This document shows, in pieces, positions 1-64,000 of a stretch of DNA of 64,000 nt (position 1 is the first letter of the stretch; each line of letters opens with the position of its first letter). Made by a program: the position numbers and the translations under genes. The notes below the pieces were generated by a model. That model saw nothing but the letters and a program-made list of their open reading frames with translations. It was not told where the DNA came from and did not search any database. Source of the DNA: Octopus vulgaris (taxonomy: Eukaryota); assembly GCA_951406725.2 (NCBI GenBank), contig OX597823.1:16740001-16804000 (forward strand). Direction: 5' to 3'.

Positions 1-280
1 GTTGTGTGCTGTCTATCTCCTACGATTTAGATTCCTAACTACTCCCACATTTTGCGGTGCAGTTTAACCAAATTCGGGTATCTTATAGTCGTGATTCATA
101 TCGAGCCCTTCTGGGTATTAGCGCGCGTCTACGATGAGTCAATGATTTTAAAAAAAATTTACCATAATTTTTTTTCCATTTTTAATGCATTTTTTTGCTA
201 TTTTTTGGCTATAACTCTCTAAAAATGCTTATATAGTTATTTCCCTTACAAACCCGAGCAACGCCGGGCGATACTGCTAG
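1..280 (+). mobile_element. Non-autonomous Helitron-like element (5' end outside window)
   Basis: Near-identical to 60043-60440; ends with cccg/cggg hairpin then CTAG followed by T. Confidence 0.8.
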
Positions 281-1060
281 TGAATAAATAAAATAAAAAG
301 GCGCATATTGTTTTATGTATTGGGCCATTTACACAGTTTGCTTAGAAATGTATCTGTTGAGCGTACAAAACTACATCCGAATTAAAAAATTTACTTGGAT
401 ATAGTCGTGACATTGTTCCAGAATATTGGTATTCTCTAAATTATCTTGGTACAAAAAAAAAACAACTTATATTTTAATTACATAATGTCTAACTAAATAC
501 CAGAGGTCATATATTAATGCAGTTATAATTTTTCGTACTATTAAACATTTTGGAGATAATTATTTTTCTGTACACCTACAGGTATGTGTCCGCCCCCACC
601 GACTTTTTTTTTTTTTCATTTCTGAAAAATGCATAAATTGTTATGAAATTTTCCAGAGATATGTTTCAGTTGGTGTAGTTTACGGACCTATCGGAATTTG
701 TTGTAAAAGTTCTTTTCCGGAGGGGTGAGTGAGGAGTTTCGGACAATTCACACATTTCGACTTTATTTCTTCATAATTCTCTCAAAAAGGATATTTTTCT
801 AATAAAATTTTCATTGTATATGTTGTACGCAGTACGTCACACTTGTTGGGGAGGTATATATAACGTTTCAGTGTTTCAACTACAGCCATTTTGGGGACCA
901 TCTGGAAGGGTTTTAGTCGAACAAATCAACCCTAAACTATTTTTTAAGCCTAGTACTTATTATATCGATCTCTTTTTGTCGAACCGCAAAGTTACAAGGA
1001 CAGAAACACACCAACACCAGTTGTGTTGTCAAGCAATGGTGGGGAACAGATATACACACA

Positions 1061-2790
1061 TATCATCATCGCTTAATGTCCGCCTTCCATTCTGGCATGG
1101 GTGGGACGGTTTCACTAGAGCCAGCCAGGCAGAAACCTGCACTAGACATGTGTGACTGTTTTGGCAGGACTTTTACAGCTGGATGCCCTTTCTAACCAAC
1201 CACTCAGCAGAATGGACTGAGTGCTTTTTATGTGGCACAAGCACAGGCGAGGTCAGTTTTGACAAGGTTTTTACAGCTGGATGCCCTTTCAAACACCAAC
1301 CACTTTACAATGTGGACTGGGTGCTTTTAAGGGGCACCTGCGCTGACAGGTCGTCAGGACAAAAAAAGATTTTCTAGAGGAGACAGGGCATTGGAGGAGG
1401 TGATCTTGTGTCAGATTATGTAAGGTTATAGTGAGACAGAAACAGGTGTCTTGTTATAGACGAAGTACAGGGTTACCTACCCAGAGAAAGATCAAGAATG
1501 AAGACAGAAACAGGTGCACTACCGCAAAGAAAATAGATGGCTATCCAACCTAAGGGAAGTGCAGGAGGAGAGACAGAGTGGGAGACAACAAGATAGAGAT
1601 GGTGGGAAAATGCCAGGCATACTCAAAAGGGACAGGGATCAGAATATAAATGGGATGGTTGAGTAAAGAAAGAGAGAGATATTGATGGTGGCAACCTTGA
1701 GGTTCAAACACCATAATATAAGTGGCAGGATATTGTGAAGGAAATGTGATTAAAGAGTGCAAGGGGGTGAGTGGCAAACAATTGGGTATATATAGAGTTG
1801 GGCTACTGGATAGTGATAATACAAAGGAACAGGGCTGTGAAGACAGGATTGGAAAGTGGGAGCTAGGCATAGTGTATGAAGGAGGAAATGTGAGGAAGAG
1901 ATGTGGAGACGTAGATTGGTTTATTGGGGTAGGGTGAGTGAAAAGTTTTCTTGTTATGTGCGGGTGAAACACACAGGTTGGGAGCTAATAGATAGCAATA
2001 ATACAGTGAGACAGGGCATGTGGGTGGAATGCACAAGTTAGGGGCTAACAGAGAGCAATGATACACTGGCACAGGGCCAAGGGAACAGGATTGAGGAGTG
2101 GGAGATAAGCATAGTGCATGAAACAGAACTGTGAGGAAGAGATGTAGAGATGCTTGGTTTGTTGTGGTAGAGCATGTGAGAAGTTTTCTTGTTAAGTGTG
2201 GGTGGGACACACAATGCTCCTAGAATTCAGTTTCACTGATATGGGCAGGTCTTCTCAATAACTTCATATCGCTAGACATCTCGGTCCATTGTCATTTCCT
2301 CTGTGAGGCCCAACATCCTGAGATCAGTCCTTACCACTTCAAGCCTCATCTTCTTGGGTCTCCCTCTTCTGCGAGTACCACCCACTTTCAGTGATTGGCA
2401 CTTCTTGATGCAGCTGTCTTCATTCATACACATATCCAAACCAATGTAGTCTTCTCTCTTGTATGTTACATTTGATTCCTCTTATGCCCAACTTTCCTCT
2501 CAATACATTTGCACTTTACTGTACATGTGCACTGATGTTGCATATCCAATGGAGCATACTACCTTCATTTCTCCTCAGTCTATGCATGTCTTCTGCATTC
2601 AGAGCCCATGTCTCACTACCATGGAGCATAGCCATTCACAAACAAGCATCGTGTAGTCTACCTTTCACTCTAAGAGAGAGCCTTTTTGTTGCCTGCAGAG
2701 GTAATTGCTCTCTGAACTTCCTCCACCCAATTCTTATTGTAGAAACAGTACTTTCAGAGCATCCTCCACGATTGTTAATTTGGTCACCCA
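1061..2790 (-). mobile_element. Decayed RTE-clade LINE 3' fragment with long 3' UTR and (GAT)n tail
   Basis: Minus strand 2230-2460 reads RLHWFG...EDSCIKKCQSLKVGGTRRRGRPKK...DLRMLGLTEEMTMDR, typical of RTE ORF C-termini; internal duplication near 1843-1975 and 2085-2212. Confidence 0.7.
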
Positions 2791-2812
2791 GATAATAGGA
2801 ACTATCTATCTA

Positions 2813-2855
<43 letters not shown>

Positions 2856-3362
2856 CACACACACACAACGGGTTTCTTTTATTTTCCATCCATCAGATCC
2901 ACTCAAGCCTTTGGTTGGCCTGAGGTTATACTAGAATACTAAGATGCCATGCAGTGGAACTGAACCCGGAACCTCATGGTTGGAAAGCAAGCTTCTTACC
3001 ACATAGCCACACATGCATATGTGTATTTGTGTGAGTTGTACTCTTGTCTTCACGTGTTTCTTGGTTGTAAACAAAGGCCTTGCTGTTCATACAGATAGTG
3101 GTGTTTATTTGTAGTCCAGTGCAAAAGCATGTCCAGGCTTCTTGACATCTAGTACAATCTTTGTAAACCAAAGGCTCATTCAAACTGTGTTGTTTCCAGT
3201 TCTCCCTATTACCATATCTAGGTTGTTTGGTGTTCAATAGACTGAAATTATTATCTTGCTTGGAAACAGGTAACGGTTAGCATCAGGAAGGGCATTCAGG
3301 TATAGAAAACACTGCTCCAATGTACTCTTGTCTAACCTATGCAAGCAGTGAAAAGCAACACA

Positions 3363-3591
3363 TTAACCCTTTCAACACCAACCCGGCTGAAACCGGCTCT
3401 GGCTCTGTAGTAGAAATGTCTTGTTTTCATAAGTTTTGAATTTAAATCTTCTACAAAAACCTTAGCACAATTTATGTTCCTAACACTAGCTGAATGATAA
3501 CTAAGTTATTTTACTAAATTCTTTGTTATATTTAAAGTAATTGAAAGAAACACAGAGCATCTGAAAATAAATACTGTAACAAAAGGGTTAA
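3363..3591 (+). mobile_element. piggyBac-type MITE family A
   Basis: TTAA-CCCTTT ... AAAGGG-TTAA, about 225 bp, many copies in window. Confidence 0.85.
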
Positions 3592-4074
3592 ACAACAATG
3601 ATGATGATAGTGATGATACACATGTTGATGACTTAGTATTGGAGTATTCAGTGTCTGTGTTTCATTACCATGTAAAATCTCACTTCTAATGCATACTTTA
3701 TACAGTCTAACTTTGCACCAAGAGAGACACCCTTTGTTACCAACAATGATAAAAGTTCCCTGAGTTTCTTTCTCCTCACTTCCCATCTCATACTCTGGTT
3801 CCTGTTGCTTTACTTTAACAATCACTTCTAGCCATCCATCTTCTCTGCCCACTATTGCTGGCAATGAGGTCATTGTGATAGTCTTTAGGCATCTCCACCG
3901 TAGGATCCTGTCAGAAGCAACCATCATTAGATTCTAGCACTACTTATGTCTTCTCGATATCAAACTGATAATTGAATCTAAAACAGATGTCTGAAACAGT
4001 TGTACTTTCATTTCCAAGCTGTAATCACTGCCAGCTATTTCTATTCTGATGGCTATTTATGAATCCCTTTTCAG

Positions 4075-4179
4075 TTGATGGATCCAAATTATGGTTTCTA
4101 TGTGTGGCCTTGTGCAGTTGTACTAGCACAGTATATCTGGTATTTCCAAGATGAGGTTAAAGGTAGAAGGATATTGGAG
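4075..4179 (+). CDS. METTL23: METTL23-like exon (LMDPNYGFYVWPCAVVLAQYIWYFQDEVKGRRILE)
   Basis: ttttcag acceptor, gtaaga donor, 105 nt open frame with the YG.YVWP motif. Confidence 0.9.
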
Positions 4180-7100
4180 GTAAGATATCTCTCTTTGTTA
4201 CTATAGCATATTCTTTGAGGTTAAGAAGTCAGTTTTTGTCCTGTCACTGAATTGTGCCTGTGACACAAAACACTTAACACTTGAATGTTTAACATTGTCT
4301 GCCCAGATTAAGCAGATCTATGTTCAAAAGCATTTCAACTATGGACCATTCCATTGTGCGATAGTTGAAAATCAGTGGTTCTCAATACCACAGGGGTGGT
4401 AGTGGGACCAAAGAAGGGCACTAGATGGCTCTGTGTTCCCACCCCATACGACTGCCCCACTTGTCAGTGGTGCATCCTCAGATTTAACAAAAGTCCTTGT
4501 ACAAAAAGAAAACATCCTGAACTACATTTCTTGAAGTCATCTTTACAAATTTTCAATTTTCTTTTCGGAACAAAGAACAATAATAAATTGTAAAAAAAAC
4601 TCGAATGTTTATGTAATGAAGATGGTCAGAAAATATTGGAAGAGATAATAGACAATGGAAAGAAATGATACAAAATAAAAATGTCAACAACAACAGCAAA
4701 GAAAACCAATAAGCAGTGGTGATGAAAAATATATAGACAAATATGTGTGTAAATATATACATGTATGTGTGTGTGTTTATGTATATACATATGTTTGAGG
4801 ATGTGATTATTCTCATTTCAATCCTATACCAAATTATGTCTTTAGTGTATATTCCTTGGATACTTTTGCTGCTTGTACACTGGGTAGATTAGTCAAGCTT
4901 CTTTACCACCAATAAATATATATGTTGTTTTTTTTTCTTGTCTTTTTTCTTAATCTTTTTTTATTAACTATATATATAGTAGGGTCAGTTGGGCACTGTC
5001 TGTGAGAAAAACAGCACCATGATGCAATTCACTCTGGCAGAAATTTAGAAATGACATGCTGTATTGCTTGGCATTCACGCTGGAAGCTCCAATATGGACA
5101 TTTCAGAGTGTTTGGGTGTCAATCTGAGGACAGTACAGAGGATTTGAAAAGAGTTGGATGAGTCTAATGGTAATTACAAAGGTACGGCAGCTTGGAAAAC
5201 TCACTCTGGTCGTTCTGATAAGAAAAGAACTCCTGAATTTGTTGGTGAAATCCAGGCTATGGTTGACAATAATCCCTCCAAGTCAATCACATCCATCTCC
5301 AGGGACATGTGAGTGTCTGAGTTTCTTATCAGGCATATAATGCATAAAGACATTTGGTATTCCTCTTACTAAATGAGAAAGGGCCAATTTTTATCCCAAG
5401 CCATCAAGGACAAGAAGAAAGACTGTGCTACGAAACTTTTGAATAAACTCAAGCATCCCCATCCAACCGAACATGCTTTAGTTTTTCTCAGATGAGAAAA
5501 TTTTCTACCAGGATCAGATGGTGAACACACAGAACAACCATTTGTTTGCCATGTCCCCAAAACGTACCAAGAGTGATAAAAATCAAACATCCAGTTAACA
5601 TCATGGTGTTTTGACTGATCACTAGTGATGGCAATGTTATGCCTCCATTCATCTTCCCACACAGCCTCAGGCTCAATATGCAGGCCTACATCAAATGCCT
5701 GAAGGAGGTAGTGCTACCCTGGGTCAAGAGGTTGGCTGCTGGAAGACTCTATGTCTGACAACAGGACTCTGCACCATGTCACACAGGCAAGAGAACCCAC
5801 TCATGGCTGTCAGACAATTTCTGGGACCACCCCTAATATCTGGCCACCTAAGTCCCCAGACTGCAACCCCCTTGATTATTATGTGTGGGGCACAGTTGAG
5901 AGACCAACAAAACTCATTGTGACACCAAAGATGAAGGATTATGGCAGCATTCACCAACTTAGGTGACTGTTCAGAAGAGTTGCAGGAGATTCTGAAGCCG
6001 TCTGGAGGTCATGGTTGAAGCCGATGGGCGATTTTATTGAATAAATTTACTCCTTAGTATTTCAAGATATTTTATGTAATTTTGGTAAATACTAAGGTAT
6101 TTTTTTGCCGATATTATTATCATTATTTATTCAAATCACTGCCTGGAATTGAACTCGCAATCTTGGGCTTAGTTACCTGCGCTCTTAATAGGCATATAGC
6201 GTAAAGGTTAAGAGCGCAGGCTACTAATCCAAAGATTGCAAATTCAATTCCAGTCAGTACCTTGAATAAATAATAATAATAATAATATCGGCAAAAAAAT
6301 ACCTTAGTAATGAGAACCCAGGGTTGGGTTCAAAATTCTACCAGGACACCTGATGAAGGCTGGAGAGTAAATCAGTTGAAACACTGTGGTAACAACCAAC
6401 AAGATGAGGACACATTCCTGTCCAATGTAAATAATGTGCTTTTATGCACAATGAGTCCATATGAAAGGTACTCTCAAGGTAAATACCATAGTATTCAGTA
6501 TTGTAGCAAAACATCCTTGTTAAGATGGATATAAAGATTGCTTTTTGGAGATCTTTTCGGTTTGAACGGCAGTTTTTAACATAATTTCTAGGTAACTAAA
6601 AAATTTTAAACTTCATATACTGGTAGAATGTGTTTATAAAACATCTTTTTCTCTTGGCTTTATTGAGAAAGTTTTATAGTTTGTAAGATATATGTTGCTT
6701 TTTTACTTCAATTTCTGCAAGTTCAACCAATCAATGACATCTATTGAGGTAAAAAAGCATTCTGTGCCGTATGAATATGTCCCTTGTTTAAGAAACAGAT
6801 TGGGTTTATTTACATTTGTGAAGAAAACAAGATACCCTTCCCCCACCCCTAACCCTAAAAGAGATTGAAATGCAATAGATCGAGTCTAGGGTCATAATTA
6901 TGGGTGACAATTTCATGTGACACCGCTAGAAAAAACTGCCGTTCAAACCGAAAAGATCCCTTTTTTGTATTAATATTGTTTCTGTTGCTAATAGTTAATT
7001 GATTATTTTCACTGTCATTATATTTCAGTTGAGTGCTGGAACTGCTTTGCCAGGAATTGTTGCAGCCAAATGCAAGGCAGAATCCGTGGTTCTCAGTGAT

Positions 7101-10100
7101 AGCTTTTTATTACCTGACAGTCTGCAACATTGTAAGAATTGCTGTGCTGCCAATGAGCTCCCAGATTTACCAGTTATTGGTATTACATGGGGGCTTTTTT
7201 CACCTGACTTAATGAATCTTGCACCTGTTGATATCATTCTTGGTTCTGACTGTTTTTATAACCTGAAAGGTAACTCTTCGTTTATTATTTTGTTGTTTTT
7301 TATTGTTGTTGTTGTTTGTTCTACACGAAGTTAAAATATTTAGACAAAGAATTGTTACTGTACTTAACAGCATTGCTTCTGGTTCCTTACATTAGCAGTT
7401 CAGTGTTGTTGGAGTCAGCTTTGCCTTTCATCTTTTTGGGGTTAATAAAATAGGTACCGTGCCGGTGGCACGTTAAAAGCTCCAACCGATCGTGGCTGAT
7501 GCCGGACCCCCCTGGTACCTGTGCAGGTGGCACGTAAAAAGCACCTACTACACTCGCGGAGTGGTTGGCGTTAGGAAGGGCATCCAGCTGTAGAAACTCT
7601 GCCAGATCAGACTGGAGCCTGGTGTAGCCTCCTGGCTTCCCAGACCCCGGTCGAACCGTCCAACCTGTGCTAGCGCGGAAAACGGACGTTAAACGATGAT
7701 GATGATGTACCACTGGGGGTCAATGTAATCAACTCAGCCCCTCTTCCAAAACTGCTGGTTATGTGCCAAAATTAGAAAGAAAATTATGATATACAGCCCC
7801 ACCCACAAAAGAAAAGCGAATTTGAACTCATTTGACTTCAGCAGGGTTTGAATTGAGAAAATAAAGGAAGATTAAGCATTGCACCGACTTGCTTATAAAT
7901 ATTTCTAACATCAGCACCAGCTTTGCATTTAGTGGGAGGGAAACATCCAAATGCAACAACCTTAGTATTTGACTGTACTTTATTTTAGCTCTCTCTCTCG
8001 CCAACTAGAAGAATAGAAGGCAAAAGTTCACCTCAACTGAAAATGTAAAAGAACATACTCAACATTTTGACCTGCCTGGCTAATAATAATGATGATTTCT
8101 TACCTAGGCACAAGGACAAAAATTTTTAGTGGTGGGGATCTGTTGAATATATCAATCCTAGTAGATGACCGGTACTTTATTTTATCAACACCAGAAAGAT
8201 GAAAGACAAAGTTGACTTTTAGAGGTTTGGATTCAGAACATAAAGAGTTGGAATGAACACCACTAGGAATTTTGTCTAGCACTCTGATGGTTCTTATTTC
8301 TTAACTGCCCACAAGGGGCTAAACACAGAGGGGACAAACGAATTAAGTCAATTATATCAACCCCAGTGTGTAACTGGTACTTATTTAATCGACCCCGAAA
8401 GGATGAAAGGCAAAGTCGACCTCAGCGGAATTTGAACTCAGAACGTAATGGCAGACGAAATACCCATTTCTTTACTACCCACAAGGGGCTAAACACAGAG
8501 GGGACAAACAAGGACAAACGGATTAAGTCAATTATATCAACCCCGGTGCGTAACTGGAACTTATTTAATCGACCCCGAAAGGATGAAAGGCAAAGTCGAC
8601 CTTGGCGGAATTTGAACTCAGAACGTAATGGCAGACGAAATACGGCTACGCATTTCGCCCGGTGTGCTATCGTTTCTGCCAGCTCGCCACCTTCTATGAT
8701 TCTTTAATGATTCTGCCAATCCACTAATAATTCTAATAGTTAATTGTATGTATATATATTTTGTTTTGGTTAACATTATCTCCAGAATTCCAATCAAAAA
8801 TTGTTTGTTAATTCCAGACTTTGAAGACATTTTAGTAACAGTATCATTTATTTTGGAGAAGAACGGTGAATGCCAGTTTTGGTGCACTTACCAAGAAAGA
8901 AGGTAGGTTCTCATGATATTTTTAAAATGGTTTTTTGGTCATCGTACTGCGGCTATGCTGGGGTACTTCCTTCAAGAGTTTCAGTCAATCATATCAGCTG
9001 TAATACTTATACCATATCAATAGAGATCAATATATTTTATCAATCTCTATTGAGATTGTGACTTATATTTGCCATTTAAATATGGCTAACCCCTAAGGGT
9101 GGATGCTACTGTAGTTTGTTGCCCCAGGAGGACACCTCCTCCAGCTGGTTATAGACACACTTTCTGTGTCCTATCAGTATTTGCAAAGGGAAGCCATCCT
9201 TCCCGTCTTCAACTTATGATACACACGGACTCGAGTTTCTGAATATTGATCCGTCATCGGCGTTTGACAATCACAGTTGTCGATGAAAAGTAGGTTCCCA
9301 ATATTTATTATCTATTGAGATTGTTATTTTTAAATAAAAGGAAACAGATGCGCATGTACACACACACACACAAATATGTTATGTTAAGCTCTTCATACTC
9401 TGTGAAACACAGACATCAACAACTTTTCTCATCTCTGGTCTGTCTTTTCTGCATCTCTCCAGTTGGGTCACTTCTTTTTCAGTTCTGCTTCAATATCCCA
9501 CCTGTGTTTCCCAGAGGGGAAGTCTTCCTTTTTCCAGATCTTGGTTTTGAATTACCATTGATACTTCTGTAACCTTGCTTTTTGCTAGGTAGGTATGTTG
9601 GCCTACACAAACCCATTTTCATTTGTGAGATGAGGTGGTCCATATTAGTCTGGCTTCTATCTTTTGACCTGTCCAGCATTGGAGATCCTATCAGAAGAAG
9701 ATGACACTCTGCTGACATAGCTCAGGGTCACTGAGGCCCACAAGCCACACACAACAAAGACTGGACCTTGTGAAGCTTGCTTCCTAACCACATGGTTCCA
9801 GGTTCAGTTCCACTGCATGACACCTTGGGCAAGTGTCTTCTACTCTGGCCTCAGGCCAACCAAAACCTTGTGAGTGGATTTGGTAGACGGAAACTGAAAG
9901 AAGCCCATAATGTATATGTTTATGTGAGTATGTGTTTGTTCCCTCACCATTGCTTGACATTTGATGTTGGTGTGTTCACATCCCTGTAACTTAGTGGTTC
10001 AGCAAAAGACACTGATAGAAGAAGTACTAGGCTTACAAAGAATAAGTCCTGGGGTCAATTTCTTTGACTAAAAAACCCTTTAAAGTAGTGCTCCAGCATG

Positions 10101-13100
10101 GCCACAGTCAAATGACTAAAACAAGCAAAAGAATACACACACAAAGTTTCCACCTACGAAATTGTATTCACAAGGCACAACCATGGTTGTGTGGTTAAGT
10201 ATGGTTCAAGTTCAATCCCATGGCATGGCACATTGGGCAAGTGTCTTCCACTGTAGCCTCAGGTTGACTAATATCTTGCAATTGAAATTTAGTAGGAAGA
10301 AATTGCATGGAAGTCCAACCTTTATGTACTTTATCATCACTGATTTATTGCTCACTTTTCCATGCTTTCATGGGTCAAACAAAATTCATTGAGGCAGATT
10401 TTCTTTGTCTGAACACACCACCTTTCACCTACCCTTGCCAGTCTCCATTGGTCAGGCATGTATTTCACAGAATATTAGAAATGGATGACACAACTTGTAT
10501 GATATTTATTCACAACTATCATGTGGTGTCAAAACAAGGGAGATCCAAATACACATGAGCACATATACATGTATCATGATCATCATTTAACTTGAGCTTT
10601 CTAAGCTGGCATAGGTTGAATGACTTGACAATCTGGCAAGCCATAAGGCCATGTCAGGCTCCAATGTCAGCTTTGATATGGCTTCTATATCTGGATGCCT
10701 TTTTTAATGCCAACCACTTTACATAGTATAATGAGATGTTTTTCATGCAACTGGCATGGTTTCTAAATCATTGTCATTGCTTAATCTCTGTCTCCCATGC
10801 TGACCTGGGTAGGACAGTTTGACAGGAGGCAGAAGCCTGTACCAGACTTCTGTGTCTGTTTTGACAGGATTTTTACAGCTGGATGCCCTTCCTAACACCA
10901 ACCACCAGCACAGTAGACTGAGTGCTTTTTATGTGGCACAAGTACAGGTGAGGTTAGTTTAGGCAAGGTTACAGTGTGGACTGGATGCTTTTTAAGTGGC
11001 ACCTGCACTGACAGGGTCACCAAGTAACTTGCAAGACGAGGGGAGGGGGCAAGTGCCAGAGCATACCCTTGAGGTTCGAAGATCATAATATAAGTGGCAG
11101 AACATTGCCAAAGACGTATGATTAGAGAGTGGTGAATACTTGGGTATATAGAGTGGTTGGGGCTACCAGACAGCAATGATACTGAGAAACAGGGCTGTGA
11201 GGATATGAGTGAGAGGTAAGCATAGCACATGGAGGAAATGTGAGGAAGAGAAGAGATGTAATTTGGGTTGTTGAGGTAGAGTGTGAAAAGTTTTCTTGTT
11301 ACATGTAGGTGGAACCCACAGTGCTTCTAGAATTCAGTTTTGTTGATGTGGGCAGGTCTTCTCAAGAACCTCATATTGTCAGACATCATGGTCCATTGCC
11401 ATTTCCTCAGTGAAGCCCAACATCCTGAGATTGGTCCTTACCACATCATCCTGTCTTCCTGGTTCTCCTTCCACAGGTACCATCCACTTTCAGTGAATGG
11501 CTCTTCTTTATACAGCTATTCCCAGTGTGTATGTATATGTGTGTGTGTCTGTATATATATAAATACAGTGTACATAAGAGGTATCTGTCATAGGATTCCT
11601 GGCACACTAGAAGGAACAGCTAAAATCCAAAACCACTATTAGGGATAAACCTTAAAGGGAATGAAAAATAAAAACATTTACCATCTATCTCCTGGACCAT
11701 GGTTTCCTACTTTTTTTTAGCAAATAAAATAATTTGCTAGGTGAAGTCTTCATCAGCAGGTACGCCTAGATTAAACATATAAGTACAAAGCAATTCAACA
11801 AGTGCCCCGTGCTTATATATTATAATTTTTCAAATCCACCATGCAAGATAGATGGTAAATGTTTTTATTTTTCATTCCCTTCAAGGTTTATCCCTAATAG
11901 TGGTTTTGGATTTTGGCTGTTCCTTCTAGCATACCAGGAATCCTATGACGGATACCTCTTATGTGTTTAAATGTACACTTATTTTATATGAATAATATAT
12001 AGTCTGTTGACTAATTTTTCTACATGCTAGGCCACTGGTAGTAAAAATTTCTTAAATTTTTATTAATTATATATACATACAGAGATAGAAAGAGGAAAGC
12101 AAAAAGAAAATGCTCTACTTGTCTACACAATGATATTGCTTGGGTAGTGATGACATTTGGTATCCCTACTAGAGCAGATAGAAAGGAAACTGATTCTACA
12201 GACTTGCATTTTTTTTTCCTTCTAGCAGCTGTTAATACTTCTGTGGCAACCTTGAAGAAAGACAACAACTTGCTGTACTATCAAAGTGACAAGTGCATTC
12301 CCTACTTTGCCAAAAACTTCCAGCAGCTATATTGCTGAGTCTAGCTGCTTTCTCTACTGTCATATTTTTGATGGCATTTTCAACTGTGTAGCTGCCAATT
12401 TCAATACTTGGTCCCTTGTCTCGTTCAGCAACCTTTCAGTATCTTTCGTTTTTGGATTTGGTTTGCAAGATTCATTAACGAAAGGAATGCAATGTAAATA
12501 ACGGACAGAGTCAAGGTTGCAAGACACAATGAAAATTTTAGGAAAATATAAATAAGAAATAAGTGGAAATTTTATCGGTGAGTGTGTTACATTATAAGGC
12601 ACAAAAAGAAAATGACTCTCCCCAGACACAACAGAATTTCTGTATCTGCTTCTCATAAAGGGCAAGTAGTGTTCATTACATATACACTTTTCATCAATAA
12701 TATTCTGACTCATACCAATTTCTTTATTACCCACAAGGGGCTAAACACAGAGGGGACAAACAAGGACAGACATAGGTATTAAATCGATTACATCGACCCC
12801 AGTGCGTAACTGGTACTTAATTTATTGACCCCGAAAGGATGAAAGGCCAAGTCGACCTCGGCGGAATTTGAACTCACAACGTAACGGCAGACGAAATACC
12901 GCTAAGCATTTCGCCCGCCGTGCTAACGTTTCTGGCAGCTCACCGCCTTTTATGACTCATACCAACACACTTCTTTACAGTGTAGAAAACCGCTTACTTT
13001 CAGTTACTAAATGAGTTACATACCTGATGCTTTGCCTCTCTCCTACCTACCTTTTATGGTTTCTTGCTCCCCACTTTCTCAGCTTGTTTTAGCTTTTGCC

Positions 13101-14347
13101 TCTTTTACATCAGCTCTTTAGTTGAAACCTTGGTTCATCCACTAATCTGGTATGCAGCTCTGTTAGTCTCTATTTCCTCCCACTTTTTATCATAAACAGC
13201 ACCAAGTACTTCTTTAAAACTACATCTGGATTAGGGATCTTTCAGCTCCCATACATAAGTACCAGTTGAGCACTGGGGTCAATGTAATCAACTCAGCCCC
13301 TCTTTCAAAATTACTGGTTTTGTAACTCTTCTAGACTACATTAACTAGTACATTCTTCAAAAGGCAAAGACATAGTATTCACAACTCTCCCTATCCCATT
13401 CCTAATAGCATGAATTCTATCTGGCTAGCATATTAACCTGAGTGGTAACAGATTAGGTGTGGGTTGATCAAACAATTGGATGCTCATATGTCTAAATCAA
13501 TGGGAGACTACATTCCAGTAGGTACTTGACTCACATTTTGTTTAAGCTAGTAGGACATGACATGGGGTATATTTGGTTTCTATTTCTAACAGACCAAGGA
13601 AACATGTCTCCTCATTGTTTTTTTTTCCTTCAGGACAGTGTTGGACAAATGTTTAATTGGAGTATACAATTGTACTATCATGACTTCTCAAGGCAGACAA
13701 TAACTTTAAGAAATTTTTCATGAAGCTCCTCTCTTCCTAATCATGTGGTTTTGGGTTCAGTTTCACTGTCCATCACAGGCTAACCAAAACCTTGATTTGG
13801 CAAATGGAAACTGATGGAAGCCAATTATATATGTTTGTGTATACCCATCTTAAAAACCACATGATGGTTGCAAATAAGCATCATTAGCATACAAGTGATG
13901 TTGATTTCCAGTCTTCAGTGGAAATGGCCATGGGGAAATATTACCTTACTTAGAAACTGGTGAGTTTTGGCAGCAGGAAGGACATCTGGCCAACGAAACT
14001 CTGTCTCAATGAATTCTGTGTGACCCATGCAAGCATAGAAAAGTGAATGTTAAAACAACGAGGATGAAAGAAATTTAATTTTTGCCAACTTAACAGACTT
14101 GGTTTAGATCATTCATAGCAGCTATTATACAGCTCTAGTAACTTTTTTCAATAATTGCTCTTCATTTTTAATTTTCAGCTCAGACCAATCTATAGAACCT
14201 CTGCTGAAACACTGGAATCTGAATTGTAGTCAAGTATCTCTGGTTGAATTCCAAGCTGATGGTCCAGACATTGCCAATTCAGGCCTCCCAGGAAATCATA
14301 CCATTCAAATGCTGAAGATATTTAAGAGAAAGCCTAAGATTGGATGA
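4075..14347 (+). CDS. METTL23: METTL23-like methyltransferase gene (5'-partial), join(4075..4179,7029..7269,8818..8902,14179..14347)
   Basis: Four GT-AG exons with consistent phases (0,1,2) splice into YGFYVWPCAVVLAQYIW...ILELSAGTALPGIVAAKC...DIILGSDCFY...DFEDILVTVSFIL...TYQERSSDQSIEPLLKHW...LPGNHTIQML, colinear with METTL23 as I recall it. Confidence 0.93.
5029..6040 (+). pseudogene. Decayed Tc1/mariner-superfamily transposase (probably DD37D/maT type)
   Basis: FSDEKIF, QQDSAPCH and WPPKSPDCNPLDYYVWG motifs interrupted by stops and frameshifts. Confidence 0.85.
6091..6308. repeat. Inverted repeat of a tRNA-like head, arms about 6091-6188 and 6208-6308
   Basis: actaaggtatttttttgccgatatt versus aatatcggcaaaaaaataccttagt. 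Confidence 0.85.
6550..6958. mobile_element. MITE with gatcttttcggtttgaacggcagtttt TIRs
   Basis: Terminal inverted repeats of about 27 bp; second copy at 42042-42433. Confidence 0.85.
7029..7269 (+). CDS. METTL23: METTL23-like exon with SAM-binding motif I (LSAGTALPG) and DIILGSDCFY
   Basis: tttcag acceptor, gtaact donor, 241 nt; lies within ORF 6999..7334. Confidence 0.93.
7458..7707 (+). mobile_element. (GAT)n-tailed retroposon family 3 (further copies near 15310, 24214, 27028, 33265, 39750, 50416, 56905, 63063)
   Basis: ttggcgttaggaagggcatccagctgtagaaac core, ends acgttaaacgatgatgat; variable 5' truncation. Confidence 0.85.
8294..8690 (-). mobile_element. SINE family 2, head-to-tail dimer
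   Basis: Two tandem units with gagttcaaattcc B-box-like motif and gcctttcatcctttcggggtcga core. Confidence 0.85.
8818..8902 (+). CDS. METTL23: METTL23-like exon (DFEDILVTVSFILEKNGECQFWCTYQERS)
   Basis: ttccag acceptor, gtaggt donor, phase 1 in and phase 2 out match neighbours. Confidence 0.92.
9060..9310 (-). mobile_element. 251-bp retroposon with 14-bp TSD carrying the hammerhead motif
   Basis: tctattgagattgt at 9046-9059 and 9311-9324. Confidence 0.75.
9225..9263 (-). ncRNA. Minimal type I hammerhead motif (CCGAUGA variant)
   Basis: acg-CCGAUGA-cggau caau auuca-GAAA-cucgag-UC-cgu. Confidence 0.62.
10770..11520 (-). mobile_element. Second decayed copy of the same RTE-type LINE 3' region
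   Basis: Colinear similarity to 1061-2420 with deletions. Confidence 0.65.
11572..11964. repeat. Inverted repeat, arms 11572-11690 and 11846-11964
   Basis: About 119-bp arms with few mismatches. Confidence 0.9.
11691..11760 (-). ncRNA. Type I hammerhead ribozyme motif
   Basis: cctg-CUGAUGA-long helix II-GAAA-ccaugg-UC-cagg; all core residues present. Confidence 0.7.
12720..12948 (-). mobile_element. SINE family 2 with 13-bp TSD
   Basis: TSD tgactcataccaa at 12706-12718 and 12953-12965. Confidence 0.88.
14179..14347 (+). CDS. METTL23: METTL23-like last coding exon, stop TGA 14345-14347
   Basis: ttttcag acceptor; SDQSIEPLLKHWNLNC...LPGNHTIQMLKIFKRKPKIG*. Confidence 0.92.
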
Positions 14348-15863
14348 AGCTGCTTCCTTCATACCCACTTCTGCAATCATATTAACTGTCAATTTTACAG
14401 TACAATACTGCAAATGGTGACAACAAACTATCTGCAAGTTTTACTTGAAAGACAGACAAGGGTTAGCAACAAGAACATCTAGCCATAAAAATCCTATCCT
14501 CTTCTTCATCTAACCCATGCTAGCATGGAAAAAAAAAAACAGATGTTAAACCAACAAATGAATGAATACGACCAGGATCTTGGAATATCACAATTTGTAT
14601 CAGGCTATGGAATGGTGAAATAGAGAGACATTTAGATAGGTAAGTACTATGAATACACTTACCACAAGGGGAAAATCTTGGATTTGTGGAACAAAAGATA
14701 ATCATTAAATTAATAATGGATATGTTTGAAAAGAGAAAAAAAAAGTGTTTATCACCTGCCCATTTCTTAGTGTGTGTTCAACTCCAAAGTGGCAGAGGAA
14801 TAACCATTCAACTGCAAAATGGTTTAAATCCAACAGGTTGTTAGCATTCAACCATGAAGAGGAGTAAGTGCCTGAATCCCCTACCAAACCAATGGTAGTG
14901 ACTAACGTTGGAATGTGCTTCAAATAACAATACAAGAGACTTCTAGAATCAACAAAGAAGCCTCTACATAGTCACCGACCAGCTAGATATAGCTGCCATG
15001 TCTCCCTTATTTATACCATCTTGAAAGAAGGGAAGGATAACATATGTAGTTTTGTGTGGGGTTGAAATGAGGTCATAGCTGGAGCACTTTTAAGGTTAAA
15101 AAACTATTTTCATATGAAAATTGAATTCAGCACAAACATTTCTCAATTATACAAGCTCCACCCACCCCCATTCCTTCCATAATTGTAGATACCCAATTTA
15201 GTAGAGTGCCTTATCGATCAAGAGATTGTTGCCAACAGATTATGTACTTTCAGTGTGTTCAATCTTTGAACAAGATTGAACTTAGGGTAGATCCTTATAT
15301 ATGACTGCATTGCCGGTGGCACGTAAAAAGCAACATCCAATCGTGGCTGTTTGCCAGCCTTGTCTGGCACATAAAAAGCACCCACTACACTCATGGAGTG
15401 GTTGGCGTTAGGAAGGGCATCCAGCTGTAGAAACATTGCCTGATCAGACCGGGCCTGGTGCAGCCCTTCTGGCTTCCCAGACCCCAGTTGAACTGTCCAA
15501 CCCATGCCAACATGGAAAGCAGACACTAAATGATGATGATGATGATTTAGAGTATAGTATTGGTCAGACTTAATACATGTCTCTTTATACAGAAATTGGC
15601 TGTATTTTTACTATGGTACTTATTAATGACTAAATGGGAATCAAACCACCATATGTTTGGTGTTACCAAACTGAGCAGTGCAGCTTCTAGACATGGTTCA
15701 TGTAATGTAACTTGGTAGACATATGTAACTGATTGCGTTAAATGTTAATGAGGCTAGATTTTGTTTCTAGTCTACCACCATACAGTAAATATGCTATGAG
15801 GTTTCATTGCATTGGTAGGGCTGAACGTCTGCAGTCAGCAAGTGCTTAAGGAATTATGAGTAA

Positions 15864-16216
15864 TCTCTATATATAAACGGCAGTTTGTCTGTGTGTGTCT
15901 GTTAGGTTGTACCCTCACCCTGACCACGGCTTTCAACCGATTCTGATGAAACTTGACACACGCATAGCCCAATGTCATAATTCAAAACTAACGCAGCGAA
16001 AATTTTGAAAAGTTCCCCTAGTTCTGAAAAAAATCGATAAATTCGACATGGGGTTGAGAAACACAAACCACAGACTGTCTAGGGGACGCAACTCGACCTT
16101 TTTAACTAAAAAAAAATTTACCATCATTTTCCCCCCATTTTTTGGCTATAACTCTCTAAAAATGCTTTATAGTTATTTCCCTTACAAATCCGAGCAACAA
16201 CGGGCGATACTGCTAG
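15864..16216 (+). mobile_element. Non-autonomous Helitron-like element, different 5' body, shared 3' end
   Basis: A|TC start, CTAG|T end, subterminal ccgagcaacaacggg hairpin, no TSD. Confidence 0.78.
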
Positions 16217-18584
16217 TTAAAGAACAAAAGAAAGCAACACATTTTAGCTTGTTTTTAAAATTTATTAAATTTTGGATAAAATTTCCAACTCTGTATTTTT
16301 CTTCAGAAAATTGAAGTTTTTCTAGTAAGGCAATAATGAGAACAATCCATTCAAGGCTGTCATTTGTTTCTCCTCCACACACCTAATAAACAAAACGGTT
16401 AAATAACAAGTATATCCATACAATGGTGTTTGTGTCTTTTTTATTTCTTTATTACCAAACAAAATCACTTAAGCTTATTGAAAAGGAAACAAATTTACCC
16501 AATCAACACAATTCATATAATTATAAATAAAATATGTTAAGTCATATATATATGTATATATAACAAAAATATTTTAATTAAATTTCGTACAAATCTACTG
16601 GAAACTATATTGCTTGATCAAAATGAATTTTTAAGAGAGCCTGAAGTGTAGTGTAGCTTGGTAACAAGCCAAATTTGTAGATATTTAATGATAGGTACAT
16701 CTATAAAAAAATCAATCTTAAATACATGAGAAATAAAAATGGTCAATTTTTTTTAACACTGGACAACAAGAGTGTATGGAATGGTGAGACTAAGCATTAC
16801 CAACTATTGGAGTAGTCAAATATTTACCATTTTTATTCCTGCCATTCTTTAATACAACTTATTCCCTATCATTTCACATTTCCAATGACTTATCAATTCT
16901 GAAGGTTTGAAAATGCTAAATATTTAATTCAGGTTAAACACCATATATGGACAGGCTGAGAGAAAAATTGAAATGTATTTATCCCTACAAACACAGACAG
17001 TTAATTGAACAAAAACAATGGAGAATGAACTGTCCTGTCCAAATAAAAGACGGTATGAATGAACAAAACAAATGGATTTGTAACCCAATATCTTTTCACA
17101 TTTTGATGTAATATAAATTAGGAAGGAGAGAAAATATTTTTGAAGAAATAGTAGCACAACTGTTTTGTGATGTTAACAAATGCTGCACTTAATGCATCCC
17201 AAAAAATAAGGCATCAGTGTCCAAGACTTTGGACGTATGAGTTTAGATTTAGTGGTGGTAGGTAAAGACCCTATAAGGCCACACTCAGTCATAAAGACTT
17301 GTTTTAAGGCAACTGTTGAAGTAGCACATACAATTATTGAGATCCACAAGATATGTGTAAAATGAGTGTGTATTTAGGCACAAGACCAGAGAACAACAAC
17401 TTCTATGTTCATGTTGGTCTAAACGTCATTAGCAGCAAAAGCAAACTGGTTTCTACTGACAAAAATCAAACTACTCTTGGTTTACTGTGGGCTAATTTTT
17501 CTACTGTGTGTATACCAGGCAGAAGGCTAACTTTTGTCTCTTGTAGGTGGGGAAATTTAGTCAATTGAATCGTCCTACAGCATATTACTGGTACTTTGTA
17601 TTGCCCTATACATTGTTACAATTTCAATGAAGAAAAAAAATACTGGCAAATTTAATACTGCTCGCTCCACTTTTTTTCTTTTTTTTGCTTTTGTTTTAAA
17701 TAATGAAAAGAATATATTTTCAAATGCAACCATAAAATATAATTAACATACATCCTTTGTAGATATCTTTCTCACATAACATAATACAACCTGAATTTAC
17801 AGATTATCTTTGATAAAGAATGTCACTGAACATTTCTCAATAATCTATGGACATGATTAATTTTTTATGAGACCTGTTATATGCTTTTTTTTAGAAAAAA
17901 ATAAACTAAAACAAAATTAGCTTTAACAACCTGCGAAAAATCTTCACAGATATGGTTGAGGGACAAACTGACAACTTGCTTGGTGCTTTTTTTTTTTTTT
18001 TTTTGCATTCAACAAATGTTTTAAATATAAGATTGATTCTTCTTTTGCATCAACATTCAAGTAAGGATTCTTCAAACCACTTGATTATATATATGTGTGT
18101 GTGTGTGTGTTTGTGTGTCTCTATAGATCATGTATATGTGTGTGAATGGCTGTGTATATATATATATATGTGTGTGTGTGCATTCATCATATCCCTTTTA
18201 GTTTAACAGGAGAATAATGGCTCCAACAATGGCAAAAGAGAAATTTCAATTCATCCATTCACTTACTCGGATCTTAAAAAGAGAAAGTGACTAATTTCTC
18301 AGTCAATCGTTTAAGAGTTTGATAGGGAAATTATTCGCCAATAAAAGTTTTTAAAAAATGTAAAGAATTACTTGATCTCCACACAGAACATAATGAAGGA
18401 TATCATCTCACCCCAACTTTTTAGCTATATTTATCCTCTATGTCCTTTTATAGCCGTGAGTTGGTGCTGTTTTGGGAGGTGGGGAATGATATATTTGTTC
18501 TGTATGCTCTTTTTCCTCTTTTCCTTTGCTCTGTTAAGTTCTCTTCTTCACCCTTTGATGTAATGCTTGTGGCATCTTAATGCC

Positions 18585-18648
18585 CTAATGCCCATTTACA
18601 CAACTGTCTTTATTTGAAGAGAGAGAACGTAAACTATTTGCAATTTCT
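18585..18648 (-). CDS. USP37: USP37-like last coding exon (EIANSLRSLSSNKDSCVNGH*)
   Basis: ttgcag acceptor, phase 2 in, TAG at 18587-18585. Confidence 0.82.
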
Positions 18649-19352
18649 CTGCAACAGAAAAATAAAATATATATATAATAATAATATTAGGGAGTATATC
18701 CAAACTTACAGGGAAAAAATTAGATTTAGGATTAAATCAAATTTCACAGTATAAATATAAATTAAATTAGAGATAAAACCACTATTAGGCAACTCAAACA
18801 GTGATAGATGTAAACCAAAACATTAAAAAAATATATATATAATATATAGGCGCAGGAGTGGCTGTGTGGTAAGTAGCTTGCTAACCAACCACATGGTTCC
18901 GGGTTCAGTCCCACTGCGTGGCACCTTGGGCAAGTGTCTTCTGCTATAGCCCCGGCCCGACCAATACCTTGTGAGTGGATTTGGTAGACGGAAACTGAAA
19001 GAAGCCCATCATATATATGTATATATATATATATGTGTGTGTGTGTGTCTGTGTTTGTCCCCTTAGCATTGCTTGACAACCGATGCTGGTGTGTTTACGT
19101 CCCCATTACTTAGCGGTTCGGCAAAAGAGACCGATAGAATAAGTACTGGGCTTACAAAGAATAAGTCCCGGGGTCGATTTGCTCGATTAAAGGTGGTGCT
19201 CCAGCATGGCCGCAGTCAAATGACAAACAAGTAAAAGAGTATATAAAATTTAAATTATTAAAATTTAAAATTTATATTTATAAACTTTTTTAACTAACCA
19301 AAAAGTATAAAAAAGTTAAATATAATATAAGTTTTATCTCTAATTTAATTTA

Positions 19353-19425
<73 letters not shown>

Positions 19426-22400
19426 AATATGTATACTTTGCAAACGAACATTTTGAAATCCCAAGAATATCAACCCATTCAGTAAACAGGAAATATTAAT
19501 GAAACCAATATAGAAAGTTCAAAAAATTGTTTGACTTGACGGATATGGAATACTAATAGAAGATTGTAATTTTCCAGAATTAACCTTAAGTTAAGGTTAA
19601 TTCTGGAAAAAATTATCTATGTTTCAATCTCCAATCAACATATTCCTAGATATGTACATGCCTACTCACTGAATTCTCACACTAAGCACCTTTATTTCTG
19701 AAATGAATGCAATAATATCTATATCTATCTCCAGTAGGCCAAATGATGGATAAAAAAAAACAAAGGTTTCCTTAGCTGTAGATATTTGAGAATAGGACCC
19801 CTGATAAAAATCAAAAATAAAGCATAGGCATAAATATATACACTAAAGATGAGATTAATTAATCCAAAAAATTATGAACTTAATATTTTTGAAATGTTCT
19901 CAAAGTCTAAAATAAGTGAGAGAATATAACCCTCAGCACAAATAATCTACAGGGCTTTGTGCCTATCTCCAGTTTTCATAATGTAAAACAGATGAGGGAT
20001 ATAACCTGCCAATCAACTGAGGAGTAACCTCTGATATAGGAGGAATAAAACTAAGCACCCTTTCACTCCAAATAAAATTTTTAAATTTAAGCAATCACTC
20101 GTGAAGTGTTACTTAACCCTTTTGTTACTGTATTTATTTTGAGATGCTCTGTGTTTCTTTCAATTACTTCAAATATAACAAAGAATTTAGTAAAATAACT
20201 TAGTTACCATTCAGCTAGTGTTAGGAACATAAATTGTGACTAAGGTTTGGAGGAAGATTTTAAGTCAAAACTTATGAAAAAAAAGACATTTGTACTCGGA
20301 GCCAGAGCTGGTTTCAGCCAGGTTGGTAATGAAAGGGTTAAAGGTGGTACTATATATATATATAGGCGTAGTAGTGGCTGTGTGGTAAGTAGCTTGCTTA
20401 CCAACCACATGGTTCCGGGTTCAGTCCCACTGCATGGCACTTTGGGCAAGTGTCTTCTATAGCTGAAAGAAGCCAGTCGTATGTATGTGTATATGTTTGT
20501 CCCCCTCAACATCGCTTGACAACCGATGCTAGTGTGTTTACGTCCCCGTAACTTAGCGGTTCGGCAAAAGAGGCCGATAGAATAAGTACTAGGCTTACAA
20601 AGAATAAGTCCTGGGGTTGATTAATTTAGAAAATAACGAAGAATTTAGTAAAATAACTTTAACCCTTTCGTTACTGTATTTATTTTGAGATGCTCTGTAT
20701 TTCTTTCAATTACTTTAAATATAAAAAAGAATTTATCCTAGCAGGGATTCAGACTTACAACACAAAGAATGCCAACCAAATATTGCAAGACATTTCATCT
20801 GTCCCTATAAATAGATGCTAGCTTAAGCCCAAGCTTTAAAATCTGAGAGGGATTAGTTAATACAATATACCTCAGTATTTGACTGGTACTCTTTTACTGA
20901 CCCAAGGGGGACGAAGGGCAAAGTTGACCCCAACAGGATTTAGTCTCAATGTACTCTTACTCTCTTTTACTTGTTTGTCATCTGAATGCGGCCATGCTGG
21001 AGCACTGCCTTTAGTCGAGCAAATCGACCCCGGGACTTATTCTTTGTAAGCCCAGTACTTATTCTATCGGTCTCTTTTGCCGAACCGCCAAGTAATGGGG
21101 ACGTAAACACACCAGCATCGGTTGTCAAGCAAACACAGACACACAAACACACACATACATATATATACATGTATACGACAGGCTTCTTTCAGTTTCCGTC
21201 TACCAAATCCACTCACAAGGCATTGGTCGGCCCGGGGCTATAGCAGAAGACACTTACCCAAGATGCCATGCAGTGGGACTGAACCCGGAACCATGTGGTT
21301 GGTTAGCAAGCTACTTACCACACAGCCACTCCTGCACCTAGAGTAGCATAACTAAATATTTTAAGACATTTACAGAGACGCTCTCAAACAATTCACTCTA
21401 TCCAACAACATGGACACAGAGATGCATATTTTGGTTGAAATGTATAGTCAATGAAAATGATATTAGTACAGGACATGATTATTTTCTTGGCCCCAGATTG
21501 ATGAAACACCAAAGTTAAATCTGATAGACATTCTGTCTGATACTATAGTCCCCATTCACTATATTTAATAAAAATAGTAATAATTATAATAATAAAAGTA
21601 AACTTACTTTGATAAATAGAAAAATATATAACCAGAATCCTGACGAGTGTTTTGTACTTCAGTTTCGTTAGTTAACCGTACTTCTTTGTCGTCAAAGGAA
21701 TACCATTTATTGGTCTGTAAATCTAAAACCTCACTTAAATAGTGTCCTGATGTGAAATAAAGGAATAATAAAGAAAATAACATTTAGACATTTAAAAGAG
21801 AAAAGAAAAGTATATGCAACTCTGACATATCTTGCATTTATTTTATCAGCCGGTGAAGTATAAAAAGCAAAGCTGACCTGGAAGAATTTGAACTTAGACT
21901 GTTAAGAGATGTGACTAATGACTAAATACTACTCCCAAATATCATAACAAGTAGATGTTACACACCCACACACGCGTGGCTCTGTGATTAGAGCGTCAAG
22001 CTTACGATCGTGAGGTTGTGAGCTCGAATCCCGGACCGGGCTGCGTGTTGTGTTCTTGAGCAAGACACTTTATTTCACATTGCTCCAGTTCACTCAGCTG
22101 TAGAAATGAGTTGCGACGTCACAGGTGCCAAGCTGTATCGGCCCTTGCCTTTCCCTTGGACAACACTGGTGGCGTGGAGAGGGGAGGCCGATATGCATGG
22201 GCGACTGCTGGTCTTCCATAAAAACAAAAAAAACAACCTTGCCCAGACTTGTGCCTCAGAGGGTAACTCTCTAGGTGCAAACCCATGGTCAGTGTCTGAC
22301 TGAAGGGGGTCACCAGATGTTACACATTTCATCAGTTATCCTGTTTGTATCATAACTTCAGTCTCTGGTCATAGAAAATATGTAACCTTAAGAGGCCATC

Positions 22401-25400
22401 GACACAGAAAAGAAGCCCTTCTGAGTCCAACACCTTGTATTCTCCACCATCTTCCTCACCATCCATTCTTTGATGTTTCTCAACCAACTTTATGGCTTTC
22501 TCAGACATCATAAAAGTTATAAATTTTTAGAAATTGTTTTCTTAACCCTTTAGTGTTTAAACTGGCCAAATCCGGCCCAATATATTCCACATGTTTTATA
22601 TTCAAACTGGCGATATCTAGCCTCTCACACCTAACCTACAATGTCATTTTAAAAATAAGTAATCACATCATTGAAACCTCAAAGCTGTAAGATGATCCAG
22701 GATTAATTCAAAACAATTTGAGTGAAAAAGTATTACATTTAACAGAGTAATCTGAACACTAATGGGTTAAACCAGTTATTTAGTTATTTCTGTTGTACTC
22801 AGCCCAGTGTAGATATACTGGGCTGAGTACAATAGAAATACATACTCTTACTCTTGGGTACATAGATATGTAATTTCTTTCATATATTAGAGGATATAAT
22901 AATAAAATTTCTAACAGCAGAGGCACAAGGCCTAAAATTTCGGAGGGGTGAGGACAGTCTATTACATCAATCTCAGAACTTAACTGGTACTTTATTTTAC
23001 TGACCCTGAAAGGATGAAAGCAAAATTAACAAGGAGAAAGAAGGGAAATGGGTTTGAACCTAGAATGTAAAGACCCACAAAGCATCTTGTTCAACACCAA
23101 TGATTAGGCCAATCCATGACCCTGACACTTAATGCTGCCAGTCTACTGATCAAGTGGGTCTCACCATTATGTGAAAATAAAATGTGTAAGATCAGAGAGT
23201 ATATCAAAGATGTTCTAAGCTTGAATTTCTTGGTATCAAGCAGATAAAAAATTAATACTTCCATGGGTAGGAAAGTATTCAGTCTTCAACATTCTTGGGT
23301 GAATTGGTACTTCTTAGTAGTTTGGTGAAGAATTACTATTTCCATCATCTCTAAAGATGGTTTTCAACTTAATTTACACCATATCCCTGGCAAATAACTA
23401 CTGCCTGCTTTATGTGCCTCTTCACCCACCCCAATATTAATTTAACTGCAGTTGCTATAAAAACTAATGTGTCTTCTGCCAGAATGTGAGGGAAGTTGTT
23501 CCAAATGAAAAGTGTCAGCCCAACTATTTCAACCTGGCCATGTTGAAATGAGGTATTTGAGATTAACTGTACACATTATTGTCATCTATTGATAACTTAC
23601 ACTCATGTCTGTCGTCTTGTTGAAGACGGGTCTGCCACATGTCTCATTCCATCAGCAACATTTGCAGTACCACTGTCTTCTTTCCAAGTTTTGACAATAG
23701 TTTTCATAGGAGATATGGCTCACCTTCCTATGGATTGCTTAGCAGTTAATGGCATGGCACACCAAATACACAATGAAATGACTTGCAGTGGACTTGAAAA
23801 AGACCTATGAGTTGTAAGTCCAATATGTTATTTATTTGATCCAATTTTACATCTTAAATCAAAGGCTGAGTCAAAGAATTAAACAACAGCTAAGTTGGAC
23901 ATTAGAACACAGCATTCTTAAACTCTCCAGTTAAACAACCAATTTCTTTATTCTCATTTTAAACGGAGCAGGTATCTTACATGACATAACAAGCATTATG
24001 ATCAAACTGGTGTTCAGGGAGGAGAAATCAAAAAAGAGATTTGAGAAAGCAGAAACAAGGTGAAGGAAGAGTTACCACAACTTACCAGAAACAGATGTAT
24101 TTCCAATATGTGCAACAACACTGACAAGTTGGTAGGAATGAGGTAAATTACCTTCCTGGAAGAAACAAACAAAAACTGCATTACACTTAATGTCTCACCC
24201 AACCAGACAGACAATCATCATCATCATCATCATTTAGCATCCGCTTTCCATGCTAGCATGGGTTGGACGGTTCAACTGGGGTCTGTGAAGCCAGAAGGCT
24301 GCATCAGGCCCAGTCTGATCTGGCAGTGTTTCTACAGGTGGATGCCCTTCCTAACGCCAACCACTCCGTGAGTGTAGTGGGTGCTTTTTATGGGGGCCAG
24401 GCGAGGCTGGCACTTGGAATTTATGAATCCTTATTTTAATTATTAAATAGTTGTTGACTATGCTACGTTTGTCCACCTTTTTAATTGGTAATACTTTTAT
24501 CCTGCTGGGTTTCCCCGAATCACATTTACTAAGTGTGCCAGTTTAATTGCTGACATCTTAACCATCTAACAAGTTGTACTAGATTACATGTAACACAATA
24601 ATGAAGACAACCCATATAGGAAGCCAGTGGGAAGATAAAATGCAACCAGTTCGTTCTGTGAAATTAATTATGCTAGTAAGAGCATCTAGCCACAACAATT
24701 GACTAACAAGTTTTGTCTGCTGATCACAGTAAGTAGCAAGACACTGTGTTGAAACTAGACCAGTCCAACTCATGCCAGCATAGAAAAACAGACACAAAAT
24801 TGTGAGTGTGTGTGTGTGCGTATATACAGAGTGGCCTGTATGTCCCAACCTGTCCATATGTTGTGTTATTCAATACGATTCCTTCCCAAGGAAAAGTGAC
24901 GTTTAAGGACGAGTGCGCAATTCACTGTTCAAGTCAGGCACAAAATGTTTACTTCTGGGCAAAAAAGAACCCTCATTATTATGAAGAAATTGAATACAAC
25001 TCTGCATATCATGATGTGAGTGGCACTTAATGCACATCTTGTTACTGAATCAAACTTTTTAGACAGGCCAGTAAACCACACTTCATATCTAAACGTGTTA
25101 CAACAATGGTTTATACCGAAACTCGAACTTGGAATCAGAGAGGAGATTTAGTTTCAACAAGATGGAGCTCTGGCTCATTATGCCCTCACTGTGTGAAATT
25201 ATCTTAATGACACTTTTCCAAATAAATGGATAGGTCATGGTTCTGTAACAACCCCAGTGCCCATAAAATGACCTACAAGAAGTCTGGACTTGACAACATG
25301 TGATAACTCTCTTTGAGGATACATAAAGGACATTCTCTTTTCTCTTTTTACTTGTTTCAGTCATTTAACTGCAGCCATGCTGGAGCACCGCCTTTAGTCA

Positions 25401-25544
25401 AGCAAATTGACCCCGGGACTTAGTCTTTGTAAGCCCAGTACTTATTCTATCGGTCTCTTTGCCGAACCGCTAAGTGACGGGGACGTAAACATACCAGCAT
25501 CAGTTGTCAAGCAATGCTAGAGGGACAAACACAGACACACAAAC

Positions 25545-25587
<43 letters not shown>

Positions 25588-27476
25588 TATATACGACAGG
25601 CTTCTTTCAGTTTCCGTCTACCAAATCCACTCACAAGACATTGGTCGGCCCGGGGCTATAGCAGAAGACACTTGCCCAAGATGCCACGCAGTGGGACTGA
25701 ACCTGGAACCATGTGGTTGGTAAGCAAGCTACTTACCACACAGCCACTCATATATATGTTACCTTGGGTATCTTCTGCTATAACCCAGGTCTGACTAGTC
25801 TTACAAGCAATGTTCTTGCATAGTATCTTCTACGAAAACACACCTAGTCTTCATGCTGTTTATGCCTGAAGGATAGGTAAATGTTACCTTGCTTGGAAAG
25901 AGGTGGAGGCTTTGCAAGCATAAAAAAGTGAATATTAAGTTAATGATAATATACAGGTGTGTGACAGTCTAACTCATGCCAGCATGGGAAAACCAGTGTA
26001 AAACTACTGATAACAATGAGGGAGGGGGGGCGAGAGAGAAACATTAATTCACCCCCTGTAATGTAACAAATGGAGGCACATGGCCTAGTGGTTAGAGCAG
26101 TGGACTCGCGGTTGAGGGATCGCAGGTTCGAATCTCAGACTGGCCGATGTGTGTGCTTATGAGCGAAACACCTAAGCCCCACGCAGCTCTGGCAGAAGGT
26201 AATGGCAAACTTCTGCTGACTCTTTCGCCACAACTTTCTCTCCCTCTTTTCTCCTGCATCTTGCATCTCACCTGCAAAGGACTGGCGTCCCGTCCAGGTG
26301 GGGAACCTATACGCCAAGGAAACCGGCCCTATGAGCCAGGCATGGCTTGAGAATGAACAAACAAGATAACAAATAATGTGAACTAAACTAATTAAATCTA
26401 AGTTCTAAGGAGCTGACCATAAAAGTTTCTTTCAAAACTAAGTTTTAGTTTGAGAAAGAAGTAGTAAAGCTTTGAATATAATAATAGTTGCAATTAATGT
26501 TGTTAGAACATTAAAAAGAAGAGGGAAAAAAATAATTACCGCAGCATTAGTTTTTAGTATTTCAATTTCTTCTTTTGACCGTTTCAATGTTTCAACAGAA
26601 ACCCCAAATTCTGCAGGAGAGGGCTGAAGTTCATCATCATTATTTAAATCTAGGAACAAGAATAATGATCTTGAGTTTGTTTTTCTTTTCTTTTTTTTGC
26701 ATATTATAAACACAAAAGACAAATTTTGAGTAAAGATTTCTATTAGTGAATGATCCTCTGCCTATCTCCTCTCCTTGATTGGTAATTATTTTTATCAAAT
26801 CTAGAGAGACGAAAGGCAGAACTTAGCTTCTGAATCCCAAAAAGTAAAAGAGTGTAACAATATCACAAAGTATAAACATGCATGTATGTACGTGTGTTTT
26901 ATATCTCCTACTAAGATATAGTAGCATCTCTCATGTTAGTGAGAGATGCTAACAGTAGCATGCACGCACACACACCACAAAAATAAAAAAAAGCACTTCA
27001 AAGCCTGCCAAGTTATAAATGCTACCCCATCATCGGTTAACATCCGCTTTCCATGCTAGCATGGGTTGGATGATTTGACTGAGGTCTGGCGAACCAGATG
27101 GCTGCACCAACCAGACTCCAATCTAATCTGGCAGAGTTTCTACAGCTGGATGCCCTTCCTAATGCCAAGCACTCCGAGAGTGTAGTGGGTGCTTTTACGT
27201 GCCACAAGCACGAGGGCCAGTCAGGCTGTACTGGCAACAGCCACGCTCAAATGGTGCTTTTTATGTGTCACTTGCACAGGAGCCAGTCCAGCAGCACTGG
27301 CAACAACCTCGCTCGAATGTTCAGAAATGCAACAAACCAGTGATTGACCCATTACAAACTCTAACCAATGATGCTATCGTCCACAAATTGTGACATAAAT
27401 AAAATCACAGGCCACAACCCTTTAAAGCTACAAAGTCTCCATTCCACTACCTTACTGTGTACGTGCTTGTGTGTTT

Positions 27477-27539
<63 letters not shown>

Positions 27540-28810
27540 AATATATATTTGTTTTGCGAGATTCTTGATGTGAAATCGTGTGTTGAAACATGTTGTAGTA
27601 ATTAGGAATGGTCATGTTGCCAGTTTAGCCAATAAAAATAGTGCGTATGTTTTTATTGGCTAAACTGGCAATATGACCATTCCTAAATACTACAACATAT
27701 ATATAGATTGTTAGCCACTACACACATTTTTTTCTCTCCTTGTTTTTTCTGTGTCCCTTTCTGTAGAAGAGCGTAGGCTCGAAACACCAAAGACCTTTTC
27801 TATTCCTGAGCGTTATACTTGTACATCTGTTTGTTTTGTACATCACCTGTCTTCGTCTTTTGTTTTTCGTAACCTTTCCCTATATATATATAGCTTGTCT
27901 TTTTAAGGTCCACCTTTCCATGCACACATGGGTCAGACAGAATTCACTGAGGTGGATCTTGTACAGCTGGACACCCATCCTGTTGCCAACCTTCGCTGTT
28001 CTCAAGTGATGTAATATTTCCAAATGACCAGACGTTTTCATAGAAGATTGGAAATGAAGGACATCACCTGCATGACAGCGACACTTGTTTACAACTATCA
28101 TGATGTCAAGGCAGGAAGACAGTAGCGCGCACACACACACACACATCCATACTATAGACTACATTATTCAATGAACCCTCTGTAATATTCAGGGAAATTT
28201 GGTTTGCAGTTGCTAGGTCAAGCAACCTTGTAAAGGCTCAAATGTGATATGTGTGTGTGTGTGAACATATGTATTGACACTACACACTGAAAGGGTTAGC
28301 TATATAATACTGCTAGGATTAATTGCATGATTTTACTGCTGGAGTGAATTGACACAAAAGGGAGTAAAAGGAGAATGGTAACACCATTCTACTTCATCTA
28401 TGCTCAAATATAAAGAAGAAAATGTCAGTGATGGTGAAAAGAGTGAAATCCTTAGAAATTGAAGTTCAAAATCTCAGCAAATAGTTCAATACAAACTTTA
28501 CTCACCATAAAGACTCATAGCTTTAGCTTTCTTCAGATCTTCCTCTTCTTGGTTAACGCCAATCTAAAGTAAACAAATATTTTCTTTTCTGTTATAACAA
28601 GAAAGCATATTGAGGGATAGAAATACAACATCAGTTTCATGTTTAGGCATAGGAGTGGCTGTGTGGTAAGTAGCTTGTTTACGAACCACATGGTTCCGGG
28701 TTCAGTCCCATTGCGTGGCACCTTGGGTAAGTGTCTTCTGCGATAGCCTCGGGCCGACCAAAGCCTTGTGAGTGGATTTGGTAGACGGAAACTGAAAGAA
28801 GCCCGTTGTG

Positions 28811-28863
<53 letters not shown>

Positions 28864-31132
28864 GTGTCTGTGTTTGTCCCCCCAACATCGCTTGACAACC
28901 GATGCTGGTGTGTTTACGTCCCTGTAACTTAGCGGTTCGGCAAAAGAGACCGATAGAATAAGTCCTGGGGTCGATTTGATCGGCTAAAAGGCGGTGCTCC
29001 AGCATGGCCACATTCAAATGACTGAAACAAGTAAAAGAGAGAGTATATATCATCATTGAACATTTGCTTTTCATGCTGACACAAGTTGGATGGTTTGACA
29101 TGGAGCTGGTCAGCTGGGAGCTGTCCTGGCTCCAATCGTCTGTTGTGGCACGGTTTCTACAGCTAGATGCACTTCCTAATGCCAACCACTCAACAGTGTG
29201 CTGGGTGCTTTATGATTATATATATAAATAATTATCATTTTAAATTCTACTTTTCAGATTTTTTGTAGCTGGATGCCCCTACTGTTGCCAAGCAAAATAA
29301 TATTTTCCCATGGCTGGACATGTTTTCACAGAAGATTGGAAATGAAGGAAACCACTGACACTGCTTGTATTACAATCCCATGACACCAAGACAAGGAGAC
29401 TCTCTCTCACACACACATTTTGGGCTTCTCTCAGTTTCCATCTACCAAATCCACTCACAAGGCTTTGGTTGCCCTGAGAGCTATAGGGGAAGATAAAGGC
29501 AGGGAGCTGGCAGAACCGTTAGCACACAGGGCGAAATGCGTAGCCGTATTTCGTCTGCCGTTATGTTCTGAGTTCAAATTCCACCGTGGTCAACTTTGCC
29601 TTTCATGCTTTCGGGGTCGATAAATTAAGTACCAGTTACGCACTGGGGTCGACATAATCGACTTAATCCGTTTGTCTGTCCCCTCTGTGTTTAGCCCCTT
29701 GTGGGTAGTAAAGAAATAGGTATTTCGTCTGCCGTTACATTCTGAGTTCAAATTCCGCCGAGGTCGACTTTGCCTTTCATCCTTTCGGGGTTGATAAATT
29801 AAGAAGCAGTTACACACTGGGGTTGATCTAATTGACTTAATCCCTTTGTCTGTCCCCTCTGTGTTTAGCCCCTTGTGGGTAAGTAAAGAAATATATAGTG
29901 GAAGATACTTGCCGAAGGTGCCACTCAGTGGGACTGAGGTCAAGATTACATAATTACAAAAGGAAGTTTCCTAACCACAGAAAAGATATTTTGAGTTGAA
30001 GAACAAATTGCATATGCTTTATAATATAGGATCATGTACATGTATTTATCTTGTGAAATTATGTTATCATCAACTTGGTAATAAGATTTGTATAGATATT
30101 TTCACTTAAATATAATTAATTACATATAGCATCATATATATTGGTAATCTATAACTGAAAAAATTGCTAAAGCAGGTTAAACAGATGCGAGTTGAATCTT
30201 CTGGAGAGGGTGCTAGTCTACTGCTGACACATATATGAACATTTGTTAACTTTCCACAAGAACATTTTAAAGTTGCATATTTCCACATTTTGCACCAACC
30301 CGGCTGGCAACAATAAAGAACTACAAAGAAAGTTAAGCAATCTACCTCAAGATCCACAACAGGTATGTTATTGCCGTTGGTTTTGCCATTAACTTCACCA
30401 TTTTCATGAGGACCGTTTACTAGAACCGGGATCAAACTTGAATCTGTCTTGCCGTTTTGTGTAGGTTGTTGATTCTCTTTGTTTTCTGCATCATAACCTT
30501 TAATTAAATAAAAATAAAAAATTGTAGGAAAACAATGGAGGTGGAAATTCATAGGTATTTTGTAATTTATATATTGTAATAATAATATAATATATATGCA
30601 TATTTGGGTACAGGACGTGACCACTAGTAAACAACATGAAATACAAAAACAAATGAGTTAAATACACAAATAACAGGAGAGAGAGAGAAAAGGACAAGTA
30701 ATACAAAGAATACAGTTGTCGACTGTGTATCTACTCCTTGTTTCAAGCAATCAATGATAAAATGAGTCTTCGAAGACAGTTGCTCCCATAAATACCAAAA
30801 TAAATGAACGAGGGGAAAATAGTGAATGCTGAAATATTTTCTTTGAAAAGAGAAAAGATAGAAGAGAAAGATATAGGTGACATCCAGTCCTTAGAATGTC
30901 CATACAAGAAAGAAAAGAAAGATAGACGATGGTCACATGCGAGCAACAAGCGAGAGAAAAAGAGAAAGAGGTGGAGAGAGAGACAGATAGAAAACGGTGA
31001 AGGAGAAAAAAAAGGGAATTAGAGAGGATAGGGGAGACAACAGTATAGAATAAAGTTGCATCAAAAAGGTTAAGATAAAATTACTTGGAAAATGATGCAT
31101 GGTGTTAAATAATAATATAAATAATTTGTGTA

Positions 31133-31166
<34 letters not shown>

Positions 31167-34100
31167 CTCCTTTACTTGTTTCAGTCATTTGACTGCGGCC
31201 ATGCTGGAGCACCGCCTTTAGTCGAGCAACTCGACCCCGGGACTTATTCTTTTTGTAAGCCCAGTACTTATTCTATTGGTCTCTTTTTACCGAACCGCTA
31301 AGTGACGAGGACGTAAACACACCAGCATCGGTTGTCAAGCAATGCTAGGGGAACAAACACAGACACACAAACATACACACATACATATATATATATACAT
31401 ATATACGACAGGCTTCTTTCAGTTTCCGTCTACCAAATCCACTCACAAGGCATTGGTCGGCCCGGGGCTATAGCAGAAGACACTTGCCCAAGATGCCACG
31501 CAGTGGGACTGAACTCGGAACCATGTGGTTGGTTAGCAAGCTACTTACCACACAGCCACTCCCTATATATATATATATATAGACGATGATATATATATCT
31601 CCATTCAATAAGGATTTTTACTATCTAGACAATTCAGAAGTACTTCAAGGGAGTAGTTAGCTAATAGAGTACTTGAAAGGAATACCAGCAGCACTCCTTA
31701 TCAGACTGAATTGTGCTTTGATGATTTAAGTCATTTCTAATGAGAAATAGTTTGATCATTTTGCTCAATTATGTAATCTATTAACAATCAATAAATAGCC
31801 ATTCTCATGGAAATGCATGTTATGTAATCAGAAGGCCAGCAGCATTTTTTATTCATCTATTACTGTTATATGTATAATTGTATATGTCATCATTTGAGCC
31901 CATTTTTAATACTAGTATGAGATGAACACATCTTGCAGCATCTCGCCATTCATCATTTGACACACTGCACTGGGATGGTTATGGCTGGAAAGCCTTGGAT
32001 CAAAGACCAGCTCAATCAAAGCTGATCTGGGATGACAACACCACACTATTAATAACCGTGTCTATGTTAAACACAAGGACATAATTTGAAGGGAAGCAGG
32101 TGTTATCTTTTATATTGGTTCCAGTAGATGGATACTGACAATATCTGCCTCAGTAAGACAAAAGGAAAGGTGGACTTAGACAAGATTTGAAGCATTGACA
32201 CATAAAGGTGTCCATGTAAATGCTGAAGACCATTCAATCTGTTGTTCAAGAGATTCTGCCACTTACCAGTTACTACTGATAATAATTAAGGCCAGCAATA
32301 GTTGAGGAGGAAATTAGTCAAATTGATCCCCAATACTTGACTGGTGTTCTATTTTACTGACCCCACAAGAATGAGAGGCAAAGTTCAGTTCAACAGGATT
32401 TGAACTCAGAACATAAAGAGTCGGAGTAAATACTATGAAGCATGTTGTTTGATGCTCTACTCGCATTCTGTCAATCCAAACATATTCGTAGCATTAATCA
32501 TTCTAATTTTGGCTCCAGGTCAGTAATTTGGAGATAGGAAGGAGTAAGTTGATTACATCAACCCCAGTGCCAAACTGGTACTTCTTGATGGAATTTGAAC
32601 TCGGACTATAAAGAACCAGAAGAAAAGTTACTGTTTCTAATTTAGGTACAAAGCCACTAATTGGAGGAGACGGGGTTAGTTGATACCTGAAACACCAGAA
32701 CTTTGTTTTCATCGCCACCAGAGGGATGAAAGGCAAAATTAGCAAGAACAGGATTTGAACTCAGCATGTAAAATGCTGGGAGAAATAGCATAAGGAATTT
32801 TTCTGTTGCACTTCATGAGTCTACAAATCCACCACTTTCAATGATAATAAATAATTAATAACAACAACTTACAAGACAAAGAATTATTTTCATTCTCTGG
32901 TAATACGGAGTTCTCTCCATTTACAAACTCTGTGTTAAACATTGACTGGTGTTGTTCTGGCTGCCATTGCACAGCTGAAGTGTTGTGATCTTCAATTTCA
33001 GTCTTCAACTGTAAGCTGTTTTCTATCGCTAACCTCATCCGTTCTTCTTCACTCAAGCTAAACAGATCATCATTACTTAAATACTTCACACCTGAAAATA
33101 AACAAATTGAGAGGTAATTTGAATGTTTTGACTGGTAGTTATTTGGTAACATATTTAACGCATGTAATCTAAATGTACATTGGGAGGAGAAAAAAATATT
33201 GGTCAATGATTGTTTTAATCTTTCCTGACATGTTCTGGTATTATTCTGACTACATCAGCTCATTATCATCATCGTTTAACGTCTGCTTTCCATGCTAGCA
33301 TGGGTTGGACAGTTCAACTGGGGTCTGGGAAGCCAGAAGGCTGCACATGGCCCAGTCTGATCTGGCAGTGTTTCTACAGCTGGATGCCCTTCCTAACGCT
33401 AACTACTCCGTGAGTGTAGTGGGTGCTTTTTATGTGCCAGACGAGGCTGGCAATGGCCACGATCGGATGATGCTTTTTATGTGCCACCGGCATGGAGGCC
33501 AGTCGGGGCGATCCTTCATGTCATCCAACCCTTTTAGTTGTTTCTTACAACATGTAGAGACAGTGTACCTTTCCTAATACTGGGATCAACGTGAAAAGTA
33601 ATAGTAAAATTAATGTTTCACTTTTATTGCATGATGAATTTACAAGCTAACTGGAAATAAACTATATGCTCAAGAAAAAAAAAAATGATATTTATCAATA
33701 ACTAATGTTATTTTCGTTTTTCTATCATGCATAGGAAATAACTGGAGATTTATCTGGCTTTATTCTGACCTCATCAGTGAACAGACTTCATTGAAGTTAC
33801 TGAAATAGTGATGCATGAAGCATAATAATAGTAAATTATTATAAAAATATACTGTTTCCCTTCCTTACTAGAAAAATGAAAAATAATATTAGTAATCAAT
33901 CAATATTTGTTTCCACCGCTTAATTATTTCTAATTGAAAGTGTAAAATATAGGGAAAGCTATGATGGTCTATATCAACAAACAGAAAATCTATAAAATGT
34001 TTGCAAAGCAGAATAAAATATTTTGCTGTAGGAAGAGAAGAAATCTAACATTTAGGATATGAGTCTTTGCCAGTGAGTTATTTTTAGTTTGATAGCTTAT

Positions 34101-35705
34101 TTACATGCTTTAAATCAGACATGGGTAACATTTTATGGATTCTATCAACACTAACATAACTATAGATTTCCATACAGATGTCATCTCTGAATTATATATT
34201 CATGCACTGTTTTTAATTGAAACAATTTATAGCAGTGAACATAGATTTAATAATATTGCTATAAATATCATTTCTTTCATTCATACTATTCATCATCATC
34301 GTTTAAAGATGGAATTTGTGGCAGCAAATTCTTTTTCTTTGCAGCTCGATGTCCTTCCTGTTGCCAACCTTTACTAATTTCCAACAAAGGTAATATTTCA
34401 CCATGAAAGACAGGTAATTAATAACATTGCCTGTATGACAGTGATGTGCAATTTAAAATCATTCAAATGATGTCAAGACAAAGGTAAACAAAAACATACA
34501 CTGGGCTTCTTTCGATTTCTGCCTGTCAAATCCACTCAAAAGATACTTGCCCAAGGTGTCATGCAGTGGGACTGACAAGACCACATGGTTGAGAAGCAAG
34601 CCCTTAACCACACAGCCATGCCTACATATATTATTCATCATACAGGCGCAGGAGTGGCTGTGTGGTAAGTAGCTTGTTTACCAACCACATGGCTCCAGGT
34701 TCAGTCCCACTGCGTGGCACCTTGGGCAAGTGTCTTCTACTATAGCCTCGGGCCGACCAAAGCCTTGTGAGTGGATTTGGTAGACGGAAACTGAAAGAAG
34801 CCCGTCGTATATATGTATATATATATATATATGCATGTGTGTGTTTGTCCCCCTAGCATTGCTTGACAACCGATGCTGGTGTGTTTATGTCCCCGTTACT
34901 TAGCGGTTCGGCAAAAGAGACCGATAGAATAAGTACTGGGCTTACAAAAAGGGTCGATTTGCTCGATTAAAAGGCGGTGCTCCAGCATGGCCGCGGTCAG
35001 ATGACTGAAACAAGTAAAAGAGTATATAGAATAATTTTCTTCAGCTCTTTAGTTCTACTCGGGAACTGTTTTGGAGCTTTTTTTTACAAAAATCCATACA
35101 GAATGGCAGAGACAAAAACAAGAACCAATACATATAAAAAAAACTAGTATTGTTTGTTTCTATCATGATGCTGATTTTGTAACCAGAAAGCACCTTCACC
35201 AAATGTTTCATCATCAAGCTTAATACGTAATAGTTGTCTCCGTTTTCCAGACTTACCATTTTCCATGGGTTTTGTCTCTGAAGAATTATCTTCAGGTGTA
35301 CTGCAGCAATCTGGTAACTGAAATCAAATTAGAAATATTATATAGATAAGGATATTTTGTAATGTGGCTTACATGCATAAACATTAAGGTGTTCAATACA
35401 CATTAGTGAAGTACTTTAGTTGGGTTTCCTCCACAAAGTTCAATGGAAATCCAATTTTCACATGTGTAGTGTGACAAGCTCTGAAAGAATTTCACTGAAA
35501 GTTTAAGACTTATTAACTCTCTTTATCCTGGCTTAGCCAGTCTGACAATAACATGGTCCAAACAGTGGCCAGTAGTATAAGAACCTGAAGAAGTAATTGG
35601 CAGGATCCCCACTAATGGTATTGCTCTCTTTAACACACCATAACTCCTGATCAACAATGCAAAGTTGACTCCAGCAAGATCTGAACTCAGGATAATTGAT
35701 AGTTG

Positions 35706-35751
<46 letters not shown>

Positions 35752-38700
35752 TGTATTTTGAAAGGCCAGCCTTGTCACATTCTGTGTCATGTTGATCTCC
35801 CTCAGAACTATGTTAAGGGAATATGTGTGTGTGTGTGTGTGTGTGTGTGGAGTGTGCAGTCACTTGCACATTGATTTCACAAGTAGGCTGATCCATTGAT
35901 CGGATCGACTGGAACACTTGTCCTCATAACTGTCGGAGTGCCTTATATATTACACTAAATACAGAGAAGACTTAGCCATTCTAAAATACACAAAATCTGT
36001 TACTTTCACTTTAATTTCATTCATTATTTGGTGTCAAAATTTCGGTTGCACCAACTGTGATCTGGTCACTAATACATTTTCATTGCCAACTTAAACCTTC
36101 TATGCTGTAATTGCTTGAGCTTCAACACACAATCCAAGATCAAATCACTTGCTTGTGTGATTGTGAGTAAGAAAATTTCATATTCCAATTCAAACACACT
36201 CCTTGCCATTAAACTGAAAAAATGGCCAATAAATGTTTTTATGCATATAGATAATTTAGGCATTATAGAATTAAAATAGTCATCACATACTTCAAGAATA
36301 TAAACTACTTACCAATTTGGAATTTTGCCCAAATTCCAAATCATTGAAGAAAGAAAGATCTTGACTTTTAGTTGATTCCTAGAAATAGATAATTTCAAAA
36401 TTAACATTTTCAGTTAAGCTGTAGACATGCAATGCATGTAAGTGCTGATTAAAACTGCAATTAATGCGACTAATTATCATATTACCACAGTAATCCATCT
36501 TTAACTTTTAGTTGTTGAGTTGTGCTTTAACCCTTTAGCATTTAAACTGGCCATATCTGGCCAAAAGTATTCTGCCTTTTTTTATGTTCAAACTGGCCAT
36601 ATCTGATCTCTCACACCAACCCTACAATATCATCTTAAAAATGAACAGCTACCTCATCAAAATCTCATAGCTACAAGATAATGCATGATTAGTTCAAAAC
36701 AATGTGGATAAAAAAGCATTAGTTTTGGCAGAATAATGTGAACACTAAAGGGTTAAATATTCTTAGCTGAAGCGATCTACTTCATTAATGTTATCAATGC
36801 CTTTAAGTACGACCAGAAATATGCTACAACTTCCCACACCCAAAATTTCTGGATTTCCTTCTTGTAAAGAACCTTTGATTTTTTTTTCATGCATTTACAA
36901 CCTTTTAAATCAATATAACCAACATAGTAGATAACCCACACATCAAGTCAATGAAGAAAGTTTGTATTTGATTGCTTAACTTGTGAGAAATAGCAATCAA
37001 GTCTTCCAAAACATTACATGCCATTACCTCAAAAGAGGAGACAGGGAAATGCTATTCTTGATATTTGGTGTCCAAGTGAAAAACCTGAGCATTCAGATGT
37101 AGATTTGCAGAACCAGAGGAATTTTGGATAAAATACATTTATACTGTTTTGATTATAACCCCTTATATCCTAAGTTCAAATCACACCCAGGTCAACTTTA
37201 TTTCTTCTCCATCTGAGGTCAAGAAAAATTATTGAACAAAAATGACTGGGGTGTCATGTAATCCACTTCAAATTTTTAGGCGATATTTCAAGTTGGTTGT
37301 AGTCTAGTGTGTGTGTGTGTGTGCAAACAATAAAAGAATTGATATAAAAAGAAACTAAAAGTAAAAAGTTAGTTACTTTATTGTCAGTGTGATTGGTTGA
37401 GTTCTCATCTTGTATATTATTTGAGAATTCTTGTGCCAATGTTGAAATTGGGACAACACCTAAATCATCAGCGTTTTCTGCAGATTCAAATAAGGAACTC
37501 TTATGTGCTGAATTACTGAAAAATGAAAACACAAAAATTTATGATTTTGGTAATTGTTAAAGTTTGCAAATTATTATTTACAGAAAAACAAATAAAATAA
37601 AAGGAGAAAAAAAAAACAATGAAACTAGAATTGAAAACAGATTTTTATGAAAAACATTCTCTTTGATGCTATAATAAATTCAAGATATACATTTCTAGTT
37701 TTAGGAAATGTTTGTCAAGATATTATCAACATCGCCACATCTGGGTTTTTTTTTTATATGTTCACTCTATACTGACATGGGGAAGATGGAACTTATGGAG
37801 GCAATATTCCAAGGCCAGATGTTCATCCTATTGATAATCCTTATTTACTTCCAACAGATGTACTTATTCTCCTGATCAGTTGAGCACCAAACAGCTCAAG
37901 TGCCAGACGTGTCTTTATGGTTGACATTATGTTTTCTTTTAAGCAACATGCAAACGATACCAGAACACAAACACATATACACATGCATATACTCTCACTC
38001 AATGAGATTCTGTTCAGTTTCTTCTTAAACCAGTGATATTTGCCCACAGTTCCACACCAGCAGGAATGAACCCAAAACCATGAGGTTCAGGACTAAAATT
38101 TACACCTGTAACAATATCCAAGATAAATATGATATTGTCACTTAGCTGAAGGATTGGTAGTTTACATCTGTGACACTGTTCTACAATATTCTCATACTCA
38201 ACGTGTTCATTCAGTTGTAAATTGATACCATGGGAGTATGATGCAACTTAGCTAACTGATGCAGAAATGTTATTATGTTTGGAACAATTCTAATATGAGC
38301 ATAGCTTGAGATGACCTCTCTTGAATATCATCATTTTTATCATATTTGCATAGAGAAAAGGCACAGGAATGGCTGTGTAGTAAGAAGCTTGCTTCCCAAC
38401 CATATGGTTCCAGGTTCAATCTCACTGCATGGCACTTTAGACAAATATCTTCTACTAGAGCATCAGGTTGATCAAAGCCTTGTGAGTGGATTTCGCAGAC
38501 AGAAATTGAAAGAAACTCATAAACATACATACATACATACATGGAGAAATAACCTCTATTAAGCAATTCAATAGTGACAGACAATATCCACACCATATAG
38601 AAAAAATTTAAATATACTACAATAAATATTATTTTTAAAAAATCACAAAATTAAATAAACATTAAATTAACTAGTAGTTTATTTAATTTTGTGATTTTTT

Positions 38701-41700
38701 TGAATATTTATTGTATATTTAAATTGTTTCTATATAGTGTGAATATTGTCTCTCCCCATTGAATTGCTTAATAGAGGTTATTTCTCTTAATTATACACAC
38801 ACACACACACATAGGGGTTCTTTGTATCTGCGTTTGTTTTCCACCACCACTTGACAAGTGTTGGTGTCTATGTACTCATAACTTAGCAGTTCAGCAGAAG
38901 AGTTCAATAAAATAAGCACCAGGCTTTAAAGGTAAAAAAAAAGTATTGAGGTTGATTCAATCGATTAAAAATTCTTCGAGGCGATGCCCCAGCATGACCA
39001 TAGTCTAATGACTGAACAAGTAAAAGATAACAGAAAAAAAGCAAATTGTTTCAACTTACACAGAATCTGTGTACTCAAGTCTTCTACAAAGTGATGAATC
39101 TTTCTCCATTTCTGTTCGGGCTTTCGGTGGGCTGCAAATATCACAAATATTATTTCAGTAGGCCATTAACTGGGACAGGAGAAACAGTTTCAGTCAAATA
39201 AAGCAAACCAAATTTTAAGCCCAGCCAAGAGCATAACAGAATTGTAGCAGTAAATTTGGAATTCACCTTAAACTTCATGGCCATTGTGCTGTCTTCATTG
39301 AATGTCTCTGCACACTCTCTTACCTCTGGCGACAGCTTTACGTTAAGACATCTCAGATCACCATATTGCCCTGGTTTCCAAGACTAGTGAAAAGAGAAGG
39401 AATCCCCAAACTGGATACCTGGTCCAAGTGCTTACAACAGAGTCATCAGCATCAGACTCTACTAATGGTACCCAAGATGCCAGGTGGTGGTAATAAAATG
39501 GATTATGTCTACCACCCATGTAGGCTACAGCAAGATTTGGACCCAGAATATTAAGAGCTAGAATAAATACTTCAAAATATTCCATCTAAGGCTCTATAAA
39601 TTCTGCTAATCCATTGCCCTTGACTGGTCCTTTATTTTATCATCCCTGGAAATATCAAAAGCAAAGAGGACTCCAGCAGTTCAAAATTTGTTATATTCTG
39701 ACAAAAAGCCAGAATAAATACTACAAAGCATTTTGTTTGATGTTTTGACAACTGCCAGATCAGATTGGAGCCTGGTGCAGCCATCTGGTTCGCCAGACCT
39801 CAGTCAAATCGTCCAACCCATGCTTGCATGGAAAGCGGACATTAAACGATGATGATGATAACACACCACATACAGTGTGTTTATTCCAATTTCCATCTAC
39901 TAATTTCTCTCACCAGGTATTGACCAACCTGTAACTACGGTTGAGGACATCAGCCAATAGCATTCACCAAGTGGAACCAAATCCCCTAATCATGTGATAC
40001 CAAAGCAAACCTCTCAACCACTCAGCTATGCTGGCAGATATCATATGACAATTCTATTGAATATTATTATCAGTCTAAAAAAGTCAAATGAGTTTCTGCT
40101 CACATAGAGTCGATCCTTTATGATAAACTATTGCATTGTATGCATGGACATGTGAGACAAAAAGGTGTGTGTGTGTGTGTACACAAAATAAGTGAATGCA
40201 ATCTTACCTAGTGAAAAGGCTATTAATAGAAGGTGCTGGAATAATGGTCTCTGAACAATGTGATGACAGCGTCAGATATTTAGGAATAGAAATATGCTGA
40301 ATAACTTTTCTGTTACATGAAGCTGTGACACTGTATGTGTAGCGTTTCAAATGGAGAATTAATACTCTGGAATGAAAATAATCAACATTATCATTATTGT
40401 CATAGACACCAACAAACCTCAATTATCAAAACTCAGAGCAGACTTATAAAATCCAGTATCAGAACAAGTTTACTATTATTTGCGACACTGTGGCACCAAG
40501 CAAACTTATATTGTGACACCGGGAATAAAAATTTAATTATTTATCATAGCACCAGATATAAAGATAACGTTATCTACTGTAATAGACTCAAAGCTTCCAA
40601 TGGACAAAGTCCATAAAATAAGAAAGAGGTGTCACCAAAACTACACTTCCTGAAAATATTTGAACCATATATAGAAGAGGGAATAAGTAATTAACTTAAG
40701 GAAGGAAGGAAAATTTTAACTGCATCTGAGAAATCCAGATTGTTAAGTAATCTGGTCTGGGATCCCCTTCGGTCACGACACTGACCATGGGATTGCACCT
40801 AGAAAGTTACCCTCCTAGTCACAAGTCTGGGCAAGGTGGTTTTATGGAAGACCAGCAGTCGCCCATGCATACCGGCCTCTCCTCTCCACGCCACCAGTGT
40901 TATCGAAGGGAAAGGCAACAGCAGATACAGCTTGGCACCTGTGACGTCGAAACTCATTTCTACAGCTGAGTTAACTGGAGCAACGTGAAATAAAGTGTCT
41001 TGCTCAATAACACAACACGCAGCCCGGTCCGGGATTCGAGCTCACAACCTCACGATCGTAAGCTCGACACTCTAACCACTGGGCCATGCGCCTTCACTGT
41101 TAAGTAATAAGTATATAATTATATGTGTGAAGCATACTAATGGCTAACAGATTAAAAGTCATTTATCTTACCTTGGTAATCTACTGATGCATTTGGAAAC
41201 TTCTGATTTATCATGATTACATTTAGCACATCGGTATTCCACATTTTCTTTGACAAAGAATAAGTCGAGAGCATCCTGAATGCTTGGATTGCTGGAATTA
41301 GAGAATGAAAGTTGATGAAAGAGAGTAGAGTGAGAGGAGAGAGTCAGAAGCAAAAAGAATGATGGAACTACAGTGTGTCACACTGCTTTTGCTCTTAGCC
41401 TTGTATTTACAAATATGAGAGAGAGAGAGAGAGAAAGAAATAAATACAAAAGTTAGGCTCACCATCCCTTTGGTATGTCCAACGATAAATCTATACACTG
41501 TTCAACTTTAGAGACAACAACACCACATCTAAAAACAAAAACAAAATAAAATAAAATTACTAATTCCTATTAGTAAATGGTTAAATGTTGGACAGTTGTA
41601 CATTATAATCAACATTAGTAGTTGTTTAGCCCCAGGTCTTCACTCATCAGCCAAAGCCTATGATCAAAACATGTTCCAACCATGATCACACCTTATATAA

Positions 41701-42946
41701 GTGAATGGTAGCAATAGTAATGTGTGTTGTTGATTGTGTATTTGGTTAGGTTTCTTTTCTTTTCCTCTCACTGAACACTCATAAATTGTCTTTGATGGGA
41801 GAGTTTGTCATATATATGTACAGACAGACAGATTATATCTCAGATCACATTCGCCAATGAGTCCCCCACCCAAGAAAGTAAAGTGTAATCCGAATGAGAT
41901 TTGGCTGCTATTTCTAGCAACTTTACATGCTGCATAGTGCTAAGAGTTCCAATCTGTCCTCATGAGAGGACGAGATACTGCAATGGCTTGGTGGTTCAAA
42001 GAACCATAACTTTTATTAAATATCCTCCCACAAACTTACTTGGATCTTTTCGGTTTGAATGGCAGTTTTTAACATAATTTCTAGGTAACTAAAAAATTTT
42101 AAACTTCGTATACTGGTAGAATGTGTTTATAAAACATCTTTTTCTCTCGGCTTTATTGAGAAAATTCTATGGTTTGTAAGATATTTGTTGTGTTTTCTTC
42201 AATTTCAACCATCACTGACGTCTATTGAGGTAAAAAACATTCTGTGCTGTATGAATATGTCCTTCGTTTAAGAAACAGATTGGGTTTATTTACATTTGTG
42301 AAGAAAACAAGATACCCCCCTCCTAACCCTAAAACAGATTGAAATGCAATAGATCGAGTCTAGGGTCATAATTATGGGTGACAATTTCATATGACACTGC
42401 TAGAAAAAACTGCCGTTCAAACCGAAAAGATCCACTTTAGGATCATCTACACAAAGGAGATGCGAATAAACTAAAACAATACATAAGCATTCAACGATGA
42501 AAGATGTTGAGAGAACCTACAACAAGAGACATGCACAAGACAACAACATCAACAACACTAACACAGCATACTTGTTGCAGCTGTTATACAACTTGTTTAA
42601 CTCAAGGACATTCCAGCCATGACCACATTGTCTTTTTTTCCAGATTGTTTTCAGATTACAATATTCAGGAAGTAGAGACAAAAAAGCGGGGGATTTGTGA
42701 GAGAGACTTAGCTGCTTCCCCTAGAAAAGTTTCCTTATTACCCCACAACCATGTCAAGGATCTTTTTTTGAGCACAGAGATTCATGATACTGAAATGACA
42801 TACATTTGTGTGTGGAGACAGAGAGAGAGAGAAAGAAATAGTGTAGAGAAGAAGAGATAACAGACAGGGAAAGTGAGGAAGGTAACAGTGTTGGGAGGAG
42901 GAAAAGAGGAACAAGGAGTGGGAAAGGCAAATGGAAAGGAAGAGGA

Positions 42947-43005
<59 letters not shown>

Positions 43006-43194
43006 CAGATGAATATGGTACTTAAGTTAAGGCACCAGAATTTAGTACGGTATTATCCATACAATTTCAAAGTAAGGTGATTAAAATCAAAATAAGCAAC
43101 AAGGATATTATCCAGAGGTAATGCAGTACGATCGTTTCATGCAACTCCATAGAGTTGCATAAAACAATCGTACTGCATTACCTCTGGCTATCCT

Positions 43195-43247
<53 letters not shown>

Positions 43248-44252
43248 CAAAATCTTATCTTTTGATAAGCATAACAAATGCACAACCGGTAAAAAGAACT
43301 TTCACCTAATTAAATACACTCTCCCTTACTTAAATTATTTTGTCAGCATTTTCTTCATTTCCTTTTTATATATATATATATATATATATAAAATAATATG
43401 TTACATTTACTCAATAGTCAAGATAAAACTGAGTTTCAGATGCCGAAATGGAAATCCACAACACCATCTCTTCGGTTATCTGGCCATCTGAAAAACGCTA
43501 TGAAAAAATACCGTTATATAAAGGGAAATTACTGTGTTATAATTCTGCTCGCGGACCCACATGCATACTTATACGTCACTATGAAAACGTACACATCTTC
43601 ACTCGCATTTTTCGCCAAATATATACGCATATATATACAAACTCATACACACACACATGCGTACCGTAAAAGTTCATACATACGTCTATATACGCACAAG
43701 CACAAGAAAAACCATGGTTAAAGGTAACAGAAAAAAACATGTATATATGCGTATATAAATATGTGCAGGTATGTACATATATGAGCGTGTGTGTGTATGA
43801 GTGCATAGGGGCATGCCCGTATATGAACGTGGTTTTTATGCTTTGTATACTTCCTTATGTTTTTTTCTGTTACCTTTAACCATGGTTTTTCTTGTGCTTG
43901 TGCGTATATAGACATGTGTGTGTGTATGAGTTTGTATATATATATGCTTATATATTTGGCGAAAAATGCGAGTGAAGATGTGTACATTTTCATAGTGACG
44001 TATAAGTACGCACGTGGGTCCGGGAGCAGAATTATGACACAGTAATTTCCCTTTATATAACGGTATTTTTTCATAGCGTTTTTCAGATGGTCAGATAACC
44101 GAAGTGATGGTGTTGTGGATTTCCACTTCGGCATCTGAAACTCAGAGTTTTATCTTGACTATTGAGTAATGTAACATTATTTTATAGATAAATTTCCTCT
44201 GTTTACATAATATTGAGGTCTCTTTCTTTCTTTTGTTATCTTACCGTTTTTA

Positions 44253-44301
<49 letters not shown>

Positions 44302-47300
44302 ATATATATATACACACACATACATACATACAGAGAGAGAAAGAGAGAAGAGACAGGAAATATGGTTTCAAATACATTAGTAAAAATTAAGGATTTATCT
44401 TTTTACCGTTTACAAGTAATAGAGCGATTGATATCAAATTCGAAGTTCTGAACTGTGGGGTTAATGAAAGTATCTCTGCAGTTAGGGTCATCATCATCAT
44501 CGGAACTGGAATTATTAGATGTAGGAGTACTTGTGGCCAACTTGACCCCTTCTTCTTTCAGACAGTCAAGGACTTGGTTCAAGCATTCATGAGCATCCTA
44601 CAATATTTAGAATGAGAAAATGTTATCTTGGCTTTCTTAAAAAGAAAAAATAAATGCAGTCAATTGTAGTTATGGGTGTGTGTGTGTTATTGTTTAGCCC
44701 TAGGTTAATCTTGATTGAGCAGATCTATGACCAAAAACATTCTAGCCAAGATCATCTCATGTAACATCTAGGACCACAGTATTCAATGTGTCATTCTTTT
44801 AAGGGAACAGGCTTTGATAGTTGGCAGAGGAAATTTGGCTGCTGTTTTTAGTAAGTCAAGAGTGAGTTTATGCTTGGGTATGGAAACTATATCGGGACAA
44901 TTACCTCCCATAGGACAATTCCCTCAACAACAACTACCCACCCTTGTTAATTACCCCCTCTCCAATGTATTAAGAAGTTTTAAATCATCATCTGTTCTCC
45001 TCAGGGGTGATTGTCTTTGGGGGGTTTATTGTCCATGGAGGGTAAATGTCCGCGACTCATGGAAACATGGTAGCTGATGAGAGAGAGAACATCAAATGAG
45101 ACAAAGAGATACAGGCAGCATTATCTAAAGAAAATCGTATTGAATTCTTAGATACAAAGCTATAATTCACCCATGCCACTATTTTTTTTAATATTACCTT
45201 AACTATTAAAGGCAGATTTTCTCTGTGGGTATGTATGTTGAAAATTCAAACATTTACACAATTCCAAATTTAGTGGATGAAAAAATTGGAATTAACATTC
45301 TAAATACCATAACTTAGGTCTTAGGGGCATTTTTTCAGTCAAAATAACACCCCAATTACGAAAAAAAAAAAAATCGATAAAACTACATACATAACCATTT
45401 TCCCCTCTAATACAATCTAATTTCCTCTTTCTACTACCATTACAAATCGTTTCTACTGCTACTTTCTCTTATGAACGTTTACGAACGATCCAAGAAAAAA
45501 GACAGAAAGAAAGGAAAGAGAAAGAGTGAGAGTTAAATAAACAGACAGACTACCAATCCTACGTAAATACACACACATATTGGTGCAGGAGTAGCTGTGA
45601 GGTTAGTAGCTTGCTTACCAACCACATGGTTCCGGGTTCATTCCCACTGTATGGCACCTTGGGCAAGTATCTTCTACTATAGCCTCAGGATGACCAAAGC
45701 CTTGTGAGTGGATTTGGTAGATGGAAACTGAAAGAAGCCTGTTGTATGTGTGTGTGTATGTATTTGTCCCCCAGCCACCATCACTTGACAACTGATGCTG
45801 GGGTGTTTACGTCCCCATAACTTAGCAGTTCAGCAATAGAGGCTGATAGAATAAGTATTGGGGTTGATTTGCTCGACTGAAGGCAGTGCTCCAGCATAGC
45901 CACAGTCAAATGACCAAAACAAATAAAAGAGTAAGGTGGTGATGTAAAATTAGGCATGAATTAAGGCCGACTATGCCAGAACAGTCTATCTAGAGGGCTA
46001 ACACCTACCCAATTTTCATTTGTAAGGTTTATCTCGATCTGAAGCAACAGCGGAGGAAGCATTTGCTTTAGGTGCTGTGCAGTGGGATTGAACCAAGAAC
46101 TACATGAATGTGAAGTGAATTTCTTGATTACATGGCTATATTTAGCTAGCTGAATCACTTTATAGAATATTGTGTTCCTATCTCTTTTACTCTTTTATTT
46201 GTTTCAGTCATTTGACTGTAGCCATGCTGGAGCACCACCTTTAGTCAAGCAAATCGAACCCTGGACTTATTCTTTGTAAGCCTAGTACTTATTCTATCGG
46301 TCTCTTTTGCCAAACCGCTAAGTTACTGGGACGTAAACACACCAGCATCGGTTGTCAAGCGATGTTGAGGGACAAAGAGACACACAAAACCACTTTCTTT
46401 CAGTTTCTGTCTACCAAATCCAATCACAAGGGTTTGGTCAGCCCAGGGTTATAGTAGAAGACACTTGCCCACCCCTGCACCTATGCACTATGTTAAAAGA
46501 AAGTAGGAGGTTGAATAGAACTTAGCAACTAGGTAAAAACAGGTGAACTAACTGAGAAACTGGGTTGAAAATATTGTCTTGCTTCAGTGTTGAAATACAT
46601 CCCTACACAACTGAAAGAAACAAAGTAGAAAAAAAAATATGAACTTACCTGCATGTCATTACTTAGGAAATGTGTACCAACGGTTGATATAGCTTCTCTC
46701 ACATTACCTAATAAGGTCACTTTACTAACATCAGATTCACTTTTGGTCTGTGAGATTAACAAATTGGCCATGGTACTGCAACAGGAATTTAAAATTCAAT
46801 TTCATGTAAACTCAAAAAGGAATTTTTTTTTGCAAAACATTATACAATGAAAACTGAACATCATTACTCATGGATATATATAAAATATGAAATGGAGGGA
46901 TCAGGGTGATACACTTTCTAGAACTGCTGAGAGATAAAATTGTCTACTAATCACTTAGTTCCAAGGAATTGAGTGAATGGTAGTCAAATCTTTGCTTGCA
47001 GAAGATACCAATCTAAGACAGGAAAGTACTTTTAGTAAACAGACTAATTGCAATTTTGCAAGCTGTCAAAATGAGGATCTAATTTTACAATGTGGCAACT
47101 ACTTACAGACGAAAATTTTTTTCTATCCTACAGTACCTCAAATGTACAATATTGTACAATCATTTAGCAATTCTTGCATTACTACTTCACTGAATGCAGC
47201 ATCTAGGATGAAGCCAAAATAAGACTTGAAACATCTGGGGTTATTCAACTTCACCACCTAGAAAAATGCAAATAAATAACCAGAGACTAATATTGGTTTT

Positions 47301-50300
47301 ATCACTAAATATATCTAGCTAGCTTCATTTTTAAACTATGGTCTTGTATAATTTCCAGTCAATGAACAGCAGCCCTGAAGGGCTTTCATCAAGTGAATTG
47401 ACCCCAGTTCTATTTTTAAGTCAGGTAGTTACTCTATCAGTTTCTTTCTTGCTGAACTGCTAAATTACAGGGACATGAACAGAGTTGCATCAAGTGGTGG
47501 TGAGAGACAAATAGAAACATACACAAAGGACTTCTGCACAGTTTCCACTAACCAAATTCACTCTCAAGGAACAAGCATTGGTTGGCCCAGAGCTAAAAGC
47601 AAAAGACACTGGCCCAAGGCTCCATGCTGGCGGACTGAATCCCTGCTAAACCTATTTTCCTACACCAATAAATGTATAATCGTATACACTCCATTCAAAC
47701 TCCTGCATGGTCTTCCCCCTCCTTTTTTCTGGATGTGGTGTCCACTCTTTTAATTTGCTAAATTCTTCAGCACCCAAACATGGAAGAGGAAAACATCAGA
47801 CTGTGGATGGTGGAGAGAACATGAGGAGGCATTTGTCCAGCAGTGGACCATAAGGCGATAACAACACACATCAGGCACACCTATTTAGTAATTCTTTTAT
47901 AGCTACTTTGTCAGGAATGGTGAAATTTATACTTAGCTGATGAGGTCAGAATAAAGTTGAAACATGCCTAAAGTATATTTCTGTGTTTGTTTCCTACAAA
48001 GAAAATATTAACCATTAACTAATATTTCTCCCCTACCTCAATCCTAATTAGCTTTTTAGAGGTCTTATTAAATATGTCAACACCAGCTAGGCAATTTGAT
48101 AGTTATACTATTTTTTGTCATAGACATAATATATTGAGAGGATACAAGCCACAAATTTTTTAACTGGTCAACCAGTACCTAACCAGCCAACTAGTAGCTA
48201 GGATGTTGAATTCATGATCCTAAGATTGTGGTTTCAATACCTTGACTGGGCAACACGTTGTGTTCTTGAGCAAAACACTTAATTCCACATTGCTCCAGTC
48301 CACTCAGCTGGCAAAAATGATTATGGACCAATGTCCCATCCAGGTGGAGAATATTTAAGCCATGGAAACCAGGAAACTGGCCCTTACAAGTCAGCAAAAC
48401 TCAAGAAGGTAACTAACTTTTTTTTCACCCAGCCAACTCAACATTCTAGGGGAAGGGATTGCTCAAGTGATTGAACTAACTAAAGTGCATTATCACAAAT
48501 AGTTCTATTAATCCTGGCCAGATTTGAACTCAGACGAGACAAACGAGAGCTAGAACTCAAAACACTAAAGTACTTGATCCAGCAGTAAGCTAATGCCAAT
48601 TCGCCATCGTTAACCGTTTTTTTACCATTATCTGTTAAAATACCCTGTTATGTTCCAAATAACTTTAAAAACAATGAAGAATTTAGTAAAACAATTTCAT
48701 CTACATTAAGCAGATGTTTCAAACATAAACATGAAATTTTGTGGGTAGATTTTAATTTGAATTAAGCAAAGAATAAGAAATTAATCTGAACAGAATTATC
48801 ACACCCCAATATCAACAGCACATATACAAGGGAAAAAAGCCTTCAGTGCATTACAGCATGTAACATTTAAATCAATCTAGTGGTACATTAGAAAACATTA
48901 GTACCTTAGATAAAGCAGAAAACATTAATTTGTAGTGTTAACGAATCAGTTGGTACTGGTGATCATCTTGATTAAAATAAGGCTGTAGCAGTGAGCATGA
49001 GGGTCAAAATTAGCTTATGGGAAGTCCAACTTCACATACAGGACCTAGGGTGACTTTTTTGAGATTTTATCTGGGAGTGGGGGATGTATCATATACCAGA
49101 GGTTCTCAATGTAAGTGGTACTATATCCAAAGAGACATTGGGCATGTTGAAGCAAGCAGTGAAGTAAGTAACACACTAAATTTTACCTATAGTAGTAATT
49201 ATATTATATATGATAAAACCAGTAATAGTTAACAAAATGAAATGAAATCTCATCAGATACAAGGAAGTCATTATCTTGCAATGCATAAAATAAATTTCAA
49301 CCCTTGTCTTTACTAATTTTTTTCTCGTTTCACTGTTAAAAACTTATACAATCCAATTTTAGAGTAAACATTTTAAAATTATCATTCACATTAAGTTAGT
49401 CTAGCTGTGATACCTCACTTGTGACTTAGGTGGGTGCTACAAAAAAAAAAAAAAAAAGAAAAAAAAGATTAAGAACTACTGCCGTCATCATCATCATTTA
49501 ACATCCGTTTTCCATGCTGGCACAGGTTGGATGGTTTGACAGGAGCTGGCCATATGTGTATACACACACAGGTTCACAGACAATATTCTTTCTTATTACA
49601 AATATATAAAAGTGAGGTTGTGTGGTCTCTGTCTCCTATGATTTAGATTCCTAACTACTCCCACATTTTGCGGTGCAGTTTAACCAAAAGCGGGTATCTT
49701 ATAGTCGTGATTCATATCGAGCCCTTCTGGGTATTAGCGCGCGTCTACGATGAGTCTACGATTAAAAAAAAAATTTACCATAATTTTTCTGTATTTTTAA
49801 TGCATTTTCGCTCGGTTTATATAAGGGAAGTAACTCTCTAAAAATTTATTATTAAATCTCAGAGCGTAAAAAGCTACAGTAACACCCCCCCTTTGTGGTT
49901 AACCATATTGAGATGGCTATTATACTTTACATCTCTAAAAATGCTTATATAGTTATTTCCCTTACAAACCCGAGCAACGCCGGGTGATACTGCTAGTTAC
50001 AAATAAAAGGTAGATGCAGAAAAAGTCGGTTACCTGTGTAAAGAACTGGGGTTTACTTTTGATACTTTACAGTTAATAAATAACAACTCAGTGGCAAAAG
50101 TCTCGAGACTAAAAAGAGACTGCAGGATTGCATTTAAATAACAGGTGTTGCCCATATTGGTGAGTCTGAGGAGAATAAGAGAAAGAGAAAAGAAATGAAT
50201 GCATGAGAACATGTAGGCATTTACAAAGGCAAAGGATAAATTAAAGGCAAAGGATAAATTAATCAGTAAATTGGCTTATCTAAATTCATGGCAATAGTAC

Positions 50301-50341
50301 ATTTGGGTTATTTCCCTTAGCTCATGATTGATAGATATAGA

Positions 50342-50383
<42 letters not shown>

Positions 50384-53300
50384 TACATATAGACAGAAAT
50401 AGATATAGATATATATCATCATCATCATCGTTTAACGTCCGTTTTCCATGCTAGCATGGGTTGGACGGTTCGACCGGGGATCTGGGAAGCCAGAAGGCTG
50501 CACCAGGCTCCGGTCTTATCTGGCAATGTTTCTACAGCTGGATGCCCTTCCTAACGCCAACCACTCCGTGAGTGTATTGGGTGCTTTTTACGTGCCACCT
50601 GCACTGGTGCCAGGTGAGGCTGGCATCGGCCACGGTCGGATTGGTGCATTTTACGTGCCACCTGCACGGAAGCCAGTCGAGCCAGTCTCTTTTGCTGAAC
50701 TGCTATGTAACAGGAATGTAAAATCTCCAGCACCAGCTGTCAAGTGGTGGTGGACAAATACAAAGCCACACACACACACAACAGGCTTCTTTCAATTCTC
50801 ATCTATCAAATCCATTCACAAGGCTTGGTCACCTTACAGCTATAGTAGGAGACACTTGCCCAAGGCACCACAGTGGGACTGAAACTGGAACCATGGTGTT
50901 GTAAAGCAAACTTCTTACCATGCAGGGAAAATTTTTTGAGAGGCGGAGGGGTAAATTATACAAGATAATTTCAAATACCTAAGCCCTTCTCCCACTTGAA
51001 ATTCTAATAAATATATACACGAAATTCCCTGCAACATTGGCAGAATGATAGTCCCAAATGTAAAAAAGAAGAATTATAAACAAAAAGAACAAATCTGGAA
51101 TGAAAATTGCCATCCCTTATTAAGGTAAAGTGAAGGATAAAGTTAAAGAGCAAAATATAAACTTCAATTACCCTCTTAAAGCAAGTTTTGGCAAGGGGTA
51201 AATGGCTGGTGCTGGAGGACTTTCTACCTTCTGTGGTTGAGAATTTGTTGACGAGTCCACCAAAAGCCGTGCTCGTTTAACAGGTGTTGTTTCACATCTT
51301 TTCATCCTACAGAGAAAAAGAATGGTCAGTCAATAATATAATGTAATACCATTGTAAACACTTTTTTTTTTTAAAGTTAATATCTATCTTAAACATCTTG
51401 AATATACGAAAAAAATTGTTGAACTAATTAGAGAAACAAAATAGGCAGGTAAACAATTTTTTTAAACCAACATCTTGTGAATTTTAACAGGCAGAAAATT
51501 TCTCCAGTTTTGGTTGGTATTCATGAAAAACATACTTGATTAATGCTTGTTTTAATTAAAAATTATAAAAAAGATTCAGGCTACTGTGGCTGTAAAGAAA
51601 GTCCTACACTGTTTTGCACTGTTATCTAAAGTAAACAAATATAGCTTCTATCATTCCAGCAGTTGAGGACAACAATAATAATCCTTTTCTACTATAGGGA
51701 CAAGGCCAGAAATTTTGAGGGGGGTGCTAGTTGATTACATCAGTCCAGAGTTCAACTGGTACTTATTTTATTAACCTTGTAAGAATGAGAGGCAAAGCCA
51801 ACCTCAGTTGGAATTGAATTCTTGAGTGACATCAAGTCATAAAACCCTCAAGCAAACACTGCACTGAAAAGTCAAGATAATTTCTACATGGTCATTTAAC
51901 TTGTAAGAAATAACAGCTAAGTCACCTTCAAATCACACTCAACCATCTTACAAAAGAATGACACACTGAAATGGTGTAATATGCAAGCATTCAGGCCATG
52001 TCAACATCTGAGGCTAGTCTCTTCCCTCCCTCCAATCTATCCAAATCCCTGACAAAGATCATGGATGTTTAATTAAGAGGGAAGGGTAGTGCCCATGACT
52101 TTTCAGATTTCCTAAACTTGTAGGAGGTTAGGAAGGTATCCTCAAAAAGGAGACTGAATGTTTGTAACAGACTGGACTCTACTGAAAGTCAGCAGAATTG
52201 GGTGTCTTTCTCAGACACATAACACAATGGCAGTAGTAAGATTTGAACTCATGATCATAATATCTATATATTTCTTTACTACCCACAAGGGGCTAAACAC
52301 AGGGGACAAACAAGGACAGACAAAGGAATAAAGTCGATTACATCGACCCCAGTGCGAAACTGGTACTTTATTTATCGACCCCGAAAGGATGAAAGGCAAA
52401 GTCAACCTCGGCGGAATTTGAACTCAGAACGTAACGACAGACGAAATACTGCTAGGCATTTTGTCCGGCGTGCTAACGATTCTGCCGCCTTGAGCATTCC
52501 ATGCCAAACTGAATATTTCCAATGAACCAAATAAAGAAGAAAGAAAATGACAGTTACCCCAGCACTCGTTTTACACTAGCTCCACATGAAGATTTATTCT
52601 TGTTATAGAAATTGCTTTTTCCAAGGGATAAAATATTTTGCATTTTCTCATTTGCACATGCAAGGAAGTTATCCCCATTGGTTGTTGTTGAAGTTGGGGA
52701 TCTGGAAAAAAAGTAAAAGAATCTTTAATAACCTATTTTTTCATCTTTACATAAAAAAATCTGGCATCCTCACCCATTCCATTCTTTTTAAAGGATATTG
52801 AGAAAATATCATCTTAACCCTTTTGTTACCAACCCAGCTGAAACCGGCTCTGGCTCTGTAGTACAAATTCTTCTTCTTCTTACAGCATTCACCCGGGGTG
52901 GGTTGAGCTGGCTTCATTCATCCTCAATGCTGCATCTCTCACATTGGGCAGAGGGACTCTTGAGAGTCAACGGCCATCCAATAAATGTGTAATTATATAT
53001 CACCTCATCGTGGTAAGGGGGCGAAACGGGAGTGTCAGAGCTATGCTGTCGGAGACTTCAGTTTCTGGTAGGGCCACCCAAGGCGGATTGTTCCGACACC
53101 CAGCGGTATCAGGGCAGCACCCAGCTAACGGGGCTCTGGTGAACAGAAGCGTCTGGTCCAGCAACCGGCAGCTTCAACCCATCCTGTCCCTACATCTGTG
53201 GAAAATCTACGGCAAACAAGATGTTCTCCCAACAGGGATATACTTGCGGCTGGGGACCGCTAGCGAACTTCCTATTCCCAAGACCCTTCAAATATTCCTT

Positions 53301-56300
53301 ATGTATATTGCACCTCTGTAGTACAAATGTCTCGTTTTCGTAAGTTTTGAATTAAAATCTTCCAGCAAACCTTAGTCACAATTTATGTTCCTAACACTAG
53401 CTTAATGATAACTAAGTTATTTTACTAAATTCTTTGTTATATTTAAAACAATTGAGAGAAACAGAGCATCTCAACAGGAATATGGTAACAAATGGGTTAA
53501 AGGATATTGAGAAAATATCATCACAAAAAAGATGCATTCCTTATGGAATCAACCCCAGTATATTATTAGTACCTATGGAATCTAACACAGCTTCTAAATT
53601 GTTTCTCAAACTGCAAGAAATAGTAGCCAAATCTCCCTCATGAATGATAGACCACAGGTCAACCTGACCCACAGCACTACACTGTGTGGCTATGCTGGAG
53701 TGCTATACTACATAACAGACAAGAAATTGTTATGCTGTGGAGCCATTCTACAATACTACATTGTCTGGCTGTGCATCTGCACTACACCACAGTTGCTGTC
53801 TCCCCACCACCACCACCACCCCAACCACCAATCAAAAGTACTGAATGGTAAAGTGAAAGTAACAAATATATTGAAAGTAGAGCCCTGAAATTGGATCCCA
53901 ATCAATTTTGATATTCAACATACATATCTATTTCTTTATTACCCACAAGGGGCTGAACATAGAGGGGACAAACATGGACAGACATAGGTATTAAGTCGAT
54001 TATATCGACCCCAGTGCTTAACTGGTACTTAATTTATCGACCCCGAAAGGATGAAAGGCAAAGTCGACCTCGGCGGAATTTGAACTCACAACGTAACGGC
54101 AGACGAAATACCGCTAAGCATTTCGCCCGACGTGCTAACGATTCTGCTAGCTCGCCACTCTCTCTCTCTCCCAACACAAACATGGCCAAATATGCCAACT
54201 ATTTTGGTTCAATCTCAGTGCATGGCACTTTAAACAAGTATCTACATCTTAGATTAATCCAGGTTTTCTAAGTGAAATTGAGTCCATGGAAATTGGGTGG
54301 AAGCTCATCATTATTGTTACAAGTTACAATACTCAGCTAGTAGCACTATAATACAAGTTGCACTGCACATATAGTTCTAAGATTCATCCATCCTGAGAAT
54401 AGTGTTGCATTGAGTCTGTCTGAAGGTTACATTAAAGATAAAATGTCTGTGGAATACTCAACCACTTTAACTAATACAATGAGTAAAGTAGTTCTATGAA
54501 CTGAATAACTGAAACACTCAAAACTAACAAGGAATCCATTAATTTCATAGTTAATACTTATCACAATGAACCAGTCAGTGACTTGTTAAATCTTTCTTTC
54601 AGATCAAATGTCCAATAATGCTGATGTTCACTGATCATAATAATGAGAGATTATTCATAACAGGGTTTTTGTGTTTATCTTTACATGATACCTAGGCAAG
54701 ATAGCTTCATGCAGTCAATGGTTTTCTCAGGGTCACATACAAGTTTGTCTATGTAGTTTCCAAGATTGATTTCTTTTCTAGATTTTCATTTTTTAAATTT
54801 CTCAAAATTGCATTTCCTTTATTACCACCTTATGAATATGCTACTTTTCCCCCAACCAAAATAAAGGAAATTAGCAAAAAAATTAAAACATCTCTTAATC
54901 AAACAATTTCATGCAAAGTATAACCACAAATTTACTTACTTTGAAAGACACACGGGGGATTCTTTAGTTCCTTCTTCAAACTGCTTAACTTCTTTCTTCC
55001 GTACCATTTTGGATTTCAATGTATTATCAAGTTTTGAGTTTTCTTTACCACTACAAACAAATAATATCAATATTTCAAAATTTAACAACTCATGTTTAGA
55101 GGTGAACAAAAGTTCACTGTTTATATCTACATTGATTTGATTTATGTATTGGGTCATCCCATAAATAATGCGATTTTTTTTCAATTGCATGAACTAAAAG
55201 TCGGAGGGAGACGAGATAAACTACCTGCATCAACTTGCTATAAAAGCAAGTAGTAATTTTACCTTGTATTTATTCTTGGCATAAATTTTTTAAAATGCAG
55301 TTCAATTTTAAGTTATTTTTTCAAAGCTATAATGGAAGTGACAAAGGAGCATATTCAGCATATTTTGCTTTATGAGATCAATAAAGGTAACAATGCAACA
55401 GAAAGTGTGAGGAATATTAATGCAGTATATGGGGATCGGAAAATAAGCGTAAGCCAGTAGGAGTGGCTGTGTGGTAAGTAGCTTGCTTACCAACCACATG
55501 GTTCAAGGTTCAGTCCCACTGCATGGCATCTTAGGCAAATGTCTTCTACTATAGCCTCGGGTCGACCAAAGCCTTGCGAGTGGATTTGATAGACAGAAAC
55601 TGAAAGAAGCCTGTCGTATATATGTATATATATATATACATATATATTTTCGGAGAGGCACTGAGCAGCTATACGCACACATACACACATGGCAGTAACT
55701 TCCACCTACTGAATTCAATCACAAAGCTCCAGTCGGCTCGGGGCTATAGTGGAAGACACCTACCCAAAGTGCCACGCAGTGGGACTGAACCCGAAACCAT
55801 ATAGCTAGGAAGCAAGCTCCCTAATGTGTGTGTATGTTTGTCCCCCCAGCATCGCTTGACAACCGATGCTGGTGTGTTTACATCCCCGTTACTTAGCGGT
55901 TCGACAAAAGAGACCAATAGAATAAGTACTAGGCTTACAAAGAACAAGTCCTGGATTTGCTCAACTAAATGCAGTGCTCCAGCATGGCCGCAGTCAAATG
56001 ACTGAAACAAGTAAAAGAGTAACAGAGCTGTTCGTGTTTGAGAAAATAGAAGCAACATTATTTTGCTTCAAAACTGGTGAACGTTGTTGACAAGAAGAGC
56101 ATCAAACTGCAGGAAATCTGCCTCAATAGATTCCTTGATGCATGCAAACATAGAAAAGGGATGTGAAAGTGATGATATACATTTCAGGAGAAGCAGATAA
56201 AAAATGAGATTTACCCGTAAGCTTGGCGAGTCATCCTTTCAGCAGAGACATTAAATGTCTTGTTCGATAAAGGAGTAGTAGCACTAACTTCTGCTCGGTT

Positions 56301-59300
56301 GATTTTAAAATAATTGGGAGAAACAAAGAGCATCTCAAAATAAATACAGTAACGAAAGGGTTAATAATTATTATTACCTTGGTTATATTTCAGATGGAAA
56401 TCTCAGCAAGCCTTTTAGTTATGGAAAATTAACTGAAAACATTTGTTTCGTTAACCAATTCATTACCATATTTCTATTGAAATATGGAAACCTTGTTTCA
56501 AGTAATTTTGAAAATAATAAGGAATTTAACCCTTTTGTGACCAACCCGGCTGAAACCGGCCCTGGATCTGAGTACAAATGTCTTGTTTTCATAAGTTTTG
56601 ACTTAAAATCTTCCTCCAAGAGTGTAGTGGGGGCTTTTATGTGCCACTGACACAAGGACCAGTCAGGCGGTACTGATAATGGCCATAAATTATTTTACTA
56701 AATTCTTTGTTATATTTAAAATAATTGGGAGAAACAAAGAGCTTCTCAAAATAAATACAGTAACGAAAGGGTTAATAATTATTATTAACTTGGTGTTCGG
56801 AACATAAATTTACTTGAAATTTTGGTGGGAAGTTTTAGTTTAGGTCACTTTGAAACAGGAAATTTGTATCATAGCTTTTTTTATTTACTTATTGGTACGG
56901 TATTCATCATCATCGTTTAACATCTACTTTCCATGCCAGCATGGGTTGGACGATTTGACCGAGGTCTGGCAAACCAGATGGCTGCACCAGACTCCAATCT
57001 GATCTGGCAGAGTTATTACAGCTGGATGCCCTTCCTAACGCCAACCACTCCAAGAGTGTAGTGGGTGCTTTTACGTGCCACCAGCACGAGGGCCAGTCAG
57101 GCTGTACTGGCAACAGCCACGCTCAAATGGTGCTTATTATGTGCCACCTGTACAGGTATTGGTTGTTGCTGTTTAGTTAGAGATGGTCTTTGGAGCACAA
57201 AAGTTTCTTATGTAAGAACTACTCATCTCTCATCCAGGTCATCCCATAGGACACCCCAAACAGGGATTTCGGTTGCACTATAGGAGTCACAGGGTGCTGC
57301 TCCATGTGGTCCCATAGTTTCTATCTAACTAGGAATATTAGGGTCTCATCCATTGTCTTGTATTCAAGATCCTCTGCTAGTTCAAAGCCAGGAATCAGAT
57401 CTGTTAGGTCCTACCAATAACTAAATCCATGCCTTGCTGCCAACGCTTCGATTCATTGTCATTAAGGTTTTGTCTCTCTCCTACCCTTCGACCTGTCTGG
57501 CCTGGTAAGATCAATGGTTTTCTATAACCTCAGACTGACTAATGCCTTCTAAGTGAAATTTGGCAAATTGAATCGCTGCATAGACACCCAGCATGTGGCT
57601 AGACATTGTGCTGGAAAATCTTGGTGAATCACGGCAAGCAAGGAAAAACAAATATAAAATTATGAAAACTCAACACGCTAAACTGAAATGTTGGCCCTCT
57701 GAAATCCCCTTCCTGTATATCTTTATGCAGTTGTTTATTAACAATCATTTAAGAGAAATGTTAACTGTGTCAATCTAACCCTTCTTGGAGAGCCCGTTCC
57801 TCTGGACAAAATCAGTTAAAAGAGAAAAAAGGTAAAAAGATAATTATTAACAGTATGAAGGAGACCTTGCAAGCAAGAAGTGTCATCTCTCTCAACTGAC
57901 TGAAATGCCAAATACAATTCAGAAGACAAAAAAAAAAATGCTTACTTTTCCCTGCATTGCTATTTTTGTTATATTCTTCAAAGAAATCAGAGATTTTTGG
58001 TATTAAATGATCATCCGGATTAAAATGCACTAAAAGCCCATCAGCAAATTCCAGAAGAAGCCGTTTCTTAAAAATTAATCGTTTGATGTTTGACCGAATC
58101 AACTAGAAACATAAAAAGAAAAAGTTTTTAAGAAATTAATTTTAAAAAATAAAAAAGCTTATTAGAAGACAAATCAAAGAGTTATGTAAAATAGTGTATT
58201 CTTAAAGCATTATGTCAAATTTGGAAGAAACAATAAGGTATTTTTTACTCTAGGCACAAGGCCCAAAATTTTGGGGGAGGGAGCCAGTCGATTAGATCGA
58301 CCCCAGTATGCAACTGGTACGTAATTTATTGACTCCGAAAGGATGAAAGGCAAAGTCGACTACGGCGGAATTTGAACTCAGCACGTAAAAGAAACAATAA
58401 GGTATTTGTGGTGCTCACTGTACTGAACCCAGTAAAATGGAAATGAAAAACTTACACTAGTGACATACTAAAAACCTAAGGATAGTGAAATATTTTAGCC
58501 TTGAACTATTTCATTATATGAACCACTTCCATTCATTCAAGTCAATATAATATTTAGACAAGGCACTGTGTGTGCATGCATGCACACGCATGTGTGTATG
58601 TGCACATAACAAAATGCTATTATGCATAACACATTACCAATAAGTTTTGGGCTCAGCTATCAGTCCTACACTAAACTCTTTTATTGCATTAATAAATCCA
58701 GTCATTGCATCTGAGGATAGGCTAAAATGCAGAGTTCAAACATGCATAAATATACACACAGACCAGCCTAATTCCCTTCCTGCAGGCAGAGGAACTTAAC
58801 CCTTTAGTGTTCAGATTCATTTCACACCATAACAGAATGTGATATTAACCCTTTCGTTACCAACCCGGCTGAAACCAGCTCTGGCTTTTAGTACAAATGT
58901 CTTGTTTTCATAAACTTTGAATTAAAATCTTCCGCCAAACCTTAGTCACAATTTATGTTCCTAATACTAGCTGAATGATAACTAAGTTATTTTACTAAAT
59001 TCTTTGTTATATTTAAAGTAATTGAAAGAAACACAGAGCATCTCAAAATAAATACACACCATAACAGAATGTGATACCCTTTCATTACCAATCCGGCTGA
59101 AACCGGCTCTGGCTTTGAGTACAAATGTCTTGTTTTCATAAACTTTGAATTAAAATCTTCTGCCAAACCTTAGTCACAGTTTATGTTCCTAATACTAGCT
59201 GAATGATAACTAAGTTATTTTACTAAATTCTTTGTTATATTTAAAGTAATTGAAAGAAACACAGAGCATCTCAAAATAAATATAGTAACTAAAGGGTTAA

Positions 59301-62300
59301 CAGAATGTGATATTAACCCTTTTGTTACCAACCCGGCTGAAACCGGCTCTGGCTTTTAGTACAAATGTCTTGTTTTCATAAACTTTGAATTAAAATCTTC
59401 CACTAAACCTTAGACACAATTCATGTTCCTAACACTAGCTGAATGATAACTAAGTTATTTTACTAAATTCTTTGTTATATTTAAAGTAATTGAAAGAAAC
59501 ACAGAGCATCTCAAAATAAATACAGTAACAAAAGGGATAACGGAACCTCAATGATTTATATACATACATTTTTATGTATATGTGTAAGTACATAATTTAC
59601 GTACTTGTACTAATGTATGCACAGATTTTATGTGCATGTACATATGTAAGCATTTATAATTTTTAAATTAAAGGTGAACTTACAGCATCTCTGTTGCTTT
59701 CTTAACCCCCAATTTTGCATATTATATCCCCTCCCCCACTTTTTATCACCTTCTATCTCACTCCACCTCAAAGATATAATGCACAAACTCTCTCTTATTC
59801 TGTTTACATTAGTAGAACATTGAATATAGACAAGCATCTTTGGAAAAAAGACAAAATTCCTCCTCATACCCAACTATCTTCAATGATTCATGGAATTTTA
59901 AAACATTTTGTTTTTCTACATACAACCCAAAATTAATCACCCAAAAAGTTTGTGGGTGTAAATAGAAACATTTTTTAATATTTTAATTTTTTTTTATATA
60001 TCTTGTCAATTTGGATTATAGATTCCACTTTCAATTGAGTAATCTTTATATATAAAAATGAAGTTGTGTGTCTATCTACTCCGATTTAGATTCCTAACTA
60101 CTCCCACATTTTGCGGTGCAGTTTAACCAAAAGCGGGTATCTTATAGTCGTGATTCATATCGAGCCCTTCTGGGTATTAGCGCACGTCTACGATGAGTCT
60201 ACGATTTAAAAAATAATTTAACATCATTTTTTTCCATTTTAACGCATTTTTTCGCTATTATATAAGGGAAGTAACTCTCTAAAAATGTCTACGATGAGTC
60301 AACGATTTAAAAAAAAATTTACCATCATTTTTTTCCCATTTTTAATGCATTTTTTTGCTATTTTTTGGCTATAACTCTCTAAAAATGCTTATATAGTCAT
60401 TTCCCTTACAAACCCGAGCAACGCCGGGCGATACTGCTAGTAAATGCTAAAAATCAAATGTACTGAAAATAATTTTTGCTAAATGTAACAAAACAAACAC
60501 TAGTTAAATTATAAGGTATTGGCTTAAGAAAACCTGGCTTTTTGTGGGCCCTTAACTTTTCTCTATTTTCATAATGGAAATATTGCTGGTAATTTTAGCA
60601 GCTTGTTTCATTATTTAACTAACATTAATCCAATCAACTTTACCCTTCATTCACCTAGGGGTCAATGTAATTTACTTGTCCTTTACCTTACATTCTCCTA
60701 GGGGGTCAATGTAATTTACTTGTCCTTTACCCTCAAAATTGCTAACCTTGTGCTAAAATTAAAAAAATTTATTCGAATAAAGAATAAAATATCAAACATG
60801 CTATTGAGGGAGTCTTTATAAGCATGACCAAATTGCTAGAAATAGCAGTCAAAGGCAGCGAGCGGGCAGAAACGTTAGCATGCCGGACGAAATGCTTAGT
60901 GGTATTTCGTCTGTCTTTACGTTCTGAGTTCAAATTCCACCGAGGTCGACATTGCCTTTCATCCTTTCAGGGTCGATTAAATAAGTACCAGTTATGCACT
61001 GGGGTCGATATAATCAACTTAATCCCTTTATCAGTCCTTGTCTGTCCCCTTTATGTTTAGCCACTTGTGGACAATGAAGAAATAAGAAATAGCAGTCAAA
61101 TCACCCTCGAATCACACAATACCAACTTAAGGATATTTCAAACAATATAGTCTTTCATCCACACACTATATTTATGGGGGAAATTTTTTTTTTTTTAAAT
61201 GGTCACATTGGGAACATCTTTAATCATAGCTCTGCTTCATCAAGCATGACATGAGGTTAGACTGCAGCAAAAGATTCTGTAAGGAGGAATTTAACCAATA
61301 CTCTGCGAAGTACATGTAAAGAGAGAAACTTATTTATGGCAAATAAGCAGTTGTTTGGCCCTCTAAGCTTTCACAATGGATGAGCCCTCTCACTCTCCAT
61401 TTTAGCCCAGCTGTATCATAATTCATCATCATCATCGTTTAATGTCGTGGATGAGAAACAAATGGGGGATGGTCTGGATATTTGCAATAGAATAGCCCTG
61501 AATTCTGCTAAGGGTAACAAAGAACCAACGTTGTGGTTTAACTCCAGATTGATTCTAAACAAGTAAACCTATGACCAAAAGCAATCCAGCAATGACTGCT
61601 CTACCTTTTCCCAATAGACACTATCAAATGTGTCCTTTTAAATTTTGACAGTAAGAGGGTTTTTGGACATTTGGCTGCTACTTCTAAGCACTCAAGCAAC
61701 CACATATAGGCTGTCTAAGTGGTAGAAATCTTGCTAATAGAACAGTCTAATAGTGTTGGTGTTAAACAGGATGGCTGACTGTATCACCAACAAAATCCAC
61801 TGGTTATTAATGTTTTTATATATCTGCATCCCACCATAACCTCTTTCCCCACTAAGCATCAATCTCTCACCAAGGAGACTACATTCTTATACAAAGATGA
61901 CAAAGATGTGTAGAAGAGATGTTATGATAACCTTTAAAAGGTTGGGCCCCAATAAGTGGCAATATGTATGGAAAACTATAAGTTAAAGCAATAATGTTTG
62001 TACCTTGCCTGAGAGTATGATTTTGTTTTAACCTTTTTGCAACCCTATCTCTGTTAAAATACAGTGCTTTTGTTTCAAATAATTTACAAAAAGTTTTTTT
62101 TAATTTTAAATTAAAACCAGCAAAATTTTATGTTAATTTATGCTCTAAACATAGCTTAATAATGAAGTTATTTTACTAAATACTTTGTATTTAGTAAAAT
62201 AACCGACATTATTAACCCTTTCATTACCAACCCGGCTGAAACTGGCTCTGGCTCTGAGTACAAATGTCTTGTTTCCTTAAGTTCTGAATTAAAATCTTCC

Positions 62301-62816
62301 ACCAAACCTTAGTCACAATTTATGCAACTAACAGTAGCTGAATGATAACAAAGTTATTTTACTAAATTCTTTGTTATATTTAAAGTAATTGAAAGAAACA
62401 CAGAGCATCTCAAAATAAATACAGTAATGGAAGGGTTAAGCTATGTTTTATAACATAGATTAGCATGAAATTTTGATGAACGGTTTTAAGTTAGATCACT
62501 TTAAAACAAGGAAATTTGCATCATAGAATCAGGGATAGTGGTTTCAGACAGGTTGGTAAGAAAAGGGTGTTAATGAGATCCTGAAAGCTTTCAATGGTGG
62601 CATTCATTCAATCTGTTCAGGTAACTTGAAGAATAAATAACTTACCTTAAATGTTATAGCTGGGTAAACCTTATTAGTACTCAACATCACATTACAGCAC
62701 CAAACATTGTTGGTGTTCTTTAGATCAAGGGTTCCACTCTTCCAGCTGACATTGCCAGTCTTTTGAGTGTAATACTTAATGGAACCAGACCATTCAAGTG
62801 TATCTGGAAGCTTCAT
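18585..62816 (-). CDS. USP37: USP37-like ubiquitin-specific protease gene, 23 coding exons, about 912 aa
   Basis: All exons have GT-AG ends and phases chain without frameshift (2739 nt). Motifs: PH-like N-terminus, GLTNMGNTCYLNAILQSLF Cys box, QDAHE, SIQDALDLFF, LPRVLILHLKRY, UIM-like motifs, GNLPHSYQLVSVVAHIG, GHY His box, SGYIFFY, matching the USP37/26/29 family. Confidence 0.92.
18849..19240 (+). mobile_element. tRNA-derived SINE family 1, full length
   Basis: A box tggctgtgtggtaag, B box ggttcagtcc, CORE-like accttgggcaagt, internal (TA)n(TG)n; more than 12 copies or fragments in window. Confidence 0.88.
19356..19424. repeat. (TA)n(CA)n microsatellite (other long (TA)n near 2817, 27481, 28817, 35709, 42947, 43201, 50345)
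   Basis: Direct dinucleotide runs. Confidence 0.95.
20113..20341 (-). mobile_element. piggyBac-type MITE family A
   Basis: Reverse complement of 3363-3591, TTAA at both ends. Confidence 0.85.
20956..21336 (-). mobile_element. SINE family 1
   Basis: Reverse complement of 18849-19240. Confidence 0.88.
21608..21746 (-). CDS. USP37: USP37-like coding exon 22, His box (GHYLSEV...WYSFDD...SGYIFFYLSK)
   Basis: Catalytic His/Asp motifs; catcag acceptor, gtaagt donor. Confidence 0.95.
21973..22314 (+). mobile_element. tRNA-derived SINE family 4 with 12-bp TSD
   Basis: A/B boxes (tggctctgtgattag, gctcgaatcc); TSD agatgttacaca; inverted copy at 40752-41097. Confidence 0.85.
22542..22770 (+). mobile_element. 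piggyBac-type MITE family B
   Basis: TTAA-CCCTTTAG ... GGG-TTAA; homologous to 36527-36756 and 63003-63438. Confidence 0.8.
24086..24155 (-). CDS. USP37: USP37-like coding exon 21 (EGNLPHSYQLVSVVAHIGNTSVSG)
   Basis: USP37-type GNLPHSY.L.SVV.HIG motif; ttccag acceptor, gtaagt donor. Confidence 0.93.
24880..25332 (+). pseudogene. Tc1/mariner-superfamily transposase fragment
   Basis: FKDECAIH...WAKKNPH, FQQDGALAHY, FPNKWIG, RSLDLTTCDNSL*GYIKD. Confidence 0.7.
25340..25749 (-). mobile_element. SINE family 1
   Basis: Near-identical to other copies. Confidence 0.88.
26072..26366 (+). mobile_element. tRNA-derived SINE family 5 (Arg-like head)
   Basis: tggcctagtggttag A box, ggttcgaatc B box, tcg at anticodon position, TSD taacaaat. 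Confidence 0.8.
26540..26649 (-). CDS. USP37: USP37-like coding exon 20 (DLNNDDELQPSP...LKTNAA)
   Basis: tcctag acceptor, gtaatt donor, phase 1 to 0. Confidence 0.85.
27590..27698. repeat. Inverted repeat with arms of about 50 bp
   Basis: atgttgtagta...gccaataaaaa versus tttttattggc...tactacaacat. Confidence 0.85.
28506..28563 (-). CDS. USP37: USP37-like coding exon 19 with UIM-like motif EEEDLKKAKAMSL
   Basis: ctttag acceptor, gtgagt donor, phase 0 to 1. Confidence 0.88.
28646..29044 (+). mobile_element. SINE family 1
   Basis: Near-identical to other copies. Confidence 0.88.
29497..29893 (+). mobile_element. SINE family 2, head-to-tail dimer
   Basis: Same dimer structure as 8294-8690. 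Confidence 0.85.
30346..30497 (-). CDS. USP37: USP37-like coding exon 18 (YDAENKENQQPTQNG...VVDLE)
   Basis: aag acceptor after AT-rich tract, gtagat donor, phase 1 to 0. Confidence 0.75.
31166..31562 (-). mobile_element. SINE family 1
   Basis: Near-identical to other copies, flanked by (TA)n. Confidence 0.88.
32873..33091 (-). CDS. USP37: USP37-like coding exon 17 with UIM-like motif SEEERMRLAIENSL
   Basis: tttcag acceptor, gtaagt donor; acidic-x-x-hydrophobic-x-x-A-x-x-x-S UIM pattern. Confidence 0.88.
34645..35023 (+). mobile_element. SINE family 1
   Basis: Near-identical to other copies. Confidence 0.88.
35257..35317 (-). CDS. USP37: USP37-like coding exon 16 (LPDCCSTPEDNSSETKPMEN)
   Basis: tttcag acceptor, gtaagt donor, phase 0 to 1. 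Confidence 0.78.
36313..36378 (-). CDS. USP37: USP37-like coding exon 15 (ESTKSQDLSFFNDLEFGQNSKL)
   Basis: ttctag acceptor, gtaagt donor, phase 0 to 0. Confidence 0.72.
36527..36756 (+). mobile_element. piggyBac-type MITE family B
   Basis: TTAA TSD, CCCTTTAG/CTAAAGGG TIRs. Confidence 0.8.
37377..37515 (-). CDS. USP37: USP37-like coding exon 14 (NSAHKSSLFESAENADD...TDNK)
   Basis: tttcag acceptor, gtaact donor, phase 2 to 0. Confidence 0.8.
38544..38786. repeat. AT-rich inverted repeat with arms of about 110 bp
   Basis: gagaaataacctctattaagcaattcaat versus attgaattgcttaatagaggttatttctc. Confidence 0.85.
39060..39131 (-). CDS. USP37: USP37-like coding exon 13 (PPKARTEMEKDSSLCRRLEYTDS)
   Basis: ttgcag acceptor, gtaagt donor, phase 2 to 2. 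Confidence 0.78.
40208..40366 (-). CDS. USP37: USP37-like coding exon 12 (VLILHLKRYTY...)
   Basis: LHLKR motif; ttccag acceptor, gtaaga donor. Confidence 0.93.
40752..41097 (-). mobile_element. SINE family 4 with 11-bp TSD
   Basis: TSD tgttaagtaat; reverse complement of 21973-22314. Confidence 0.85.
41172..41291 (-). CDS. USP37: USP37-like coding exon 11 (NPSIQDALDLFF...CAKC...RLPR)
   Basis: ttccag acceptor, gtaaga donor; second CxxC. Confidence 0.93.
41463..41528 (-). CDS. USP37: USP37-like coding exon 10 (CGVVVSKVEQCIDLSLDIPKG)
   Basis: ttttag acceptor, gtgagc donor; completes CxxC and LSLDIP motif. Confidence 0.9.
42042..42433. mobile_element. Second copy of the GGATC-TIR MITE
   Basis: High similarity to 6550-6958; flanked by actt on both sides. 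Confidence 0.85.
43397..44178. repeat. Foldback inverted repeat, arms about 43397-43740 and 43857-44178
   Basis: Arms are near-identical reverse complements; explains the mirrored ORFs 43398+ and 43718-. Confidence 0.92.
44407..44597 (-). CDS. USP37: USP37-like coding exon 9 (DAHECLNQVLDCLKEE...NFEFDINRSITCKR)
   Basis: DAHE motif; ttgtag acceptor, gtaaaa donor. Confidence 0.92.
44892..45054. mobile_element. Short MITE-like element with ggacaat/attgtcc terminal motifs
   Basis: Imperfect TIR tcgggacaattacctccc versus gagggtaaatgtccgcga. Confidence 0.45.
45581..45932 (+). mobile_element. SINE family 1 (an inverted partial copy follows at 46183-46470)
   Basis: Homology to 18849-19240. Confidence 0.85.
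46649..46775 (-). CDS. USP37: USP37-like coding exon 8 (TMANLLISQ...FLSNDMQ)
   Basis: ttgcag acceptor, gtaagt donor, phase 2 to 0. Confidence 0.9.
49600..49996 (+). mobile_element. Non-autonomous Helitron-like element
   Basis: Same body as 1-280 and 60043-60440; CTAG|T end; 5' limit approximate. Confidence 0.78.
50034..50165 (-). CDS. USP37: USP37-like coding exon 7, catalytic Cys box (LTNMGNTCYLNAILQSLF)
   Basis: Canonical USP Cys box; cctcag acceptor, gtaacc donor. Confidence 0.95.
51172..51306 (-). CDS. USP37: USP37-like coding exon 6 (MKRCETTPVKRARLL...KLALRG)
   Basis: ctgtag acceptor, gtaatt donor, supplies the G of G-LTNMGN. Confidence 0.85.
52268..52490 (-). mobile_element. SINE family 2
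   Basis: Homology to 12720-12948. Confidence 0.85.
52558..52701 (-). CDS. USP37: USP37-like coding exon 5 (SPTSTTTNGDNF...VKRVLG)
   Basis: ttccag acceptor, gtaact donor, 144 nt open, phase 2 to 2. Confidence 0.8.
52814..53500 (+). mobile_element. piggyBac-type MITE family A interrupted by a retroposon
   Basis: MITE halves 52814-52868 and 53314-53500. Confidence 0.85.
52869..53313. mobile_element. 445-bp RTE-derived retroposon with 15-bp TSD
   Basis: TSD ctctgtagtacaaat at 52854-52868 and 53314-53328; (AAG)n tail on minus; GC-rich body. Confidence 0.8.
53928..54157 (-). mobile_element. SINE family 2
   Basis: Homology to 12720-12948. Confidence 0.85.
54940..55050 (-). CDS. USP37: USP37-like coding exon 4 (GKENSKLDNT...ESPVCLSK)
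   Basis: ttgtag acceptor, gtaagt donor, phase 2 to 2. Confidence 0.82.
55147..55457 (+). mobile_element. Mariner 5' fragment truncated by a SINE
   Basis: MEVTKEHIQHILLYEINKGNNATESVRNINAVYGD from 55332 resembles the mariner N-terminal HTH. Confidence 0.7.
55459..56020 (+). mobile_element. SINE family 1 containing an inverted head fragment (about 55730-55820)
   Basis: Head and tail colinear with the family; internal segment is reverse complement of the head. Confidence 0.8.
56215..56290 (-). CDS. USP37: USP37-like coding exon 3 (KVSATTPLSNKTFNVSAERMTRQAYG); 5' boundary uncertain, see finding
   Basis: Phase 1 to 2 exon required between exons 2 and 4; gtaaat donor; acceptor gagcag is atypical and abuts a rearranged MITE end. 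Confidence 0.65.
56526..56775 (+). mobile_element. piggyBac-type MITE family A with internal replacement
   Basis: TTAA-CCCT ends; 56620-56685 is foreign sequence. Confidence 0.8.
57946..58102 (-). CDS. USP37: USP37-like coding exon 2 (LIRSNIKRLIFKKRLLLEFADG...)
   Basis: ttctag acceptor, gtaagc donor, phase 0 to 1. Confidence 0.85.
58845..59540 (+). repeat. Three tandem copies of MITE family A
   Basis: Units start at about 58845, 59077 and 59313, separated by a repeated acagaatgtgata flank. Confidence 0.9.
60043..60440 (+). mobile_element. Complete non-autonomous Helitron-like element
   Basis: A|TC 5' end, hairpin cccgagcaacgccggg, CTAG|T 3' end, internal partial duplication. Confidence 0.85.
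60854..61084 (+). mobile_element. SINE family 2 with 16-bp TSD
   Basis: agaaatagcagtcaaa on both sides. Confidence 0.85.
62212..62439 (+). mobile_element. piggyBac-type MITE family A nested in an older related element
   Basis: TTAA both ends; flanks 62029-62211 and 62440-62573 resemble the family in opposite orientation. Confidence 0.85.
62646..62816 (-). CDS. USP37: USP37-like coding exon 1 (putative ATG 62816; exon acceptor at 62847), PH-like domain
   Basis: MKLPDTLEWSGSIKYYTQKTGNVSWKSGTLDL; gtaagt donor; frame is also open 5' of the ATG so the start is not certain. Confidence 0.8.
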
Positions 62817-63002
62817 GCTGATGGTGCTAGGTGAATGAGTTGCAATTCTGAAACAAAAAAAGGGCCTATAAAAATATGTTAACAAGCAGTACTTGTAGAA
62901 ATTACTTGATTATTTCGAGAACTGTAAATTGATCAAAAATTATAGAGAACCAGAAAATATATAATTGCTTTTGAAATTGATTTTTTTTTAACCTTTGATG
63001 AT

Positions 63003-63438
63003 TTAACTTTTTAGTATTTAAACTGGCCATATCCGGCCAAAATATTTAATCTGTTTTATGTTTGCCAGCTCCATCTGGCACCTGTGCGGGTGGCACGTAA
63101 AAAGCACTCACTACACTCATGGAGTGGTTGGCGTTACGAAGGGCATCCAGCCGTAGAAACACTGCCAGATCAGACTGGGCCTGGTGCAGCCTTCTGGCTT
63201 CACACACCCCAGTTGAACCGTCCAACCCATGCTAGCATGGAAAGCGGACGCTAAATGATGATGATGATGTTCAAACTGACCAGATCCAGGCTCTCACACC
63301 TACCCTACAATGTTATTCTACATTAGGTAATTACACCATCAAGATCTTGAAGATATGAGGTAATGCATGATTAATTCAAATCAATGGGAATCAATAAGCA
63401 TTATGTTTGATAGAATAATCAGAACACTAAAGGGTTAA
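63003..63438 (+). mobile_element. MITE family B interrupted by a (GAT)n-tailed retroposon (63063-63269)
   Basis: Halves colinear with 22542-22770. Confidence 0.75.
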
Positions 63439-63793
63439 ATGGTGTAAAAGTCCAAATACACAGTATTTAATGTGCAGTCTTAGGAAGCAACATCTCTGAA
63501 AGCTATTATCCTTGTTATAGATCTAATAATTATTTGGAGTGTTGCTATTGGTTTTCATTTTACATCAAGAAGTAAACAATACAAACTATAGAAAGAAATC
63601 AAAAACATCTATAATATTCTGCTAGTGTATGACTGTGTTAGTAAAGCTTCAACAAATGTTAGTATGCTGTATTACATCCTTATTTTCGTAACAGTGAAAA
63701 GTTCATATGGCTAAACTTGAACCATATGGTCCTAACTCCACAGCACCTCGGGCAAGACTCTTCTACAAAAGCCTCAAGTGAAATTCAGTCGAC

Positions 63794-64000
63794 AGGAGCG
63801 TAGGAGTGGCTCTGTGGTAAGTAGCTTGCTTACGAACCACATGGTTCCGGGTTCAGTCCCACTGCGTGGCACCTTCGGCAAGTGTCTTCTACTATAGCCT
63901 CGGGACGACCAAAGCCTTGTGAGTGGATTTGATAGACGGAAACTGAAAGAAGCCCATCGTATATATGTGTGTATATGTTTGTGTGTCTGTGTTTGTCCCC
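63794..64000 (+). mobile_element. SINE family 1, cut by window end
   Basis: Head and microsatellite linker present. Confidence 0.85.

Follow-up and report, generated by a model that had tools for sequence, protein, structure and literature searches.

Non-LTR retrozymes of animals are described as non-coding, AT-rich repeats with a monomer of a few hundred bases and one type I hammerhead, found partly in tandem and in genomes that also hold Penelope-like elements, and it has been proposed that these elements mobilise them (Cervera and de la Pena, 2020, PMC7229834; Li et al., 2026, bioRxiv 10.64898/2026.07.22.740005). Hammerhead motifs with a short palindromic stem III are reported to require a second ribozyme for cleavage (PMC4209133, PMC6765202). 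Endonuclease-bearing Penelope-like elements, for their part, are characterised by an inverted 5'-truncated copy, an optional tail at one end, and a bias toward (TA)n (PMC8557442, PMC3846280), and the origin of their inverted ends is treated as an open mechanism (PMC8557442). In vitro, the Poseidon element PAc of Anolis uses two internal start sites and extends both strands, its ribozyme being dispensable (Frangieh et al., 2024, PMC11167929). For Penelope-like elements, publications already describe an inverted copy, a tail at one end, and a preference for microsatellites, and it has been proposed that they mobilise retrozymes; here, the known "inverted copy plus tail" signature occurs on a retrozyme lacking an ORF.

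The insertion lies in the last intron of METTL23 of Octopus vulgaris, within a 64,000-nucleotide stretch of contig OX597823.1 (positions 16,740,001 to 16,804,000), hereafter called the window. A preliminary description of this DNA had reported a hammerhead whose predicted cut site (11695/11694) abuts the arm of an inverted repeat at 11572..11964. The cut was located as proposed, the GUC triplet occupying 11697-11695 on the minus strand, and so were the 119-bp arms, the inverted arm starting at 11690, 4 nt from the cut. Each ungapped arm (11572-11690; 11846-11964) spans 119 nt, and the two are 95% complementary. However, the insertion itself is larger, covering 11557-12070: since the left arm has a 10-nt deletion and the right arm extends 106 nt beyond 11964, the 119 bp represent the ungapped shared part only. 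The features are listed below, with monomer positions (c) counted from the first base past the predicted cut (c1 = window 11694).

11557..12070, strand not applicable: whole insertion, a head-to-head pair of 5'-truncated copies of a 465-nt monomer, lying within a (TA)n/(CA)n microsatellite
11557..11847, minus strand: left arm, monomer c314 to c148 across the cut site; outer end = start site A
11846..11847, strand not applicable: inversion junction, c314 joined to c5, 2-nt overlap
11846..12070, plus strand: right arm, c5 to c243; outer end = start site B; no hammerhead in this arm
11975..12070, plus strand: "tail", the stretch between both start sites (c149/161 to c243, 83 nt), in a single arm only
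11691..11760, minus strand: type I hammerhead motif with stem I CCUG/CAGG, core CUGAUGA + GAAA, GUC triplet, and a short stem III with palindrome, ACCAUGGU
11694..11695, minus strand: predicted cleavage site, after C 11695
11718..11739, minus strand: 8-bp hairpin inside loop II of the hammerhead
8903..14178, plus strand: last intron (GT..AG) of METTL23, host of the insertion, from exon mapping by protein match
near 4072-4185, 7020-7271, 8819-8902, and 14179-14347, plus strand: the four mapped coding exons of METTL23

The 5' ends of the two monomer copies meet at the junction. The left arm, whose deletion lies near 11576, is 90% identical to the family consensus, and the right arm is 94% identical as measured to 12065, near which it likely carries a 14-nt deletion between TTATTA repeats. 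Directly left of the insertion, at 11300-11520, lies a different repeat with more RNA reads than the retrozyme.

The window copy is an ordinary member of a dispersed family. As defined from its copies, the monomer is 465 nt, circularly continuous, AT-rich (33-34% GC), and non-coding, the longest ATG frames in three subfamilies being 41, 29, and 87 aa. In the 40 candidates scored out of 2695 there were 129 matches to the window insertion, and two probes had 1309 and 528 exact matches while reversed controls had none; the family numbers many hundreds of copies in the octopus genome. We sampled 237 loci, 222 of them unique. End statistics were based on 193 loci found by probes 3' of the cut and drawn mostly from contigs 1-3, among the matches listed, and arms were counted as at risk only 5' of the probe. 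Thirty loci were excluded from junction-position statistics since their query contained the junction and would have favoured similar ones. In comparison with published animal retrozymes, as far as their accounts go (PMC7229834; bioRxiv 10.64898/2026.07.22.740005), the octopus family occurs mostly as sub-monomer head-to-head pairs rather than arrays (no long tandem arrays were present among 331 sampled segments), has a 465-nt monomer and a long loop II with its own hairpin, and has as its commonest subfamily one in which U3 goes with an A.A mismatch. The main text of bioRxiv 10.64898/2026.07.22.740005 never uses the word "tail", nor does PMC7229834 use "inverted". Our literature search yielded no published description of the 465-nt family; Repbase, Dfam, and the supplements of papers lay outside it and may contain the family. 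One distant relative, which carries a canonical hammerhead, can be aligned with the greater part of the monomer at E 1e-6 to 3e-6, though with high bias, and suggests that the octopus genome has several related retrozyme families. This relative, at L241:545-963 (minus strand), also has a similar tail region. Another short, inverted, hammerhead-bearing repeat sits beside a Penelope-like copy at L249:2937-3120, and a hammerhead-pattern match near 92-150 of L269 is in unrelated sequence.

Instead of an independent retrozyme, the 465-nt repeat could be the pseudo-LTR, or terminal repeat, belonging to an autonomous Penelope-like element, its copies being truncated ends. The insertion anatomy would be the same, and our partner search covered just two or three abundant families. 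Against this, copies exceeding one monomer (29/331 segments; 3/331 are longer than two monomers) run into the previous unit and not into an ORF, and the flanks of 6/237 loci matched a Penelope-like protein, none as the end of an ORF leading into the repeat. Among the sampled copies, we found neither an ORF with RT and GIY-YIG contiguous with the repeat nor a common upstream non-monomer sequence at a shared position. We therefore regard the pseudo-LTR reading as highly improbable. Young, abundant autonomous RT/GIY-YIG elements do occur in the octopus genome, and one such family appears to carry its own 33-nt optional tail; among 46 GIY-YIG element loci (L238-L283), none had a contiguous match to the monomer or tail. 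L258-L265 and L281-L283 comprise two young families whose frames are 781 and 775 aa long; both have an upstream ORF, and the family with the 775-aa frame forms 4271-bp tandems in many identical copies. Neither of the two matched the monomer or, by a relaxed pattern, a hammerhead.

The outer ends of copies are fixed. They peak at c160 (81 segments), c148 (14), and c243 (72), i.e., at site A (c148-160) and, 83 nt away, site B (c243). Head-to-head pairs occupied 111/193 unbiased loci, while tail-to-tail pairs numbered 2 in all 222. Classified by outer ends, these 111 inversions comprised 77 A+B, 4 A+A, 1 B+B, and 29 with an unclassified end, such that the two arms used different sites in 77/82 classifiable cases (p 6e-18). 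Solo copies ended at A (29), at B (32), or elsewhere (12). The B arm passed site A in 65/77. In a separate test set of 82 A+B inversions drawn from all 222 loci, a TA run of at least 8 nt lay beside 63, compared with 7% of distal controls; the flanks are microsatellite, and target-site duplications are unreadable in (TA)n. The Penelope link made in the preliminary description is supported by the frequency of head-to-head copies and by the (TA)n targets.

This anatomy resembles the Penelope-like insertion unit in its head-to-head arms, one-ended tail, junction microhomology and palindromes, and microsatellite targets, but the octopus repeat has no ORF and its tail measures 83 nt where 30-40 are given (PMC8557442, PMC3846280). 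With PAc, as reported, it shares two internal RT start sites that bracket the tail, an AT-rich target, extension of both strands, a ribozyme that is not needed for insertion, and, at low read depth in the octopus, a lack of RNA reads ending at the cut; the likeness drawn is one of architecture, and PAc shows no strand difference in start-site use, whereas the octopus arms differ in nearly every classifiable inversion (PMC11167929). The two arms of an insertion belong to the same subfamily in 114/126 pairs (46% expected by chance), and their likeness, 89% compared with 86% for same-subfamily pairs, is higher in 69/82; this could reflect a shared source or later gene conversion. Twin priming of LINE-1 also produces head-to-head inversions with a variable inner junction and microhomology. 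It differs from the octopus case, in which the arms overlap in sequence (122/138), both priming sites are fixed, and there is no poly(A). Junctions of the octopus family overlap by a mean of 2.6 nt versus 0.76 by chance, a value inflated by BLAST overlaps, and strict mapping showed overlaps of 1-5 nt in 26/51.

An inverted arm might also arise by self-priming, the cDNA folding back on an antisense template, rather than by double priming at the target, as has been proposed for Penelope elements of rotifers (PMC3846280). Indeed, both inner ends fell within 10 nt of one another in 25/111 junctions, about three times the 7.7 obtained after shuffling. Most junctions, however, including c314/c5 in the window, bring together positions far apart, the lengths of the two arms show no correlation (rho -0.10), and fold-back alone leaves it unexplained that one arm starts at A and the other at B. 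As a general account we consider it very unlikely.

The preliminary description had interpreted the inverted arm as copied from the RNA segment that lies on the 3' side of the self-cleavage site. In such a scheme, cleavage by the ribozyme would create a 5' end at which RT runs off, and this end, trimmed by a few bases, would fix where the arm starts. The window arm does begin at c5, and across the 193 loci ends lying no more than 10 nt from the cut came at about twice the flanking rate (39, p 0.002), as they did in 79 clean inversions (23, p 0.0004). Four window sizes were tried, 10 nt being one of them: 8, 17, 39, and 50 ends fell within 2, 5, 10, and 15 nt (p 0.15, 0.14, 0.002, and 0.011 versus flanks). 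Arm boundaries showed no peak at the cut itself. None of 315 5' ends was at +1, the 7 clean-inversion ends within 5 nt were no excess (p 0.42), and the 10-nt window on the cut ranked 119/424. Among arms reaching the cut region, 140/179 read through it. Of the 23 clean-inversion ends within 10 nt, 14 were at +7/+8, which would suit a trimmed end, yet these positions are also the first AT-rich microhomology. Moreover, ends were as frequent on the immediate upstream side of the cut, a place that run-off cannot reach, and arms ending at +1 to +10 were as frequent in the canonical-core subfamily (8/82) as in the U3 subfamily (11/101). Strict mapping, which kept 51/111 junctions and misplaced the window's left-arm end at c321 owing to private mismatches, found 1/51 fitting +1 where a mean of 0.92 per position is expected, and the 10-nt excess fell to p 0.04 in the 36 strictly mapped junctions that were not fold-backs. 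In three RNA runs, reads resembling the family were few, in both orientations, and mostly <90% alike, and no read ends piled up at the predicted cut, which at this depth and with this library type is weak evidence. Cleavage followed by run-off is therefore an unlikely source of the arm ends. The hammerhead cut does not define the ends of insertions, and the claimed connection between cut and arm is largely refuted.

An arm end close to the cut, as in the window, is not rare, since an inner end lay within 5 nt in 12/111 inversions. Because outer ends are fixed in other copies and inner ends are not, the 4-nt distance in the window is most likely chance. Hot spots of arm ends stronger than the cut region were found at c308-317, a GC-rich palindrome that includes the window copy's other inner end, and at the loop II hairpin, with 23 arm 5' ends at c421-430. 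The excess of ends up to 10 nt from the cut, about twofold, may stem from palindromes and AT microhomology or from a minority of run-off events; being weak and broad, it leaves some space for a minor contribution of the cut.

The ribozyme of the window copy appears to be weakened. On the minus strand from 11760 to 11691 the motif reads CCUG-CUGAUGA, 43 nt, GAAA-CCAUGG-UC|CAGG, and it was the sole match to a relaxed hammerhead pattern on both strands of the window. The hammerhead core had been called intact. All its conserved catalytic bases are indeed present, but stem II, expected to be AGAC/GUC(U/A), reads AGAC/GUAG, with 2/4 pairs left and both core-side pairs broken. What had been taken for an extended helix (tagcaaat/atttgcta) is a hairpin inside loop II and not stem II. 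The GUAG strand occurs in 1/145 complete motifs, that of the window copy alone; this copy carries C3, although its remaining bases place it in the U3 subfamily. A closed stem II had an ensemble probability of 0.03, compared with a subfamily mean of 0.35. The energy needed to reach the hammerhead fold, 7.5 kcal/mol, was mid-range, with 32/65 copies lower, but folding energy did not separate good from bad copies in this set of 65, which held only 9 of the canonical subfamily since the pattern missed their 7-nt stem III. The minimum-energy fold of the 70-nt motif was not a hammerhead (z -1.46), and an Rfam scan of 9000-15000 returned no hammerhead model, only two weak, unrelated matches. The insertion (11557-12070) contains one hammerhead and no partner hammerhead in cis.

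Across the 222 loci we found 145 complete motifs, of which 38 have a canonical core and 22 have all helices. Pairing in stem II is kept through base changes, e.g., C-G 108, U-A 9, and U-G 4. C3 is found in the canonical-core subfamily, where an A-U pair closes stem II and stem III mostly measures 7 nt (17/26). The commonest subfamily (222/391 segments) combines U3 with the A.A mismatch, and it spread with this non-canonical core. A U3-G8 combination lowers hammerhead activity.

We consider it very probable that the insertion consists of two shortened, head-to-head retrozyme copies, likely placed into (TA)n by a Penelope-like enzyme, with one strand made from each fixed site. The template would be a multimeric or circular RNA, and its cut site would be copied through no differently from the rest of it. 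A protein with GIY-YIG and RT domains would nick both target strands and prime at sites A and B, and both cDNAs would stop early; microhomology or fold-back would then join them, preferentially where there are palindromes and hairpins. The window junction at c5 would then be one draw from a broad distribution, and the window copy, with a single antisense hammerhead, a weakened stem II, and no partner in cis, would have been dead on arrival. A circular or uncut template would be expected to give read-through of the cut, so the ribozyme may still have a role in making the template. Several observations speak against this double-priming explanation: none of the 46 GIY-YIG element loci supplied an autonomous partner, 29/111 inversions have an outer end outside A or B, the tail exceeds the published length, and the twofold excess of ends near the cut is unaccounted for. 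The stronger claim, that an ORF-less retrozyme with the full Penelope signature proves mobilisation by Penelope enzymes through asymmetric double priming and that its top subfamily spread after the ribozyme was disabled, we hold only tentatively, giving it somewhat less than an even chance. The anatomy supports retrozymes riding on Penelope-like enzymes, which had until now been argued from co-occurrence and phylogeny. Since the family is short, abundant, and non-coding, its copies can be counted to trace how inverted ends arise in Penelope-type insertion, and for the in vitro system already in place (PMC11167929) the A+B rule makes a concrete prediction.

The host protein matches METTL23 of Octopus sinensis, at 99% over one exon. 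As the preliminary description had noted, the motif is antisense to the gene, with METTL23 on the plus strand and the hammerhead on the minus strand of its last intron. Its suggestion of intronic dsRNA also agrees with our prediction of a long hairpin of 126 pairs formed by the arms in METTL23 pre-mRNA; for an effect of this predicted hairpin on METTL23 we found no evidence. RNA reads at METTL23 revealed no splice joints and were swamped by other repeats. High-copy SINE-like repeats with very high read depth lie in the METTL23 introns at window positions 12769-13306, 8170-8680, 7400-7660, and 9700-10200, some of them as inverted pairs.
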